Assembly (NCBI GenBank): GCA_951406725.2
Contig: OX597832.1
Coordinates: 9,362,001 to 9,426,000, forward strand
Direction: 5' to 3'
Length of the DNA stretch: 64,000 bases
Origin: Octopus vulgaris
Lineage: Eukaryota
Below are positions 1 through 64,000 of the stretch, piece after piece. Made by a program: the position numbers and the translations under genes. The notes below the pieces were generated by a model. That model saw nothing but the letters and a program-made list of their open reading frames with translations. It did not search any database and had not been told where the DNA came from. The first letter of the stretch is position 1; the number at the start of each line of letters is the position of its first letter.

Positions 1-87
1 AAAATGGTGCATTTGTAAACTACATTTTGAGCTAAACAGCAACCTACTAACGGACAATATGACTTTACTCTGCAATTGCAACCGGGA

Positions 88-97
88 GTATTACTGC

Positions 98-139
<42 letters not shown>

Positions 140-255
140 TACTGTTGCTGCTGCTGCTGCTACTACTACTACTGCTACTACTACTACTACTACTATCATT
201 ATTATAAACAATCTTATTATTACTACTACACTTATTATCAGCATTATTATTATTA
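88..255. repeat. Compound (TAT)n/(TGC)n/(TAC)n trinucleotide microsatellite
   Basis: Direct reading; explains the poly-Y/poly-I ORFs. Confidence 0.95.
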
Positions 256-1933
256 ATATTAGTACTAATTCCATCAATTATAGTATCACTTAAATTTATT
301 GCACTACCAACAGGTACTGTGTAAGTAATACCTTGCTTAGCATAAACATCAGTGTCACAATTTATGTTATGCATATTCGATTTATTAGATCTGTAGTTCT
401 GGATTCTTAGATATCCACTATTATTACCATCAATACAGGGGTTTAAATCATTATGAACAATATTAGGATAATTATTAATTCCTCGTGCTTTCGTGAGATT
501 CTGATCGTCGTACGGGAAAATATTATATTATACCAATGGGATGCTGGGAATCTTTTATCTGAAATTGCCATAAGTTTATTATGTATTTTGGTAGATATAG
601 CATAGTTAAAAGGAACATTATACCTGACTATATTACTCTTTCCAGACGTCTTATGTTTGCGAAGGTCAATTCTATCTACTCTTCTTTTGCGATGAACGAA
701 CGACTGTTCAATCATCGCATCCTGTATACATAAAAATGCACATACACACAGACGTATATATAGACACACACACACAAGCACATTTATATGTATATACATA
801 CACACACATATGTATATGTATATATGCATATATATACACACACACACATATATATATATATGCATGTGTATTTATATATGCACATACATATGGCGCAAAT
901 TGACCCAAAGATAGAAATTTGTTGTTATCCTAGTGATACTAAATTTGCATTGTAGTCAGTCAAGCAATATAAATATAAATGTTATGACTATAAACTATTT
1001 TGCCCAAAGCTATTTTGCACTTACGAGAATGAGAGATGACTCAGAATAAGGAAATATTAAATATTCATCAATGAGCACCTCAAGCATACATTACAGGCAT
1101 CAAATGCGTAACTGTTATCTGCATCGTTTTGACTCCTGAGCAGCATTATTCAATCTGCCATAGTCAGTAGCTTTAAAATTGTAAACGGCGCCTTGGAATC
1201 CATAGACAATCAGCAGGACCTAACCATTTCAAATATTGGCCCTTAAGACGAAACGTTATTAATATCAATAACAAAATCCCATATTAACAAAATAGTGTTA
1301 ACATATAAGTACAAAGATAGAGATGATAAGATAAGTCACTATTGCAAGTAGAAATTGTTTCCAAAACGGATATTCGTGACCCCAAATCCATAGTACGAAA
1401 TAGAACTAGCGAAATATACGTATTGAAGAAAAACTGCAGACGTTCTGGTACATTACATTATGTATACAAGAGATCTACAACATCAAACATGAAGATTAAC
1501 TAACGAACATAGATTAATTGATATGCTGTTTTTCCTTCTATAATATATTCCAACGTCACACCACATTAGAATGTAACCTATATATATATATATAAACTAT
1601 TTTCCACAAAAGATGTGCAACGGAAAAAAAACAAAACAAACATAGATCAATATCTATTAAATATGTCTAATTATAGAAAATAAATTAACCGAGTGAATTG
1701 CTCATCAAAAATAAAACTAAAATTTCGAAAATAATTATTAAATGTATAAAATATAACGTAATATAAAAACCAGTAAAAATGTTAAATTGCAACAAATTAA
1801 TACCATAAATAAAACGATCTAACTGCAAGCACACTGAATAACTTATCAAAGAAACGTCACCAAATGTCTACTATATGGGAAGACACATGCACGTATACAC
1901 ATTCACACACATATACAGACGGATATGCGTGTG

Positions 1934-2267
<334 letters not shown>

Positions 2268-3181
2268 TCTTCATACAGCATGTATGTGAAAGTGCAGTAA
2301 TACTATCAGTTAGTAGATACATCTATTTTGAAACTGCATTCATCTCCTAGTATAATTTTTTTTATTATTTAAATTAAAGTATTTCTCTTCTGATATGACA
2401 TCGGAAATTTTGTAGACCGACTAGAGAAATCGTAAATCGATGATGATAACTGTTATCTAATTGCTTCAAAAAAAAAAAGTATACGGTTAAATTGTATTGT
2501 ATTGCTCTTTGCAATGATTAATTTCAATTCTATATAGTTTTCATTCATAAAACGTACGCATATACACTCGCATATATAAACGTACACGTGAAAACTCACA
2601 CACACACATAGAAACATGTGCACACAGACACATACGCGTATATGCATATACCTATGATAACATTAATTTAATAATGTCCGTGTGCGTATTATAACTGGAT
2701 CTAGACATACTCTATAAAGCATGAGAGGGAAACATGAAAGCAGATTAGATGTAACAATGTTTGATGCCATGAAAAAAATTGATAATGCTATAATCAATAA
2801 TACCAAAGAATATGAGATGAAACATTGATTTCTCAACTGTAGAGAAGATAAATACAATTATGATAGGAAAGTTGAACGTTTTAATATCATATATGTCGCA
2901 GATATATTCAGGAATATACAACAATGCATGTAAATGTAACGATCTGAACGAGACATGTACAGTTTATGCAGTTATAGCTTTCTAAATTATGCCAACATTA
3001 TATGTATACATAGATACACACGTACTTATCTAAAATTCGCATATTTTTATAAACGCTTTCCGAAAATCATACAAGATCACACGAATAAATACATACATAG
3101 ATAAATAAATGAATATATATATATATATAGATATATATATATGTATATATATATGTATATGTATATGTATATGTAAACATA

Positions 3182-3214
<33 letters not shown>

Positions 3215-4537
3215 ATGTCATAACTATCGTTCTGTCCGCCTCTGTCTTTCTCTCTCTCAAGCAATCTGGTGACTATATCTTTCCATGTGTGTGTATACGT
3301 GCAACAGTGTATATGCATACATACACACTCAAGTACACACACACATGCGCACATGCATGTACATACACATATTCATACACATACGCATGAACATTTATGA
3401 ATATATGTCCGCAAGTTGTATGCTCGTCGAAAATTTATTACGAACGAGAGGAATTATACCTTGTCATATATACAGAAAACCGCTTTATAAAGTCTATATT
3501 TATATAGACAAACAAATACTCAAATGTTTGTTCCCCACTCTTTCGATATATATGCGTGCATTTTAATGCATAATGTATAATACGGTATGTTTGTGATAAA
3601 AAAAAGTTGGTTCATGATTTTGAATATATAATGCATATTTCTATGCGTTGCGAAATAATTTTCAAACATTTACATTTAATATTCACTGTTGAAAATCCTG
3701 TTTAGATCTATTGGTTACTTGTAGGTTAGTTTCACAAATATTAGCGACTACGACTGAATGAGGTATTTCGTAGAATTTCACTGAATTAATACATGCTATA
3801 CTTTTTCCATAATACCCAATTTAATGCTAATAGTCTCTTCCTCACTTGATTACGAAATGCTTGGAAATTAGTGCTGAGCAGGTACAAGTTACTAACTCTA
3901 CTATTGTGCGCGTACATCCGGTTTCTATGTGCGTTCTATGATAACGATATATCATATTCATAAATGGATACTGAAAGTACCTTAATGATATATTATTCGT
4001 GTTATTTTTCTCTTGGTAATAATTTATACAGACGAAACGCACTTTATTTCGCCATTCGTAAGTTGGATTCACGTACTATAAATTTATTAGCCATAGTTTT
4101 GATATATTGTGATTCTTGATCCATCTGATCCATTTGTCATGTCAAAGAGGTCACAGGAAATAACATCCTAAAGTTCGCCATATTACTTATATCTGCAATA
4201 ACATATGACTATCTGTAATCTGCTGTTTTATTTTTTAGTTTTTACTGCAAAAAATAAAATAATGATGATAGTTAATATCAAACACACCAAATTACATCAA
4301 AAAGCAGTGTAGTTTACATGTTGGACCATAATTTTTTCGGTATTCAAAAATGTAAAGTCAAATTGTGAGCAGATGAATAAAGCCATGATTCGGAAATTAA
4401 ATTCTTGTTCATATTTAAGTGTGCATGAATATGTAAGATTTTGTACTCTTCTAACTCCAAGTTATACCAAGAAAACTATAAATGCTAGAGGCACAATAAA
4501 TGCACTGAAGAATAGTTACTTGAAAACACAAACAAGC

Positions 4538-4546
4538 CTATCTATA

Positions 4547-4607
<61 letters not shown>

Positions 4608-4608
4608 G

Positions 4609-4645
<37 letters not shown>

Positions 4646-4722
4646 ATATCTATCTATCTATCTATCTATCTATCTGTCTATCTATCTACCTAATTATCTA
4701 CCTATTTATCTATCTATCTATA
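4538..4722. repeat. (TATC)n tetranucleotide microsatellite
   Basis: Direct reading. Confidence 0.95.
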
Positions 4723-4861
4723 TGTGCGTGTGTTCGAGTGAGGCATCCATATATATATATATATATATATTAGTGTGTGTGTGTGTAATATGTATACTAT
4801 ATATATATGCATAAGTATATATATGTATATGCATTATATATATATGGATATATAAAATTAT

Positions 4862-4926
<65 letters not shown>

Positions 4927-5143
4927 CATATACATATATATTCCATCTAGCCCGAGGTTAGTTTCATCCAAAGTAGGAATCAAATTACTATTATCGTTTG
5001 GACCACAGACCCACCAGAAGCAGCTGTTGGATTTGTAACATTTTCCTTCAAACCTCTAATTTTTGATATCATCTTTATTTAACATATCAAATAGTCTTTA
5101 TATTTATTTCGACCTACCTAGCTTGCTTATCCTCATCTTTACA

Positions 5144-5205
<62 letters not shown>

Positions 5206-5244
5206 TAAGTGTGTGTAATTTGTGTGTGTATATGCATGTACATA

Positions 5245-5320
<76 letters not shown>

Positions 5321-5321
<1 letters not shown>

Positions 5322-5950
5322 TGATGGTCCTTTGGAAGACATTCGTCCTCTGCCACTTAGACTACTGCTCCCAACTATGGTCACCACACAATATGAAGTT
5401 AACAGCTGAACTCGAAGCAATCCAACGAAGCTACACTAAGAAGACCGTCTCAATGCAACATACCAGCTACTGAGGAAAGATGGAAAGTATTAAAAATCTT
5501 CTCCCTGGAGCGACGGCGGGAGATATATGCAGTGATATACATCTGAAATATCCTGGAGGGTCTTGTCCAAAATTTTGACATTGAAAGTTACCCTAACTGC
5601 AGAACATGGCGCCACTGCATGGTGCTAAATCGCCCAACGTCACCATCAAAATGCACGACCAGATACTGCAACAGCTTGTGTTTCAGGGGACCACAGCTCT
5701 TCAATATCCTTCCTGAATGCCTGAGAGACCTGTATGGTGTGGATGTGGGTTTCTTTAAAACTAAACTGGATCTCTTATTGTCAGGGGTTCCAGATGAACC
5801 TACCTATCGGCAGGAAACACAGATGCGGGCAGCGGCGTCGAACGCCGTTGTTGACAAAGTGCTACGTATCAGATGTGGTTTCACATACTAGTGTAGCTCA
5901 TTCAACGGTGGGGCCCCAGTATGGCTGTATCTCTCGAGCTGTAACATTTT
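5321..5950 (+). mobile_element. 5'-truncated CR1/L2-group LINE 3' end (degenerate ORF2 C-terminus plus 3' UTR)
   Basis: Translates to [54 protein letters not shown], typical of the post-RT region of CR1/L2 LINEs; has stops and frameshifts; begins directly after a (TA)n tract. Confidence 0.85.
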
Positions 5951-6003
5951 AAAGGATTTAAGGATATATATATTTATTTATGTATGTATATATATGCATA
6001 CAT

Positions 6004-7104
6004 TACGGTGAGAAAAAGGAAGCAACATTTTGGACCATGAAGAATTTGTACCTGATTGTTTCACAGTTTCGAGTTTTCAAAAATATTTTTAGCAATTGTC
6101 TGATAATACACTCATAGACTTGCCCAAATTTATCAATAATTTAACATTGATATTTTGTCCCCATTGTTACAATCCTGTGATATGGAACTGTGAAATCGCA
6201 ATATTCGAGCAATTTTGCAATTCAAGTACAAAACAGGACGTAAAGCAGCTGAAACTACTCACGAAATCAACGAATCGTTAGGTGAGGAAATGACAAGCCA
6301 AAATGCTCGAAAATGGTTTAAACGATTTTGCAGGTGAGTGGACGCCCATCTGTCATCGATGACAGTTAATTTAAGACCGTCATTTAAAAAATATCCCCGT
6401 AAAACCACTCAAGAACTGGCAAAAGAGCCTCAGGTTAGGTCGAAAATATTCTGTACAATAATATTCTGTACAGTAATAATAAATAAACATTCTTGCGAGT
6501 TTTTGGAGCAAAATGAGGGTCCGAAAACCTTCCTTAAACACAAGCTCTTCAAAAGAAGGTTATGGTGACTGTTTGGTGGTGTACTGCTTGACTCATCCAT
6601 TATAACTTCTTAAAATCCGGAAAAGAAAAGCCATTACTGCAGAAACGTATTACCATGAAATTGCCAAAATGACCGAAAAGATGCTAATCCTACGTCCCAG
6701 ACTGGCCAAAAGTAGAAGGTCAATCATTCTTCATGACCATTGTCGACCACACGTTTCACTAATGTCGCTTCAGAAGTTCAGGGACTTGACTACCAAGTTC
6801 TCCACCACACAACTTTTCACTCGACATTTCTCCTGCCGACTACCACTTTTCAAGCGTATTGATTGTTTCCTGCGAGAGAAAGAGTTCGAAGGCCAAATCG
6901 ATGCTGAAAGTGCGTTCAAAGAGTTCATCAACTCCAGAAAACCAGATTTTTATGCTACCGGAATAAAGATATTTGTATCTCGTTGGCAAAAATGTATTGG
7001 TTGTAATGGTATCTTCTTTCATGAATAAAATTCCCGCATTGTTGAAATATATTATGTTGAATTTCACGTTTCGAAACGTTGCATGCTTTTCACTCATTCT
7101 GATA
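6004..7104 (+). mobile_element. Degenerate, internally deleted mariner transposon (Hsmar1/cecropia-like)
   Basis: Peptides [70 protein letters not shown] match mariner DD34D transposases. Degenerate TIRs: 6004 tacggtgagaaaaaggaagcaac vs reverse complement of 7072-7101 cagaatgagtgaaaagcatgcaac. The region carrying the first catalytic Asp appears deleted near 6440-6480. Confidence 0.9.
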
Positions 7105-7116
7105 TAATACATAGAG

Positions 7117-7239
<123 letters not shown>

Positions 7240-7261
7240 CATATATAATACATATATATGT

Positions 7262-7295
<34 letters not shown>

Positions 7296-7300
7296 TTATT

Positions 7301-7900
7301 TATTGGTGTGTCCCAAAATGAAGGCAACTGAATTTTGGGTCTTCAATAACTACCAATAAATGTGATAAGATATGAAAATTATATATCATTATAAAAGCTT
7401 AATGTGTTATCTTTTTGTTTGCGCCGAAACAAATTCAGATTTATAAATTACAAAATGTTTATAGGCCGAAATATAATCATAATCATCAACAAAAAGGCGA
7501 ATGAAATACAACTATAGCAAAGTTGTCGCTTAAAATTAAACGAAGAACTCTGGAAAGTTTTGAACAAGTTTCAAAGACTTGTTCAGTCGCTGATTGACCT
7601 GGACCTGACCGTAAAATATGTGTGCAGACCACCAACTTATCGAAAGTACGAGAGAAAAGTTATTTACTGCCACGTAAAAAATAAGCAGAACATTTATGTA
7701 TGGGGTGCTGAAGGGGGATATCACGACCCACGCTACAAAAGGTTCTGCCGTCATGATCTCATGATATTGAAAGAGAGTCGTCTTATCCTGCGTCAGACAG
7801 CTGAAGGCATTCTGCTCAAACTGGTGTTCAGTGATGAAGAGAAAGTTGACATCGAACAGACAGTAAACCACCGGAATCACCGACTATGGAGTGTAACTGT
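7301..7900 (+). mobile_element. Tc1/maT-like DNA transposon remnant
   Basis: LVFSDEEKVDIEQTVNHRNHRLW resembles the FSDEKxF..NxQNDRxW first-Asp motif of Tc1/maT transposases; TIR-like ggtgtgtcccaaaa near 7305; no right end found. Confidence 0.6.
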
Positions 7901-8242
7901 CTCCGTTTACTGTATACTCATGCATGTTCTTAACACAACCGTCATTGTCCAGAAACGTGTAAGGTCGGTACCAATCCTGATGAACTACAAATGAAATTGA
8001 CAGCGTTTGGAAGACTTTGTCTTCTCAGTTATTGAGAAGGAAAAGTATCAAATATTGCTAATGAATTTTGAAACATGTGAACGACATGCTTACTGGTTTG
8101 ACATTGCTAACGAAATACGATGTAAAAGTAAATGTTAACATTTTTCCGACAAACATTTTCTAGATAGATCTCTAGAAATTATTGGTCTGTAAAAAGAATT
8201 TAAAGGTGCTACGATATATCTCTTGGATAACTGTTTTCAAAT

Positions 8243-8368
<126 letters not shown>

Positions 8369-11300
8369 CGTGTAATGCATTGTCAACTTTCCTTCCTGTA
8401 CATACTTCAAACTTAGGCCTTTCAGTCATTCGATCTTTATGCCATTTGAAATTGAAATTGATATTCAGGATCCAGACGTTCGAGTTTCTTGTGTTTTGCA
8501 TTATTAATTAAACAAGACAACATATCTACACCCACATGTTCTCTCTCTCTCTCACACACACACACAGGCAATCTCACACAGAAGCGTCTTTACGCTTGTG
8601 CATTCGTTCAATTTACTAAATCGTTCCATTCAAACTTAGTGACCAAATACGTATGACTACTTAAATGCCATCCACTGTATATTACAATACAACATAGTTA
8701 AATTTGCATGCCCATATATGGGAAAGCAAAAACCGTCTCGATTGTGCAGTCAAGTAGCAATGTAAATTTTATTTTCCTATAGACAGCTTGCGAAATAACG
8801 AAATGAGCTACTTATCATATGCAACCACACGATTCTCCGAACATTTAAACGTTTGAGAAAGGAACAATGGATTTAGTATATTCTGAATCTATGAATCGGA
8901 TTAAACAAGAGCTACACAACAAACTATGGTGCCATTTATTTATTAAATTTCTCACTTCATGTACAATATAAGTATTGAACTTTCTCCATTTCGCTTTCAT
9001 CGCAGTTACACCAACGATTCAATTATCGGAGTTACCTTAATATTCTGGTGATATGATGAACTAGTTTTATTTTAGCTTCAGTAATTTGTAAATGACTCAG
9101 TGTACTGTATAATGCGATGCATGCATATTAATGGAAACAGGTAAACATAATTCATTCTATACTGAAATTATTAGTGTATGAATAAAGTTGCGAAGTGGTC
9201 GTAATCCTTACGAAGTCAAATGGTTAAATAAACATATTCATCTCTCATGCCTCCTATCTAGTATACACTTAGTTACCTACATACCTTCATACATACACAC
9301 ATACATACATACACAGTGACAGATACACACACACATACAGAGGCACACACACACGCACATTAATATATGTGAAATATGGAGAGAGAGAGAGAAAGAGAGG
9401 GAGAGAGAGAGAAAGAGAGGGAGAGAGAGAGAAAGAGAGGGAGAGAGAGAGAATCAAATATAGAGGGACAAAAACTCACTGAAATTCAACAGGTCATCTC
9501 CCTTTACTCAGACGTTCGTATCGAAGACTGCAACACATTGTCGAGTTTAAACTCTTATAGGTCTTATGCTGAAATATATAGAAATTTTTCATGTAATAAA
9601 TTGTTATTTATACAGTGTCCGTATATACTACATTAGGAAAAAGGAGATACGTGGGTAGATTGTGAATTTTTGTGTTAGAAAAATCTTGAGACACCTACTA
9701 TCGAATAAACAATGGTAATCAGCCCAATATGTGACAAATAAACGTATCATTCATGCGTATGTACAATTTGAGAGCAAGACAGTTTGAAAGATGTTTTATA
9801 CTGTAGCTAAACAAAATTGAAAATTCTTGGATGTTGAATTTGGCAATAGGTAGAGCGTGTGCTTATGTGCGTGCGTGTGTGTATGCGCGTGTGTGTGTGG
9901 GGGTCATGCGAAAGAATAGGGAAGAAAAAAAGAGTATTATCAATGAGAATATATAGGTAGTATGAGTGCATAATTTTGGGATGTAGCAGTGAATATGTGT
10001 ATGTGCGTGTGTGTGTATGTATGTTTATGTTTTGGATGAAGTAAAATATGTATACGTTCACAATATGACTAAACGTCTGATATGGATGCACTCATGAATG
10101 TCGACAAATATCAGAGTTGTATTGAATTTCAGGTTTGTATTGTATTTCGTATGTATTAGAAACACACAATGCATCTTTTACGAATGAGGTCCTCTAGGAA
10201 TTTGGAATTATATTCTAATTCATTATACAGCTTAATACTATTGATGCCCGTGTGTGCTGAGTAAATGCATTAAGAAATGGAACATTACTTATTATCCGAA
10301 TTCTCAAATGCATTAGCGCATTAATGTATAGTATATATACAGCATCTTAAAACTGCACAACAAACTTTGGGGGGTTTTATGTGCAAATACACATGGAATA
10401 AGAGATGGATTTTAGAAGGCAAAAAACTTAACCAAAGAAAAACAAGACAAAGCCGAGCAACACGTTTTCAATTATGAAAATAACCTTAAAGACGAACATT
10501 TAGGATATATGGATAAGGAAATTTTTTTTTTTAAAAAGCCACTCATGAAAAGACGAAGGAATGGAATATGGCGTATTTTGGGTACATTAAAAGGTCTTGG
10601 CATTTAAATAATTTACTACTCACTGCGATATCTGTTTGTACACGTTGTTAATTTAATATGAGAAAAATTGTCATCGCAAATCATTAATATTCCTATTGCG
10701 ATAATTTTCATTTCCGTAAAATATTGTACGTGAAGTTACGCAACGATATATACTCATTTATATATATATGTGTGTGTGTGTATATATATATATATTCACA
10801 CACGCTCACTCACTCGCTTACACACTAACACACGCATATGTATGAACATATAGATGTGTATACAGAAGGAGACTAAGTTGGTATGATTCAGGGAATGTGC
10901 AATATAATTTTACTTACTATAATAAAAATAAAATGCATCATTTACGCAAGGAATTCGTACAGATTAGCTTGCATCAATTTTAGATCCAACCTTATATGAC
11001 TTAGCATTTTATATTAAAGGTTGGAATAAAATAATTTACCTTCACCTACACTGAGCCATTCTATACGGGACTACATATTCTACAATGCCCTTTCAGAATT
11101 GTTTAAATTTCAGAGCTATCTAGCTCGTACCAGTGGTGAAATTAACAATTAGCCCTTCTGTTAATAGAAGATGATGAATAAATATGGCTGAGTAATAGAG
11201 AATTTTGTACAACCAGCCGGTTTGCGGAGTCGTTGATCTTCGTGTGGAGCCAAGAAAAATCATGCTTTTTCAAAGTTGTACGGTTATCAAATTCTTTATA

Positions 11301-11369
11301 TATGAATTTATTTCCTTTCGAGGCTAAAACAGCACCCATCATATTCTTGCTCTCTTTTAACCTTGTACA

Positions 11370-11513
11370 CGTTTCAGTCATTTAACTGTGGCCATCGACC
11401 CCAGGACTTATTCTTTGTAAGCCTAGTACTTATTCTATCGGTCTCTTTTGCCGAACCGCTAATGTAACGGGGAAATAAACACACAGGCATCTGTTGCCAA
11501 GCGGGGTTGGTGA

Positions 11514-11575
<62 letters not shown>

Positions 11576-12141
11576 GGAAAAAAGCAACAAGAATGGATTA
11601 AAATCTCGGTACGATCGTTTCGTACGAGGACATCTTTAATAAGCTACAAAAATGCAGTGAATACAGATGGCTCGTACTCGTCAGCCGAAAAAACATCAGA
11701 GAATTCCCAAACATCAAAAGGGGTAGATACAAAGGAGGTTGTAAGATTAGCTGCATTGAAGAAAGTTCGATTCATGGAGATCCGATGAAAGGATTTAAAC
11801 CTATAGAATTTATGCATGTCTACATATAGCTCATATTGAATATTTGATCAAGTTGTGTGAAGAAATTTTCGGATACAGTCATGCAAAATTTCTGAAAATC
11901 CGAGTAACAGGTAAAGTGACTGCCATATCATGTAGAGGAAAGTCTGAGTAAAAGCAAAGTGACTATATATATATACGACGGACTTCTTTCAGTTTCCGTC
12001 TACGATATCCACTCATAACTCTTTGGTGTGCCCGAAGCTATAGTAGAATACACTTGCCCAAGGTGCCACCTAGTGGGACCGAACTCGGGACCATTTGGTT
12101 GGTAAGCAAGCTACTTACCACACAGCCACTCCTGCGTCTAT
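11370..12141 (-). mobile_element. tRNA-derived SINE family 1 copy, split in its central microsatellite by an HHR-bearing insert
   Basis: 3' half (11370-11515) and 5' half (11965-12141) match the intact copy at 24522-24955 in reverse orientation. Confidence 0.85.
11604..11690 (-). ncRNA. Type I hammerhead ribozyme, canonical core, long stem II
   Basis: Minus strand: UUUCGG-CUGACGA-GUACGAG..CUCGUAC-GAAA-CGAUCG-UA-CCGAGA; 7-bp stem II base, palindromic stem III, GUA cleavage triplet. Confidence 0.85.
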
Positions 12142-12146
12142 AATAC

Positions 12147-12180
<34 letters not shown>

Positions 12181-12197
12181 TTTCCTATAGAATAATA

Positions 12198-12239
<42 letters not shown>

Positions 12240-13159
12240 TTAACACACACATACAAATATACATACATACAATAAAAAAACATTTTTTTGCGCGAGTGCT
12301 TTTGTCTATATACAAGTGCGTGAGATTGTGGATATATTATAATTAGGTATACGTAGAAGCGTATTGGCAGCCACATTTAAATTATATTAATTGTTCAAAA
12401 CAGTATGTTGACCAAACATTATATTACGTTGTAGTCGATATCTTGTCTGCAACGTGGTTGAATAGTTGAAAGAATTATAAAACAAACAATAAAAACCTAG
12501 TACAAATATTTGATACAAATTAATTACATTTTAGAGATAAAATAGATAGCGAGTTATAATTAAAAATAATTTTCTTCAATGTCTTCAATAAGTCACGATT
12601 ACTTCGGTTTGTTTCGCTAATTACGGCGCCAATGATTGATTACGAAGGCACGGATAAGACAGATGTCGTCTTGACCTTTTGACCAGAACACGAGACACAA
12701 TTCAAATAAATTAGCTTCATATTAGTTAAAGATAAAATAAACATCGATGGCCATTTATTGGGCGCTTTGCCAGTTTCCTAGGGGACGTGGAAGAGTTTAT
12801 TGGTATCTTTTATATGTAATACAATGGAGCTTATATACATATACCTACATAATAAACCAGGGCACTGCGTGGTTTTCCGATCACCAATTCTCTTATCGAC
12901 TATAAGAAACTGTAACCAGATTAAGTATATTTCTTTAAATGTATCCTTGGAATAAGTAAAGAGATTTAAATCATATCACAAACGGCTTCTTAAAAGATAC
13001 TCTTATCCAAAATAATGAATTAAATATACAAACGCATATACGTATATATACATACACATACGCTTATATATATATATATATATAGACACACGCACACACA
13101 CCCATATATATATACATTCACAGAGATAGATGATTATGCAGATAAACAAACGTATATAT

Positions 13160-13259
13160 NNNNNNNNNNNNNNNNNNNNNNNNNNNNNNNNNNNNNNNNN
13201 NNNNNNNNNNNNNNNNNNNNNNNNNNNNNNNNNNNNNNNNNNNNNNNNNNNNNNNNNNN
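13160..13259. other. Assembly gap (100 N)
   Basis: Run of n. Confidence 1.
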
Positions 13260-13630
13260 TATAGTATTTATATAATAATAGTTCAAGCCTACGCAGGGTA
13301 CAAGAGATAGAGAAAATAAAAGGGATATATGCATGATTTTCTCTGTATCTGCTGACCTGGATTCTCCTTATAGCCAGTCTTTACCCCCGTGGACTTGGTC
13401 CCTCGTAAGAACATAGGAGTCTAATTTCGAAACACCTGAGTGCCACTAACTATTTTCTATATCGAGAATCTCACACTCTCACTTTCTCCCTCTCTCCCTA
13501 TATATATCTGTGTGCGTATGTATGTGTGTGTGCATACATATGTCTATATATATATGCAAATATGTATAGATATGTGTATATATATATCTCCCTCTCTCTC
13601 TCTCTCCCTCTATATCTCTCTTTCTCTCCC

Positions 13631-13674
<44 letters not shown>

Positions 13675-14561
13675 AATATATATACATATATATGAATATA
13701 CTACCACCTTCCTATTTTTCATGGTAAGCCGTACCATTTGACATTTGCAGATCAGGAGGATGTTTTGTATTTGTTCTACTAAAATGTGTGGTTGCTGTGT
13801 ATTTCTTGGTTGGGAGGCTATGGAAATCTTACATGGAATGGCGCAAAATACTCCCTATGCTAATGAGAATTTAGAAGATGATGCTACTCTTTATGTGCAC
13901 CTTGAATATTGATTCAGATAGACAATTCACATCCACCACATGAATTCAAAAGAAACAAGATCTCATATGGATCGCCATGCGTTGCAACAAAGACCAAGTA
14001 TAAAATGAAATTTAAAGCACCGCTATCAAACTTGATTGCAGAGAACAGCACTCAGTAGGCAGTACACTATAACAACTAAGGTGAATGAATTACCCAAGCC
14101 TACACCGCCTATCAGATGTGACATCAGAGAACAATTGTTATTGCTAGTTGTTAGAAGCACCAAAGTACACGAGGAACCAAAAACGAATAAATAAGTATTC
14201 GGATAGACGCAGAAAACGACATGATAGGATATATACATAAACGGACACACACACAAAAATATGTACAAATATACATACTCACATACACATACACGCACAC
14301 ACACCAACGCGCGCGCTTATAAATGAGTACAAAAATTAAAGAATAGGCACTAAAAACATTTAGTTTTATTCATTATTCTTTAAAACAGATACTTTCGGTT
14401 CCATGCCATTTAATGGCTCGCGGGCTTCTAACGGAAACCCGTTTATTTCAGATCTAGACTTCTAAGTCTGAAAAGATGAGATTCTGTTAAAGACTAGCCA
14501 ATTTATAAGTAGCATGGAGCCGAATCGATGTGTTTTAAATAACAACAACAACAAAAGTAAA

Positions 14562-14614
<53 letters not shown>

Positions 14615-15479
14615 GAGACACACGCAAACGTACACACTCACACGTACGCACACCTATACACACGACACACACACACACACATACAAGCACACACATACAT
14701 ATATTCAATAATATATGTGTGAAGTGAGATACAAACTGACAGACAGATTGGTTTATACAGACATATATTTGCATATATAGCATGCGGATAAAATTCAATG
14801 AAATCTAAATTACAACTATATACTGTACGGAATTCCTAGTTGGAACGAAAACGGACAGAAAATTGAATAATGCATAAAAATTATATAATTTAGTTGATTC
14901 GATGAAATTCAAATTTCACACTCAAATGCATAATACTGTTTTCTTTCAAGATGATTTCTTTTTTTTTATTGCAAAGGAGATGTGAGATCACTGACCCAAC
15001 ATTTCTCCGCTAAGTCATTTGAGATTTGCCATTTACCGGAAGAATTCTTTGTAGAGTAGAATGCGTTAAGAAATTGAATAGAGTAAGCTGTATTCCGGTT
15101 GAAATGAGCCCCCACATTGAAAGCGCAGCTTGAGTGAAACTGCATATAAATATTCTACAGCAATTACATATCTGCTATGCCGTGTTATATGGCATGCATG
15201 ACTAAATATAATAAGGTCAGACTTTGCATGCCGTACATGCGTGAGGTGACACTTGCTGAAATAACTCGCAGTGAGTCCCTTGTAAAAATATTGGCTGAAT
15301 AAAACAAAAAGGAGCAGCTTTGCAGAGAAGAGAGAAAAGGGCAACATCAAGGACATTATGATTTACCCCGATCAGCTAATCGCCCATTCAGGCTCTGTGT
15401 TTGTTTGTTTTTCCAAATCATGGCTCGCGGAACATGCAATAAACGTGAACAACCGCCTCCATAAATCTTCACTCGCGAA

Positions 15480-15559
15480 GCCAAGTCGTTATCGTCGACG
15501 TTGTCATCGTCATCAGGATCATCATTTTCGTCCGCTTCGTCATAGTTTGCGGCATCGAC

Positions 15560-15594
<35 letters not shown>

Positions 15595-15690
15595 GATCGT
15601 CACCGTCGTCGTCGTCGTCGTCGTCATCATCATCATCATCAGCATCATCATCATCATCCTCATCATCATCATCATCACCATTATCCTCAC
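15480..15690. repeat. Degenerate (CAT)n/(CGT)n trinucleotide repeat
   Basis: Direct reading; explains the poly-D/H/M ORFs. Confidence 0.9.
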
Positions 15691-17941
15691 ATGTAGTGTT
15701 ACAACTGAAAGGAAACAACATTACATTGCCTATCTTAAGATGCAACTCAATGTATTATCTAACATATGACCATACGCAGAGGTAGAATACAACAGTATTC
15801 ATAATATAGCCACTATGAAATTCCATTCATGTTTCTATGTCTAATTCGTGTCACATTCTTACTTGCATCTAGAGTTCTCGAGTATGAAGTCGGCCTCTCA
15901 TATACATCGAGTTCATAGACAGATATAATATTTTCTATTGTCAGCCCGATATATAATTCTGCACAAGGGTAGAGTAGTTGATATGGAGCAGGCAAGGTTC
16001 TCCTTAAATGATGACTAAGGAGTTGCAAGGTTGATCTACTTGTGTATATTCGAGTATTTCATAAGCTTCTCAATGACAGATACGGGATTTGTTTTCGTGT
16101 CTACCATAATTTTTATCGATGATCGTCTGTTTTACTCTGCAATCTAAGCTTATAAATTCGATTAGGAGAATGGTAGAATCAATGTGATAAAATGCGAAAG
16201 TTCCACATAATGAAGAATATATATTAATTCTCCGGAAGATAATTAAGAAGAATTATCTAAAATCTGAATATCTAGTAATCCATGTCAGGCAAATATTAAT
16301 TTCAGCTTGTTTATTAATGTGGAACTTGTTTTATCGCTTAATTGCATTATTTCAGTAAGTCTAGTGTTACAGACATCACTAATTACCATTACCATTAGCG
16401 GAAAATAAATCAACAGCAAACTTTGACCAAGGGTGATCGCAAGACTTATATCATGGGGCAGCAATGGTTGTTTAGTGTTCTGAATTTGGTCCATATCTTA
16501 CATTTTCAACGCATTCTTGAATTTGTAAACCACTGTGTGGCCAACATAGTACATCTTAGGTTGGGTTTTCTGCTTACTTGTTGCAATGCCATAGTGTGAT
16601 TTTTTAATCTTTCTCACTGTCTCTCTCCCAAGCGATTCAATGAATATCACTGTGTCTGTTTTGAAAGGAAATTTTATCACGGAATTCACTGTTTTAAATG
16701 ATGTATATCATGCAATTTTTGATTTTGGGCAACGCTTTAGCAAACTGAAATATAGTTTTGTGAGATTAGTACTTTTGTTGCTATCTCTGAGAAGGAGAGA
16801 GAAAGAAAAGGAAAGAGAAAGAGAGACAGACAGATAGAAAGAGGCAGGCTGAGAGAGAGAGAGTGTCAGCTAAAATGAAAATGCTCTCACATTTGTAAGT
16901 GACTCGGTGAAAATATGTTAAGCTAGAGTCCAGTTGAAACGAATAACCCATTCATTTCAATATTACTAGCGTTTTACTCAAATTAGAATAAGTTTGAAAT
17001 GCATAACCTGTTTGATGGTATCCAGTATTAAAGGCCTTACTGGAGATGATAGTGCTGTGATAGGGTACGAATAATATTACACCATGCATAACAAATACTT
17101 CCAATATAGTTCTCTCTGCAAAGCATATTTAAAGAAATAGAGATGAGATTATTAACAAAAACCTAGATGCATGTGTATTGCTTAATTCAGAAAAAAAGCT
17201 GAAGTGTTTCTAGAAGAAAATAAACAAATAAGCAAACACCAATGTGGTGAATAGTAAAAAATAAAGACTATAATTTTGAGACATTACAATATAAGTTAAT
17301 TGTAGCATCAGATCTTTTTCAGTTTCTGTCTATTACTCAGGGAAAAAAAAACTCCAATTTCTCAACGTATTGTATCGTATCAATTCTCTTAACTGTATGT
17401 AGATTTTTTTATAAAACATTCACTCTTTCCTTAGGTCTCAAATTCTACAGAAAGCACAAAATATTAAAAAATTATAATAAAAACAACGGGAACGGTATGG
17501 TTTGTGATCAATTTCAACCATGCTTTCGTGCTGAAAATCGGAATATGGCTTATAAGAATATGGCTTGTAACTCCTTATTTATTAGCTGGTAACTATTCCC
17601 GTTTTTCCATTAGTGCAATAAATAAGACACATATTTTGAGTTGTGTGAAGTTGGTGGTTTCTTTATGACTTGCTAGGAAACCCTGTATTCAACCATATGG
17701 CGCAATATTAGTTTTTGCGTCATAATTCATATATATATATATATATATATATTGGTACAAGGAATTGAAATTGTATGTTCAAATTTATTATGAATGTCGT
17801 ATGTCAGAGATAAACAGAAACCTGGTTTGCGCGTGTTTATTTTCTGTATATTCATTGATAGATCTCATACATACAGGAGATTCACTAAAAGACTACTCTG
17901 GTAAGTATATGTAAAAAAAGTGCGGGTGATGTCTGTCTCTG

Positions 17942-17994
<53 letters not shown>

Positions 17995-19483
17995 CGTGTG
18001 TGTGTTTGCGTGTGTGTGTATGCATACACATATTTATATATACATACAAACATAAACAGACAAGCACATGCACCTACACACACACACTACTAGGCTTGCT
18101 TTTACATGTCTTAATGTGTTTATTCACATGCTTATGCAGACACCATCACGCATTGTCGTCAGCGTATTACAACAATCTGTTCATCCTATATCTCATCTAA
18201 TTATTGGGCAACATTATGCTTTATTTAATTAGCTACCACCATTAAATCGAATCGTTTTTCACTCATTTAAGCAGAAAACATGGAATATTTTTCGACCCCA
18301 CTACATGAATAGAAATTATTTTTAACATTCTCGAAAGGATGAAAGGTAAGAATGTGAAGCCAAAAGAAATACCGCTAAGCATTTTGTCTGGGATGTTAAC
18401 GATTGTGCCAGGTCGAAGCCTACGCCACTATTATTAACCTTAGGGGCCACCCGGTAGCTGATTCTTCGAAAATTATGTGTATAAAAAACCACTAGTTGAG
18501 TAATTGTCGACGTAGAGGATCTGTATCGCTTACCCAGCGGAGAATGTTGCAAACAGATCCAAATGTCGAATCTCTTCATTCATTCTTTATATCTTTATCC
18601 ACAGTGAGACGCGAAGGACATACGAATAGCTATAGGTCAGTTTATTGATTAAGTCGTTTGCACAAATTCGGTTAAGATTGTATCATTATTATTATTTCGA
18701 CAGAGACACATACATATCCTTTCAATCATTTGTGTATACATCGTGTGTATGTGTATATCCGACTTAATGTGTGTGTATGTGTTTGTGTAACGTTTCAAAC
18801 CGTAAACAGGTCAAATGTACACTGTGTATTCCATATTATACAGAACGGAATTTAGATTAGAACACAAGATTCATATTTTACAAGTGGCTTCTGAGCTAAT
18901 GCTTTAAAGTTTATTCAGACACGAAAATTTGTTTTGCCGTATAAATTGTTGAACATCAATATAACTGAGTTTCCACTGTATCGTTTTCAATCGCATGAGA
19001 GAAAATAATTTCTCAGATACTACAAATTTCAGCATTACTACTGCTAAAATTGTAACTTCTTATCAATGCTTCGGATTATTTTGAAAATAACAATTGTCTC
19101 TGATGCCAATTGCATTATATTTATATAAAAAAATTTTCTTCTGTCACCTTCTATACTTTAGAGAGCTAAACATTTTCTTTAACTTCATTGTCAGATTGGC
19201 CTACTGTTTTTAAATATATTGCAAATAATTTTATGTCTCACTCTATCAAAATTTACGCCAGCCCAATATATAGAAACAATGGCTGATGATATATATGTCG
19301 AAAATCATATAATATTTTGTGAAAAATGTTTAGTGGACGACAACTTTGATAATTTTAACTATAAGCAAGTCAAACGAAATTTCAGTTTCCACGCATTCGT
19401 ATCGGAGGTTTTCATATCCATGTACCCATGATTCTCAAATAAATATGATTCTATCGCAACTGCATACAACGTGTAATACATTG

Positions 19484-19590
19484 GGCGTGAAAACTAGTGG
19501 TTATGTCGTTGATTTCACGACATAACTCGCTTGGTCGTGAGTTCGAATCCCGGACAGGGACACTGAATTTTACATTGCTCTAGTCCTGCA
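19484..19590 (+). mobile_element. Degenerate tRNA-derived SINE head
   Basis: A-box-like CTAGTGG and B box GAGTTCGAATCCC followed by SINE-like ACATTGCTCTAGTCC. Confidence 0.5.
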
Positions 19591-22500
19591 TGGAGGGTGG
19601 CATGCCATAGAATATTCCGAATGTTTCCGAAGTGTGTCGTAGAAAGCGATTAAAACGTTAAAGTAATATTTGTATTTTGATCTCGTAAATCATTCACCCG
19701 CAACGACAACCCAAACTAACCAATGGGATGGGGGTTTGTAGCCTGAGTGGTGGAAAGGTAGTAGGGTATTAGGAAGAAATTGTGGATGCAATGACGCATT
19801 TTCCCACGAGACTACTGCTGTTGTGTGAAGTTTAGAAATCTTTATCATGGTGATCTCTTCTGGGGTGGGGGAAGGATATTGATTGAATTGCGATACATAA
19901 AATTGTGTTAGCATATGTATTTCTTATAATAACGATCCAATGGTCGATTAAATTCTTTCAATATATAGTATGAATTGCATCCGTTTAATGAACCTGAAAG
20001 CATTACAATATTATTTCCATGCCGATGACCGTGCTACTTACTGCCTGTTTATTGGAATGTAAACTTAAATAAGGACGTGCAATGCTTGGTGAAATAACAA
20101 AAGAGCATGAAGATATAGTGCAAAATTTGACATAAAATGACAGGGAGCAGAATATCGGATGTGATGTTCCGCTACTCATAAAGTCTATCACACTGTCTTA
20201 GCATCACCTAGTAGAAGGGCAGGACGTCATTTTCCGTAAACAAACTGTCAGTCAGTCGTACGTCTAATACTTTACAACTGAGCTGACTGTAGTAATACAA
20301 TATGAAGCGATTCGCTCAAGAACACAGCACAAGACCAGTCTGGGAATTTGAACATCGATTTCGCAATCATGAATGCAGCACATTAAAACCCTACTAATTA
20401 AGCTAAACGATTCCATAGAAAACCACACACATACATACAGACATACAAACCCACTCTGACACATACATACTATGTTGGTTGAGTATTTCTCTTGCCACAC
20501 CGAGTTTCACTTTATACATATATATATACATACATATATATATAACATATAACATATATATATATATAACTTAGGGTTTTAGATTTTAAAACATATATGC
20601 GTAGTTAAATATATGGATCATTTGTACATATAGGTAGTGATAAATTTGAGAGAGTTAGAGAGAGAGAGAGGGGGGAAGAGAAAGAAAGAAACAGTAACAC
20701 GATTGATACATATTTACACATGCAAACACAACACACACATCTATATATACTTATGTCTATATGCTTATGTATATTCGTATGCGTATCTTGCAACAGCGGA
20801 AAGTTTCAATATAACAGATTGTAAGTGAATGGATTAATTGAACGATGGGAAACAATACTAATTGTTGTATAACATTTATTAAATTCCTTGATGAACTTTG
20901 TATTATTATACATACTTTCTTACATATGCGCAAAAATAAAAGATGAACCGCAATTATACGATGTTCGTATAATTATATGAGTGTTTTTCTCACGACTACA
21001 GTAACCCTAAAAATACTTGAGATATAGAAATTATATGCATTGAATAAAATAAATCTTTATCGCTAACTAAGTGTTTAAATACCATGGCCAAGAGTCGTAA
21101 AATGGGAGGGCCTGTAAGATAATAAATCGAGAATGTCATTATTTACACAATAAATATAACGTTTTTATTATAAATGTCATTCTGTATCGCAACATCTTAG
21201 CAATGTTGTAGACAAGACTGATGTGTTCGAGGTTGTGAAGTACATTGTTGTAGAGACTCTGTAGAAGCAACAACATATGTGGAAGTATGTGTCTGTAACA
21301 GCCTAAACTCTTGATTCGAATATGACTGCTCTTTTGATCATCATATAATCAAGCAAGTAAATATCAGTTATGCATTGCAGGAATGCTGTTTAAATTTTTG
21401 AAAATCTATGTCAGTATCATAAAATCTATTTGTTCTCACTGTTAGTAAAACGAATATATTTCTCGCCAGCAAACATATCAATGGAAAGAAATTTCCATTG
21501 CTTAATATGTTATCATGATGAAGTTTTCTGATTTTTCTTTCAGTCTGTAAATGCTTTTAAAATTCCAGATAATCAGTGTAAGCGTATCACAGATTTGATT
21601 TGCCTAAGTTTATTTATTTAATTTTGTCTTAGCTTTTATATATCTCAAAAATAACGTGTGACGCAAACGATTATTAACTGAAGCTTCAAGATAAAAAGAA
21701 TATAATTCGTTCAAAGATTTGTATCAACTGTAGCTGGGAAATATATAATTAAAGTTATATTGCAACGTTATTCAACTTTTCAATTAACATTGACAAGAGA
21801 CGAAGCAGGAAACTGAGAGAGAATGTTGCACAGGCAGTGAGAGAGCAAGAGATAGCTGATTAACTGGGTAAACATCACTTTCACATGACTACACATTTCA
21901 ACTTGAACATGAAAGTCAGATAAATTAAAAGTAAACAATGACGATAAAGATATCTTCTAAACAATTAATTTGATAACATTTTTTAATTTAATATCCATAA
22001 ACTATAATTAAATAAATAAATGGTTCAGATTTAAAATAAACACCAAAAATATTTTTAAAAAAAATTATCAGGTGAGCGTTTTATTTAATTTTATACAAGT
22101 TTATAATATTATTAAAATATGATGATGCAGTAGACTCAAGAAAATTTTCAAGGACGTATGCAAGGTGAGTGGTCTTCAAAATGTATTCGCGTTCCAATTA
22201 TTTATAAAATTTCGAAATATTAATTAACTGACGAAATTATTAGCATTTAAATATTAATTATCAGACCTGAACATATCATACTTGCCACAGCTTCAAGCGA
22301 CGCGGCAGTTAGAATTTTAATAAGCAGTTTCAAAATTTAACCTGTATTATGTTTCCTTTGTCAAAAACGAAATGCAAAATGGAAATGAAAATTATTTCCA
22401 GGTCTAGAGAATTTATGGTAAAAGAGAAAAAAAGATATTTATAGACTTGAATGATTTTTCCAGACATGTCAGTAGTGTGTATAGAAATCTAAGGTCAAAT

Positions 22501-22659
22501 GTCAAATACTTAGAAATGTTCTACTCATTCTTCCCCTCAGTTTGAAAGAAAATAGAAGTTATATAATGATTTTCACATTGGCGTAAGGTAATTTAAACTC
22601 ATGGGGCTCGTTTGACTGTCATTATATACATACATACATACATAAATACACACACACAC

Positions 22660-22710
<51 letters not shown>

Positions 22711-22712
<2 letters not shown>

Positions 22713-24050
22713 AAATGAGACAACAAAACATCCCGATAGACGATGCAAAGAAAACAAGGATGGAAGATACAGACGTTACACAAATACAATAAAGATTGTA
22801 ACAGGACATAACAACATGTGTCTTTCGACTAAGGACAAATTAAATTAAGCTGGCGTGTGTGGAAATGAAGGGATAGAAGATTTCACAAACACAGGAAGGA
22901 ATATCGATGTTGCACGAGATTCCAAAAATTCGAGAAGGTTCAGGATTATATGTCGCCAAAGAATATTCATCTTTAATCATGAAAGAGTGCTGGAGGAGAT
23001 GTTCAATAAACCGTTTAGCATTGCATACGGCTCGGAAGAGGTGAATTCACTATGCGAACTGCAGAAACGAGACTACTGTTTGAGTGTGCCAGCAATGTTA
23101 TCTGTTTTGTAAATATTTGAGTATTACTGACTATATGCAAGGAAATTGCACCACAGGAACATGAAAGGGTGAAAAAAACTCCACAATATGTATAGGAATG
23201 TGGAGCAGCTACTCCAAAGATATCACAATTTGTGTAGTGGCAGTATGGATATAATTTCTCTCTACCCATCTACAGACATAAATTCTGCCGTGGAAAATGC
23301 ATTGAGATTATCTGTGAGAGCGAAGTAGAGTTCCATGATGTGAAAGCGAGGGAACTAGGCTTCCTCCTAAAAATTGAGCTTTGACTGTAACTCCCTAGAC
23401 AAAGATGATCTTAGTAGATTCCAACCTACCAGGTCACAGAAAGGAAGACCACCCACCACCACCACCACCACCACCACCGCCACCACCACCAGCACCACGG
23501 CCGTGAAGAAAAGCACCACAGAGTTGACCATACCCATGCGGGAACTGGGGAACAAGAGTCAGGCGAAAAGAATGATTGCTCATGCAATAGGTGCTAGCAT
23601 ATGAACTGCCTTGGAGAACCACATTGTAAAGTTTAACAAGAAACTATAAATGCAGGTTCAATGTGTAACCATTAGTGTCGGTGTGGCTGGAGATGTGGCC
23701 GACCTCTTCATAACCCTGTGGGACGGAAACTTAAACAATCCTTAGCTGAACAATCCACAACTGTTTTGCTTTACTGTAGGTATGTGGATGACATTAATAT
23801 TCTATTTAGGACAAACTATAGTAAGTGTAATGTAGGAATTGTGTAAAACATAACCAAAACATCTAGCACGTAACTAACTCCATCCACCAAAGTATCAAGG
23901 TAACTATGGATTACCCCACTAGGCACCCTAACAATAGACCCCCTGTCCTTGATACTGGACTTTGTTTAGAGACTGTCAAGAATAGAGAATAGCTTCTCCA
24001 ATTACATGAAACACATAGCTACTAAATAAGTTGTTTACAAGAACTCTGCA
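22711..24050 (+). mobile_element. Penelope-like element RT remnant with a long motif A-B' spacing (IFD-like)
   Basis: Motif A GSMDIISLYPS (23239); B' NHIVKFNKKL*MQ..GVAGDVADLF (~23615-23710); C LYCRYVDDI (YVDD at 23781-23792); D/E NSIHQSIKVTMDYPTRHPNNRPPVLD; frameshifts and stops; starts after (TA)n. Confidence 0.8.
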
Positions 24051-24110
24051 TGTTTTATATGTAAGCAAACAGATAGATAGGTACAGAAGTAATACGAAAA
24101 GAGGAGAATG

Positions 24111-24152
<42 letters not shown>

Positions 24153-24521
24153 AGAAGGATGAAACACATGACTATATACACACGCACACACTTCACACAC
24201 ACACACACACAAGGACTTATATGGAGACACATATCGATACATGACAAAGGCACGTACATAGTCACACAATACCATACACACAGACACACTCAAACATACA
24301 GTTAGAGATAGAAGTACACACACACACAAACTCAGGCAAAGATATAAAACACACATAGACTCAGGAAAAGATAGAAAACACACACACACAAAAGGACATA
24401 AACATGAGCACACAAACGCATGAATATGCAGAATACTTGCATAAAATTGTGTACACATATACGTATATATGTGCGTACACGTACATGCAGACATGCGAAT
24501 ATACATACACAGTTATGTATA

Positions 24522-24686
24522 GGCGCAGGAGTGGCTGTGTGGTAAGTAGCTTGCTTACCAGCCACATGGTTCCGGGTTCAATCCCACTGCGTGGCACCTT
24601 GGGCAACTGTCTTCTACTATAGCCTCGGGCCGAGCAAAGCCTTGTGAGTGGATTTGGTAGACGGAAACTGAAAGAAGCCCGTCGTA

Positions 24687-24736
<50 letters not shown>

Positions 24737-24955
24737 TGTGTGTGTTTGTGTGTATGTGTTTGTCCCCCTAGTGTTGCTTGACAACCGATGCTGATGTGTT
24801 TATGTCCCCGTTACTTAGCGGTTCGACAAAAGAGAAGGATAGAATAAGTACTGGGCTTATAAAAGAATAAGTCCCGGGGTCGAGTTGCTCGATTAAAGGC
24901 GGTGCTCCAGCATGGCCGCAGTCAAATGACTGAAACAAGTAAAAGGGTAAACGAG
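24522..24955 (+). mobile_element. Full-length tRNA-derived SINE family 1 (A/B boxes, central (TA)n/(TG)n, LINE-like tail)
   Basis: A box GTGGCTGTGTGG, B box GGTTCAATCCC; about ten homologous copies or fragments in the window. Confidence 0.9.
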
Positions 24956-25239
24956 TAACAGAGTAAACACATGCAAACTGATGCGCACACACGTGCACGA
25001 GCAAAGTAAAAGAACGCAGCTCTGATAATCGACAGAAACATCGACTATTCAAATGGTTGCAAGATACAAGGAGAATTTTAGAAAAAATAAACTTTAGGAC
25101 AACTAAATAAGTGTAAATAGAATAGGTGAGTGTGTTACGTAATAAGGCATTAAAGAGAATGACTCTCCCTAGACACAATAAAGTATGCTTCAACACAAGA
25201 ATTCGCACAAAGAATCTTGCAAACAAAATAAAAAAGAAC

Positions 25240-25338
<99 letters not shown>

Positions 25339-25559
25339 ATATATATATATATCATATGTGTGTATGTATGTATGCATATATGAATATTTACAGCGGTATT
25401 AGTCTGCAACAACTTAAAATGAAAAGTTGTATTCTATAGATAAACTCGAAAATTGTCCAGAGTCCAAAGATGAGGATGTTAATGATGTATGTTGTGGGAA
25501 AGCTGATTTATGACCTGAGTGTAATTCGTCACTGGGGAAGTGGTAGAAATAGGTATGGC

Positions 25560-25881
25560 AATATACGAACATACAAAGAAAATTATGTACGAATATATAT
25601 ACACATACATATACATATTCATGAGAAAACAAATGCACACACAGATACACATAAACTCATGTACGCACAGACTAACGCATATATTCACAAACAAACACAC
25701 CTACATATATATATATGCATATGTACACACACACACACACACACATATGCATATATACACACATATATGCATATACACACAGATGCATATGGGTATATAT
25801 ATATATATATCGACATACAGACACACATGCACACGCGCACACACCGCAAATACAAACACGTATAAACACATCATCAAGTAC

Positions 25882-25913
<32 letters not shown>

Positions 25914-26117
25914 GTATATATACAAGTATATTCGTACACATACACATACCCACGCATGCATACGTATATGTGCACAAACACATATACATATATACATGCC
26001 ACAATTATACACCCATACACAGGTATATACATATACGAAAACATACATTCGCATATATTTCTACGCTGCCTTACACACTCACTTACACATATATATATCT
26101 ATATATACATATACATA

Positions 26118-26170
<53 letters not shown>

Positions 26171-26189
26171 TTTACACATATTTACACAT

Positions 26190-26231
<42 letters not shown>

Positions 26232-26250
26232 CCATATATATGTGTACACA
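25560..26250. repeat. Low-complexity (AT)/(AC) mosaic
   Basis: Direct reading; source of the 254-aa pseudo-ORF. Confidence 0.9.
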
Positions 26251-26571
26251 TATGGTTACCCACATACTAACTGCTATCACCTACGTTCACAGGCATTTAT
26301 ATAAATAAATAAATAGCGTGCAAATGGGCAGAGTAATGTAGGTATGAAGAGTGGGAGAATAAAAAGAATATAGCAAAAAAGAAAAACTAAATCGTTAAGG
26401 AAGGGGTCACCAAGTAGCGGAAATACAGATTTATCATGAACGAATTTTGCAGCAGGTATAAATGCCTCCATAATTGAGTATGATGGGATAGTGGTTTCAT
26501 ACGCAGTTGGTTCCCATCGGTAGTAAAAGTAACGAATCGGAGATATATATGTAGACATAAGGAAAGTATTA

Positions 26572-26663
26572 ATTATTTACATTTGACGGCTATTTGTTCA
26601 CATCTTGTATCATTCAGGTCACTACCTGGAATCGAACTCGGAATCTTGGGGTTAGTAGCCCGT
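26572..26663 (-). mobile_element. Inverted, internally deleted copy of the tRNA-HHR SINE
   Basis: Minus strand reads head (B box GAGTTCGATTCC..GTGACCTGAAT) joined directly to the tail ACAAGATGTGAACAAATAGCCGTCAAATGTAAATAA. Confidence 0.75.
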
Positions 26664-27096
<433 letters not shown>

Positions 27097-27134
27097 ATAA
27101 AAAGTTAATTAAAATAAAATATATATATACACTT

Positions 27135-27290
27135 ACTTTAGTTGAACAAATCGCCCCCAAGATTTATTCTTTGTAAGCTTAGTACTTAGGCTATCGGTCT
27201 CTTTTTGCCAAATCCCTAGGCGGAGGGGATACAAACAGAACATCAGTTGTACAGCAATGGTGGGGGACAAACGCAGACATAAATAACAAA
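27135..27290 (-). mobile_element. SINE family 1 3' fragment
   Basis: TTATTCTTTGTAAGCTTAGTACT..CTATCGGTCTCTTTTGCC matches the family. Confidence 0.7.
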
Positions 27291-27416
27291 TACATATATG
27301 CGTATATATATATATATATATATACATATATATGTGTGTGTGTCTAAATTTTAACTTAATAAACAAGTATTAATTATCTCTCTATTTTCGTATCTTATTC
27401 ACACACACACACAGAG

Positions 27417-27468
<52 letters not shown>

Positions 27469-27501
27469 TGATCAAAATAAAAACATGATGCCAATGATTC
27501 A

Positions 27502-27579
27502 GCGGTACATATGTTTCGGGCCTTTATTAGACAGATTTATAACAATGCATAATGTATGTCTGTGGCCTTCTTCAGCCGC
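27502..27579 (-). ncRNA. Type I hammerhead ribozyme, long stem II, A-C mismatch at the base of stem II
   Basis: Minus strand: GCGG-CUGAAGA-AGGCCACAGA..UCUGU..GGCCC-GAAA-CAUAUG-UA-CCGC; palindromic stem III. Confidence 0.75.
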
Positions 27580-28286
27580 GCACAACAGCTTCCACAAGGA
27601 CATGTGTTACATAAAAAATTCTTGGTTGGGGATGCAAATCTTCTCATTCGCGTACGACATAATGCGACAACAGCATAGAATTGAAGCGTCCATCTCTTTC
27701 TTCTCTCAATGTAGAATGAGGAAATTTGGATGTTGAAATAATGTAAATAAATAAATACATATATAGACGTGAAGATGGAGGGGCGAGAATTCAGGACGAG
27801 GGATAAAAAATGTATAAAAAGTGTAAGTATAGAAAAATATAAAAATGTAGAGTATAAAGATATAAAGGGATATAAGGAGATGTAAAGGGGATATAAAGAA
27901 TATAAAGAAATATAAAGAAACATAAATGAATGTAAAGGCATAAGGTTATAAAGTAAAAATAGAAATAGAAATAAAAGTAAAAAGTAAAAAAATAAAAATA
28001 GGAATAAACATGATAAAAATGTAAAAAAATATAAAGATAAGGGATGTATAGAGGTTACGGGCCAAACATGGTGGCCAGGAGATTGATAAAATTTAGTTGT
28101 AGAAGTTTTGGGTGTCAATAAATCAACAGGGTCGTCTGGGGACCTAGTGTGTTGTAAATCAGAGCTGTTGAGCGTCTAATCTAGTTCTTTGAATTAATTG
28201 GTCATCTTGTACATGCATACCATCATGGATACATACACCCATATATACGCGCACATATCCGCGCGCATATCAAGTACTCACCCCGA

Positions 28287-28353
<67 letters not shown>

Positions 28354-28354
28354 T

Positions 28355-28480
28355 TAACTCACAAGCATTTGGTCGACCCGAATCTGTTGTAGAAGATACA
28401 TACACAAGGTCACCACGCAGTTGGACTGAGCCTGGAACCATGTAGTTAGAAATCAAGCTTTTTACCCCTTGGCCACTCTT
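28355..28480 (-). mobile_element. SINE family 1 5' fragment, degenerate
   Basis: ACTCACAAG..GGTCGACCCGA..CCACGCAGTTGGACTGAGCCTGGAACCATGT matches the reverse complement of the family head. Confidence 0.65.
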
Positions 28481-28896
28481 GTATGTTATATAATGTTTAT
28501 TCGAACCATCTTCATACAAATATGAGTACAACTCGCGTGAATAAATGAGAATTATCTCCTTATGTAATATTCGATAATCACGCCATCAGAATTCTGACCA
28601 CTAGAAATCTGACTTTTATTGTACTTATACGTATTTATAGCAATTCCTTAAAACATTGACATGAAACTGGCGACATATTATCGATTTTATTATTTTTTTT
28701 ACAAAAGTGTAATAACTTATCCGATAAAGATTTCACTAATTGAAGATTCTAGAGCGCAAACACATAGTGAGGTTTTGTGATATTAACATCGAAATAAAAA
28801 CACACATGGGGATATGTATTCATGAACAACGATACCACGAATCATACATAGAAACACAGGCACACGGACCGATATATACTTTCATGCATGCATAGG

Positions 28897-28943
<47 letters not shown>

Positions 28944-29477
28944 TTCAGTATGTTTACCTCGTGAAGACCACCTTTTGTGTTGTTGTCTTTTTTGTTTTCT
29001 TGTTTGGATTAACTTTATATATATATATATATAATATCCCATATATATATATATATATATATAATATCCCATATAGTTGTATGCCATTTTTTATTGTCAA
29101 ACATTTTATTTGTAAAAACAATTATCTAATTAAAGACAATACAACCACTAACTCTAACAATGAAGACATTAATGCTGCTATTTGATATATATAGTCTGAA
29201 CATGTATGTTCCGCAAGGCATCATTTTTAGCATAAATTCTTCGATTATTAGAAGTGTTAACGCAATATTTTTCTATTTTTCATACGCAACTTTGATTTAA
29301 AGTACATAGAACATTATTATATTAAGTAAAACTTCCAATCCTCTCACAAATACCAATGGTTCCAGCATAAAGTTTTGCTTAAGATATATTAAACCTCAAT
29401 CCAATTACGATTACGTTTTTATAGTAAATACTTACATTAATATTATCTCTTGCTCTAAGCGAGATATAAGTGTCATA

Positions 29478-29686
29478 ACGGGAAGCTTTATGAAAATAGA
29501 CAAAAGACGAAGGCAGGTGGAATACAAACAAACAATTGTATTAGTATGGCGCTCAGGAATATAAATAAAACAAGTCTTTTACGTTTCGAGCCCACGCTCT
29601 TCAACAGAAAGATACACAGAAAAGAAACACGGAGAGAAACAAGGAGAGAAAAAAAATGCGTGCAGAAGCTAGCGAATCAACATGGC
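29478..29686 (-). mobile_element. ~210-bp HHR mini-element with 15-bp target-site duplication
   Basis: Flanked by gatataagtgtcata (29463-29477) and gatataagtgttata (29687-29701); homologous to 51035-51230 and 58053-58156. Confidence 0.8.
29575..29612 (-). ncRNA. Minimal type I hammerhead with A6U core variant
   Basis: UCUUU-CUGUUGA-A-GAGC-GUGG-GCUC-GAAA-CG-UA-AAAGA. Confidence 0.65.
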
Positions 29687-30104
29687 GATATAAGTGTTAT
29701 ACATGTTTCGATAGTAAGGGGAATCCAAAAGTAATTAGAAACCCACACAGTCTCTTAGTAACGTTTTTAAAAAATACATAGCATGTTGAATCTCTTGCTA
29801 ACTCAACATAATGCTAACAATAGAGAAAACGGCATTTTCATTGTAATTCGTTACCGGTCGCCTAAAAGTATATTACCTCTCACAGTTCTAATTTAAGCAT
29901 AGTGAAATGCGTTCTTCTTCCGGCACCTCGTTAATTACCAAAAATTAATTCACTTGCGTACATGTGTGAAAGAGCAATGGAGTGTTCCCGTAATGGAAAT
30001 TGCGCAATAAACCATGTAGTCTACCATATAAGGGCGTTATACATGTTGACTATGCATTGTATTGCTTCAGTCTGAAATTATTTTCATATATCATTCACTG
30101 CATA

Positions 30105-30215
30105 CAAAATCCAGTCACAAGGCTTTGGTCGGTCCGAGGCTATAGTAGAAGACACTTGCCCAAAATTGACACGCGGTTGGACTGAACTCGGAACCATGCG
30201 GTTGATAAGGAAATT
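30105..30215 (-). mobile_element. SINE family 1 5' fragment
   Basis: CACAAGGCTTTGGTCGGTCCGAGGCTATAGTAGAAGACACTTGCCC matches the family. Confidence 0.8.
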
Positions 30216-30544
30216 ACTTTATTTCAAAATTTTGCCATAGAGGCATGACACAGAGTTGCTTGCGGCTGGACAAAAATATTGATGAGATGAATGATGAAAA
30301 AGGATGATATTGATGGGAGAAGACAGAAAATGCCCGCCGATAATTAATTTTTTTTTTACACAGGCAAAAAAATACAAAACACGGTATATGTCCTAGCGTG
30401 TGTGCTGCTTTAATTTCTCGTATTTTCCGGTGGTGTTCTCTGTCTAATATTTTGACTTCAATCCACAGGGGTTATTGGTCTCCATTAAGGAAGGCTAGGG
30501 AAACATTAGGTTTATAAGGCCTAAAATTCACTCCAAAAGCGCAC

Positions 30545-31178
<634 letters not shown>

Positions 31179-31937
31179 TGTTGAATTGTACACATTTTCA
31201 GAGTTTGACTGCTTAAAACCTTATTTTATGTGTGAGGCCCTGTAAATGTAAACTGTAAAGGTTTGCTCACGAAACGTTATGTCTACGACGTACGCTGATT
31301 GTAAAATATAATTGGAGAACGTAACCTACTGGAGCTTATCGGAAGGTATGTAAAAGACAAATTCGGTCAATTCGATGCGGTGTGTGTGTGTGTCTGTGCA
31401 TGTGTTTGTGTTTGTGCACGTACGTGTCTCTGTATATTATGCAGTCAACTATTAGGATTGCCTCAGATTCTTTGGAGCAAAAAAACAGAAAACGTTTTCT
31501 TCATTACAATACTTAAAACAAAAGAAAAAGACAAAAGAATTCCGTAGTTCGACGAAAGGGAAAGATATGCGTCAGGCAATTATTACATAATACGTGAAGC
31601 TATTTATAGACAATCGTATTATATCACTTAACTGCATTACTTAATGAAAAACTGCTGACGTGTCATTGATTTCTTTCGTGTGATATGTAACTAAAAATCA
31701 CAAGCTTGTTTTATACAGGGCGTACGAAAAATGATTCAGACATTGAATGGTTAGAATATCAGTATTGATTAAATTCATTTTATTTTCAGCATCTCAGAGA
31801 ATCTATAGACTTTATTTTTTTTTATTAACGCCTGATTCGCGTTGCTTATTATTTTGTTCCAGGTTATTCTGTTAATATGAAGAAAGCTGAATCGCAAATA
31901 TCAAGGAATCTTTTGTTCACTAATTGTACGCATTATA

Positions 31938-32308
31938 GGCGCAGGAGTGGCTGTGCGGTAAGCAGCTTGCTTACCAACCGTACGTTTCCGGGTTTAGTCC
32001 CACTGCGTGGCAACTTGGGTAGGTGTCTTCTACTCGCGCCGACCAAAGCCTTGTGAGTGGATTTGGTAGACAGAAACTGAGAGAAGCACGTTGTATATAT
32101 GTATATATATATGTGTGCGTGTATATGTTTGTGTGTGCCCCCCCCACATCGGTTGGCAACTGTAACTTAGCGATTCAGCAAAAGAAACGATAGAATATGT
32201 ACTAGGCTTACAAAGAATATGCCCTGGGGGTCGATTTGCTCGACTAAAATGCGGTGCTCCAGCATGGGCACAGTCAAATAACTGAAAAAGGTAAAAGAGT
32301 AAAAGAGT
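31938..32308 (+). mobile_element. SINE family 1 copy
   Basis: GGCGCAGGAGTGGCTGTGCGGTAAG head through CAGTCAAATAACTGAAA..GTAAAAGAGT tail. Confidence 0.9.
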
Positions 32309-33189
32309 ACCCCCGTTCATATGCTACACTCAATTTGTCAACTTTTGCTTGTCGTTGTGTGCCACAAAAAATTATTTCTATCTATCACAAAAAAGGACGG
32401 TCTATTTGTTTGCGGTCAGCTGAATGCCAAGAAATCTAGTGAACCTTCTCGTCCAATCCATGTATGTGGCATCAACACTGAATGATAGGAATGTATATGT
32501 CTATGTGGTTAGTGTTCCATATTTCCTGTAATAAAACTGCACAACGCCAAACAACTCATGCACGTTTGGCAGATCGTTTCAGTAAAAGTGACAAGCCACA
32601 ACGCTACCCCACCTCACGAAAATAGCAAAAGTGTCAAATAAATTCTTTTGGGGAAAAGTTACATTATACTGTGCTTATGATAACGTATTATGATTTTCCT
32701 ACGTAATATGCAAAGTATTATGTCCTCGGTATATTCTAATACACCAGCAGTAAATTCAAATATTTAATCTAAATGTATCCTCAGCACCTCAAACAACCAT
32801 TTTGGAAAGTTTGCGCCTACTACACCTCTCGCCAAGCATCTCTTACTAAACTTCATTCTTCGCTCCGGATCATATTCAGTTAGAATACAAATAATTTTTG
32901 GAACGCAACTTTTCAAAAGACAGCGTTTCAAAATGCGACAAGAACCTGATTTTGAAATTCCTAACTGATATCTAGATTACCACATAAATTTTCTTGAACA
33001 CTTTCTTGCTTTGTGAGACTCGTGGGTGTCCGTACTGCCTCCCAACGTTCCTTTTCGACATTGTAAGCAGTTCCACCCACTTCAAAATTACCCCTGCATT
33101 TTTCTTTACACTTCAAATGCCTCTTCAATTGCTCGTAGCACTTGAGGACTCACATCCTTTGTTATGCATCTCGTTTTCATTAACATGGT

Positions 33190-33375
33190 GGCGCTGTGTC
33201 GACAATAGTCCACTTAACGCTGGGTATTTAATCTCGGAGATTATGGAGTCACCAGAGAAAACGAGACAAGGAAGTACAGTTCTCTCTGTCCCTCGATCTG
33301 AACGAATGCGTAAGCTGGGAGTATCTTCCCTTGAAGTCATTAGCTGATATACCCATATAGTGCCTAGTAATTGCA
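33190..33375 (-). mobile_element. PLE GIY-YIG endonuclease fragment (inverted relative to the adjacent RT)
   Basis: Minus frame: HYMGISANDFKGRYSQLTHSFRSRDRENCTSLSRFLW*L..SVKWTIVDTAPP matches the YIG..FKxRYxxHxxSF..TxLSxxxW..WxI pattern. Confidence 0.7.
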
Positions 33376-33433
33376 TATGATGGGTAAGGGTGGCTCTGAA
33401 TACTACGGTCCTTCCACTACATCTACGGATTAA

Positions 33434-34130
33434 TTCGGCTTCAAATCCCAAGTGTGCCCGCCACGTGTGAAAGAACTTGAGAAATTCGAGACTGATCTAT
33501 GGAACATTCTAAAGAAGGTAAGGTTTCAACATTATTTTAACCCCTTCCTTAAATCCCTACATGGCCATCTGACCAGCATTAAACAATTACTCAGCATACA
33601 CACCCTGTCAGGAAAAACAAAAAGCATTTGCAAAATGAACACTTCCACACACTCAAGTCTTCTTACGTGTGTCATCACCAAAACATAAACAAAACCAGTA
33701 ATCCCATATACAATAATATGAACGCAGGAGCAAAGGAGTTTGCCATCCGCCTTAATATAGAGGAACATATGAATTGCTTCACCACGTGACACCCCTTCAA
33801 TTTTACACTTAAGGACCTCACTTCCACTCCAATCTCAAATGCAGGATGATCAACCTCTCTAAAAGTGAGACAGGTAGTATTAGTAAAAATATTCTCGGTA
33901 TCACCAACTCGATTTCAGAATAGCTACAGGGACTTCAGCGCAAACGTGGTCGACTGGTTCCGCGGTGTGGAGAATAAATCAGCCTGTTGTTTCACCCTGT
34001 CTGACATTGTTAATTTTTCCTTTCCATATCTAAGCCCCTCGTCCTGAATGCTCTAACTGCTGTTGAGCAATGCACCAGCATTAGTCATCTTGACATCACA
34101 TCAGAATGATCATGAATGCCAGAAAGTCAA
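33434..34130 (+). mobile_element. PLE RT N-terminal remnant
   Basis: FGFKSQVCPPRVKELEKFETDLWNILKKVRF..SGKTKSICKM..CRMINLSKSE..WFRGVENKSACCFTLSDIVNF, typical of the N-terminus to motif A of metazoan C-terminal-EN PLEs; many stops. Confidence 0.75.
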
Positions 34131-34369
34131 TTCTGGGTCACGATGATTCCAGATATTGATATTGTTATTGTTATTGATATTGTTATTGTTATTGATATTG
34201 TAAATTATTGATAAACTTTTGGATAATTTTGAAATGAAATAGCCGGCATATTTATTTACTGCCGACAGGGATCTGAGCTTGCGCGGTAGATTTGAAAAAT
34301 TAGAATGAATAAGCACGGGGCATATACTGAATTGCCTCGTGTTTATATATATGTTTAATCTATGGTGTA

Positions 34370-34439
34370 CCTGCTGAAGAACGCTTCGCCTAGCAAATTA
34401 TTTTATTTGCTAAAAAAAGACTTAAACGTTTGGTCCAGG
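34370..34439 (+). ncRNA. Degenerate hammerhead-like fold downstream of the PLE remnant
   Basis: CCUG-CUGAAGA..UAGCAAAU/AUUUGCUA hairpin..UAAA (G12 lost)-CGUUUGG-UC-CAGG. Confidence 0.35.
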
Positions 34440-34826
34440 AGTTAGATGGTAAATGTTTTTATTTTTCATTCCCTTCGATATTTTATATCTAACAGTAGTT
34501 CGGAATTTCGAGTCCAATTTTAATCAGAAACTCATTGTTGGATATCAGGCTTTACTTACAGTCCGAATCATATATATATATCACATTCCATATTTTACCG
34601 TAGTTTATATCACATATCATACTACGTCGTAGTTTATTTATTTTAGGTAACTTTAATTGACTCTGGCCTTTATCGTGTAACTTCAAATGAATAGGCACAA
34701 ATACATAAGTTTACATACATAAATACATACATACATATATGCATATATATGCATACACATATGTATGTATCTTCTCCCTCTCGATATATCATGTGTTTGT
34801 ACATATTCACATACATATATACATAG

Positions 34827-34867
<41 letters not shown>

Positions 34868-34878
34868 CACACATATAC

Positions 34879-34935
<57 letters not shown>

Positions 34936-35840
34936 TATATATACATATCCAATATATATGTGTGTGTGTACATATACATATATAGACATATACATATACA
35001 TACATATACGTCAAGAGAGCCTTTTCTTTTACATACTTCCCTTGCATGAATCCTAATTCCCCTTTCTAGTTCTTTAAATATTCTCGTTTTCTGAAATTTC
35101 TTTTAGATATTTTCAATGAGTTTTTCATGTTCTTTGAATATTAATTTGATAATTTGCCTGTTCATCTTATTGCTTATTTTACATTACGTTTGAAAGTTTT
35201 CTTTTTTCTTTAAAACCAAACGAGCATGGATATGCTCTTCGTGTTTCATAAATTTTCCATATATTTCCCATAATTTCCTTTTAAATTCTCAATGATTCAT
35301 TTAATCGTAAGAAGTGAGACATTTAGAGATGAAATGATTACTTTTTTTTGTTTTTACTTTACCTCTCAATATCCAAATTTGTAAATGGGCAACGTTGCTG
35401 TTTAATCCTAAATTGCATTCAAATGTCACATATTTATAGAACATTAAAACTAATAAAATATTGTGAAAATATATTTCAAGGAAATTTCAGTTTCGTTTTG
35501 TTGTAAACGTACTAATGGATATTTATAAATTTGAATATTCTTTAATCATTCTTATAATAATATTCTAACATTATACATTCATAGACATTTATACAACACA
35601 TAAGGAACATTAGAACGTCGTTTTTACCTTTTCGCTTCTGACCATATTAAAACTATAGGAATTGGATACAAAGGCAGTATCATGTGACTTTAGATAAGTT
35701 AACATTTCATATTAATACAGAAAATGAGGACTACATGCGCATAAAAATTACAATACATTTTATTCTATTCCCTGTAGTATATAACAATAATATTAGTAAA
35801 TATGATATTTGATACGCAAATAATAATCAGGTACTTCAAT

Positions 35841-36251
35841 AAAACGGCGAGCTGGCAGGATCGTTCGGAGGCCGGGCGTATTTCGTTTGCCGTTATGCTC
35901 TTAGGTCAAATTCTGCCGAGGTCAACTTGCCTTTTATCCTTTCGGGAACGATAAATTAAGTACCAGTTACGCAATGGGGTCGATGTGATCGAATTAATCT
36001 GTTTTTCTGTCCTTTTTGTCCTCTCTGTGTTTAGCCCCTTGTGGATAGTAAAGGAAGTGGTATTTCGTCTGTCAAAGACATACGAAATACCGATATGCAT
36101 TTCTGAGTTCTAAGTTCAAATTCCGCCGGAATAGACTTTCCCTTTCTTCCTTTAGAGGTCGATAAATTAAGTGCCACTTGCGTAATGGGATAGATATAAT
36201 CGACTAGACCTCCCCAAAAAAATTTCGAGTCTTGTGCCTAGAGTAGAAAAG
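35841..36251 (+). mobile_element. Dimeric SINE family 2 with 20-bp TSD
   Basis: CGGCGAGCTGGCAG head and a repeated GTTCAAATTC..GTCGATAAATTAAGT core; aataataatcaggtacttca at 35819-35838 and 36252-36271. Confidence 0.85.
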
Positions 36252-36365
36252 AATAATAATCAGGTACTTCATTGTTAAGTAGGGTACTGTAGATAATAGA
36301 CATTATATATCAACCTATCTCTCGTTCTTCGCTTGTATGTGCATGCAAATTCTTATACTCTCCCA

Positions 36366-36600
36366 TCTCTTTTACTTGTTTCAGTAATTTGACTGTGGCC
36401 ATGCAGGAGCACTGTCTTTAGTCGAGCAAACCGCCACTCCCCAGAACTTATTCTTTGTAAGCCTAGTACTTATTCTATCGGTCTGTTTTCTCGAACCGCT
36501 AAGTTACGGGGACGTAAACACACCAGCATAGCTTGTTAACTGATGTTCGGTGGACAAACACAGACACACAAACATAGACTCACACGCACATACACATATA
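36366..36600 (-). mobile_element. SINE family 1 3' half
   Basis: CTCTTTTACTTGTTTCAG..GAACCGCTAAGTTACGGGGACGTAAACACACC matches the family; truncated at its central (TA)n. Confidence 0.85.
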
Positions 36601-36609
36601 TAAAATATA

Positions 36610-36670
<61 letters not shown>

Positions 36671-36856
36671 TAAGCAATTAAGGGTTTAGCAACGAATTGC
36701 CTCGCCACACACCGAATTTAGAAATAGCAGTCAAAGAGTTATAGCTATTCTTTCTACTAAAAGGGAGATCTCAGTAAAAACACAGCACTTGAAAGGCAAA
36801 CACAGACAGGTAAGAGAGAATGAAATGACGGCAATGCATCATACAATTTTAAGTCA

Positions 36857-36948
36857 CCTACGGACGTACGTTTCGAAATCAAGTTTTAGGAAAGCATAAG
36901 AATTAGAAAATTCTACCTTACCCAAACTTCTTTTCTCATCAGCGTAGG
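36857..36948 (-). ncRNA. Type I hammerhead ribozyme, canonical core with GUC site, long stem II
   Basis: Minus strand: CCUACG-CUGAUGA-GAAA..UUUC-GAAA-CGUACG-UC-CGUAGG; 6-bp stem I, palindromic stem III; cleavage between 36863 and 36862. Confidence 0.88.
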
Positions 36949-37034
36949 ATACTACAATTATGAATAATTGTATATTAAATTTTGAGATACTAGAAGGCAA
37001 AATCTCAACTCAGTGTGATTTTAATGATTCCGAA

Positions 37035-37325
37035 AGGGGGCAATTACCTGGGACTACCGAGCAGATGTCGCTATAATTGCAACGATCTATGCTTTGAAAA
37101 CGGGACCGAAACCAGCCGCTTTCAGGACAGCTATCAAGTACTAATGCTCGACTCTATCAAAAGCTTTTGCTTGATCAAAATTGATCAACGCCCCACCAAT
37201 ACCAGATTCCTTACCTACACTGTCTATGATATATCGCGTGAGGTGGAGTTTGTCGTGGATAGATCTGTTCGAGGGCATGTTTGCACCTCACTGACTAATC
37301 TAGCAACGACAAGCGCCAACAGGAG
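37035..37325 (-). mobile_element. Tx1/L1-clade LINE RT fragment
   Basis: Minus strand: LVSEVQTC..SIHDKLHLTRYII..GALINFDQAKAFDRVEH*YLIAVLKAAGFGPVF. Confidence 0.8.
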
Positions 37326-38395
37326 ATATCTGAATTTGAAATGTTGTAATTGTATAATTGCAATTCTGATCTACCGGAACTAGAGATAGGAATCACAAAT
37401 GTATTTATCCGGATATTCATTACTTACTTACAACTCAAGATTATACGAGACAATTTGGTAGTTAATTGCAAAGAATCCATGGCTACAAAGCTAGAGAACT
37501 GTGTTGCCAGTGTTATACTTTCGGATGCTGCCACTATTGCTCATGTCATTGATATTGTTTTATTCTTACGTAAGACAACATCAGTGAAATAGCCCAGTCC
37601 AAAATGGATTAGTGTATAACCATTCCATGTTATTAAATAAATTGATCTAACTATGTAATCGGTAATGCTATTCGTCCTATATTTTCTTTCAGATTTTCGA
37701 TTGAAGAGTTACATAAAATGTGTAAATGGTACAAACATTAGTACCGCATATAAGAAGATTGGGTGGTCTTCCGGTTGTCTGAACTCTGAGTTGAAATCCC
37801 GCTGCCGTAATTGTCTCACATTGTTTGCAAATTCTTAAACAAGATACTAGTTCACATAAGTGAATAAATTGATTTATTACAGCGACAATGAATCAGCCCA
37901 TGAAAGCTTTGATATTTTAGTATTGTTTATTCATCGTATAAGATTGGTGCATATCGTAAGAAAGGCTATACTAATTGTATTTTGCCTTAAACAAGTCAGG
38001 AATCGTTAGACAAAACAACAATAGAAAACTCCCGTTCAAATGGGCTGATATTCATTCAAGCCATTACAAAGAGATACAAACGTTTATAAAGTTATGCATT
38101 CTCGTGCTCAGATGTACAGCCACACCACAATAGTTTTCTTGTGTTTTCTCTATGATGTATACATAGTTTCATTGTTATAGATTTGCTAACAGTACATCCT
38201 TATAATTTTCACATATATTCGTCTGAGTTATTTATGCTGTTGATTGTATTTAATTGTAAAGGTAAGAAGAAAAAGAGCAGATTTAAAGAATTGGGTTGAA
38301 TATATGTTTATTCGGAGCAGGTGCCTGTGAATTAGATAAAAATACATTAAACATCTGTGTAAGGAAAATTGTGGGAGAGAGACAAGTATATTATA

Positions 38396-38625
38396 GCGGC
38401 GAGCTGGCAGAATCGTTAGCACGCCGGGCGAAATGCTTCGCAGTATTTCGTCTGCCGCTACGTTCTGAGTTCATATTCCGCCGAGGTCGACTTTACCTTT
38501 CATCCTTTCGGGGTCGATAAATAAAGTACCAGTTTCGCACTGGGGTCGATGTAATCGACTTAATCCCTTTGTCTCTCCTTGTTTGTCCCCTCTATGCTTA
38601 GCCCCCTGTGGGCAGTAAAGAAATA
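38396..38625 (+). mobile_element. SINE family 2 monomer
   Basis: GCGGCGAGCTGGCAGAATCGTTAGCACGCCGGGCG..GAGTTCATATTCC..GGGGTCGATAA..; homologous to 35845. Confidence 0.9.
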
Positions 38626-41522
38626 TATACTATATCGTAATGACATTGTAGGCGTGTATTATGGAAGTATGGGGATATATTTGTCTATAGTCTGCACTCC
38701 GTCCTTGAGAGAGCCGAATAGTTTTCTGAAAATTTCGGATCTGAATGCATTGTTCATTTAGAGTAAATATCTTTCTTGGGGTGGAAATGAAAGCCCATAT
38801 TTCAAAACTGATGTGCTTCATTTTAACAAGTAAGTATACAGAAGATTTTAAACAAGTGCACGTTTGTTCATGGAACCGATACTATTCAGAATTTTTAACT
38901 TTGATTAAATTACAATAAGAGAAAGCTTGCAGGATACATATACATTTTTATGTATCGATCAAGGGTGAATTTGTGAGTTCGTTAATACCAACAAAAAATT
39001 GTTAGTCCGTTAATGCCAACAAAAGGCAAGGTAGTAGCTTGAAAATGATTGATATAACATTTTTCACATTTTTCACTGTCTGACAAGACCATATAAAGAT
39101 TTAGAGAGCCAAATTTCCACTGCGTTATTCTCGTTGTCTCAAGTATATGACAAAACATAATTTTTATGATAATATCTACCTGAAAACCGGCACGATGCCT
39201 CATTAATCTTTGTGCTCTAATGTAAACTAGGATATAAATTCATGCATATATAGTCGATGCTGTCACCCCGCGTTTAACTTTATAAATCTCTTTGGGCCGC
39301 CACAAAATTAAGGAATCCTGTGTTTAATTTAACGTTATATGCTTGGATTTCTGAACAGTTTGCTATCTTTGGAAATAGTGTATTCTGGATAAAATTAGAT
39401 TATGAGTGAAACGAAAATTATTTTGCAGCAAAAATGTGTGCCTTTAACCCTTGGGTGGCCATAATTTGTTGAATTACTGAAAATCATATTGATGCAACAT
39501 TCCAAGGTAACGTAATCGCAGGGAAGCATACATTTATGAGAACAGTGTGTTGTCTTTATTTAATTGCAGATCCCTTTAGATATATTAACCAAATCTCCCG
39601 TAAATTCTTGTCAATTATCGTAGAAATTAACATAGGATATCATTCTAAATGAACAATGGATGTAATGCAGGTAGGCTATATTGAAAATGTTGTTAATTTT
39701 ATATTCTTCTGTTAAAGGAGGCCTGAAACTGGAGATAATATATGTAGATACTATATTATAATACCACAGGCTGCATCCATTTTATTGAATTTTATGTAAC
39801 AGCATTTATCGCTTGGTATCAGTTAAACACGACTGTAAACCACATTTCAAATTCAACAAACTATTTGATAGTTTCGGCATGTTTTAATTCATTTTACACT
39901 CGACTTTAGGTATTCAAATGTAAAATTAGAAGAAAATGTCATTTCGATAAAACTTCAATTACTCAAATAAAATTGATTGTATTAATTAGCTAAAAGTTTC
40001 GACGAAAAGATGCCTGTTTCTGTATCAAAGTAAGTGGTTTGCAGAAATAGAATTATTACACTCTGTAAAGAAATGTCTTCTGTTGACCTGAGGTTTTATT
40101 TCGGCGAAGTGAAATCCGGCGAATTAATCAGTATTTGTCAAATTGATAAGTCTGATCGTTTCTCACTAAAACGCATTATTTTTAACCGTTGAATGAGAGA
40201 GAAAATTTCATAATCATAGCAGGCATCTGCATAAATTAACTAGATGGAACTCATTAGATTTACGGCAGAGCGGACTATATAATTTAAATATGCAGATGAC
40301 AAATATAAATTTTGTCAAACGCTTTTGAGAAAAGCATTCAAATTTTAAAGAAATAACATTCCAGATTTATAAATGTGTAAGCCACGTGATTAGGATTATA
40401 GTTAACGCATACCGTTCTAGTTTAGAAACTCATTCACTGAAATATGGTGTGGATCTTGTTAGGGTGAAGATGATCCTACAGACTGGTGATCAAAAGCACT
40501 CCAAAGATTAACATCTGGTAATTTTTATAATATCTCGGATCAAATGGTGCGAGATATCTTTCTCTTATAAGCTAGATGATCGGGAAAGATTTTATTCGTA
40601 CATCTAGAAGGTCGGGTAGCTACCTAGAGATGCATTCGTTTTATTCAAACTTCAATGTGCTTAATTCAAAGCACATAAAATTATTAAGTAATTAGAAGAA
40701 AATACAGAAACGATCCAATGTCTCCCTAACCCGTGAAAGAACATGCAACAATCGATGACTTTGATCTTGAGATCCAAATATAATATTGCTAAAAAATTTG
40801 ATTTGCTTTGCATAGACACATGCATTCATGTACACGTGTGCGTATGTTCGATTGTATTGTACTGCATTTAATCTCAGCATAATTATAATTTACCTCCTTT
40901 TTTTTTATCGTAAGGCTCTGGTCATGGTGGGGCACTAGTTTGAAGATTATTTTAAATTCAAATAAATGGAAGATAATGCTTAATTCTTCTAAGCCTGGTG
41001 TTTATTCCATCGGCCTTTTTTTTGTCGAATATATTGATTATAAGAACGTAAACACCCTGACACCGGTGAGCGACTAAACTTATATTACATGTTAATACAT
41101 ACATACACACACACACACACATGCACAAACACGAACACACACACACATACACACACACATATATCACAACAGAACTTCATAATACATTTAGATATGCCGA
41201 CGTCCGTAAGTTTATAACAAAGAGGGTGTTCTTATTATCATATTAGATAATGAATATTTTTTTGTGAAAGCCTTGTAGTTTTGAAAATTTATACGCAGTA
41301 TTGCTGGTTATACAGAATGGTGGTTTTTGTAGGCATCTTGCCGTTAACGATACGAACACGATAAGCGGAAAAAAAATATGCATAAATTCTAAATACTAGT
41401 TATTTGTCGCTCACCGTAATATCTATACTCCACTAGATTGAATATGTAAATGAATTAAATATAATACACGCACGCGCACACACACACACATACACACACA
41501 TATATATGCATATATATGTGTA

Positions 41523-41585
<63 letters not shown>

Positions 41586-41629
41586 TGTTAATATTATTAT
41601 TATTATTATTATTATTATCATTTTTAAAT

Positions 41630-41730
41630 ACGGCAACGAGCTGGCAGAATCGCTAGCACGCTGGATAGAATACTTAGCCATATTTCGCCCGTCGCTACAT
41701 GCAAAATTCAAATTCCACCGAGGCCGAATT
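41630..41730 (+). mobile_element. SINE family 2 5' fragment
   Basis: GGCAACGAGCTGGCAGAATCGCTAGCACGCTGG..TTCAAATTCCACCGAGG. Confidence 0.75.
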
Positions 41731-42108
41731 TGGTCACTCATAAATAATGGTAACCACCAACAAGGGAAATGTTTTATATCGTAGAATTCTATAAATAACA
41801 TCCAACAGTAATACGATAATATGCATCTACAGGACAAATTATAAGTGGCTGTATGTCTAACATGACAAATATTTAACGGTTATTTGCGCGAATTGTTGCA
41901 ATGTAGGTATAAATGAGGCTATGCAACAGTTTTACTAAAAATATATTTGAACACGAGATTTTACTAAGGCAATATTAGCAGCTATACTTACATAGGCAAT
42001 TATTTTTTTCTGAAATAGCAGGTGATTCACGATTAAAAGTATCGAACGAACATGGCGTAAAAAGTAGTGTAATGTAGATTCGGAGATGAATCAGTTATAT
42101 ATGTATAT

Positions 42109-43030
42109 ACTAGCTGAGGTACACTGTAATAACCAGGAGCAGGGATATTCTAAGTAATCATTACAATGCGGTATTTTTTCTCTGACGGAAAATGAAAGAC
42201 ATAGGACAGATAATAGAAGGTGTAAGCAAATTCATTCACGAAACATTTATACAAATGAATACGTGTGGAATCGGAAAATGACAATTGTTTGGTCACATTA
42301 GTGGTGAGTGGAAAGCTGCAAATATATAATCAATAGAAACATCAAGAGGGAACTTATAAAGGAGTACTACGAAAACAAAAGTACATAAACGTTTGAAAAG
42401 TAAACAAAAAAGGAAAAGGCACTTAATTTGACAACTGCGTATCATGGGGATGGTTCCACTGATCGTGAGAATGAAATATGGATTGCAACGGTTAGTACTG
42501 ATAGTTTTAAATACAGGTGTTAAGAAAATACAAGTTATATGTTTTAGGACACAAAGTTGCAGCGTTTAGAATCGAGGAATTTAGGTGCAAGTTTTAAGAG
42601 AATACATGTTACAGCAATCTGAGAATGCTGAATTAATTGATGAGCATTTTAACCACACAACGATTTAGTCCAAATTTTCTTGATCAGCTTATCAAAAATC
42701 ATCTTACGCATTACTGGAGTGGCCTAAGTAAAGATTTCTTTGTAACAAGCCATCCTTAGCGCATAATCCATCAGTGTATAACATTTTCAGAAAATCGGTT
42801 GAAAACGTTAAAAGTCATGGAAGAAAATAACATTCATGTGAGAATTTGCATTGACACGTCCTATTGATTTGTTTAAAAAACCAAGGTTTATTAAAAATGA
42901 TCAATTTTTAAAAAAATTCTAAGTGTGTACATGATCGCATGGGCATAAGCCCCCCACACGTGTCAAGTTTCATGAAAATCGGTTGGATAGTCTCGGATGG
43001 GGTTAGAGTAACAAATTCACACACACACCC
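42109..43030 (-). mobile_element. Putative non-autonomous Helitron-like repeat (copy A)
   Basis: 42790-43028 is homologous to 43633-43868 (AAAATCGGTTGAAAAC..GTGTCAAGTTTCATGAAAATCGGTTGGATAGTCTCGGA); ACTAG at 42109 could be the CTAG 3' end; outer boundary uncertain. Confidence 0.4.
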
Positions 43031-43527
43031 AAGGGTGGATATGAAGCCCTGACTTTCTTCGTGAAGTTGAGTCCCACATGAGAATATCCCCTGTCTTACA
43101 AAACTGTTAAGGTTTATGCAGTAGCTTAACGCTATCTGAACTCTAAAAGTATTCGCAATTTAGGAGAGGGTGTAGTGATGAGTTAAACCTTGTATATAAG
43201 TAATAGTTTGTTTAAATGTAGTTTGGTTGTCAGTATATCTGCCGTTATACATGAAATGCTGGGGAGAAAATGCTTGAAGCATAAAAAGCACTTGCGTAAC
43301 TAAAACCCGAAAAGCTGTGGAATTAAATTAACGAATTGAAATAATATAATTTAGCAAATGAAAACGATTCGTATTGAAATGCAGAATTAGGAAATGCTAA
43401 TGAGATTTCAGTTCATATGATGTCTGTTTATAGAATGAAAGACTTTCGTCGAATTTCGGCATTTTTTCTTCAAATTGAAATCTATATTAATTGGTAGGAC
43501 CAATTTGAAGAAAACAATGAAGAGAGT

Positions 43528-43904
43528 CTAGTAGCAAACCCGTGCTGTCGTCATTTTTGTATATGTGCTTAAAGAAATGTATTTGTCGCAACACATGTGT
43601 AGCGTATATTCCATCTGTGTATACAATTAGAAGAAAATCGGTTGAAAACTTTAAATGTTACGGCAGAAAATATCATACGTATGAGAATTTGTATTGAAAT
43701 GTCGTACTGATGTTTGAATAAACAATGCTGATTAAAAATTATCTTGCTTGAAATTCTAAGTGCCTAAGTAACCACATGGGCATAAGCACCTCACGCGTGT
43801 CAACTCTCATCAGGATCGGTTGGATAGTCTCGGAGGAGAAAATTGAGAAATATTCACAAACACACACAAAACCACAGACAAAAATTACCATTTATGTATA
43901 CAGA
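43528..43904 (-). mobile_element. Putative non-autonomous Helitron-like repeat (copy B)
   Basis: Minus strand begins A|TC at ~43904 and ends CTAG at 43528; shares ~240 bp with copy A. Confidence 0.45.
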
Positions 43905-43989
43905 TTTACATACATGCAAACGTACATACATGCATGTATACATGCATACGTACATACATACATAGATACATACATACATACATACATAC

Positions 43990-44052
<63 letters not shown>

Positions 44053-44998
44053 AGTGTGTGTGTGTATGTGTGTGTATGTGTGTGCATGTATATGTATATA
44101 TACGTGTGACAGAGAGAGAGATTCATATATATATATATATGCATGTGTTTGTATGTGTGTGTGTCTGTGTGTGCATGTGTATGTATATATACGTGTGAAA
44201 GAGAGAGAGAGAGATTCATATATATATATTTATGTGTGTGTGTGTCTGTGTTTGCGTGTGTGTGTGTCGTGTGTGTATATGTGTATATAAGTTCTTATTT
44301 TTGCTTAATGATATGCATCTGTTCAAGTAGAGAAAAAAGAAAAGTGTGTTATTTCTAAGAATAATTGCGCGAATGAATACAAATAGAGGCAAATTAAAAA
44401 GAAAATGCACAACGTCGATATGGGGAAAAAGAAAAATTTGTAAACGTATAAATGCAAAATAATGAATTGCTCTCAATTAAAATAACACTTAAAGCTGACA
44501 TACACATCTTCTTGTCATAGAAAAAATATGTAATCATAATCAGTTTTATTTCTGTTGATTCTTTATTTCATATATTTTTCTGTGTAAGCTTTCGACGATA
44601 ATAATCGTGAAAAAGCTGTCAGCATTTAAAATGCGTAGTATTAACAACTATAATCTACTTTATATATTATAAAGCTTACTTGATGCCAAGTTGTTGTCAA
44701 ACCAATTATATTACATTTACAAATAAATTCTCATCACCCAACATTTCATGAATGACATTTCATTTTTCAGTATGATATATTCATTGGAATTTACATAAAC
44801 CCCTATTTTACAATGAATCTGTTGTAGTATGTGTCTAATAACATTACGAAAATAACATGCCATCGAGAGTTTTGTAGGATTACACAATTCTGTTTATCTC
44901 TCCCCCACCGAGTTTCACTCTGAATATATGTAGCTGCATATATAGTAAGCGAGTTATCTCTCTGTATCTTTGCCACTCTACTTTTACCATATCTCTCC

Positions 44999-45037
<39 letters not shown>

Positions 45038-45041
<4 letters not shown>

Positions 45042-45272
45042 ATTGGCCAAAAGTCACCTGAGAGTAAATCAAGACCATATAATTCCAGGAATTATTTATA
45101 TCTAACAACTAAATGGATATAATAAAAAAACATCTAAATATGAAACATCATGAAAATTGTTCAAACCCAAGTCCTTCTTGAGCGAGATATTTTTCCATTC
45201 GAAGCAACACAGAATTCCAAATGGTATTTATGCAATTTTGATTTATTGTCTAGTGACTTTTGGGTAACCCTA
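45038..45272. mobile_element. Tc1/mariner-type MITE
   Basis: ~35-bp imperfect TIRs taggattggccaaaagtcacctgagagtaaatcaa / tagggttacccaaaagtcactagacaataaatcaa in a TA context. Confidence 0.75.
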
Positions 45273-45536
45273 TATAAATATGTATATACATATTTATATT
45301 AGTGTGTGTATTTGTGTGTGTCTGCTATGTGTGTGTTTGCGTGTGTGTTTGTGCGTGCGTGTGTGTGTATACTAGACTAAGTGTTCGTTGGGTGAAAGAA
45401 CGTAGGAATTCAAATACTACATCTGTTCTCAAACTCCTGCTTATCTACCCTTCATATATGTATATGTATATATCTATGTATGAATGTAAGTATGTATGTA
45501 TATATATATATGTATGTATGTGTGTATGTGTGTGTG

Positions 45537-46520
45537 TGGAACTAATAGCCTGCCAAAGAGTAATCGCGTGCCTGGAATACAAGTACTTGCTGGCTGACAC
45601 CCAGCATAGATTTCGACGAGGAAGAAGTTGCCTAAAATACGACTGGGTGACAAAACAGTTGTTAAATGATTCAAGTGTGGGTTGATATATCTAAAGTTTT
45701 CAAAAGCCCTGCTTTACCATCATACAAAGCTGAACGACATGCAGACAAAATACACTGGCCAGGTAGGAATTGCAATATTATTAAATTATTAAAAAATCAG
45801 TGCTTGTCCTGAACGTTAATATGAGCATTGATGCATCTTTACATGTGCACATTATCAATTTGGAAATAAAATGCAGGTAGCAACCTGATGGATACTTCGA
45901 ACTTTCCAATCAAGAGAAAAGGAGATAATGCTGGTCCTTTGGAGGACATATGTTCTCAGCCGCTTGCACTACTGCTCCCAACTATGGTCACCACACACTA
46001 TAAAATTAAGGGTGGAGCTCGAAGCACTCCAAATAATCTACACCAAAAGATCGTCTCAGTGCCACATATCGCTTATTTGGAAGGCCGAAAGAATTAAAGC
46101 TCTTCTCCTTAGAACGAAGCGGGGAAAGATATGCAGTGAGATACAACTGGGAAATCATGGAAGGCCTTGTACTTTGGCATTGAAATTTACACAGACAGCA
46201 GAACGCGGCGCCACTGCATAGTGCCAAAGATCGCAGTATCTCCATCAAGTCACAGGAACGGATACAGGAAAAGCTTCAGTTTCAAGGGCCCACAGCTATT
46301 CAGTATTCTTCCAGAATGACAGCTAGACCTGCATAGTGTGGATGTAGGTGTCATCAAAACAAACCCAGATCTCTTCTCACAGTAGGAAACGCAGATGTGG
46401 GCGGCGGTATCAAACTCCCTCATTCACCAAATGCCATACATCAGAGGAGGTTTCAAATAACGGTGTAGCATAGTCAACGGTAGTGTCCCAGCAAAACCGC
46501 AGTTACGAAGCTAATATCAT
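45537..46520 (+). mobile_element. Second CR1/L2-group LINE remnant (internally deleted)
   Basis: LADTQHRFRRGRSC (RT motif) and [23 protein letters not shown]..; 3' region homologous to 5321-5950. Confidence 0.85.
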
Positions 46521-46598
46521 ATAAATATTTTAAGATACACACGCACATACTCACACACACGTACACACACACGCGCGCGCACGCGCACACATATATCT

Positions 46599-47003
46599 CT
46601 CTCTTTTACTCTTTTACTTGTTTCACTCATTTGACTGGTGTCCTGCTGGAGCACCGCCTTTAATCGAGCAACTCGACCCCGGGACATATTCTTTCTAAGC
46701 CCAGTACTTATACTATCGGTCTCTTTTTGCCGCTAAGTGAAAGGGACATAAACTCACCAGCATTGGTTGCCAAGCAATGCTAGGGGGACAAACACAGACA
46801 CACAAACATACACGCACATATACATATATATACATATATACGACGGGCTTCTTTCAGTTTCCGTCTACCAAATCCACTCACAAGGCTTTGGTCGGCCCGA
46901 GGCTATAGTAGAAGACACTTGCCTAAGGTGCCACGCAGTGGGACTGAACCCGGAACCATGTGGTTGGTAAGCAAGCTACTTACCACACATCCACTCCTTC
47001 GCC
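46599..47003 (-). mobile_element. SINE family 1 full-length copy
   Basis: Reverse complement of 24522-24955. Confidence 0.9.
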
Positions 47004-47254
47004 TATATATATATATTTTACTCATAGAAATTCAAACTTTGTCAGATTTTCCTGTTTTATTCATAATCTTATAATAATATAAGATATATATTATAATAAA
47101 ATGATATGATAGAATATTAAATGTCCATTCTGATTAATTTAGTACTTTCATGCATTAACTATGCAATCTTTAGGTTCATGTAATAGTGGTGACAGTTATG
47201 TTTTACAATTTGTAAAGAGAATTGAATGCCCCAGATAAAGAGAATTGAATATCC

Positions 47255-47622
47255 CAGATAATTGACATTGCAATCTCAAATGATGAAAACATTATATGAG
47301 AAATATGAAAAAAATAACAAAATACCAGGAACTATCTATTGAATTATTAAGACAATAGAAAGTGCCGGTTAAAATGTATCCCAGTGCATTGGAAACTATC
47401 TCTGAGAATCTGAACAGATGGTTAGAGGAATTTCTATAAAACCCAGGTTAGTACAGCTCCAGAAATCTATGACAGTTAGGAAATTTGACATCTAAGTTTA
47501 CTTGCTGTAGCTCGATCGGAGTGTTCTTGGAATATAAATTTAATCGTAGCCGATGTTAGAAGTTGTATTTCTTTTCCAAAATCTAATCTGTTGATTTTAT
47601 ATGAACATAATAATAATGATAA
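47255..47622 (+). mobile_element. RLE-type non-LTR retrotransposon 3' end (R4/Dong-like)
   Basis: IIDIAISNDENI..KITKYQELSIELLRQ*..ALETISENLNRWLEE..LQKS, a PD-(D/E)xK endonuclease; short AAT tail. Confidence 0.7.
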
Positions 47623-48009
47623 TTAACATGCAGTGTCTTTCATGGCTAATAAACTTAAGTGATTAGAAGTGTCATCATGTACACGTTTTGTTTTGCTATA
47701 TATAAAAAAACCTGGTGACAGCAAATCGTTCAATGTCATAGATGTGCTCGTCAGTTGTTTGGCCTTAACCAGTTGAACATGTCTGTTGGTGGCCGATATG
47801 TGCATCTCTGATCATGAGCAGAAGTTGTAGGGGAACATCATAACCATGTGATGAGAGGAATTTTCTGCGTTTTGAATAATTCATCTCTGAAAACATTGGT
47901 GTTTCGTTCAACACCTTTAAGCAATCCATATTCAGGAACATTTTGAGCGGGATGGGATACTCGTCCTGAAGATAATTCTAACTGGCCCCACCTGAAAGTT
48001 CATGCGAAG

Positions 48010-48349
48010 AAAAAAAAACAATTACAATCCCCTAACATTTGAAATGCGAAGAATTTGGAGGATGCGAACTGTAATGGTCGGGCCTATAATAATTGGGGCG
48101 CTGAGATTAGTAAGACAAGGTATAGACAAATGGCTGAGGGAAACTGAGATAGTGCTGCTAGAGCTCCTACAGAAGGTTTTTCTCTTAGAGACAGCAAGGA
48201 TTATCAGGAGTGTCCTAAGCACTGGAAAAACTGCGTAAAACTTGTGGAAACTTAATGTTACATCTATTAACCCGCTCTCCACATACTCCATACAGGACAG
48301 AACACCGAACCTGAGACTAACCAATAATAATAGTAATAATAATAATAAC

Positions 48350-48389
<40 letters not shown>

Positions 48390-48405
48390 GCAACAACAAC
48401 AACAA
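48010..48405 (+). mobile_element. Second RLE-type non-LTR 3' end with (AAT)n tail
   Basis: YNPLTFEMRRIWRMRTVMVGPIIIGALRLV..KWL..LLQKVFLLETARIIRSVL, then a UTR and (AAT/AAC)n. Confidence 0.8.
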
Positions 48406-48764
48406 TAAAAATGTACACAAGTATATATATTGTGTACATATAAATAGTATAGTGTGTGTAATGGTAATGTAAAGTGTGCATATCGATAATGTACATAAAT
48501 ATATAGCTATTTATATGCCTATTAATATACTTAAGTGTACGGTTGAGTTACTCCGTATAAATGTAAAGAATGGGCAGATTTTAAGAATAGGGGACGATTG
48601 TCAGTCTGAAATGTGGTTGTATACGTAATATGTATGTTTGTGGGGTGGTGCGATTATATGCATGAACACTAGAGCGTAACATGCAAAAAGATATGTGAAA
48701 TTATTGAGTGGTGAGTAACATTCATTTTTCATTATCAGAAGCATCGAAATTGGGGAAAGGATAA

Positions 48765-49080
48765 AGACCCCCGTCCATATGGTCATGAATTACCATGGGA
48801 TTGCACCTAGAAAGCTAACCTCATAGGCTAAGCCAGTGAGTTGTTTGTGGAAGACCATGCACATGCCTCGCCTTTCCACGCCAGTTCACCGATGTTGTCC
48901 AAGGTCGATACAGTATGGCACAAATGGCGTCGTAAATAACTTCTACATCTGAGTGAACTGGAAGAATGAGGAAAATTATATTCCTCAGCAATACAGTAAA
49001 GCGTACAGGCCAATTCGGGAATCGAACTTACCACCTCATTAACGGTGGCTGCAAGGTTCCTACCACTGAGCCATGCACCG
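48765..49080 (-). mobile_element. tRNA-derived SINE family 3
   Basis: Minus head GGTGCATGGCTCAGTGG (A box)..AGTTCGATTCCC (B box). Confidence 0.75.
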
Positions 49081-49317
49081 TTGCAATAATGCCGAATGTA
49101 AAATATAAACAAATCCATGAATTTTAACGCGGAAAAATTGTTTAAAACAAACCTAATTTTAATTTATGTCAGTTTAAAAGAGAATAACAAGACACAAGAG
49201 GGAAACCTAACGAGAATAAATAGTTTATGGAATATTGCAAAATGACTGATATTTTCTTTTATATATATTCTTTTTCTGGATTCAATTGATAACAAGATCT
49301 GCGTACCAATACTATAC

Positions 49318-49437
<120 letters not shown>

Positions 49438-50934
49438 ATGTATCGATCTGATAAATGATGTGTTTAAATAATTTAATTTCAATTTTATGTATTTCGTCTC
49501 GGGTACTTAGTTTTAGTAATTCACATTTTTTTTTCTCCATCTGAAAATACAAAAATATATATTTTGGCAGAACACTGTTTAGTGGCATTCATAAAAATGC
49601 TTTGTATATAATCTATTTAATGTTCGCCATTTCTGTCATATAATATTTTTCGCAAAAATCACTAGTAAATATTTATGTAGAGTTAAAATATATACACATA
49701 TAAAACATCTATATAAATATGTGAATGCGTTTGTAAGTGTGTGTGTGTGTGTGTGTGTACACTCATCTTAAATATCTTCATAACAAATTCTGTTATAGCT
49801 CCGAGCAATTTGATATATTTCATTCTCCCTTCCCATGGTCTGGATACTGCATATCTACGGATAAAACAGTACAATTCCTCTCATATAAACACCGATTAAT
49901 ATTACGTTAGAGCATATATACGTGCATCCACGTATGATTGTCTTTGGGTTTGTGTGACTTTGAATATGTGTGTATGTGTAAATGTAAGTACTGATAATGA
50001 TGTACATCTATATACAAATGCACACAAAAGACATGGGAACGTAGCAAGTTATGTCAACATCTACGATGTATTAACGTAATGTTTGAGCTGAAGTAATATA
50101 TTAAATCAACTGTAAAAATATAGAAATCGCAGGATTATAATTTTCTCGGTAAAGCAAAAATGAAATATTTCATGAATTTTTACAAGTATGCACGACTAGA
50201 TACACGCTGGCAAACGCACGCAATCACACAGACACACAGACACACATATATAATGCTGCTTTTTCAAAAAAGCTTTATATACGTTCGTGTGTGTGTGTGT
50301 GTGTGTGTGTCTGATTTTTGTTCCGTTTGTGCTGCAGATGCGTCTAACTTTCCCCTTTTCCTTGTTTTTAATATTTTCCCTTACATTCAGGATTGTATCT
50401 GTGTTCGTTGTCTCTGTCTTTCTCTGTCTGTCTCTCTCTCTCCCTCTCACTTTCTCTCTCTGAAAACTTATATATAAGTGTGTGTATATATGTATGTATA
50501 TCTATATATGTTTGTGCGTGTGTGTGTATACATATTTTACGTCGCTTGTAGTGTCACGTATGTGTTTTATTACATCCATAACACGACAGTATAATGGTGC
50601 CTTTAGCAATTATATAGTTCGATAAATTTATTTTACATATTTCAATTTTTTCAACATAAAATTTCAACATAAAATTGTAAACCTTTATTTCTAGTCCTCT
50701 TCAATTATATTTTTCAGTTATTTTTCAGATTTTAATAACTTTTCTCATGCATATATCAAAATAAAACTATATTTATTTATTTAGGAAATTGTTCTTAAAG
50801 TTACAATATTTCTTTTTCATCAATTTTAAACATTGTTTGCATGTCAGCGATACGTATATACTGATTTATGCTCCATATCGTAATAATTGCCGAAGGAGAC
50901 AGAACAACACTTACACACTATATCTATATATTCA

Positions 50935-50990
<56 letters not shown>

Positions 50991-50994
50991 TATG

Positions 50995-51034
<40 letters not shown>

Positions 51035-51038
<4 letters not shown>

Positions 51039-51230
51039 GCGTGATAGATCGCTAGCCACTGTACCATTGTTTCTAGTTTTTCTCCCCGTTTATTTTCGTG
51101 TTCCTTTCTGTCGAAGAGCGTAGGCTCGAAACGTAAAAAGCTTTCTCACTTCCCGAGCGTTAAACTAATACATTTTGTGGTGTTTACACACTGGTCTTCG
51201 TCTTTTTTTTTTGGGGGGGGGAATTCTCAC
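51035..51230 (+). mobile_element. HHR mini-element copy inside (TA)n
   Basis: Homologous to 29478-29686 (GATCGCTAGC..GAAGAGCGTAGGCTCGAAACGTAAAA..ACTAATACA..CTTCGTCTTTT); (TA)n on both sides. Confidence 0.8.
51104..51140 (+). ncRNA. Minimal type I hammerhead with A6U core variant
   Basis: UUU-CUGUCGA-A-GAGC-GUAG-GCUC-GAAA-CG-UA-AAA. Confidence 0.6.
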
Positions 51231-51232
51231 TA

Positions 51233-51299
<67 letters not shown>

Positions 51300-51329
51300 A
51301 TATGTATGTATGTATGTATGTATATATAC

Positions 51330-51405
<76 letters not shown>

Positions 51406-51419
51406 CTGTACATATGTAT

Positions 51420-51760
51420 TCTTTTATCCTTTTACTTGTTTCAATTATTTGTCTGTAGCCTTGATGGAGCACTGCCTTTGCTCGGACGAGTCGACCTCAG
51501 GACTTATTCTTTATAAACCTGGTGCTGTTTGCATCGGCTCTTTTGTCAAACTGTTAAGTTACGTCGACTTTACACACCAACAGCAACTATTGCTACGAGA
51601 TGGTAGACGAACAAACACAGACACACAAATATATATATATATATATATGTATGTATATATATATGTGACGGGCGTCTTTCAGTTTATGTCTACCAAATCC
51701 ATTCAAAAGACTCTGGCCGGTCAAAGGCTATAGCAGAAGAGACCTGCACATGGTGCCATG
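51420..51760 (-). mobile_element. SINE family 1 degenerate copy
   Basis: CTTTTACTTGTTTCA..GGACTTATTCTTT..CTACCAAATCCA..GGCTATAGCAGAAGA. Confidence 0.8.
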
Positions 51761-52599
51761 TATATATGTCTATATACATATATGTAGACACAGGAAGATA
51801 GCTATGTACTTATACACACACATTTGTATGTATGCATTCTGCATGTATTTCAACTTTGAGTATTGTTACACATGTGAATATATGTGCGTATACTTGCAAA
51901 TAGATGTGTAAATTTATGGGTCACTGTTTTTATGCTTTCTTATGCACTAACTCTCAACAGAAAGACTGTTTGAGCGATAAAACTTAGCCATCTCTCTTCT
52001 GTATTTCTCTTTCGTACTTGTATTTTTTGTCTTGTATAATTATTCTTTTCCTTCTACATATATACGTTTATGTTTGCATGAGGGACGAAAATATATTTTG
52101 GATTGTGTGTGTACCAGTGGAGACGAGTCCCTGTATGCATTAGGATTATTAAAGAATAAATAAGGATAGCAATGCTATTGTGGAGGAAACAGACTATAGT
52201 TCATTATTACCTTTCGATGCTCAAATCACCGATTCATCACAGCAACACAAGTCTGTAGGAGCCGTTATAAATCTTAGTTTTGCGTCCACAAAACTTTCCA
52301 GTATCTCTAAATCTGGAACGCCAATACGCTAGTATATTTGTAACATATGTACTTTACTACGCCTACTCTGATTGCATTCTCGAAAGCATTCTTCAGTTGA
52401 AATATATCTATCTTTTATCTTCCTAAGGAAAGAAAACACATTACTTACATCAAGAAACATATTAACAAAGTATCATTGCACAATGTTCCGCCCCATTCCT
52501 CGTCAGGAATTGAATGTTGATAACATGTTTCAAATCTCACCATGTGTTGAGTCTCACTCATTACTAGCATCATTGCAGAATAAACATATAGCGGGCATC

Positions 52600-52900
52600 G
52601 TTTTCACAAAACTGGCCCTCTCTTCAAAGTCACAAGATTGATCATGATAATCAAGCAACTGCATATATGGGTCACGATGAAATATTTTTCTTACATCTGG
52701 GGTCATTGAGCTGCTGCACACACAGCGTATTCACATTAGACGTCTAAGACTGATCAGATTAGAATCAGTGAAAGGCGCGTCTCCATCTCGTATTGCGGCG
52801 TCTGCTGTGAATGGAATCGTGCAAACAGACCACTACTCCTTCGATCGATCGAGATTTATACCATCGTCTTTCAGTGACTTCCAAGATACTCATCACTTCC
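52600..52900 (-). mobile_element. Possible very degenerate LINE APE-endonuclease fragment
   Basis: Minus strand SILEVTERRW and LIIM..CDFEER loosely echo the ILGxSExRW and GDFNA motifs. Confidence 0.25.
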
Positions 52901-54339
52901 GCTCTCAAACCTGATGTTTTGACCTAACTATACTCTATCCCAAACTACATCTGATGAGTACTACTGAAAACTTGATCCCTTCGAAATTGACTGTCTACTC
53001 TAGTGTTTTCACTGGCGCTCATTTACAAATATTCATGAGAGACAATACACATTTCCGAAAAACCAATATTAACGGTTCGTGAAGGTTTGCACAACCCATG
53101 ATTCCTAACATTTTGGCAGTAACCCATAGGCGAAGAGAAAATCTCTGCTTTAAGCTGATCTTTTCAGCGTACCTTCGATTCTTTGTAACGCATTTTAATA
53201 TAGCCATCTCGTCACCTGAAACAAAAACAATATTAAACATATATATGCATGAATACACATACACATACAAATGTCTGAGATATCTTTTGACCCATTTGTG
53301 GATATCACTTAAAATTTTCAAATCTTCTGAATGATTCATCACAATAGAAAACAATATGTCATTCACTGGTGGTAACAGTGTGATAGATGTCACATTTCTT
53401 CAGTTGAATACCTATGTAAAGAAACATTTGAAGGAACATTACACACAAAAAAATGAAAAAAAATATATTTCGTGTGTCACGTGGAAAGAAATACAATGTA
53501 AAATAACACAAATACAATTCTGTAAAAAGCCCCAAAAAAAGAAACAGAACAAAAAAAAGCAACACCCGCGCATACGCACACAGACACACGAGCACATAGC
53601 TAAATACATTTGAACTAACAATACGGACAACGATGAAAAACTAACGCCTACTAACACAAAGCAACTCATTTGAGTTTTTCTCGTTGTCGGCTTCTTCCTT
53701 TCCTGATAATGACCCCCATTACGGTTTCATAGTCAGAACGTTTAGATTCTCATGATAGAGAATATAATCCATCAACATATTCTGATTTCTGAAGCAAAGT
53801 TATTCATATTTACAATAGAGCTTACATTACTTTATAAACTTGGACGATAGGAGGAAAATTTTAAAGTTATGTTTAACTTTTTTTTCTTAGTTTCTTGTAT
53901 AAAGCATAAGATTTCTAACAAAGAGTAATGATAAATATAACAAAAGGAAAATCTAACTATCTCGTACAATAATGGAGAGGTTGTCACATTAGAAATATTT
54001 AAGATGTTCTGAAGTGCCAAATATAAGTATGTATGTCATCCTGTATTAGCTCGCGTGTGCGTATATATATGTGTGAGTATCCGTGTGTGTGTGTGTGTGT
54101 GTGCGTTTACCTGAGTACATAGGTATGTATGTACATAAGTATGTATGTATGCAATCCTGTGCAAGCGTGAGAACGGATGTGCACCTATATGTGATGCACT
54201 TGTAAGCGCTTGTAAAAAGACTTATGTATATCTCTGCATCTATCTAACTTCCCAAGATCCACCCACACACACACACATATATGCGTATATGAATAAGTAT
54301 GTATGTATGTATATATATATATATATATATATGTGTGTA

Positions 54340-54372
<33 letters not shown>

Positions 54373-54431
54373 GTATATATATATATACATATGTATATAT
54401 ATACAAATATATATATGTACATTTATATATT

Positions 54432-54475
<44 letters not shown>

Positions 54476-54944
54476 AATCTAAAAAGCCTTGTATATATAA
54501 ATATATATATATATATGTTTCTAGATAGACACACACAAAGAACCACATGCACACACGTACATACACATCCCCCAAAAATCAAGCACGCACGCCCACACAA
54601 TTACACACACACATACAAACACACGCATACACACATTTATATACATATGTATATATATATATATACACATAAATATTGATAGATCCATTGTATGCATGCG
54701 TATAACAATCTTACTAAACGGGTCTATATAAGCGTATGTGTATTCAAGTATACAGACGGCGGAAAGTGCTGAGAAACAATACTCTCAAAAAAAAGCTCAC
54801 AAATATATGTATATGGAACGCAATGCAGTTCCACAGATTTTAAGATGGTCTACATCATAGTTCATATGATATATATGTATATGTGTGTGCGTGTATGTAT
54901 GTGTGTATGTGTATGTATGTGTGTTGTGTGTCTGATTGTGTGGG

Positions 54945-54983
<39 letters not shown>

Positions 54984-55223
54984 ACACACACTCTTTAAAT
55001 ATATTCCCAACTCGTAATTGTATACCGTGTGGTTAATGTTATGATACTAAAATAATGTTGCATATGTCTTCCAGTTTTTTCTGCTGTTTTTGCTGATTTT
55101 TTTCTTGACAGTTAGTATTTTATCAGCTTAACAGAAGTAAACGAAATGGCTTCTGTGATGGGGTTCCTTGATGCCTTTTAGGAGAATTGTGCAACGAAAT
55201 TTGATTGGCACCTGTAAACATAC

Positions 55224-55272
<49 letters not shown>

Positions 55273-55328
55273 CATACATTTATACATATATATATAAAAG
55301 GTGGGAGAGAGAGAGAGAGGAAATTGTC

Positions 55329-55385
<57 letters not shown>

Positions 55386-55862
55386 GTTCATATATCCCTA
55401 TCTTTTCAACAAGCCTGGTAGTGAAAAGTCCTGAATGACATATGATATATTTACAATTAAGGTAAGAAAAAGTGGGGAATGCGGAGGGGGCAAGAAAATA
55501 TATAGAGAGCAAATACTTTTGTAAATATTTTCGCAATTTTCCTTATTTTACAGACATATTCCAAAATTGAAATCGATAGCGTAGTGTTCCACGTCATAGG
55601 TATCTAGTTGTACAGTGCGCAGTGGGGAGAAGTCTAAAGTAAGTTTATGCTTTGAATATTCTGCATCTTAGCAATAAACACAAAATTTTTATTATGAAGA
55701 TATATTAACACATTCGTTTTCTGTCTATTTCCAATCACCCCGCTTCTCTTGTATTTCAACCATCAGTCTTCTGCAGTACTTCAACAGAATAACGGGAGAG
55801 GTTTCGAAATCGTAAACACAAAGAAGCCCATGATATACATACAAACGAACACACACACACAA

Positions 55863-55938
<76 letters not shown>

Positions 55939-55954
55939 TTCTATCTATTATATA

Positions 55955-56270
55955 TATGATGGCTGTCCACTCGTGACCGAGGAAGACAACTACTCAACTT
56001 CAAGAACATTGTGCGCACTAGGACCAACTTATATTTTGCATTTGCAGCTCCGATGGTGGCTAATGAGCCATGGTCTTGAGAAGCATAGCCGACTCCAAAC
56101 ATTGCAAACCAATCTTTCCCCATTCACTACAATAGCAGTGCGCTTCCGAGCAACACACTTAATTCTTTCCTGCAGAATACGTGCTCTCACAAAAGCGTCG
56201 ATCTCTTCTTAACTTGCTTTCGCCATCTGTGGCGATGGCAAGCATTGCTCTCCCAGACAGTCTCATGCAT
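55955..56270 (-). mobile_element. RTE-clade LINE 3' end
   Basis: Minus strand WESNACHRHRWRKQV..LVCNVWSRLCFSRPWLISHHRSC matches the RTE C-terminal zinc finger (CxxC..CxSRxGLxSHxR). Confidence 0.8.
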
Positions 56271-56583
56271 ACCATAGGCCTTTAATGAAGTCATGACAGA
56301 GCCCTTAAATTACAGCCCTTAAATTTCTGTCGGGGTTTCTTTTTGTTAACAAGTTCCCTATATAGCATCTGTTTAGGGATCCTGCTATTATTAATTCTAG
56401 TAACCGGTGCTTGTGCACAATCGCGTCAAATACACAAGCTATCACCTGTCCTCAGAACCTGTGTGTCTGGAGATTTCAAGGTCAATCAAAAATTCAGAAT
56501 GTGTCTCAGACATGTCTGATGAAAGCGTTCAAGGACACTTATATTGTTCCCTAGAGTAGTGGAAGAATTGTTTTAACCTTCGA

Positions 56584-56802
56584 ATGACGCCACCCCGTTG
56601 GATAAGCGAACAGGTTAACAGAAGAAAGAGTGAGAGAAAACGTGGTGAAAGAGTACAGCAGGATCACCACCCCCTGCTGGAGACTCGGGGAGCTTTTAGG
56701 TGTTTTCGCTCAAAAAACACTCACAACGCCCGGTCTGGGAATCGAAACCGCGATCCTACGACTGCGAGTCCGTTGCCCTAACCACTGGGCCACTGCGCCT
56801 CC
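56584..56802 (-). mobile_element. tRNA-derived SINE family 4
   Basis: Minus head GGAGGCGCAGTGGCCCAGTGG (A box)..GGTTTCGATTCCC (B box). Confidence 0.85.
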
Positions 56803-56818
56803 ACATTTCTCTCTCTCT

Positions 56819-56963
<145 letters not shown>

Positions 56964-57260
56964 GATAAGAGTAAATAATTTCTATAAAGGCTTTTAAAAA
57001 AAAAACAATTATTTACTGGTAGAATTCGGTATGTAAATATAGCCGATTACCGGCAGGAACTTCTGTGAAGTTCAGTATATATATTGTATATAAGAAAAAG
57101 GGACAGGCAAAACAGGTTGCTTGACCGCATACCGAAAAAATAGAAATAGCAGTCAAGAATGCTTATTTCTATCAAAGTTGGACTCCGGGCATGACAGACC
57201 CTGTAATTCACATATGCAAAACAGAAGGAATAGATAACGAATACGAAGTCTGGCGGTTAT

Positions 57261-57371
57261 CTGTGAACATCATGTTTCTGGATTATAAACATATTGAATA
57301 TATATTCCATATATTTTTGATATATATTTCATATATATTGCAAATATATTTCACATCCTTCTTCAGCACAG
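57261..57371 (-). ncRNA. Type I hammerhead, long stem II (inverted copy)
   Basis: Reverse complement of 57874-57984. Confidence 0.7.
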
Positions 57372-57873
57372 CTTTCCATTGAAAAAGATTTATCATAGAT
57401 TTATCAAATGCTACGTACCTCAAACCTTCTGACCATGCGACATCAAAATATTTGAAGAAAGTGAGCAAAGGCTAAATCTACATAGACGTTTGAATTCATA
57501 AATCTTCCCTCCGCGGTCAAGCAACCTGTTTTGCCTGTCCCTTTTTCTTATATACAATATACAGAAGTTCCTGCCGGTAATCGGCTATATTTACATACCG
57601 AATTCTACCAGTAAATAATTGGGGTTTTTTTAAAAGCCTTTATAGAAATTATTTACTCTTATCATTATATTACTATTTGGATTTTTCACTCCCTTTGACA
57701 GCCTATTTTTGTAATGCGCATGGCAGAATTTTGGAGGGAAGATTTATGAATTCAAACGTCTATGTAGATTTAGCCTTTGCTCACTTTCTTCAAATATTTT
57801 GATGTCGCATGGTCAGAAGGTTTGAGGTACGTAGCATTTGATAAATCTATGATAAATCTTTTTCAATGGAAAG

Positions 57874-57984
57874 CTGTGCTGAAGAAGGATGTGAAATATA
57901 TTTGCAATATATATGAAATATATATCAAAAATATATGGAATATATATTCAATATGTTTATAATCCAGAAACATGATGTTCACAG
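57874..57984 (+). ncRNA. Type I hammerhead, long AU-rich stem II
   Basis: CUGUG-CUGAAGA-A-GGAU..AUCC-A-GAAA-CAUGAUG-UU-CACAG. Confidence 0.7.
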
Positions 57985-58062
57985 ATAACCGCCAGACTTC
58001 GTATTCGTTATCTATTCCTTCTGTTTTGCATATATGAATTACAGGGTCTGTCGTTTGTTTTC

Positions 58063-58140
58063 CACCTGCCTTCGTCTTTTCACCTGCCTTCGTCTATTTT
58101 CACCTGCCTTCGTCTATTTTCACCTGCCTTCGTCTATTTT
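58063..58140 (+). repeat. Four tandem ~20-bp units CACCTGCCTTCGTCTATTTT within the 3' end of the HHR mini-element family
   Basis: Direct reading; a single unit occurs in the 29478-29686 element. Confidence 0.9.
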
Positions 58141-58154
58141 CATAAAGCTCCCCG

Positions 58155-58196
<42 letters not shown>

Positions 58197-58198
<2 letters not shown>

Positions 58199-58945
58199 CG
58201 AATTCATCAAAGGAGTATTCAAAACAAGAAAACCACCCCCAACAAATAGACACGTAGATGCCTTTGAAAATGAATTCTAGGATACAATAACGAGGCTAAA
58301 TTTTAAGCGACACCCACAAAGGGATCACAGCTACCAGAGGAACCTAGAAGACCTGATATATGCCACAAATCACACACAATTGAACATGAAGGAAATAAAT
58401 GTAAAATTAGAAGGGAGGATATCACTTATTAGCTTTGATAATAAACTCTGGGTACGTAAAGGAACCCCTTTTGATATCCCCATGGGAGCCCCATATTCAG
58501 CACAGATAACTGATCTGGTAGACATCTATTTGCTATCACGCATACAGGACGAATTCCCGGAACTCAAACGTGGACCCTACAGGGACGACGCTCTCTTCAT
58601 AATTAATTCACACTCAAATAGGAAACTAGAGCTTATCAATAAAAGCTACATAAATTCTTCAAATGTTTTGGACAATCTATCTCTATTGAAAAGGAACAGA
58701 CACAGCCTGCCATCTAACCACAGGACTCTATGAACCATACATGAAACCCAACACGAACCTCATATACATAATCACTGCAAGTAAACACCCACAATTTATG
58801 AAGAGTAGCCTAGTACATAGCACTAGTAATAGAATTTCACGCCTCTCTTCTAACGGAGACATCTTTAACAGACATAAAGAAACCTATAACTCCACACTAC
58901 GGAAAGCAGTATTTAAACAAAGAATCAAATACCTAAACCTTAATC
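58197..58945 (+). mobile_element. PLE RT remnant (YRDD type), internally deleted
   Basis: FKTRKPPP..FENEF; FDIPMGAPYSAQITDLVDIYLL; GPYRDDAL; YEPYMKPNTNLIYIITASKHPQ..RISRLSSNGDIF (thumb); starts after (TA)n. Confidence 0.85.
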
Positions 58946-59837
58946 ACCCTATAAGCAGCCCAAATAACAGGAAACCACTCACTAGTACAACTAACCCCAA
59001 CCACACACCATGCTCAATCGCAAACAAATTACGGGTAGCCCACATGAACCCAACGAATAAGAAGGCGAGATTCAAGATGATACAGCTCTGATTTTATGCC
59101 TATCTACATTATAAAACACACACACATACACACACACACACACACACATACACATACATACGGTGCCGATGCTGGGGTTACGTTGCACTTGTAATTTTGT
59201 GTACATATATGTCTCTATCTATATCTATATCTACCTAACTATCTATCTATCTATCTATCTATATATATATATATGTATATATGTATAGCTATATCCAGCT
59301 ATCTAGCTATCGTTCGTTTGATCAATATAATTTGCAATTTTTCTCCTCTCTCTCTCTCGCTCTCTATGTATATGTGTGTATTTGTGTGTGTGTGTGTGTG
59401 AATGTATTTTTATGTATGAATATGTCCTTCATATATGTAGATAAAAACATAATATTTTTTGATGCAAGGAGGAAAATAATAGAAAATTACAACCTGAAAT
59501 ATGATTTGTAACGTACCTGTTGGTAGGACAGTGAGATTATAAAGAGAAACAACTTCAATGTTTAATACATAGAATTGACATTTTAACGCTGAGTACAAAA
59601 CCTGTAGTAAATCTACGGTTATACACATTTAATGCAAGAAAATGACAAAAAAAATATTTGCAATAGAAACACATATAGAAACAATACCGAATTTAGGACG
59701 TCGGTTGGCATTGCACGCTCAGAGTATGTATGCATGTAGAAAGACGCAAGACATTCTGTTAGAAACGCTTGTATAGGTGATGTGCTGTAGTACAGATGAT
59801 AAAGAGATATTAATATATCTGATAGTGTTAAGGTGTC

Positions 59838-60010
59838 CAGTTGGCAAAATACTTAGCAAGCAAGTGAAAATGCTTTACGTTCTGAGTATACCAACGTTGA
59901 TTTAGCCTTTCACCCTTTCGAGGTCGATAAAATTACTAGCAGTGGGTTCAGTGCAATCTAATTACCCTGTTTCCGCGAAATTACTCGCCTTGTGCCAAAA
60001 TTTGAAATCA
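59838..60010 (+). mobile_element. SINE family 2 degenerate copy
   Basis: CCTTTCACCCTTTCGAGGTCGATAAAAT..GCCTTGTGCCAAAATTTGAAA. Confidence 0.65.
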
Positions 60011-60648
60011 GTATATGTGGTAGTGTTGGTCGCCGTCTGGGTGATCGGAATGGAAAAATATAGTATGTTTGTGTTGATGAACGTATTTCTTGTATCGCTT
60101 GACTCGAGAACTGTTGATTAGAACAATGATGGTGGCGCTGGAATTGACGTGGCGCATTGGTACCATTTCCACCCTCAACATTTCGAGTGTTTGCTTATAG
60201 GAAACATGCTATTAATATGTTTGTTATGCAATAAAATTACCTGAATCTTGTGAGCTAGTAACGGGTGAATTTGTTTATCACAATTACAGTATTACTGTTG
60301 AAGCCCCTGTCAAGGAATTCTTCTAAAGCATCGGTAATTTACATTTTCATTTACAATAAAACACAATAGATATAGGCCAAAACATTTAGAGATAAGCACA
60401 GAATGTGGAAAAGTAATTGTGAAAAATCATCTTCAGCCATCCAGTCTATGGAAATTCGACCAGTATATTTGAAGCAACACTGACGCTAAACCAAATTCAA
60501 TCACCGTTCCGGGAAGTGTCAAGTACTAGAAGCGTTCTATATGGATGTAGGAATATTAATATGCTGAAAAATATACATACATACGTACATACATACATGC
60601 ACACATGCATACATGCATACATACATGCGTTCATACACACACACACAG

Positions 60649-60681
<33 letters not shown>

Positions 60682-63600
60682 AATATATATACATATATAC
60701 ATACATATAAATAGATACACACAGACCGACATATACGTGCACACACTCACGCACACACACAAACACACACACACACATAAACATACACATGTAAGACGTG
60801 CAGATACTCACAATATAAAAAATGTGATAAAGAGAGATTGATAAATATAGATAGTTATAAAGATATTGGTAGAAACATAGATTCTTATACACATAGATAC
60901 ATCTACATGCGACGTATATTTTGCTATGTATTTATGTGTGTATTTGCACATATGAAGGTCACCAGACATCGCTATTTTCTTGAACAATTTCCAGTTAACC
61001 ACTTTGTATTACTTATCAATGGCGTTCTGTTTTATCACCAATGCCAGAAGATTTATTCCAATTAAAATACACTGCTTTCACAACATATCGCTCTATATCG
61101 ACATATCTTTGACGCTATTCGTATCGCCTAGTAAACATTTCACACCTTATTTACAAAAGCTCTCAGCCGTCTATCTCAAGTCGTTTGCATGAAACAAGTT
61201 CAACAGAACAATATACCGAATTATAATTATATAACAGAAAATTGTGAATGAATATAAGAATTTTACTATATTTTATATCTTGCTTTCATTCACGCGCGAG
61301 TGTTGATTCGTAACAGGTTTTACTAATCGTTTTAGGTTTGCAAATATTCACGACGAGGCACATGTAATTAACTAGTGTGTGTGGGCAGTTAGTCTTCAGG
61401 ATTTGTCATCGCTGTTAAATGTGTTTGTTCCTTCTAATGTTTACTCTTCATTATGACCCTAACTGAAGCTTAAACCTTAGACCTTGCAGCAGCTTACCCT
61501 CCACATATTTGTGATACTCGTATAAAACATTTCCTTTTAGGTGGGAACATCTTTGCTGCTTAAAGTGCCATTACTCGAGGTCGAATGTGTAACCATTGTA
61601 ATTTTGAATGCAACAACTTTAGGACGATTCCATTACTTTTCCTACGATCACACTCAAATCGTTTCTGTCTTGATTTTGTTGCTTTTCCCCTTATTTTTGT
61701 TATTATCGCTATTGTTCTTGTTGTTGAGTGTGTTATGCATGTTTTATTTGTTGCTATAGTTGCTGCTGTAAATGTAAGCGCAGGTGTTCATATCCTCATA
61801 TCTGAAATATGACAGAAATGTTGAATTACTAAGTTGGATATCTTAAAAATGCTTTCTGTTGCTAAGGTATCGTTTGGTATATAATTATCGCTATGACAAT
61901 CCAGTGGTTACATTAATATGCTGTGAAAGATTACGGCTTATATCGCAAACCTCTGATGGATTTTGATCATGCTTTTCCCCTAGAAAGGTGCCGAAGATAA
62001 TGAAACTAGAGCTTGAATCTTTATCGCTTTAAAGTGTATCATAGATATATACATCTACGAAAAGCAGCGACATATTCACCTATAAGGGAGACGAAAATGC
62101 AATATTATATTGAATGTCAGATTTGTTTATTATAATAACATAAGCATTATGAACAAACGCAAATATATCCGGATATATTTCATACATTATTAAATCAATA
62201 CTGTGAGAAATCTCTTAACATTCGGTTTTCTTTCGCCACAGAAGTCTAAAGTCTGCATAGATTATAAAAGATAAATATATAGAAGCCAACTAACAAGAAC
62301 CAGTCAGGACATTACAATCAGTAGTATGTTTATTCCTCTAGCCTACCATCTAAGATATTTACTGAGAGAATCACAGCTCTCAATATAATCACACAGTTCC
62401 TAAACTAGTATTTGTAAAAGATCATTAAATGTTTGTCCTAACCAGAAGAAATATCTATCCTCGAGCATTTTTATCTAGATGCAACTACCATATCAATCGA
62501 ACAAAGAGAAGAAAGCAAGTTTCATCCTTCTGAAAAAAAGCAATGGCTCCATCTCCCTTTTTGTTACACCTGACATCTAGGTCCACCCCCTCATGTGATA
62601 ACAACACCTCTTAGCATTTAATAAAAGCTACATGAAACAAGTCAAGAACCAGAAATTTATAGACGCTGATCGAATGCGTTTTATGCTGTCTCATCAACCT
62701 ATGCACCGCTCGAGGAGTTTTGTTATTGAAATCCATTATCCCCTACAGGAAGTCTTAAATGCTCTTTTACTGTCGGTCAAGAACAAATCATTTTAAGCCC
62801 ACAAACCCTGGGCGAAGTGCTCTTGCCTTCATATATGAAAACGAAGTAAACGGAAAGAATCCTAGCGAGGCAGAACAAATAATGGTTGTATTTCAGTCAA
62901 CCATTAATTATTATCGAAGTCCGTTTGACATTTTTATGTGATCTAAAATTAACAGATAGAAGCCAGATTAAATACAGTCTTACTCTAGTGTACATATATA
63001 TTGAAGTTGTAATCTTATTGGCTTGTTTCGTAGCGCATCTCTGACTGAAACAGCGACAATAGCAAATATTTTGTGAAAAGCGTACCAAATCCTAGAAAAG
63101 GGCTATTTCACAATCCCCACGGGAGACCTTTTATTCATCTGTTGAATTTGATCTTTGAATAATATTTGATCTTTGAATTTGATCTTTGAATAATATGCCA
63201 AACCAACGAGGGCTGTGGTGAGTAAAGTAGAGAGGTATCGACATCTGCTGCCTCAAAGACTGTAGGTCGACAAATTTACGGTGAAACATCTACTTCAAAT
63301 GTGATCGCAATCGTAATATACGGGTCGCCAAATACATGAGGCTTGGCCTATTTGAAAAAAAGGTGACATCATGACTATTCCCTCTTTACCTTCTTAAAAT
63401 AATATACAGCATATTTGTTAAAACTGACCAAATTTGCTCCATTATCTGCTGAAGATCACTATCAGTAATTTATTAGAATTCCGTACACTCAGGCTTACCT
63501 TATTTGATAGGGAAAATATTACTGTGACAAGAATATTTCACTGACGTTAGCATGGGGCATACGTAAACACGTATACATTTCAATACAGAAACGCAGCGAC

Positions 63601-64000
63601 ATGTATAATTTGAAAGAAGCCTCATAGGTAATGTAGTCAGATTTTAAAAAAATTATATATGCGATATAATTTAACTTAAAATAGTCTTTCTTGGTGGAAG
63701 CAATTTGAAATCGGGTGAATGTATACAATTTTGATGACACCCTAATATAGTCTTTCGATAAACAAAGTACGATCTTGTAAGTATAAATCTAAAGATAGAA
63801 ATGAAATGTAGTCAATAAAACCGTTCCCAGCAAAACCACATTTCAATTAATTAGAGAAGGAAAATAATGAATTTGTGCATATTAACGCAGGTTAGTAACG
63901 TGTATTATTGATTATTGATATTATTTCGTACCTTAAACGTATCTAAATAGATAACTCAAGTATTTAATGAGATTTCAATACAGACACGTTTCACTAGACT

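Follow-up and report, generated by a model that had tools for sequence, protein, structure and literature searches.

In a 64,000-nt stretch of Octopus vulgaris DNA (the window, analysed at its full length), a SINE copy is split in its central microsatellite by a 388-nt insert carrying a type I hammerhead ribozyme motif with an extended, structured helix II. The insert is probably the 5′-truncated 3′ end (3′ UTR or pseudo-LTR) of a Penelope-like element that targets (TA)n, a parentage that we infer. The insertion event is ordinary: targeting of (TA)n by Penelope-like elements is known, and so are the solo 3′ ends with hammerheads that they leave behind. The novelty lies in the form and density of the ribozyme, with four unrelated families in 64 kb, each having a structured helix II of 51-81 nt, a perfect core and a self-complementary stem III. 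The focal insert represents one of these four intact long-helix-II families; an earlier note on this DNA had described it and missed the other three.

The split SINE and its insert

The window is animal-type DNA, AT-rich and dense in microsatellites, with a run of 100 N (about 13160-13260) that is an assembly gap. A stop-free stretch on the plus strand (6606-7028), which by eye we take to resemble a mariner transposase C-terminus, had no Pfam match. The features of the focal locus are the following.

11350-11502, minus strand: tail half of the SINE, found by BLAST to other copies; 143 of 162 columns agree with the majority of the other copies
11515-11575, no strand: core microsatellite of the SINE, (CA)22 then (TA)8, abutting the 3′ end of the insert
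11576-11963, minus strand: non-coding insert of 388 nt, single copy within the window
11894-11920 and 11938-11963, no strand: degenerate direct repeat, 22 of 27 positions identical
11964-11975, no strand: (TA)6 at the 5′ junction of the insert, which would hide any target duplication
11976-12142, minus strand: head half of the SINE; 150 of 167 columns agree with the majority of the other copies

The SINE lies on the minus strand and its core has the order (CA)22-(TA)8-insert-(TA)6. BLAST within the window matched six other tail halves and six other head halves, and among the seven tail halves the alignment showed an uninterrupted CA/TA core in four. The two focal halves are collinear, on the same strand and equally diverged from the other copies (88.3% identity for the tail, 89.8% for the head), therefore they derive from one SINE insertion that was split. 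The earlier note had placed the split at the (CA)n(TA)n core, where both junctions exactly fall, and had named an origin of the halves from different insertions as the case that would speak against it; their collinearity and similar identities do not agree with such an origin. As both junctions consist of TA repeat, a target duplication of the insert is unreadable, and around the SINE itself nothing beyond a 6-mer was found in the window sequence. We liken the SINE to an Octopus tRNA-derived SINE, and its head half holds what we take, by eye, to be tRNA-like A- and B-box-like motifs; a search for tRNA genes found none.

The insert has a GC content of 36.6%. The earlier note had given it about 390 nt with its end at 11964, a position that already belongs to the TA repeat, and the description as non-coding agrees with our searches: Pfam returned no family for six of the seven stop-free pieces and one chance match (E = 0.15) for the other, and two translated pieces had no relatives in protein collections, which is weak evidence. 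No second copy was found within the window and no tandem unit at the locus, where the insert is a single unit, and its self-pairing is not high (z −0.72 as a linear and −0.76 as a circular molecule). A bacterial, archaeal, phage or plasmid origin was rejected with 0 matches, and a sigma-70 promoter scan, not relevant here, stayed at chance level. A motif search for the insert and the SINE in the consulted parts of papers and two supplements gave no match.

The direct repeat of about 27 bp is present as noted earlier, and it is weakly above chance, its 22/27 identity being equalled in 6 of 300 shuffles; if the insert is young, the repeat predates the insertion. The two ends of the insert have an 8-mer in common, a borderline and post hoc result (equalled in 23 of 2000 shuffles, and in 67 of 2000 that preserved the local composition). 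The tail at 11576-11592, read on the minus strand as GTTG, a T run, a C and then the TA repeat, is a motif that occurs twice in the window and, by eye and post hoc, resembles several Hydra magnipapillata element tails in the consulted part of PMC8557442.

Being nested in the SINE, the insert is younger than it. In a neutral simulation, the motif stayed intact with P of 0.022 at 10% divergence, 0.010 at 12% and 0.33 at 3%, values subject to ascertainment bias because the motif was seen for being intact. Given these low survival odds at the 10-12% divergence of the SINE, the insert is probably much younger than the SINE, or the motif is under selection. The earlier proposal of a younger element that targeted the TA tract thus agrees both with the collinear, equally diverged halves and with a survival probability of only 0.01-0.02.

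The hammerhead motif and its predicted folding

The motif lies near the 3′ end of the insert and comprises the following parts.

11604-11690, minus strand: type I hammerhead motif (stem I, CUGACGA, helix II, GAAA, stem III, GUA site)
11690-11685 and 11609-11604, minus strand: stem I, 6 bp with one G-U
11684-11678, minus strand: CUGACGA
11622-11677, minus strand: extended helix II, 56 nt (7 bp, 5 bp and a 5-bp hairpin)
11677-11671 and 11628-11622, minus strand: base of helix II, 7 bp, G10.1-C11.1
11621-11619, minus strand: GAA
11618-11611, minus strand: palindromic stem III, ACGAUCGU, the predicted dimerisation helix
11610, minus strand: A17 (GUA site)
11576-11609, minus strand: segment of 34 nt 3′ of the predicted cleavage site (stem I 3′ strand and T-rich tail)

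The core positions C3-A9 (CUGANGA), G12-A14, A15.1-U16.1 and H17 are all present, and the three helices, with stem I as the open end, define type I. The perfect minus-strand core with a GUA site reported in the earlier note is therefore borne out, every conserved nucleotide being in place and none of 150 shuffles reaching its level. Its account of stem II was right for the 7-bp base with G10.1-C11.1 and for the CUGCA/UGUAG hairpin, and needs correction for the extension between them, which has 5 bp (CAUCU/AGAUG) rather than four. The end that it put about 33 nt after the cleavage site lies 34 nt from it, at (TA)n. What the note did not contain is that stem III is a perfect palindrome, without closure as a monomer hairpin.

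A descriptor scan allowing a helix II of up to 130 nt found five sites in the window versus 0.03 per shuffled window at its loosest level, and sites of the strong level occurred in 0 of 150 block-shuffled windows. A second scoring, with one core change allowed, gave five sites at a score of at least 14 versus none in 30 shuffles. The focal helix II folds at −18.1 kcal/mol (z −4.75), better than 500 of 500 shuffles. Rfam returned no matches at the gathering threshold for the whole window; around the locus, with E up to 5, it missed the focal hammerhead and gave three microsatellite-driven chance matches.

The folding predictions differ between one and two copies. Stem III is predicted to form a self-duplex of −10.0 kcal/mol and no monomer hairpin, with 2 bp in the monomer and 8 bp in the dimer, and the predicted pairing probability of A15.1-U16.1 is 0.001 in the monomer versus 0.865 between two copies. 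The unconstrained two-strand minimum free energy structure is a double hammerhead (−60.6 versus 2 × −27.3, core 96% unpaired). In the predicted fold of a single copy, the core's own ACGA pairs with stem III, and when the whole insert is folded stem I barely forms (probability 0.01) and helix II pairs at 0.94-0.98. The single-copy hammerhead is thus predicted to be misfolded and inactive, and cleavage to be dimer-only. As stem III is predicted only between two copies, cleavage would take place in tandem or multimeric parent transcripts. Penelope hammerheads have been described as having a palindromic stem III and requiring dimers (PMC4209133, consulted in part), and the predicted focal fold matches that dimer model.

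Sister hammerheads and Penelope remnants in the window

Three further intact families and a set of coding remnants lie in the window.

27469-28291, minus strand: sister insert of 823 nt flanked by (TA)n tracts, in a different, older copy of the focal SINE family
27579-27502, minus strand: 27.5-kb hammerhead, 51-nt helix II, site 37 nt from (TA)12
36670-36990, minus strand: sister element adjoining the core (TA)n of a third SINE copy that lacks its head half; far boundary approximate
36948-36857, minus strand: 37-kb hammerhead, 61-nt helix II, 193 nt to (TA)n
56962-58155, no strand: inverted pair with arms of 320 nt (99.7%), between (TA)70 and (TA)21
57366 (minus strand) and 57879 (plus strand): cores of the 57-kb hammerheads, one per arm, 81-nt helix II of 11-nt repeats
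36722-36737 and 57141-57156 (approximate): 16-mer shared by otherwise unrelated elements
3-661, minus strand: Hydra-type remnant, by profile
8676-8867, plus strand: Hydra-type remnant, by profile
33177-34053: Hydra-type remnant, by profile, with its RT part at 33416-34053
34370-34439, plus strand: decayed long-helix-II hammerhead candidate with G12 lost, sense to and downstream of the RT remnant 33416-34053
58215-58965, plus strand: Hydra-type remnant, by profile, internally deleted and starting right after (TA)21

In the sister families the 3′ side faces (TA)n, at distances of 37, 193 and 176/304 nt, and random positions fall within 34-37 nt of such a tract in 4.2-4.5% of cases. Stem III varies among the four families and stays self-complementary: ACGAUCGU, ACAUAUGU, ACGUACGU and ACAUGAUGU. 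Helix II was matched by 4 of 500 shuffles for the 37-kb and 2 of 500 for the 57-kb hammerhead, and by 44 of 500, which is not significant, for the 27.5-kb one; the 57-kb stem III is predicted to close partially as a monomer (0.66). Because of these 27.5-kb and 57-kb exceptions, neither a stable helix II nor a dimer-only stem III is common to all four. Kinship of the insert with other elements of the window was rejected, as no sequence similarity was found and the closest value was reached in 15 of 200 shuffles. The exact 16-mer that the 37-kb and 57-kb elements share 3′ of the site occurred in 0 of 200 shuffles; it is possibly a protein-binding or priming signal.

Of the four intact families, three have their ends in focal-SINE cores, all of them sense to the SINE. 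With SINE cores making up 6-7 of 36-53 TA clusters, the post hoc enrichment has P of 0.006-0.010, or 0.013-0.024 when the decayed motif is counted. A sequence-only model built from five motifs recovered four of the five training families, the exception being the 37-kb one, and yielded no weighty new site.

Individual loci showed further traits. The 27469-28291 insert has AT-rich tandem repeats inside. An L1-like RT fragment (about 36990-37290; E 0.18, weak) lies directly 5′ of the 37-kb element on the same strand. The 57-kb pair is a young inverted duplication that adjoins the head of a second SINE family and precedes a Hydra-type RT remnant. The 3′ end of its plus-strand arm (58053-58155) matches 29478-29529 on the opposite strand. 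The two arms differ in the place of a 167-nt segment, which precedes the motif in one and follows it in the other, and the arrangement suggests a unit of about 600 nt, either repeated or circular.

The coding profiles were built from the ORF fragment at 58281-58730, through one relative and the best 150 of its 12,291 matches, and they are all Hydra-type. Among the 33 longest relatives within those best 150 of 12,291, DKT/DKS was present in 29, RW[KR] in 17 and DKG in none, and DKT/DKS with RW[KR] and without DKG is the signature of the Hydra clade in the consulted part of PMC8557442. The 33177-34581 copy is rearranged: an inverted endonuclease piece is followed by a sense RT N-terminal piece, 18-nt repeats, the decayed long-helix-II hammerhead and (TA)6. 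In this decayed motif CUGAAGA is followed by 42 nt and then by an altered GAAA, and stem I has 4 bp; its descriptor was tuned after sighting and matches 4 of 300 shuffled windows, and the relaxed hammerhead scan of the window did not pick it up. It is the sole link between these hammerheads and an ORF.

In the insert itself, no remnant of an ORF with RT and C-terminal GIY-YIG (RWK, DKT, CxxC/CxH) was found. A frameshift-aware Hydra endonuclease profile scored 11.9 on the 274 nt upstream of the focal motif versus a shuffle mean of 12.0, with positive controls at 27.5 and 54.3, and was likewise negative for the 27.5-kb element (tested in two parts) and the 37-kb element. A decayed Hydra endonuclease C-terminus, proposed by eye from a CRH motif, was rejected with a score at shuffle level. 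The attachment to a PLE ORF that the earlier note had in mind was thus not found in the insert with the Hydra-type profiles. A short-motif search against the consulted consensus sequences of PMC8557442 also showed no similarity.

Origin of the insert and its place among known elements

Among published systems, here compared through the consulted portions of the cited sources, the Hydra clade of Penelope-like elements (e.g., Hydra-1_Obim, PMC8557442) is one of the closest. Its families have a (TA)n target in 26 of 27 rows and sense hammerheads near the 3′ end, with a 3-4-bp stem III and a 30-40-bp tail, and Hydra-1_Obim ends, by eye, about 31-36 nt after its site (PMC8557442). The insert shares the (TA)n target, with TA on both sides, the sense type I hammerhead near the 3′ end (34 nt), the 3-4-bp stem III with a tiny or absent loop, the T-rich tail and the end tens of nucleotides after the site. 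On the other hand, loops II have 3-10 nt in all 26 Hydra rows of the hammerhead table (PMC8557442), whereas the insert has a 56-nt structured helix II and lacks an ORF remnant. Since no Hydra coding remnant is present, we do not file the insert as a Hydra member, only as working alike. Hydra is the likeliest candidate for the parent clade, and Naiad the next. O. vulgaris is reported to have 190 Penelope-like families that make up 6.83% of the genome (PMC13282606).

Cephalopod Naiads share the (TA)n target, and Naiads have an N-terminal GIY-YIG, a CxC and a C-terminal RT, long 3′ UTRs with internal repeats and, in eight families, half cores 35-50 nt apart (PMC8557442). They differ in being described without canonical hammerheads, and the cephalopod 3′ ends that were inspected are by eye unlike the insert (PMC8557442). 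In the supplement of that paper, near parts 13-16, several Naiad 3′ ends by eye have CUGANGA and GAAAC connected by a helix II of 5-6 bp, inside which lie about 35-45 nt. In the ends near parts 14 and 16 these internal nucleotides seem to include the pairing partners of stems I and III, an arrangement that by eye resembles the non-circular CSG permutation (PMC10085705). Naiads may therefore not lack hammerheads, to go by this inspection of the sequences. Again by eye, a consensus near part 51 of the same supplement has a type I motif whose helix II spans about 100 nt.

Metazoan Penelope hammerheads of the minimal and palindromic-stem-III kinds (PMC4209133; review PMC6765202) resemble the focal one in type I, G10.1-C11.1, a 7-bp helix II base, a palindromic stem III, dimer dependence (predicted here) and an occurrence mostly as solo truncated copies. 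They differ from the insert in lacking the two further helix II stems and the 6-bp stem I, and the focal copy, unlike them, has no extra base between 9 and 10.1.

We consider that the history of the insert would be as follows. Going by known Penelope biology, the parent's GIY-YIG endonuclease would have nicked the TA tract, and the RT would have begun copying the element RNA at a point about 34 nt downstream of the ribozyme site and left off 388 nt later, short of recognisable coding sequence. Repair would then have left TA repeat at both sides. Ribozyme activity would be confined to tandem or multimeric transcripts of the parent, with little or no cleavage in the solo copy. The focal copy was most likely dead on arrival. 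Most such insertions are reported as 5′-truncated with one terminal repeat (bioRxiv 2026.07.22.740005), internal initiation of reverse transcription creates the tail (PMC11167929), and for an anole element, whose ribozyme required protein, insertion in vitro did not depend on the ribozyme (PMC11167929), in the parts of these sources used here.

The earlier note had left the choice between a retrozyme-sized monomer and a solo pseudo-LTR. The pseudo-LTR appears to fit best, and the monomer, a non-LTR retrozyme unit of about 390 nt cut from arrays elsewhere, circularised and reinserted by Penelope proteins in trans, is in our judgement possible and rather unlikely. The 388 nt and 36.6% GC agree with the 150-450 bp and below 50% GC of these elements, whose mussel units have 350-390 bp (PMC7229834), and the insert is, like them, non-coding, without ORF remnant and equipped with a type I hammerhead (PMC7229834; bioRxiv 2026.07.22.740005). 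Retrozyme monomers are common and dispersed, a Penelope origin has been proposed for retrozymes (PMC7229834; bioRxiv 2026.07.22.740005), the displaced 57-kb segment is what a repeated unit would give, and the 8-mer common to both insert ends also speaks in this direction. However, retrozymes have at least two hammerhead units in tandem and high self-pairing, and the insert has neither at this locus, whether folded as linear or circular; it lies within (TA)n and its 3′ end is Penelope-like. In two unrelated inserts the distance from site to end is 34 and 37 nt, as in Penelope-like elements, whereas a circle could open anywhere, and the neighbouring inserts differ in length (388 and 823 nt).

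Much less probable is a composite of SINE and ribozyme in which the SINE core would be a favoured partner and no chance target, the ribozyme pieces being joined to it as RNA, through template switching at the TA run, or homing to it. The product would resemble Schistosoma Sm-alpha, whose type I hammerhead follows a polymerase III-type head on the same strand (review PMC6765202, consulted in part). The post hoc enrichment in SINE cores agrees with such a composite, as do the sense orientation of all three cases (1 in 8 by chance) and the 37-kb case, which has no SINE head and runs into the L1-like RT fragment on the same strand. Against it, the numbers are small, and the ribozyme here, unlike that of Sm-alpha, arrived later, in an insert specific to this copy. 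Five T runs (4-6 T each) that separate its core from the SINE head would stop polymerase III. Three of the seven SINE copies carry three unrelated inserts, therefore no composite was amplified as one unit, and the two cases that keep both SINE halves would need two switches. An artefact, with halves of separate insertions joined by rearrangement or a motif that matches by chance, is very improbable: the missing target duplication around the SINE would suit it, but the collinear halves, the junctions exactly in the core and the 0/150 shuffles speak against it. We retain the truncated 3′ end of a Penelope-like element as the likeliest origin.

In the literature as far as consulted, type I Penelope hammerheads whose helix II has 50-80 nt were not described, and the O. 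vulgaris repeat library may already hold the focal family without its ribozyme being noted. The nearest in print are two plant Penelope rows flagged as deviant, whose loops have 29-35 nt, and the eight Naiad families with distant half cores (PMC8557442), and the "long helix II" of viral hammerheads has 6-8 bp in the sources consulted. The core search of PMC8557442 allowed only 7-17 nt between half cores. Together with the failure of Rfam to detect any of the four families, this means that ribozyme censuses in such genomes may be large undercounts and that elements described as lacking ribozymes may have them, and it suggests that the long-helix-II motif is a common variant missed by the standard RNA family library. 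A bolder picture, which we hold to be unlikely, is that long-helix-II, dimer-only hammerheads are very abundant and unannotated at Penelope 3′ ends in this genome, are directed in sense to one SINE family's core and, by pairing of transcripts from dispersed solo copies, cleave in trans.

On that picture, and if the window is typical, its four intact loci in 64 kb would scale to a number of the order of 100,000 in the genome. The four families offer a test set for what Penelope hammerheads do, and for whether the long helix II has stem I as its docking partner or is bound by the protein of the element.

What the first reader, a model, noticed from the sequence alone, without database searches (positions are those of the whole stretch)
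36670..36960. Textbook GUC hammerhead element, again inserted at a SINE's central (TA)n
Seen: the best HHR in the window (6-bp stem I, CUGAUGA, G-C closed stem II extended by AAGUUU/AAACUU and UAGAA/UUCUA, GUC site). Its 3' end abuts the (TA)n of a truncated family-1 SINE in the same orientation, as at 11.6 kb. Inference: the most likely catalytically active copy; it could cut a minus-strand host pre-mRNA if this region is intronic.
Basis: partly seen in the sequence, partly recalled or inferred. Interest (0 to 1): 0.7.

Follow-up and report, generated by a model that had tools for sequence, protein, structure and literature searches.

The report
Dimer-type hammerhead in octopus retrotransposon remnant
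This is a well-formed self-cleaving RNA (hammerhead) motif inside a truncated copy of a highly repeated, likely octopus, mobile element that ends on a TA microsatellite; it is likely the tail of a Penelope-like retrotransposon, is predicted to cut well only when two copies pair up, and so is probably an ordinary transposon relic, not a switch that cuts a host gene.

Summary
The hammerhead is real. Minus strand 36948-36857 has a 6-bp stem I, an intact CUGAUGA/GAAA core, a G-C-closed stem II and a GUC site (cut 36863/36862). No shuffle reproduces it (0 of 100; 0 of 30). Alone the RNA folds with its core sequestered; two copies fold unaided into a double hammerhead (-64.0 vs 2 x -27.9 kcal/mol). 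The motif lies 193 nt from the 3' end of a ~347-bp, 5'-truncated copy of a very high-copy repeat found in runs with three organism labels. That copy ends on (TA)n in front of a headless SINE tail. At its 5' end it is joined to an unrelated L1/Tx1 RT fragment. The window also holds three other hammerhead repeat families ending at or near (TA)n and four Hydra-clade Penelope ORF remnants. Published Hydra elements target (TA)n and carry 3' hammerheads, and 31 of 59 metagenomic Hydra loci showed one. Best reading: the 3' end or non-autonomous derivative of a Penelope-like element; a link to an ORF was not shown. No host gene was found. Known kind; long stem II is the only oddity.

The parts
36857..36948 (-). 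Type I hammerhead ribozyme: stem I 6 bp, core 36942-36936, 61-nt stem II region, GAAA from 36874, helix III palindrome ACGUACGU 36871-36864, C17 36863; unpaired U1.7 at 36856
36670..37016 (-). 5'-truncated copy (~347 bp) of a very high-copy interspersed repeat carrying the hammerhead; the family continues beyond 37016 in other copies
   Evidence: summed contig depth 2.5-4.6e5 over 36672-37019 vs 42 on the unique flank in run X1; loose ends at 37013-37016 in all four runs
36719..36750 (-). 3' subterminal hairpin motif shared with the unrelated hammerhead element at 57 kb (exact 16-mer 36719-36734 = 57141-57156)
   Evidence: (local score 35, best of 100 shuffles 30)
36612..36669 (.). (TA)n tract at the element's 3' end, inferred insertion target
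36369..36609 (-). 3' half of a SINE (positions 194-428 of the full copy at 24518-24950, 81% identity); head missing
37017..37319 (-). Broken L1/Tx1-type LINE reverse-transcriptase fragment, a separate repeat family joined to the element's truncated 5' end (37093-37319 by tblastn; on to ~37017 by eye)
   Evidence: (RVT_1 + zf-RVT homolog named from Argonauta hians, 78% identity); depth falls to ~100 at 37020-37077

Best explanation
The hammerhead sits in a 5'-truncated copy of a very high-copy repeat that ends on a (TA)n tract, and this repeat is likely the 3' terminal region (pseudo-LTR) of a Penelope-like retrotransposon or a non-autonomous derivative of one, whose ribozyme is predicted to cut efficiently only as a pair of copies. 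Mechanism (inferred): a PLE GIY-YIG endonuclease nicks (TA)n, here the central microsatellite of a SINE. The element's RT copies the RNA from its 3' end and stops after ~347 nt, leaving a solo terminal fragment. In the parent element two tandem terminal repeats would join their palindromic helix III (ACGUACGU) into a double hammerhead and cut the element out of a longer transcript. This solo copy has no partner in cis and is probably largely inert. It keeps sequence on both sides of the cut site, so its template RNA was uncut at this site or circular.
For: Shown: hammerhead beyond chance. Unconstrained co-folding of two copies gives the double hammerhead with open cores, 8.2 kcal/mol better than two monomers, whose own fold pairs the core away. 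The stretch is a multi-copy repeat in 4 of 4 laid runs with three organism labels: 2013, 1448, 541 and 191 contigs laid. It is truncated at 37016, and the best-supported alternative 3' end (29 contigs in X1) also ends in TA-like letters. Context: three further, unrelated hammerhead families in the window have their 3' ends at (TA)n (11.6, 27.5 and 57 kb). The 57-kb unit has an adjacent inverted truncated copy, a PLE hallmark, and shares a 3' hairpin with this element. Four Hydra-clade PLE ORF remnants lie in the window. Literature: Hydra PLEs, including Octopus bimaculoides Hydra-1_Obim, prefer (TA)n and carry 3' hammerheads (PMC8557442 section 11 and supplement tables). PLE hammerheads have palindromic helix III, act as dimers and occur mostly as solo truncated copies (PMC4209133). 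Own comparison: 31 of 59 metagenomic Hydra loci with an EN C-terminus and at least 150 nt of tail have a sense type I hammerhead 73-518 nt downstream, against 2 of 59 antisense; 4 of the 31 have an 8-nt perfect palindrome as here (19 of 78 loci dropped for lacking the C-terminus or tail).
Against: No PLE ORF is linked to this family. A Hydra profile finds nothing upstream of any of the window's four hammerheads, and BLAST of this element against the 78 Hydra loci found nothing. Exact-pattern scans found no further copy in viral, metagenome or prokaryote genome contigs, so a full-length copy could not be read. The 6-bp stem I / 4-bp stem II / 2-bp helix III build is what PMC4209133 calls the canonical, tandem-repeat (retrozyme) type. 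The 61-nt stem II is longer than in any of the 31 Hydra hammerheads (10-39 nt). The distance from cut site to (TA)n (193 nt) exceeds that of the 9 Hydra loci with a TA run after the motif (32-106 nt). The SINE head is missing, so the insertion geometry is inferred.
Confidence: 0.68

Rival explanations
1. A dispersed monomer of a non-LTR retrozyme: a 170-400-nt hammerhead repeat that elsewhere forms tandem arrays, is cut to unit length, circularised by RtcB and re-inserted by PLE enzymes.
For: Canonical 6/4/2-bp build with palindromic loop (PMC4209133). Size range fits (PMC7229834, passages). The copy spans the cut site, as a circle-derived cDNA would. A run guessed to be RNA holds the repeat (X11). 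Retrozymes are reported to derive from PLE pLTRs (bioRxiv 10.64898/2026.07.22.740005), so this rival overlaps the best reading.
Against: None of the 6 joints listed in four runs goes back (no tandem or circle junction within 36672-38390), though contigs show presence only and a junction could lie outside the laid stretch. There is a single copy in 64 kb, with a defined 3' end on (TA)n.
Confidence: 0.17
2. A hammerhead-bearing non-autonomous element of another kind, e.g. a SINE-like or composite unit in which the hammerhead part, (TA)n and the SINE tail move together under a LINE.
For: Three of four hammerhead elements lie head-side of a tail of the same SINE in the same orientation (11.6 and 36.7 kb directly, 27.5 kb with ~120 nt between), though only 8 of 46 (TA)n tracts touch this SINE.
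Against: The three are unrelated sequences. At 11.6 kb the SINE head is still present, which shows insertion into an existing SINE. Small, post hoc sample; a strand bias for compound (TA)n(TG)n targets would give the same pattern.
Confidence: 0.08
3. One reading: an active intronic ribozyme that cuts a minus-strand host pre-mRNA, possibly co-opted.
For: Intact core, GUC site, unpaired U1.7. Stem I forms with probability 0.9-0.99 in short nascent contexts. Axolotl monomers of similar type show 6-22% cleavage per hour (PMC7229834), so some leak is possible.
Against: Dimer-type helix III with no partner in the window. Stem I probability falls to 0.0-0.2 in several longer contexts. No host exon seen. 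It is one of very many copies with ordinary copy-level changes.
Confidence: 0.05
4. The hammerhead belongs to the L1/Tx1 LINE whose RT fragment lies just upstream on the same strand.
For: Same strand, 70 nt from the motif.
Against: The RT breaks in mid-domain at 37017. Contig depth collapses at the junction (about 100 vs 2.5e5). Loose ends show that each family continues with different sequence in other copies (37013-37016 and 37096).
Confidence: 0.02

Closest known systems
Hydra-clade Penelope-like elements, e.g. Hydra-1_Obim of Octopus bimaculoides (Craig et al. 2021, PMC8557442)
   Same: Sense-strand type I hammerhead near the 3' end, (TA)n target, self-complementary helix III, octopod host, 5' truncation; Hydra ORF remnants in the same window
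   Different: No sequence match to the published Hydra-1_Obim motif (compared by eye). Stem II region is 61 nt vs about 22; helix III is an 8-nt perfect palindrome, not the usual 9-10 nt; the 3' tail is 193 nt vs about 30; no ORF link shown
PLE hammerheads with small palindromic helix III (Cervera and de la Pena 2014, PMC4209133)
   Same: G10.1-C11.1, palindromic helix III, dimer-dependent build, mostly solo truncated copies
   Different: [quoted passage not shown]
Non-LTR retrozymes of animals (PMC7229834; bioRxiv 10.64898/2026.07.22.740005)
   Same: Canonical 6/4/2-bp type I build, non-coding, similar unit size, high copy
   Different: No tandem array or back-joint seen; dispersed, truncated and anchored on (TA)n

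Membership tests
Type I hammerhead ribozyme | Core CUGANGA + GAAA + UH around three helices, stem I open | tested here: met
Type I hammerhead ribozyme | Match to an Rfam hammerhead model | tested here: not met
   the long stem II probably defeats the models, so this does not count against the motif
Type I hammerhead ribozyme | Self-cleavage at the UH site | not testable with these tools
   needs in vitro transcription; only contigs were available
Penelope-like element (Hydra or other hammerhead-bearing clade) | RT + GIY-YIG ORF upstream of the terminal repeat | tested here: inconclusive
   copy is truncated 70 nt above the motif; Hydra profile finds nothing there; no full-length copy obtainable
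Penelope-like element (Hydra or other hammerhead-bearing clade) | Sense hammerhead in the 3' terminal region with self-complementary helix III | tested here: met
   compare 31 of 59 Hydra loci
Penelope-like element (Hydra or other hammerhead-bearing clade) | 3' end at (TA)n and 5' truncation | tested here: met
   this copy; family-wide (TA)n preference only hinted by one loose-end class
Penelope-like element (Hydra or other hammerhead-bearing clade) | Partial tandem (pLTR) or adjacent inverted truncated copy | tested here: inconclusive
   absent at this locus; one opposite-strand joint in one contig of X4; present in the 57-kb element that shares the 3' hairpin
Non-LTR retrozyme | Head-to-tail tandem repeats of 170-400 nt, each with a hammerhead | tested here: not met
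   single copy in the window; no back-joint among 6 joints in four runs; arrays elsewhere in the genome could not be examined
Non-LTR retrozyme | Abundant unit-length circular RNA | not testable with these tools
   no raw-read RNA run was offered
L1/Tx1 LINE | Motif continuous with the LINE in other copies | tested here: not met

The most novel reading that the evidence does not exclude
Octopus genomes carry several unrelated, very abundant hammerhead families with unusually long stem II arms and family-specific helix III palindromes that act as pairing barcodes. Transcripts of one family could then complete, in trans, the solo copies embedded in host introns and cut host pre-mRNAs, making transposon expression level a genome-wide, family-specific RNA cleavage switch.
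Probability: 0.06. Interest if true: 0.65.

Novelty: new member of a known kind. Interest (0 to 1): 0.22.

Why it matters
As best read, it adds one more hammerhead-carrying, (TA)n-targeting retroelement family, from an octopod, to a described class. Two points are useful. Rfam misses these long-stem-II motifs (0 of the window's 4 families at gathering score), so cephalopod hammerhead counts such as the 235 reported for giant squid (PMC6962438) are probably far too low. And four families with orthogonal palindromes give a ready test set for the open question of what PLE hammerheads do and whether they dimerise in cis or in trans.

Tried and rejected
No own genome is held, so there is no genome-wide count, consensus or gene annotation. 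Rfam: nothing. Exact 22-nt pattern in viral, metagenome and prokaryote genome contigs: 0 each. Family continuation motif elsewhere in the window: 0. No RNA holder listed on record; X11 is only guessed to be RNA and covers repeat parts only (10 of 30 bins), so it says nothing about expression of this locus. In X11 summed depth 3' of the cut site is about 10 times that 5' of it (about 1.3 in X1, 2-4 in X4 and X9), but contig depth cannot rank parts: a lead, not evidence. Pfam on 300 frames: three hits, all rejected (SNARE and Arm-DNA-bind_2 below cut-off; TAF8_C on a translated microsatellite); about 95 shorter frames were not scanned, and the scan also missed known TE fragments, so it is insensitive. 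MITE reading: no terminal inverted repeat in this truncated copy. I first took the window's PLE ORF remnants for Naiad from memory; the motifs match Hydra. Bacterial promoter scan: irrelevant, at chance level. Earlier scan findings: none returned. Helix III and element words in the Craig supplement: no match to this family (line breaks could hide a word). The Lunse et al. 2017 paper on dimeric PLE hammerheads (recalled) is not held. Repbase, Dfam and the O. vulgaris repeat library were not available, and the PMC13282606 supplement was listed but not read, so the family may already be catalogued.

Full report
Observation. On the minus strand 36948-36857 reads stem I CCUACG, core CUGAUGA, a 61-nt stem II region opened by G-C, GAAA, helix III, GUC, and stem I CGUAGG. 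The cut site would be 36863/36862. A descriptor search found this and the 11.6-kb motif, and nothing in 100 of 100 dinucleotide shuffles. A looser one added 27575-27506 and found no perfect-core palindromic hit in 30 of 30 block shuffles. Both descriptors missed a fourth family at 57 kb, found by eye. Rfam reports none of them.

Anatomy that decides activity. Helix III is A-U, C-G and a GUAC loop, so the 8-mer ACGUACGU is self-complementary (-9.8 kcal/mol as a duplex). The monomer's lowest-energy fold pairs the core with helix III residues, and the active monomer holds 0.003 of the ensemble (tertiary contacts are not modelled, so this is a lower-bound style figure). Two copies folded without constraints give the double hammerhead, -64.0 vs 2 x -27.9 kcal/mol; the other three families do likewise. 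Cross-family helix III pairs are weak (+0.9 to -3.2). Stem I probability ranges from 0.99 to 0.0 with the flanks included. In favour of competence: an intact core, a GUC site and an unpaired U1.7 (role per PMC11875169, passages). PMC4209133 (parts 1-2 of 4 read; supplement passages, file 1 not searchable) states that such a helix III blocks efficient monomer cleavage and that PLE motifs cut weakly even as dimers. PMC7229834 (passages) gives 6-22% per hour for axolotl monomers.

The carrier. Twenty of 24 listed runs hold part of the stretch, 7 of them at half the words or more. Laying four runs at 80% likeness gave summed contig depth of 2.5-4.6e5 over 36672-37019 in X1, against 42 on the unique flank, and a like contrast in X4, X9 and X11. 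The tool warns that this is no copy number; thousands of copies is my inference. Loose ends at 37013-37016 in all four runs show that the family goes on upstream, so this copy is 5'-truncated. A loose end at 36695 (29 contigs) shows a second 3' end type, also finishing in TA-like letters. None of the 40 difference rows shown falls in core, stem I or helix III, but 70 rows were not shown. None of 6 joints goes back; one contig changes strand. The neighbour at 37017-37319 is an L1/Tx1 RT fragment, with a homolog named from Argonauta hians, and a separate family. That homolog is the call-based sign of an octopod host; my recognition of the SINEs as octopus SINEs is recalled. On the 3' side lie (TA)n 36612-36669 and the tail half of a SINE; its head is absent. 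At 11.6 kb an unrelated hammerhead element splits a complete SINE at its central (TA)n.

Why Penelope-like. Hydra-clade RT/EN remnants lie at 3-709, 8670-8864, 33171-34097 (RT and EN on opposite strands) and 58215-58986. Craig et al. (PMC8557442; passages, section 11, supplement part 2 of 59 and passages) list Hydra-1_Obim with (TA)n preference and a hammerhead about 30 nt from its 3' end, and describe 5' truncation and adjacent inverted copies as PLE traits. The 57-kb element ends on (TA)n, carries a Hydra-type 9-nt helix III, has an adjacent inverted truncated copy, and shares a subterminal hairpin with the present element (exact 16-mer; score 35 vs shuffle maximum 30). In 78 metagenomic Hydra loci, 59 had the EN C-terminus and at least 150 nt of tail; 31 of 59 had a sense hammerhead and 2 of 59 an antisense one, and 4 of the 31 had an 8-nt perfect palindrome. 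Against: no ORF could be tied to this family, its stem II and 3' tail are longer than in any of those loci, and its 6/4/2-bp build is the canonical retrozyme type. The preprint 10.64898/2026.07.22.740005 (parts 1 and 3 of 5; supplements not seen) derives retrozymes from PLE terminal repeats, so the two readings are close kin.

Host-gene claim. No exon was found among 300 frames scanned, a weak test. No locus-specific RNA evidence exists. With no partner in cis, cutting of a read-through pre-mRNA would be slow or need a same-family RNA in trans. Unsupported, not excluded.

Novelty. Eight literature searches turned up no description of this family or of long-stem-II octopus hammerheads. The O. 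vulgaris repeat annotation (PMC13282606, part 1 of 3 and passages; supplement not read) lists 31 recently active Penelope-like families and never mentions ribozymes. The giant squid paper reports 235 Rfam hammerheads (PMC6962438, passages). PMC5786205 and PMC10886601 (passages) added nothing on this family. The kind of system is known; the family is probably undescribed as a ribozyme carrier. Verdict: real motif, ordinary retroelement context, new member of a known kind, interest 0.22.

Noticed in passing
window 11577-11964 (-), hammerhead core to cut site 11684-11610: Unrelated hammerhead element (GUA site, palindrome ACGAUCGU, 56-nt stem II) that splits a complete SINE at its central (TA)n; 33 nt from cut site to (TA)n
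   Followed up: partly
window 27575-27506 (-): Third perfect-core hammerhead family (GUA, palindrome ACAUAUGU, 4-bp stem I, 51-nt stem II), about 38 nt from (TA)n(TG)n at 27446-27467
   Followed up: partly
window 56962-58052: Fourth hammerhead family in two inverted, 99.7% identical copies (cores at 57879 + and 57366 -), 81-nt stem II, Hydra-type helix III, inverted truncated end copy at 57513-57670, 3' end on (TA)n; shares a 3' hairpin with the 36.7-kb element
   Followed up: partly
window 31054-31099 (+): Minimal PLE-type hammerhead with one core change (CUGGAGA), beside a long (TAA)n tract; read by eye
   Followed up: no
window 3-709 (-), 8670-8864 (+), 33171-34097 (both strands), 58215-58986 (+): Four broken Hydra-clade Penelope RT/GIY-YIG remnants in 64 kb, suggesting far more Hydra families in octopods than the single published one
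   Followed up: partly
window 11.6, 27.5, 36.9, 57.9 kb: All four perfect-core families have 51-81-nt stem II regions, against 10-39 nt in 31 Hydra hammerheads from metagenomes; unexplained, and the likely reason Rfam misses them
   Followed up: partly
run X11 on window 36672-37019: Summed contig depth about ten times higher 3' than 5' of the cut site in a run guessed to be RNA (1.3-4 times in the other runs); contigs cannot rank parts, worth checking with raw reads
   Followed up: no
window 5547-5888, 45889-46218, 6606-7025 (+): Frames that look like further LINE RT and mariner-type transposase remnants (labels recalled, no call confirms them)
   Followed up: no
loci L002-L077: 31 type I hammerheads downstream of Hydra PLE ORFs in marine metagenome contigs, an unlisted extension of the published Hydra set
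   Followed up: partly
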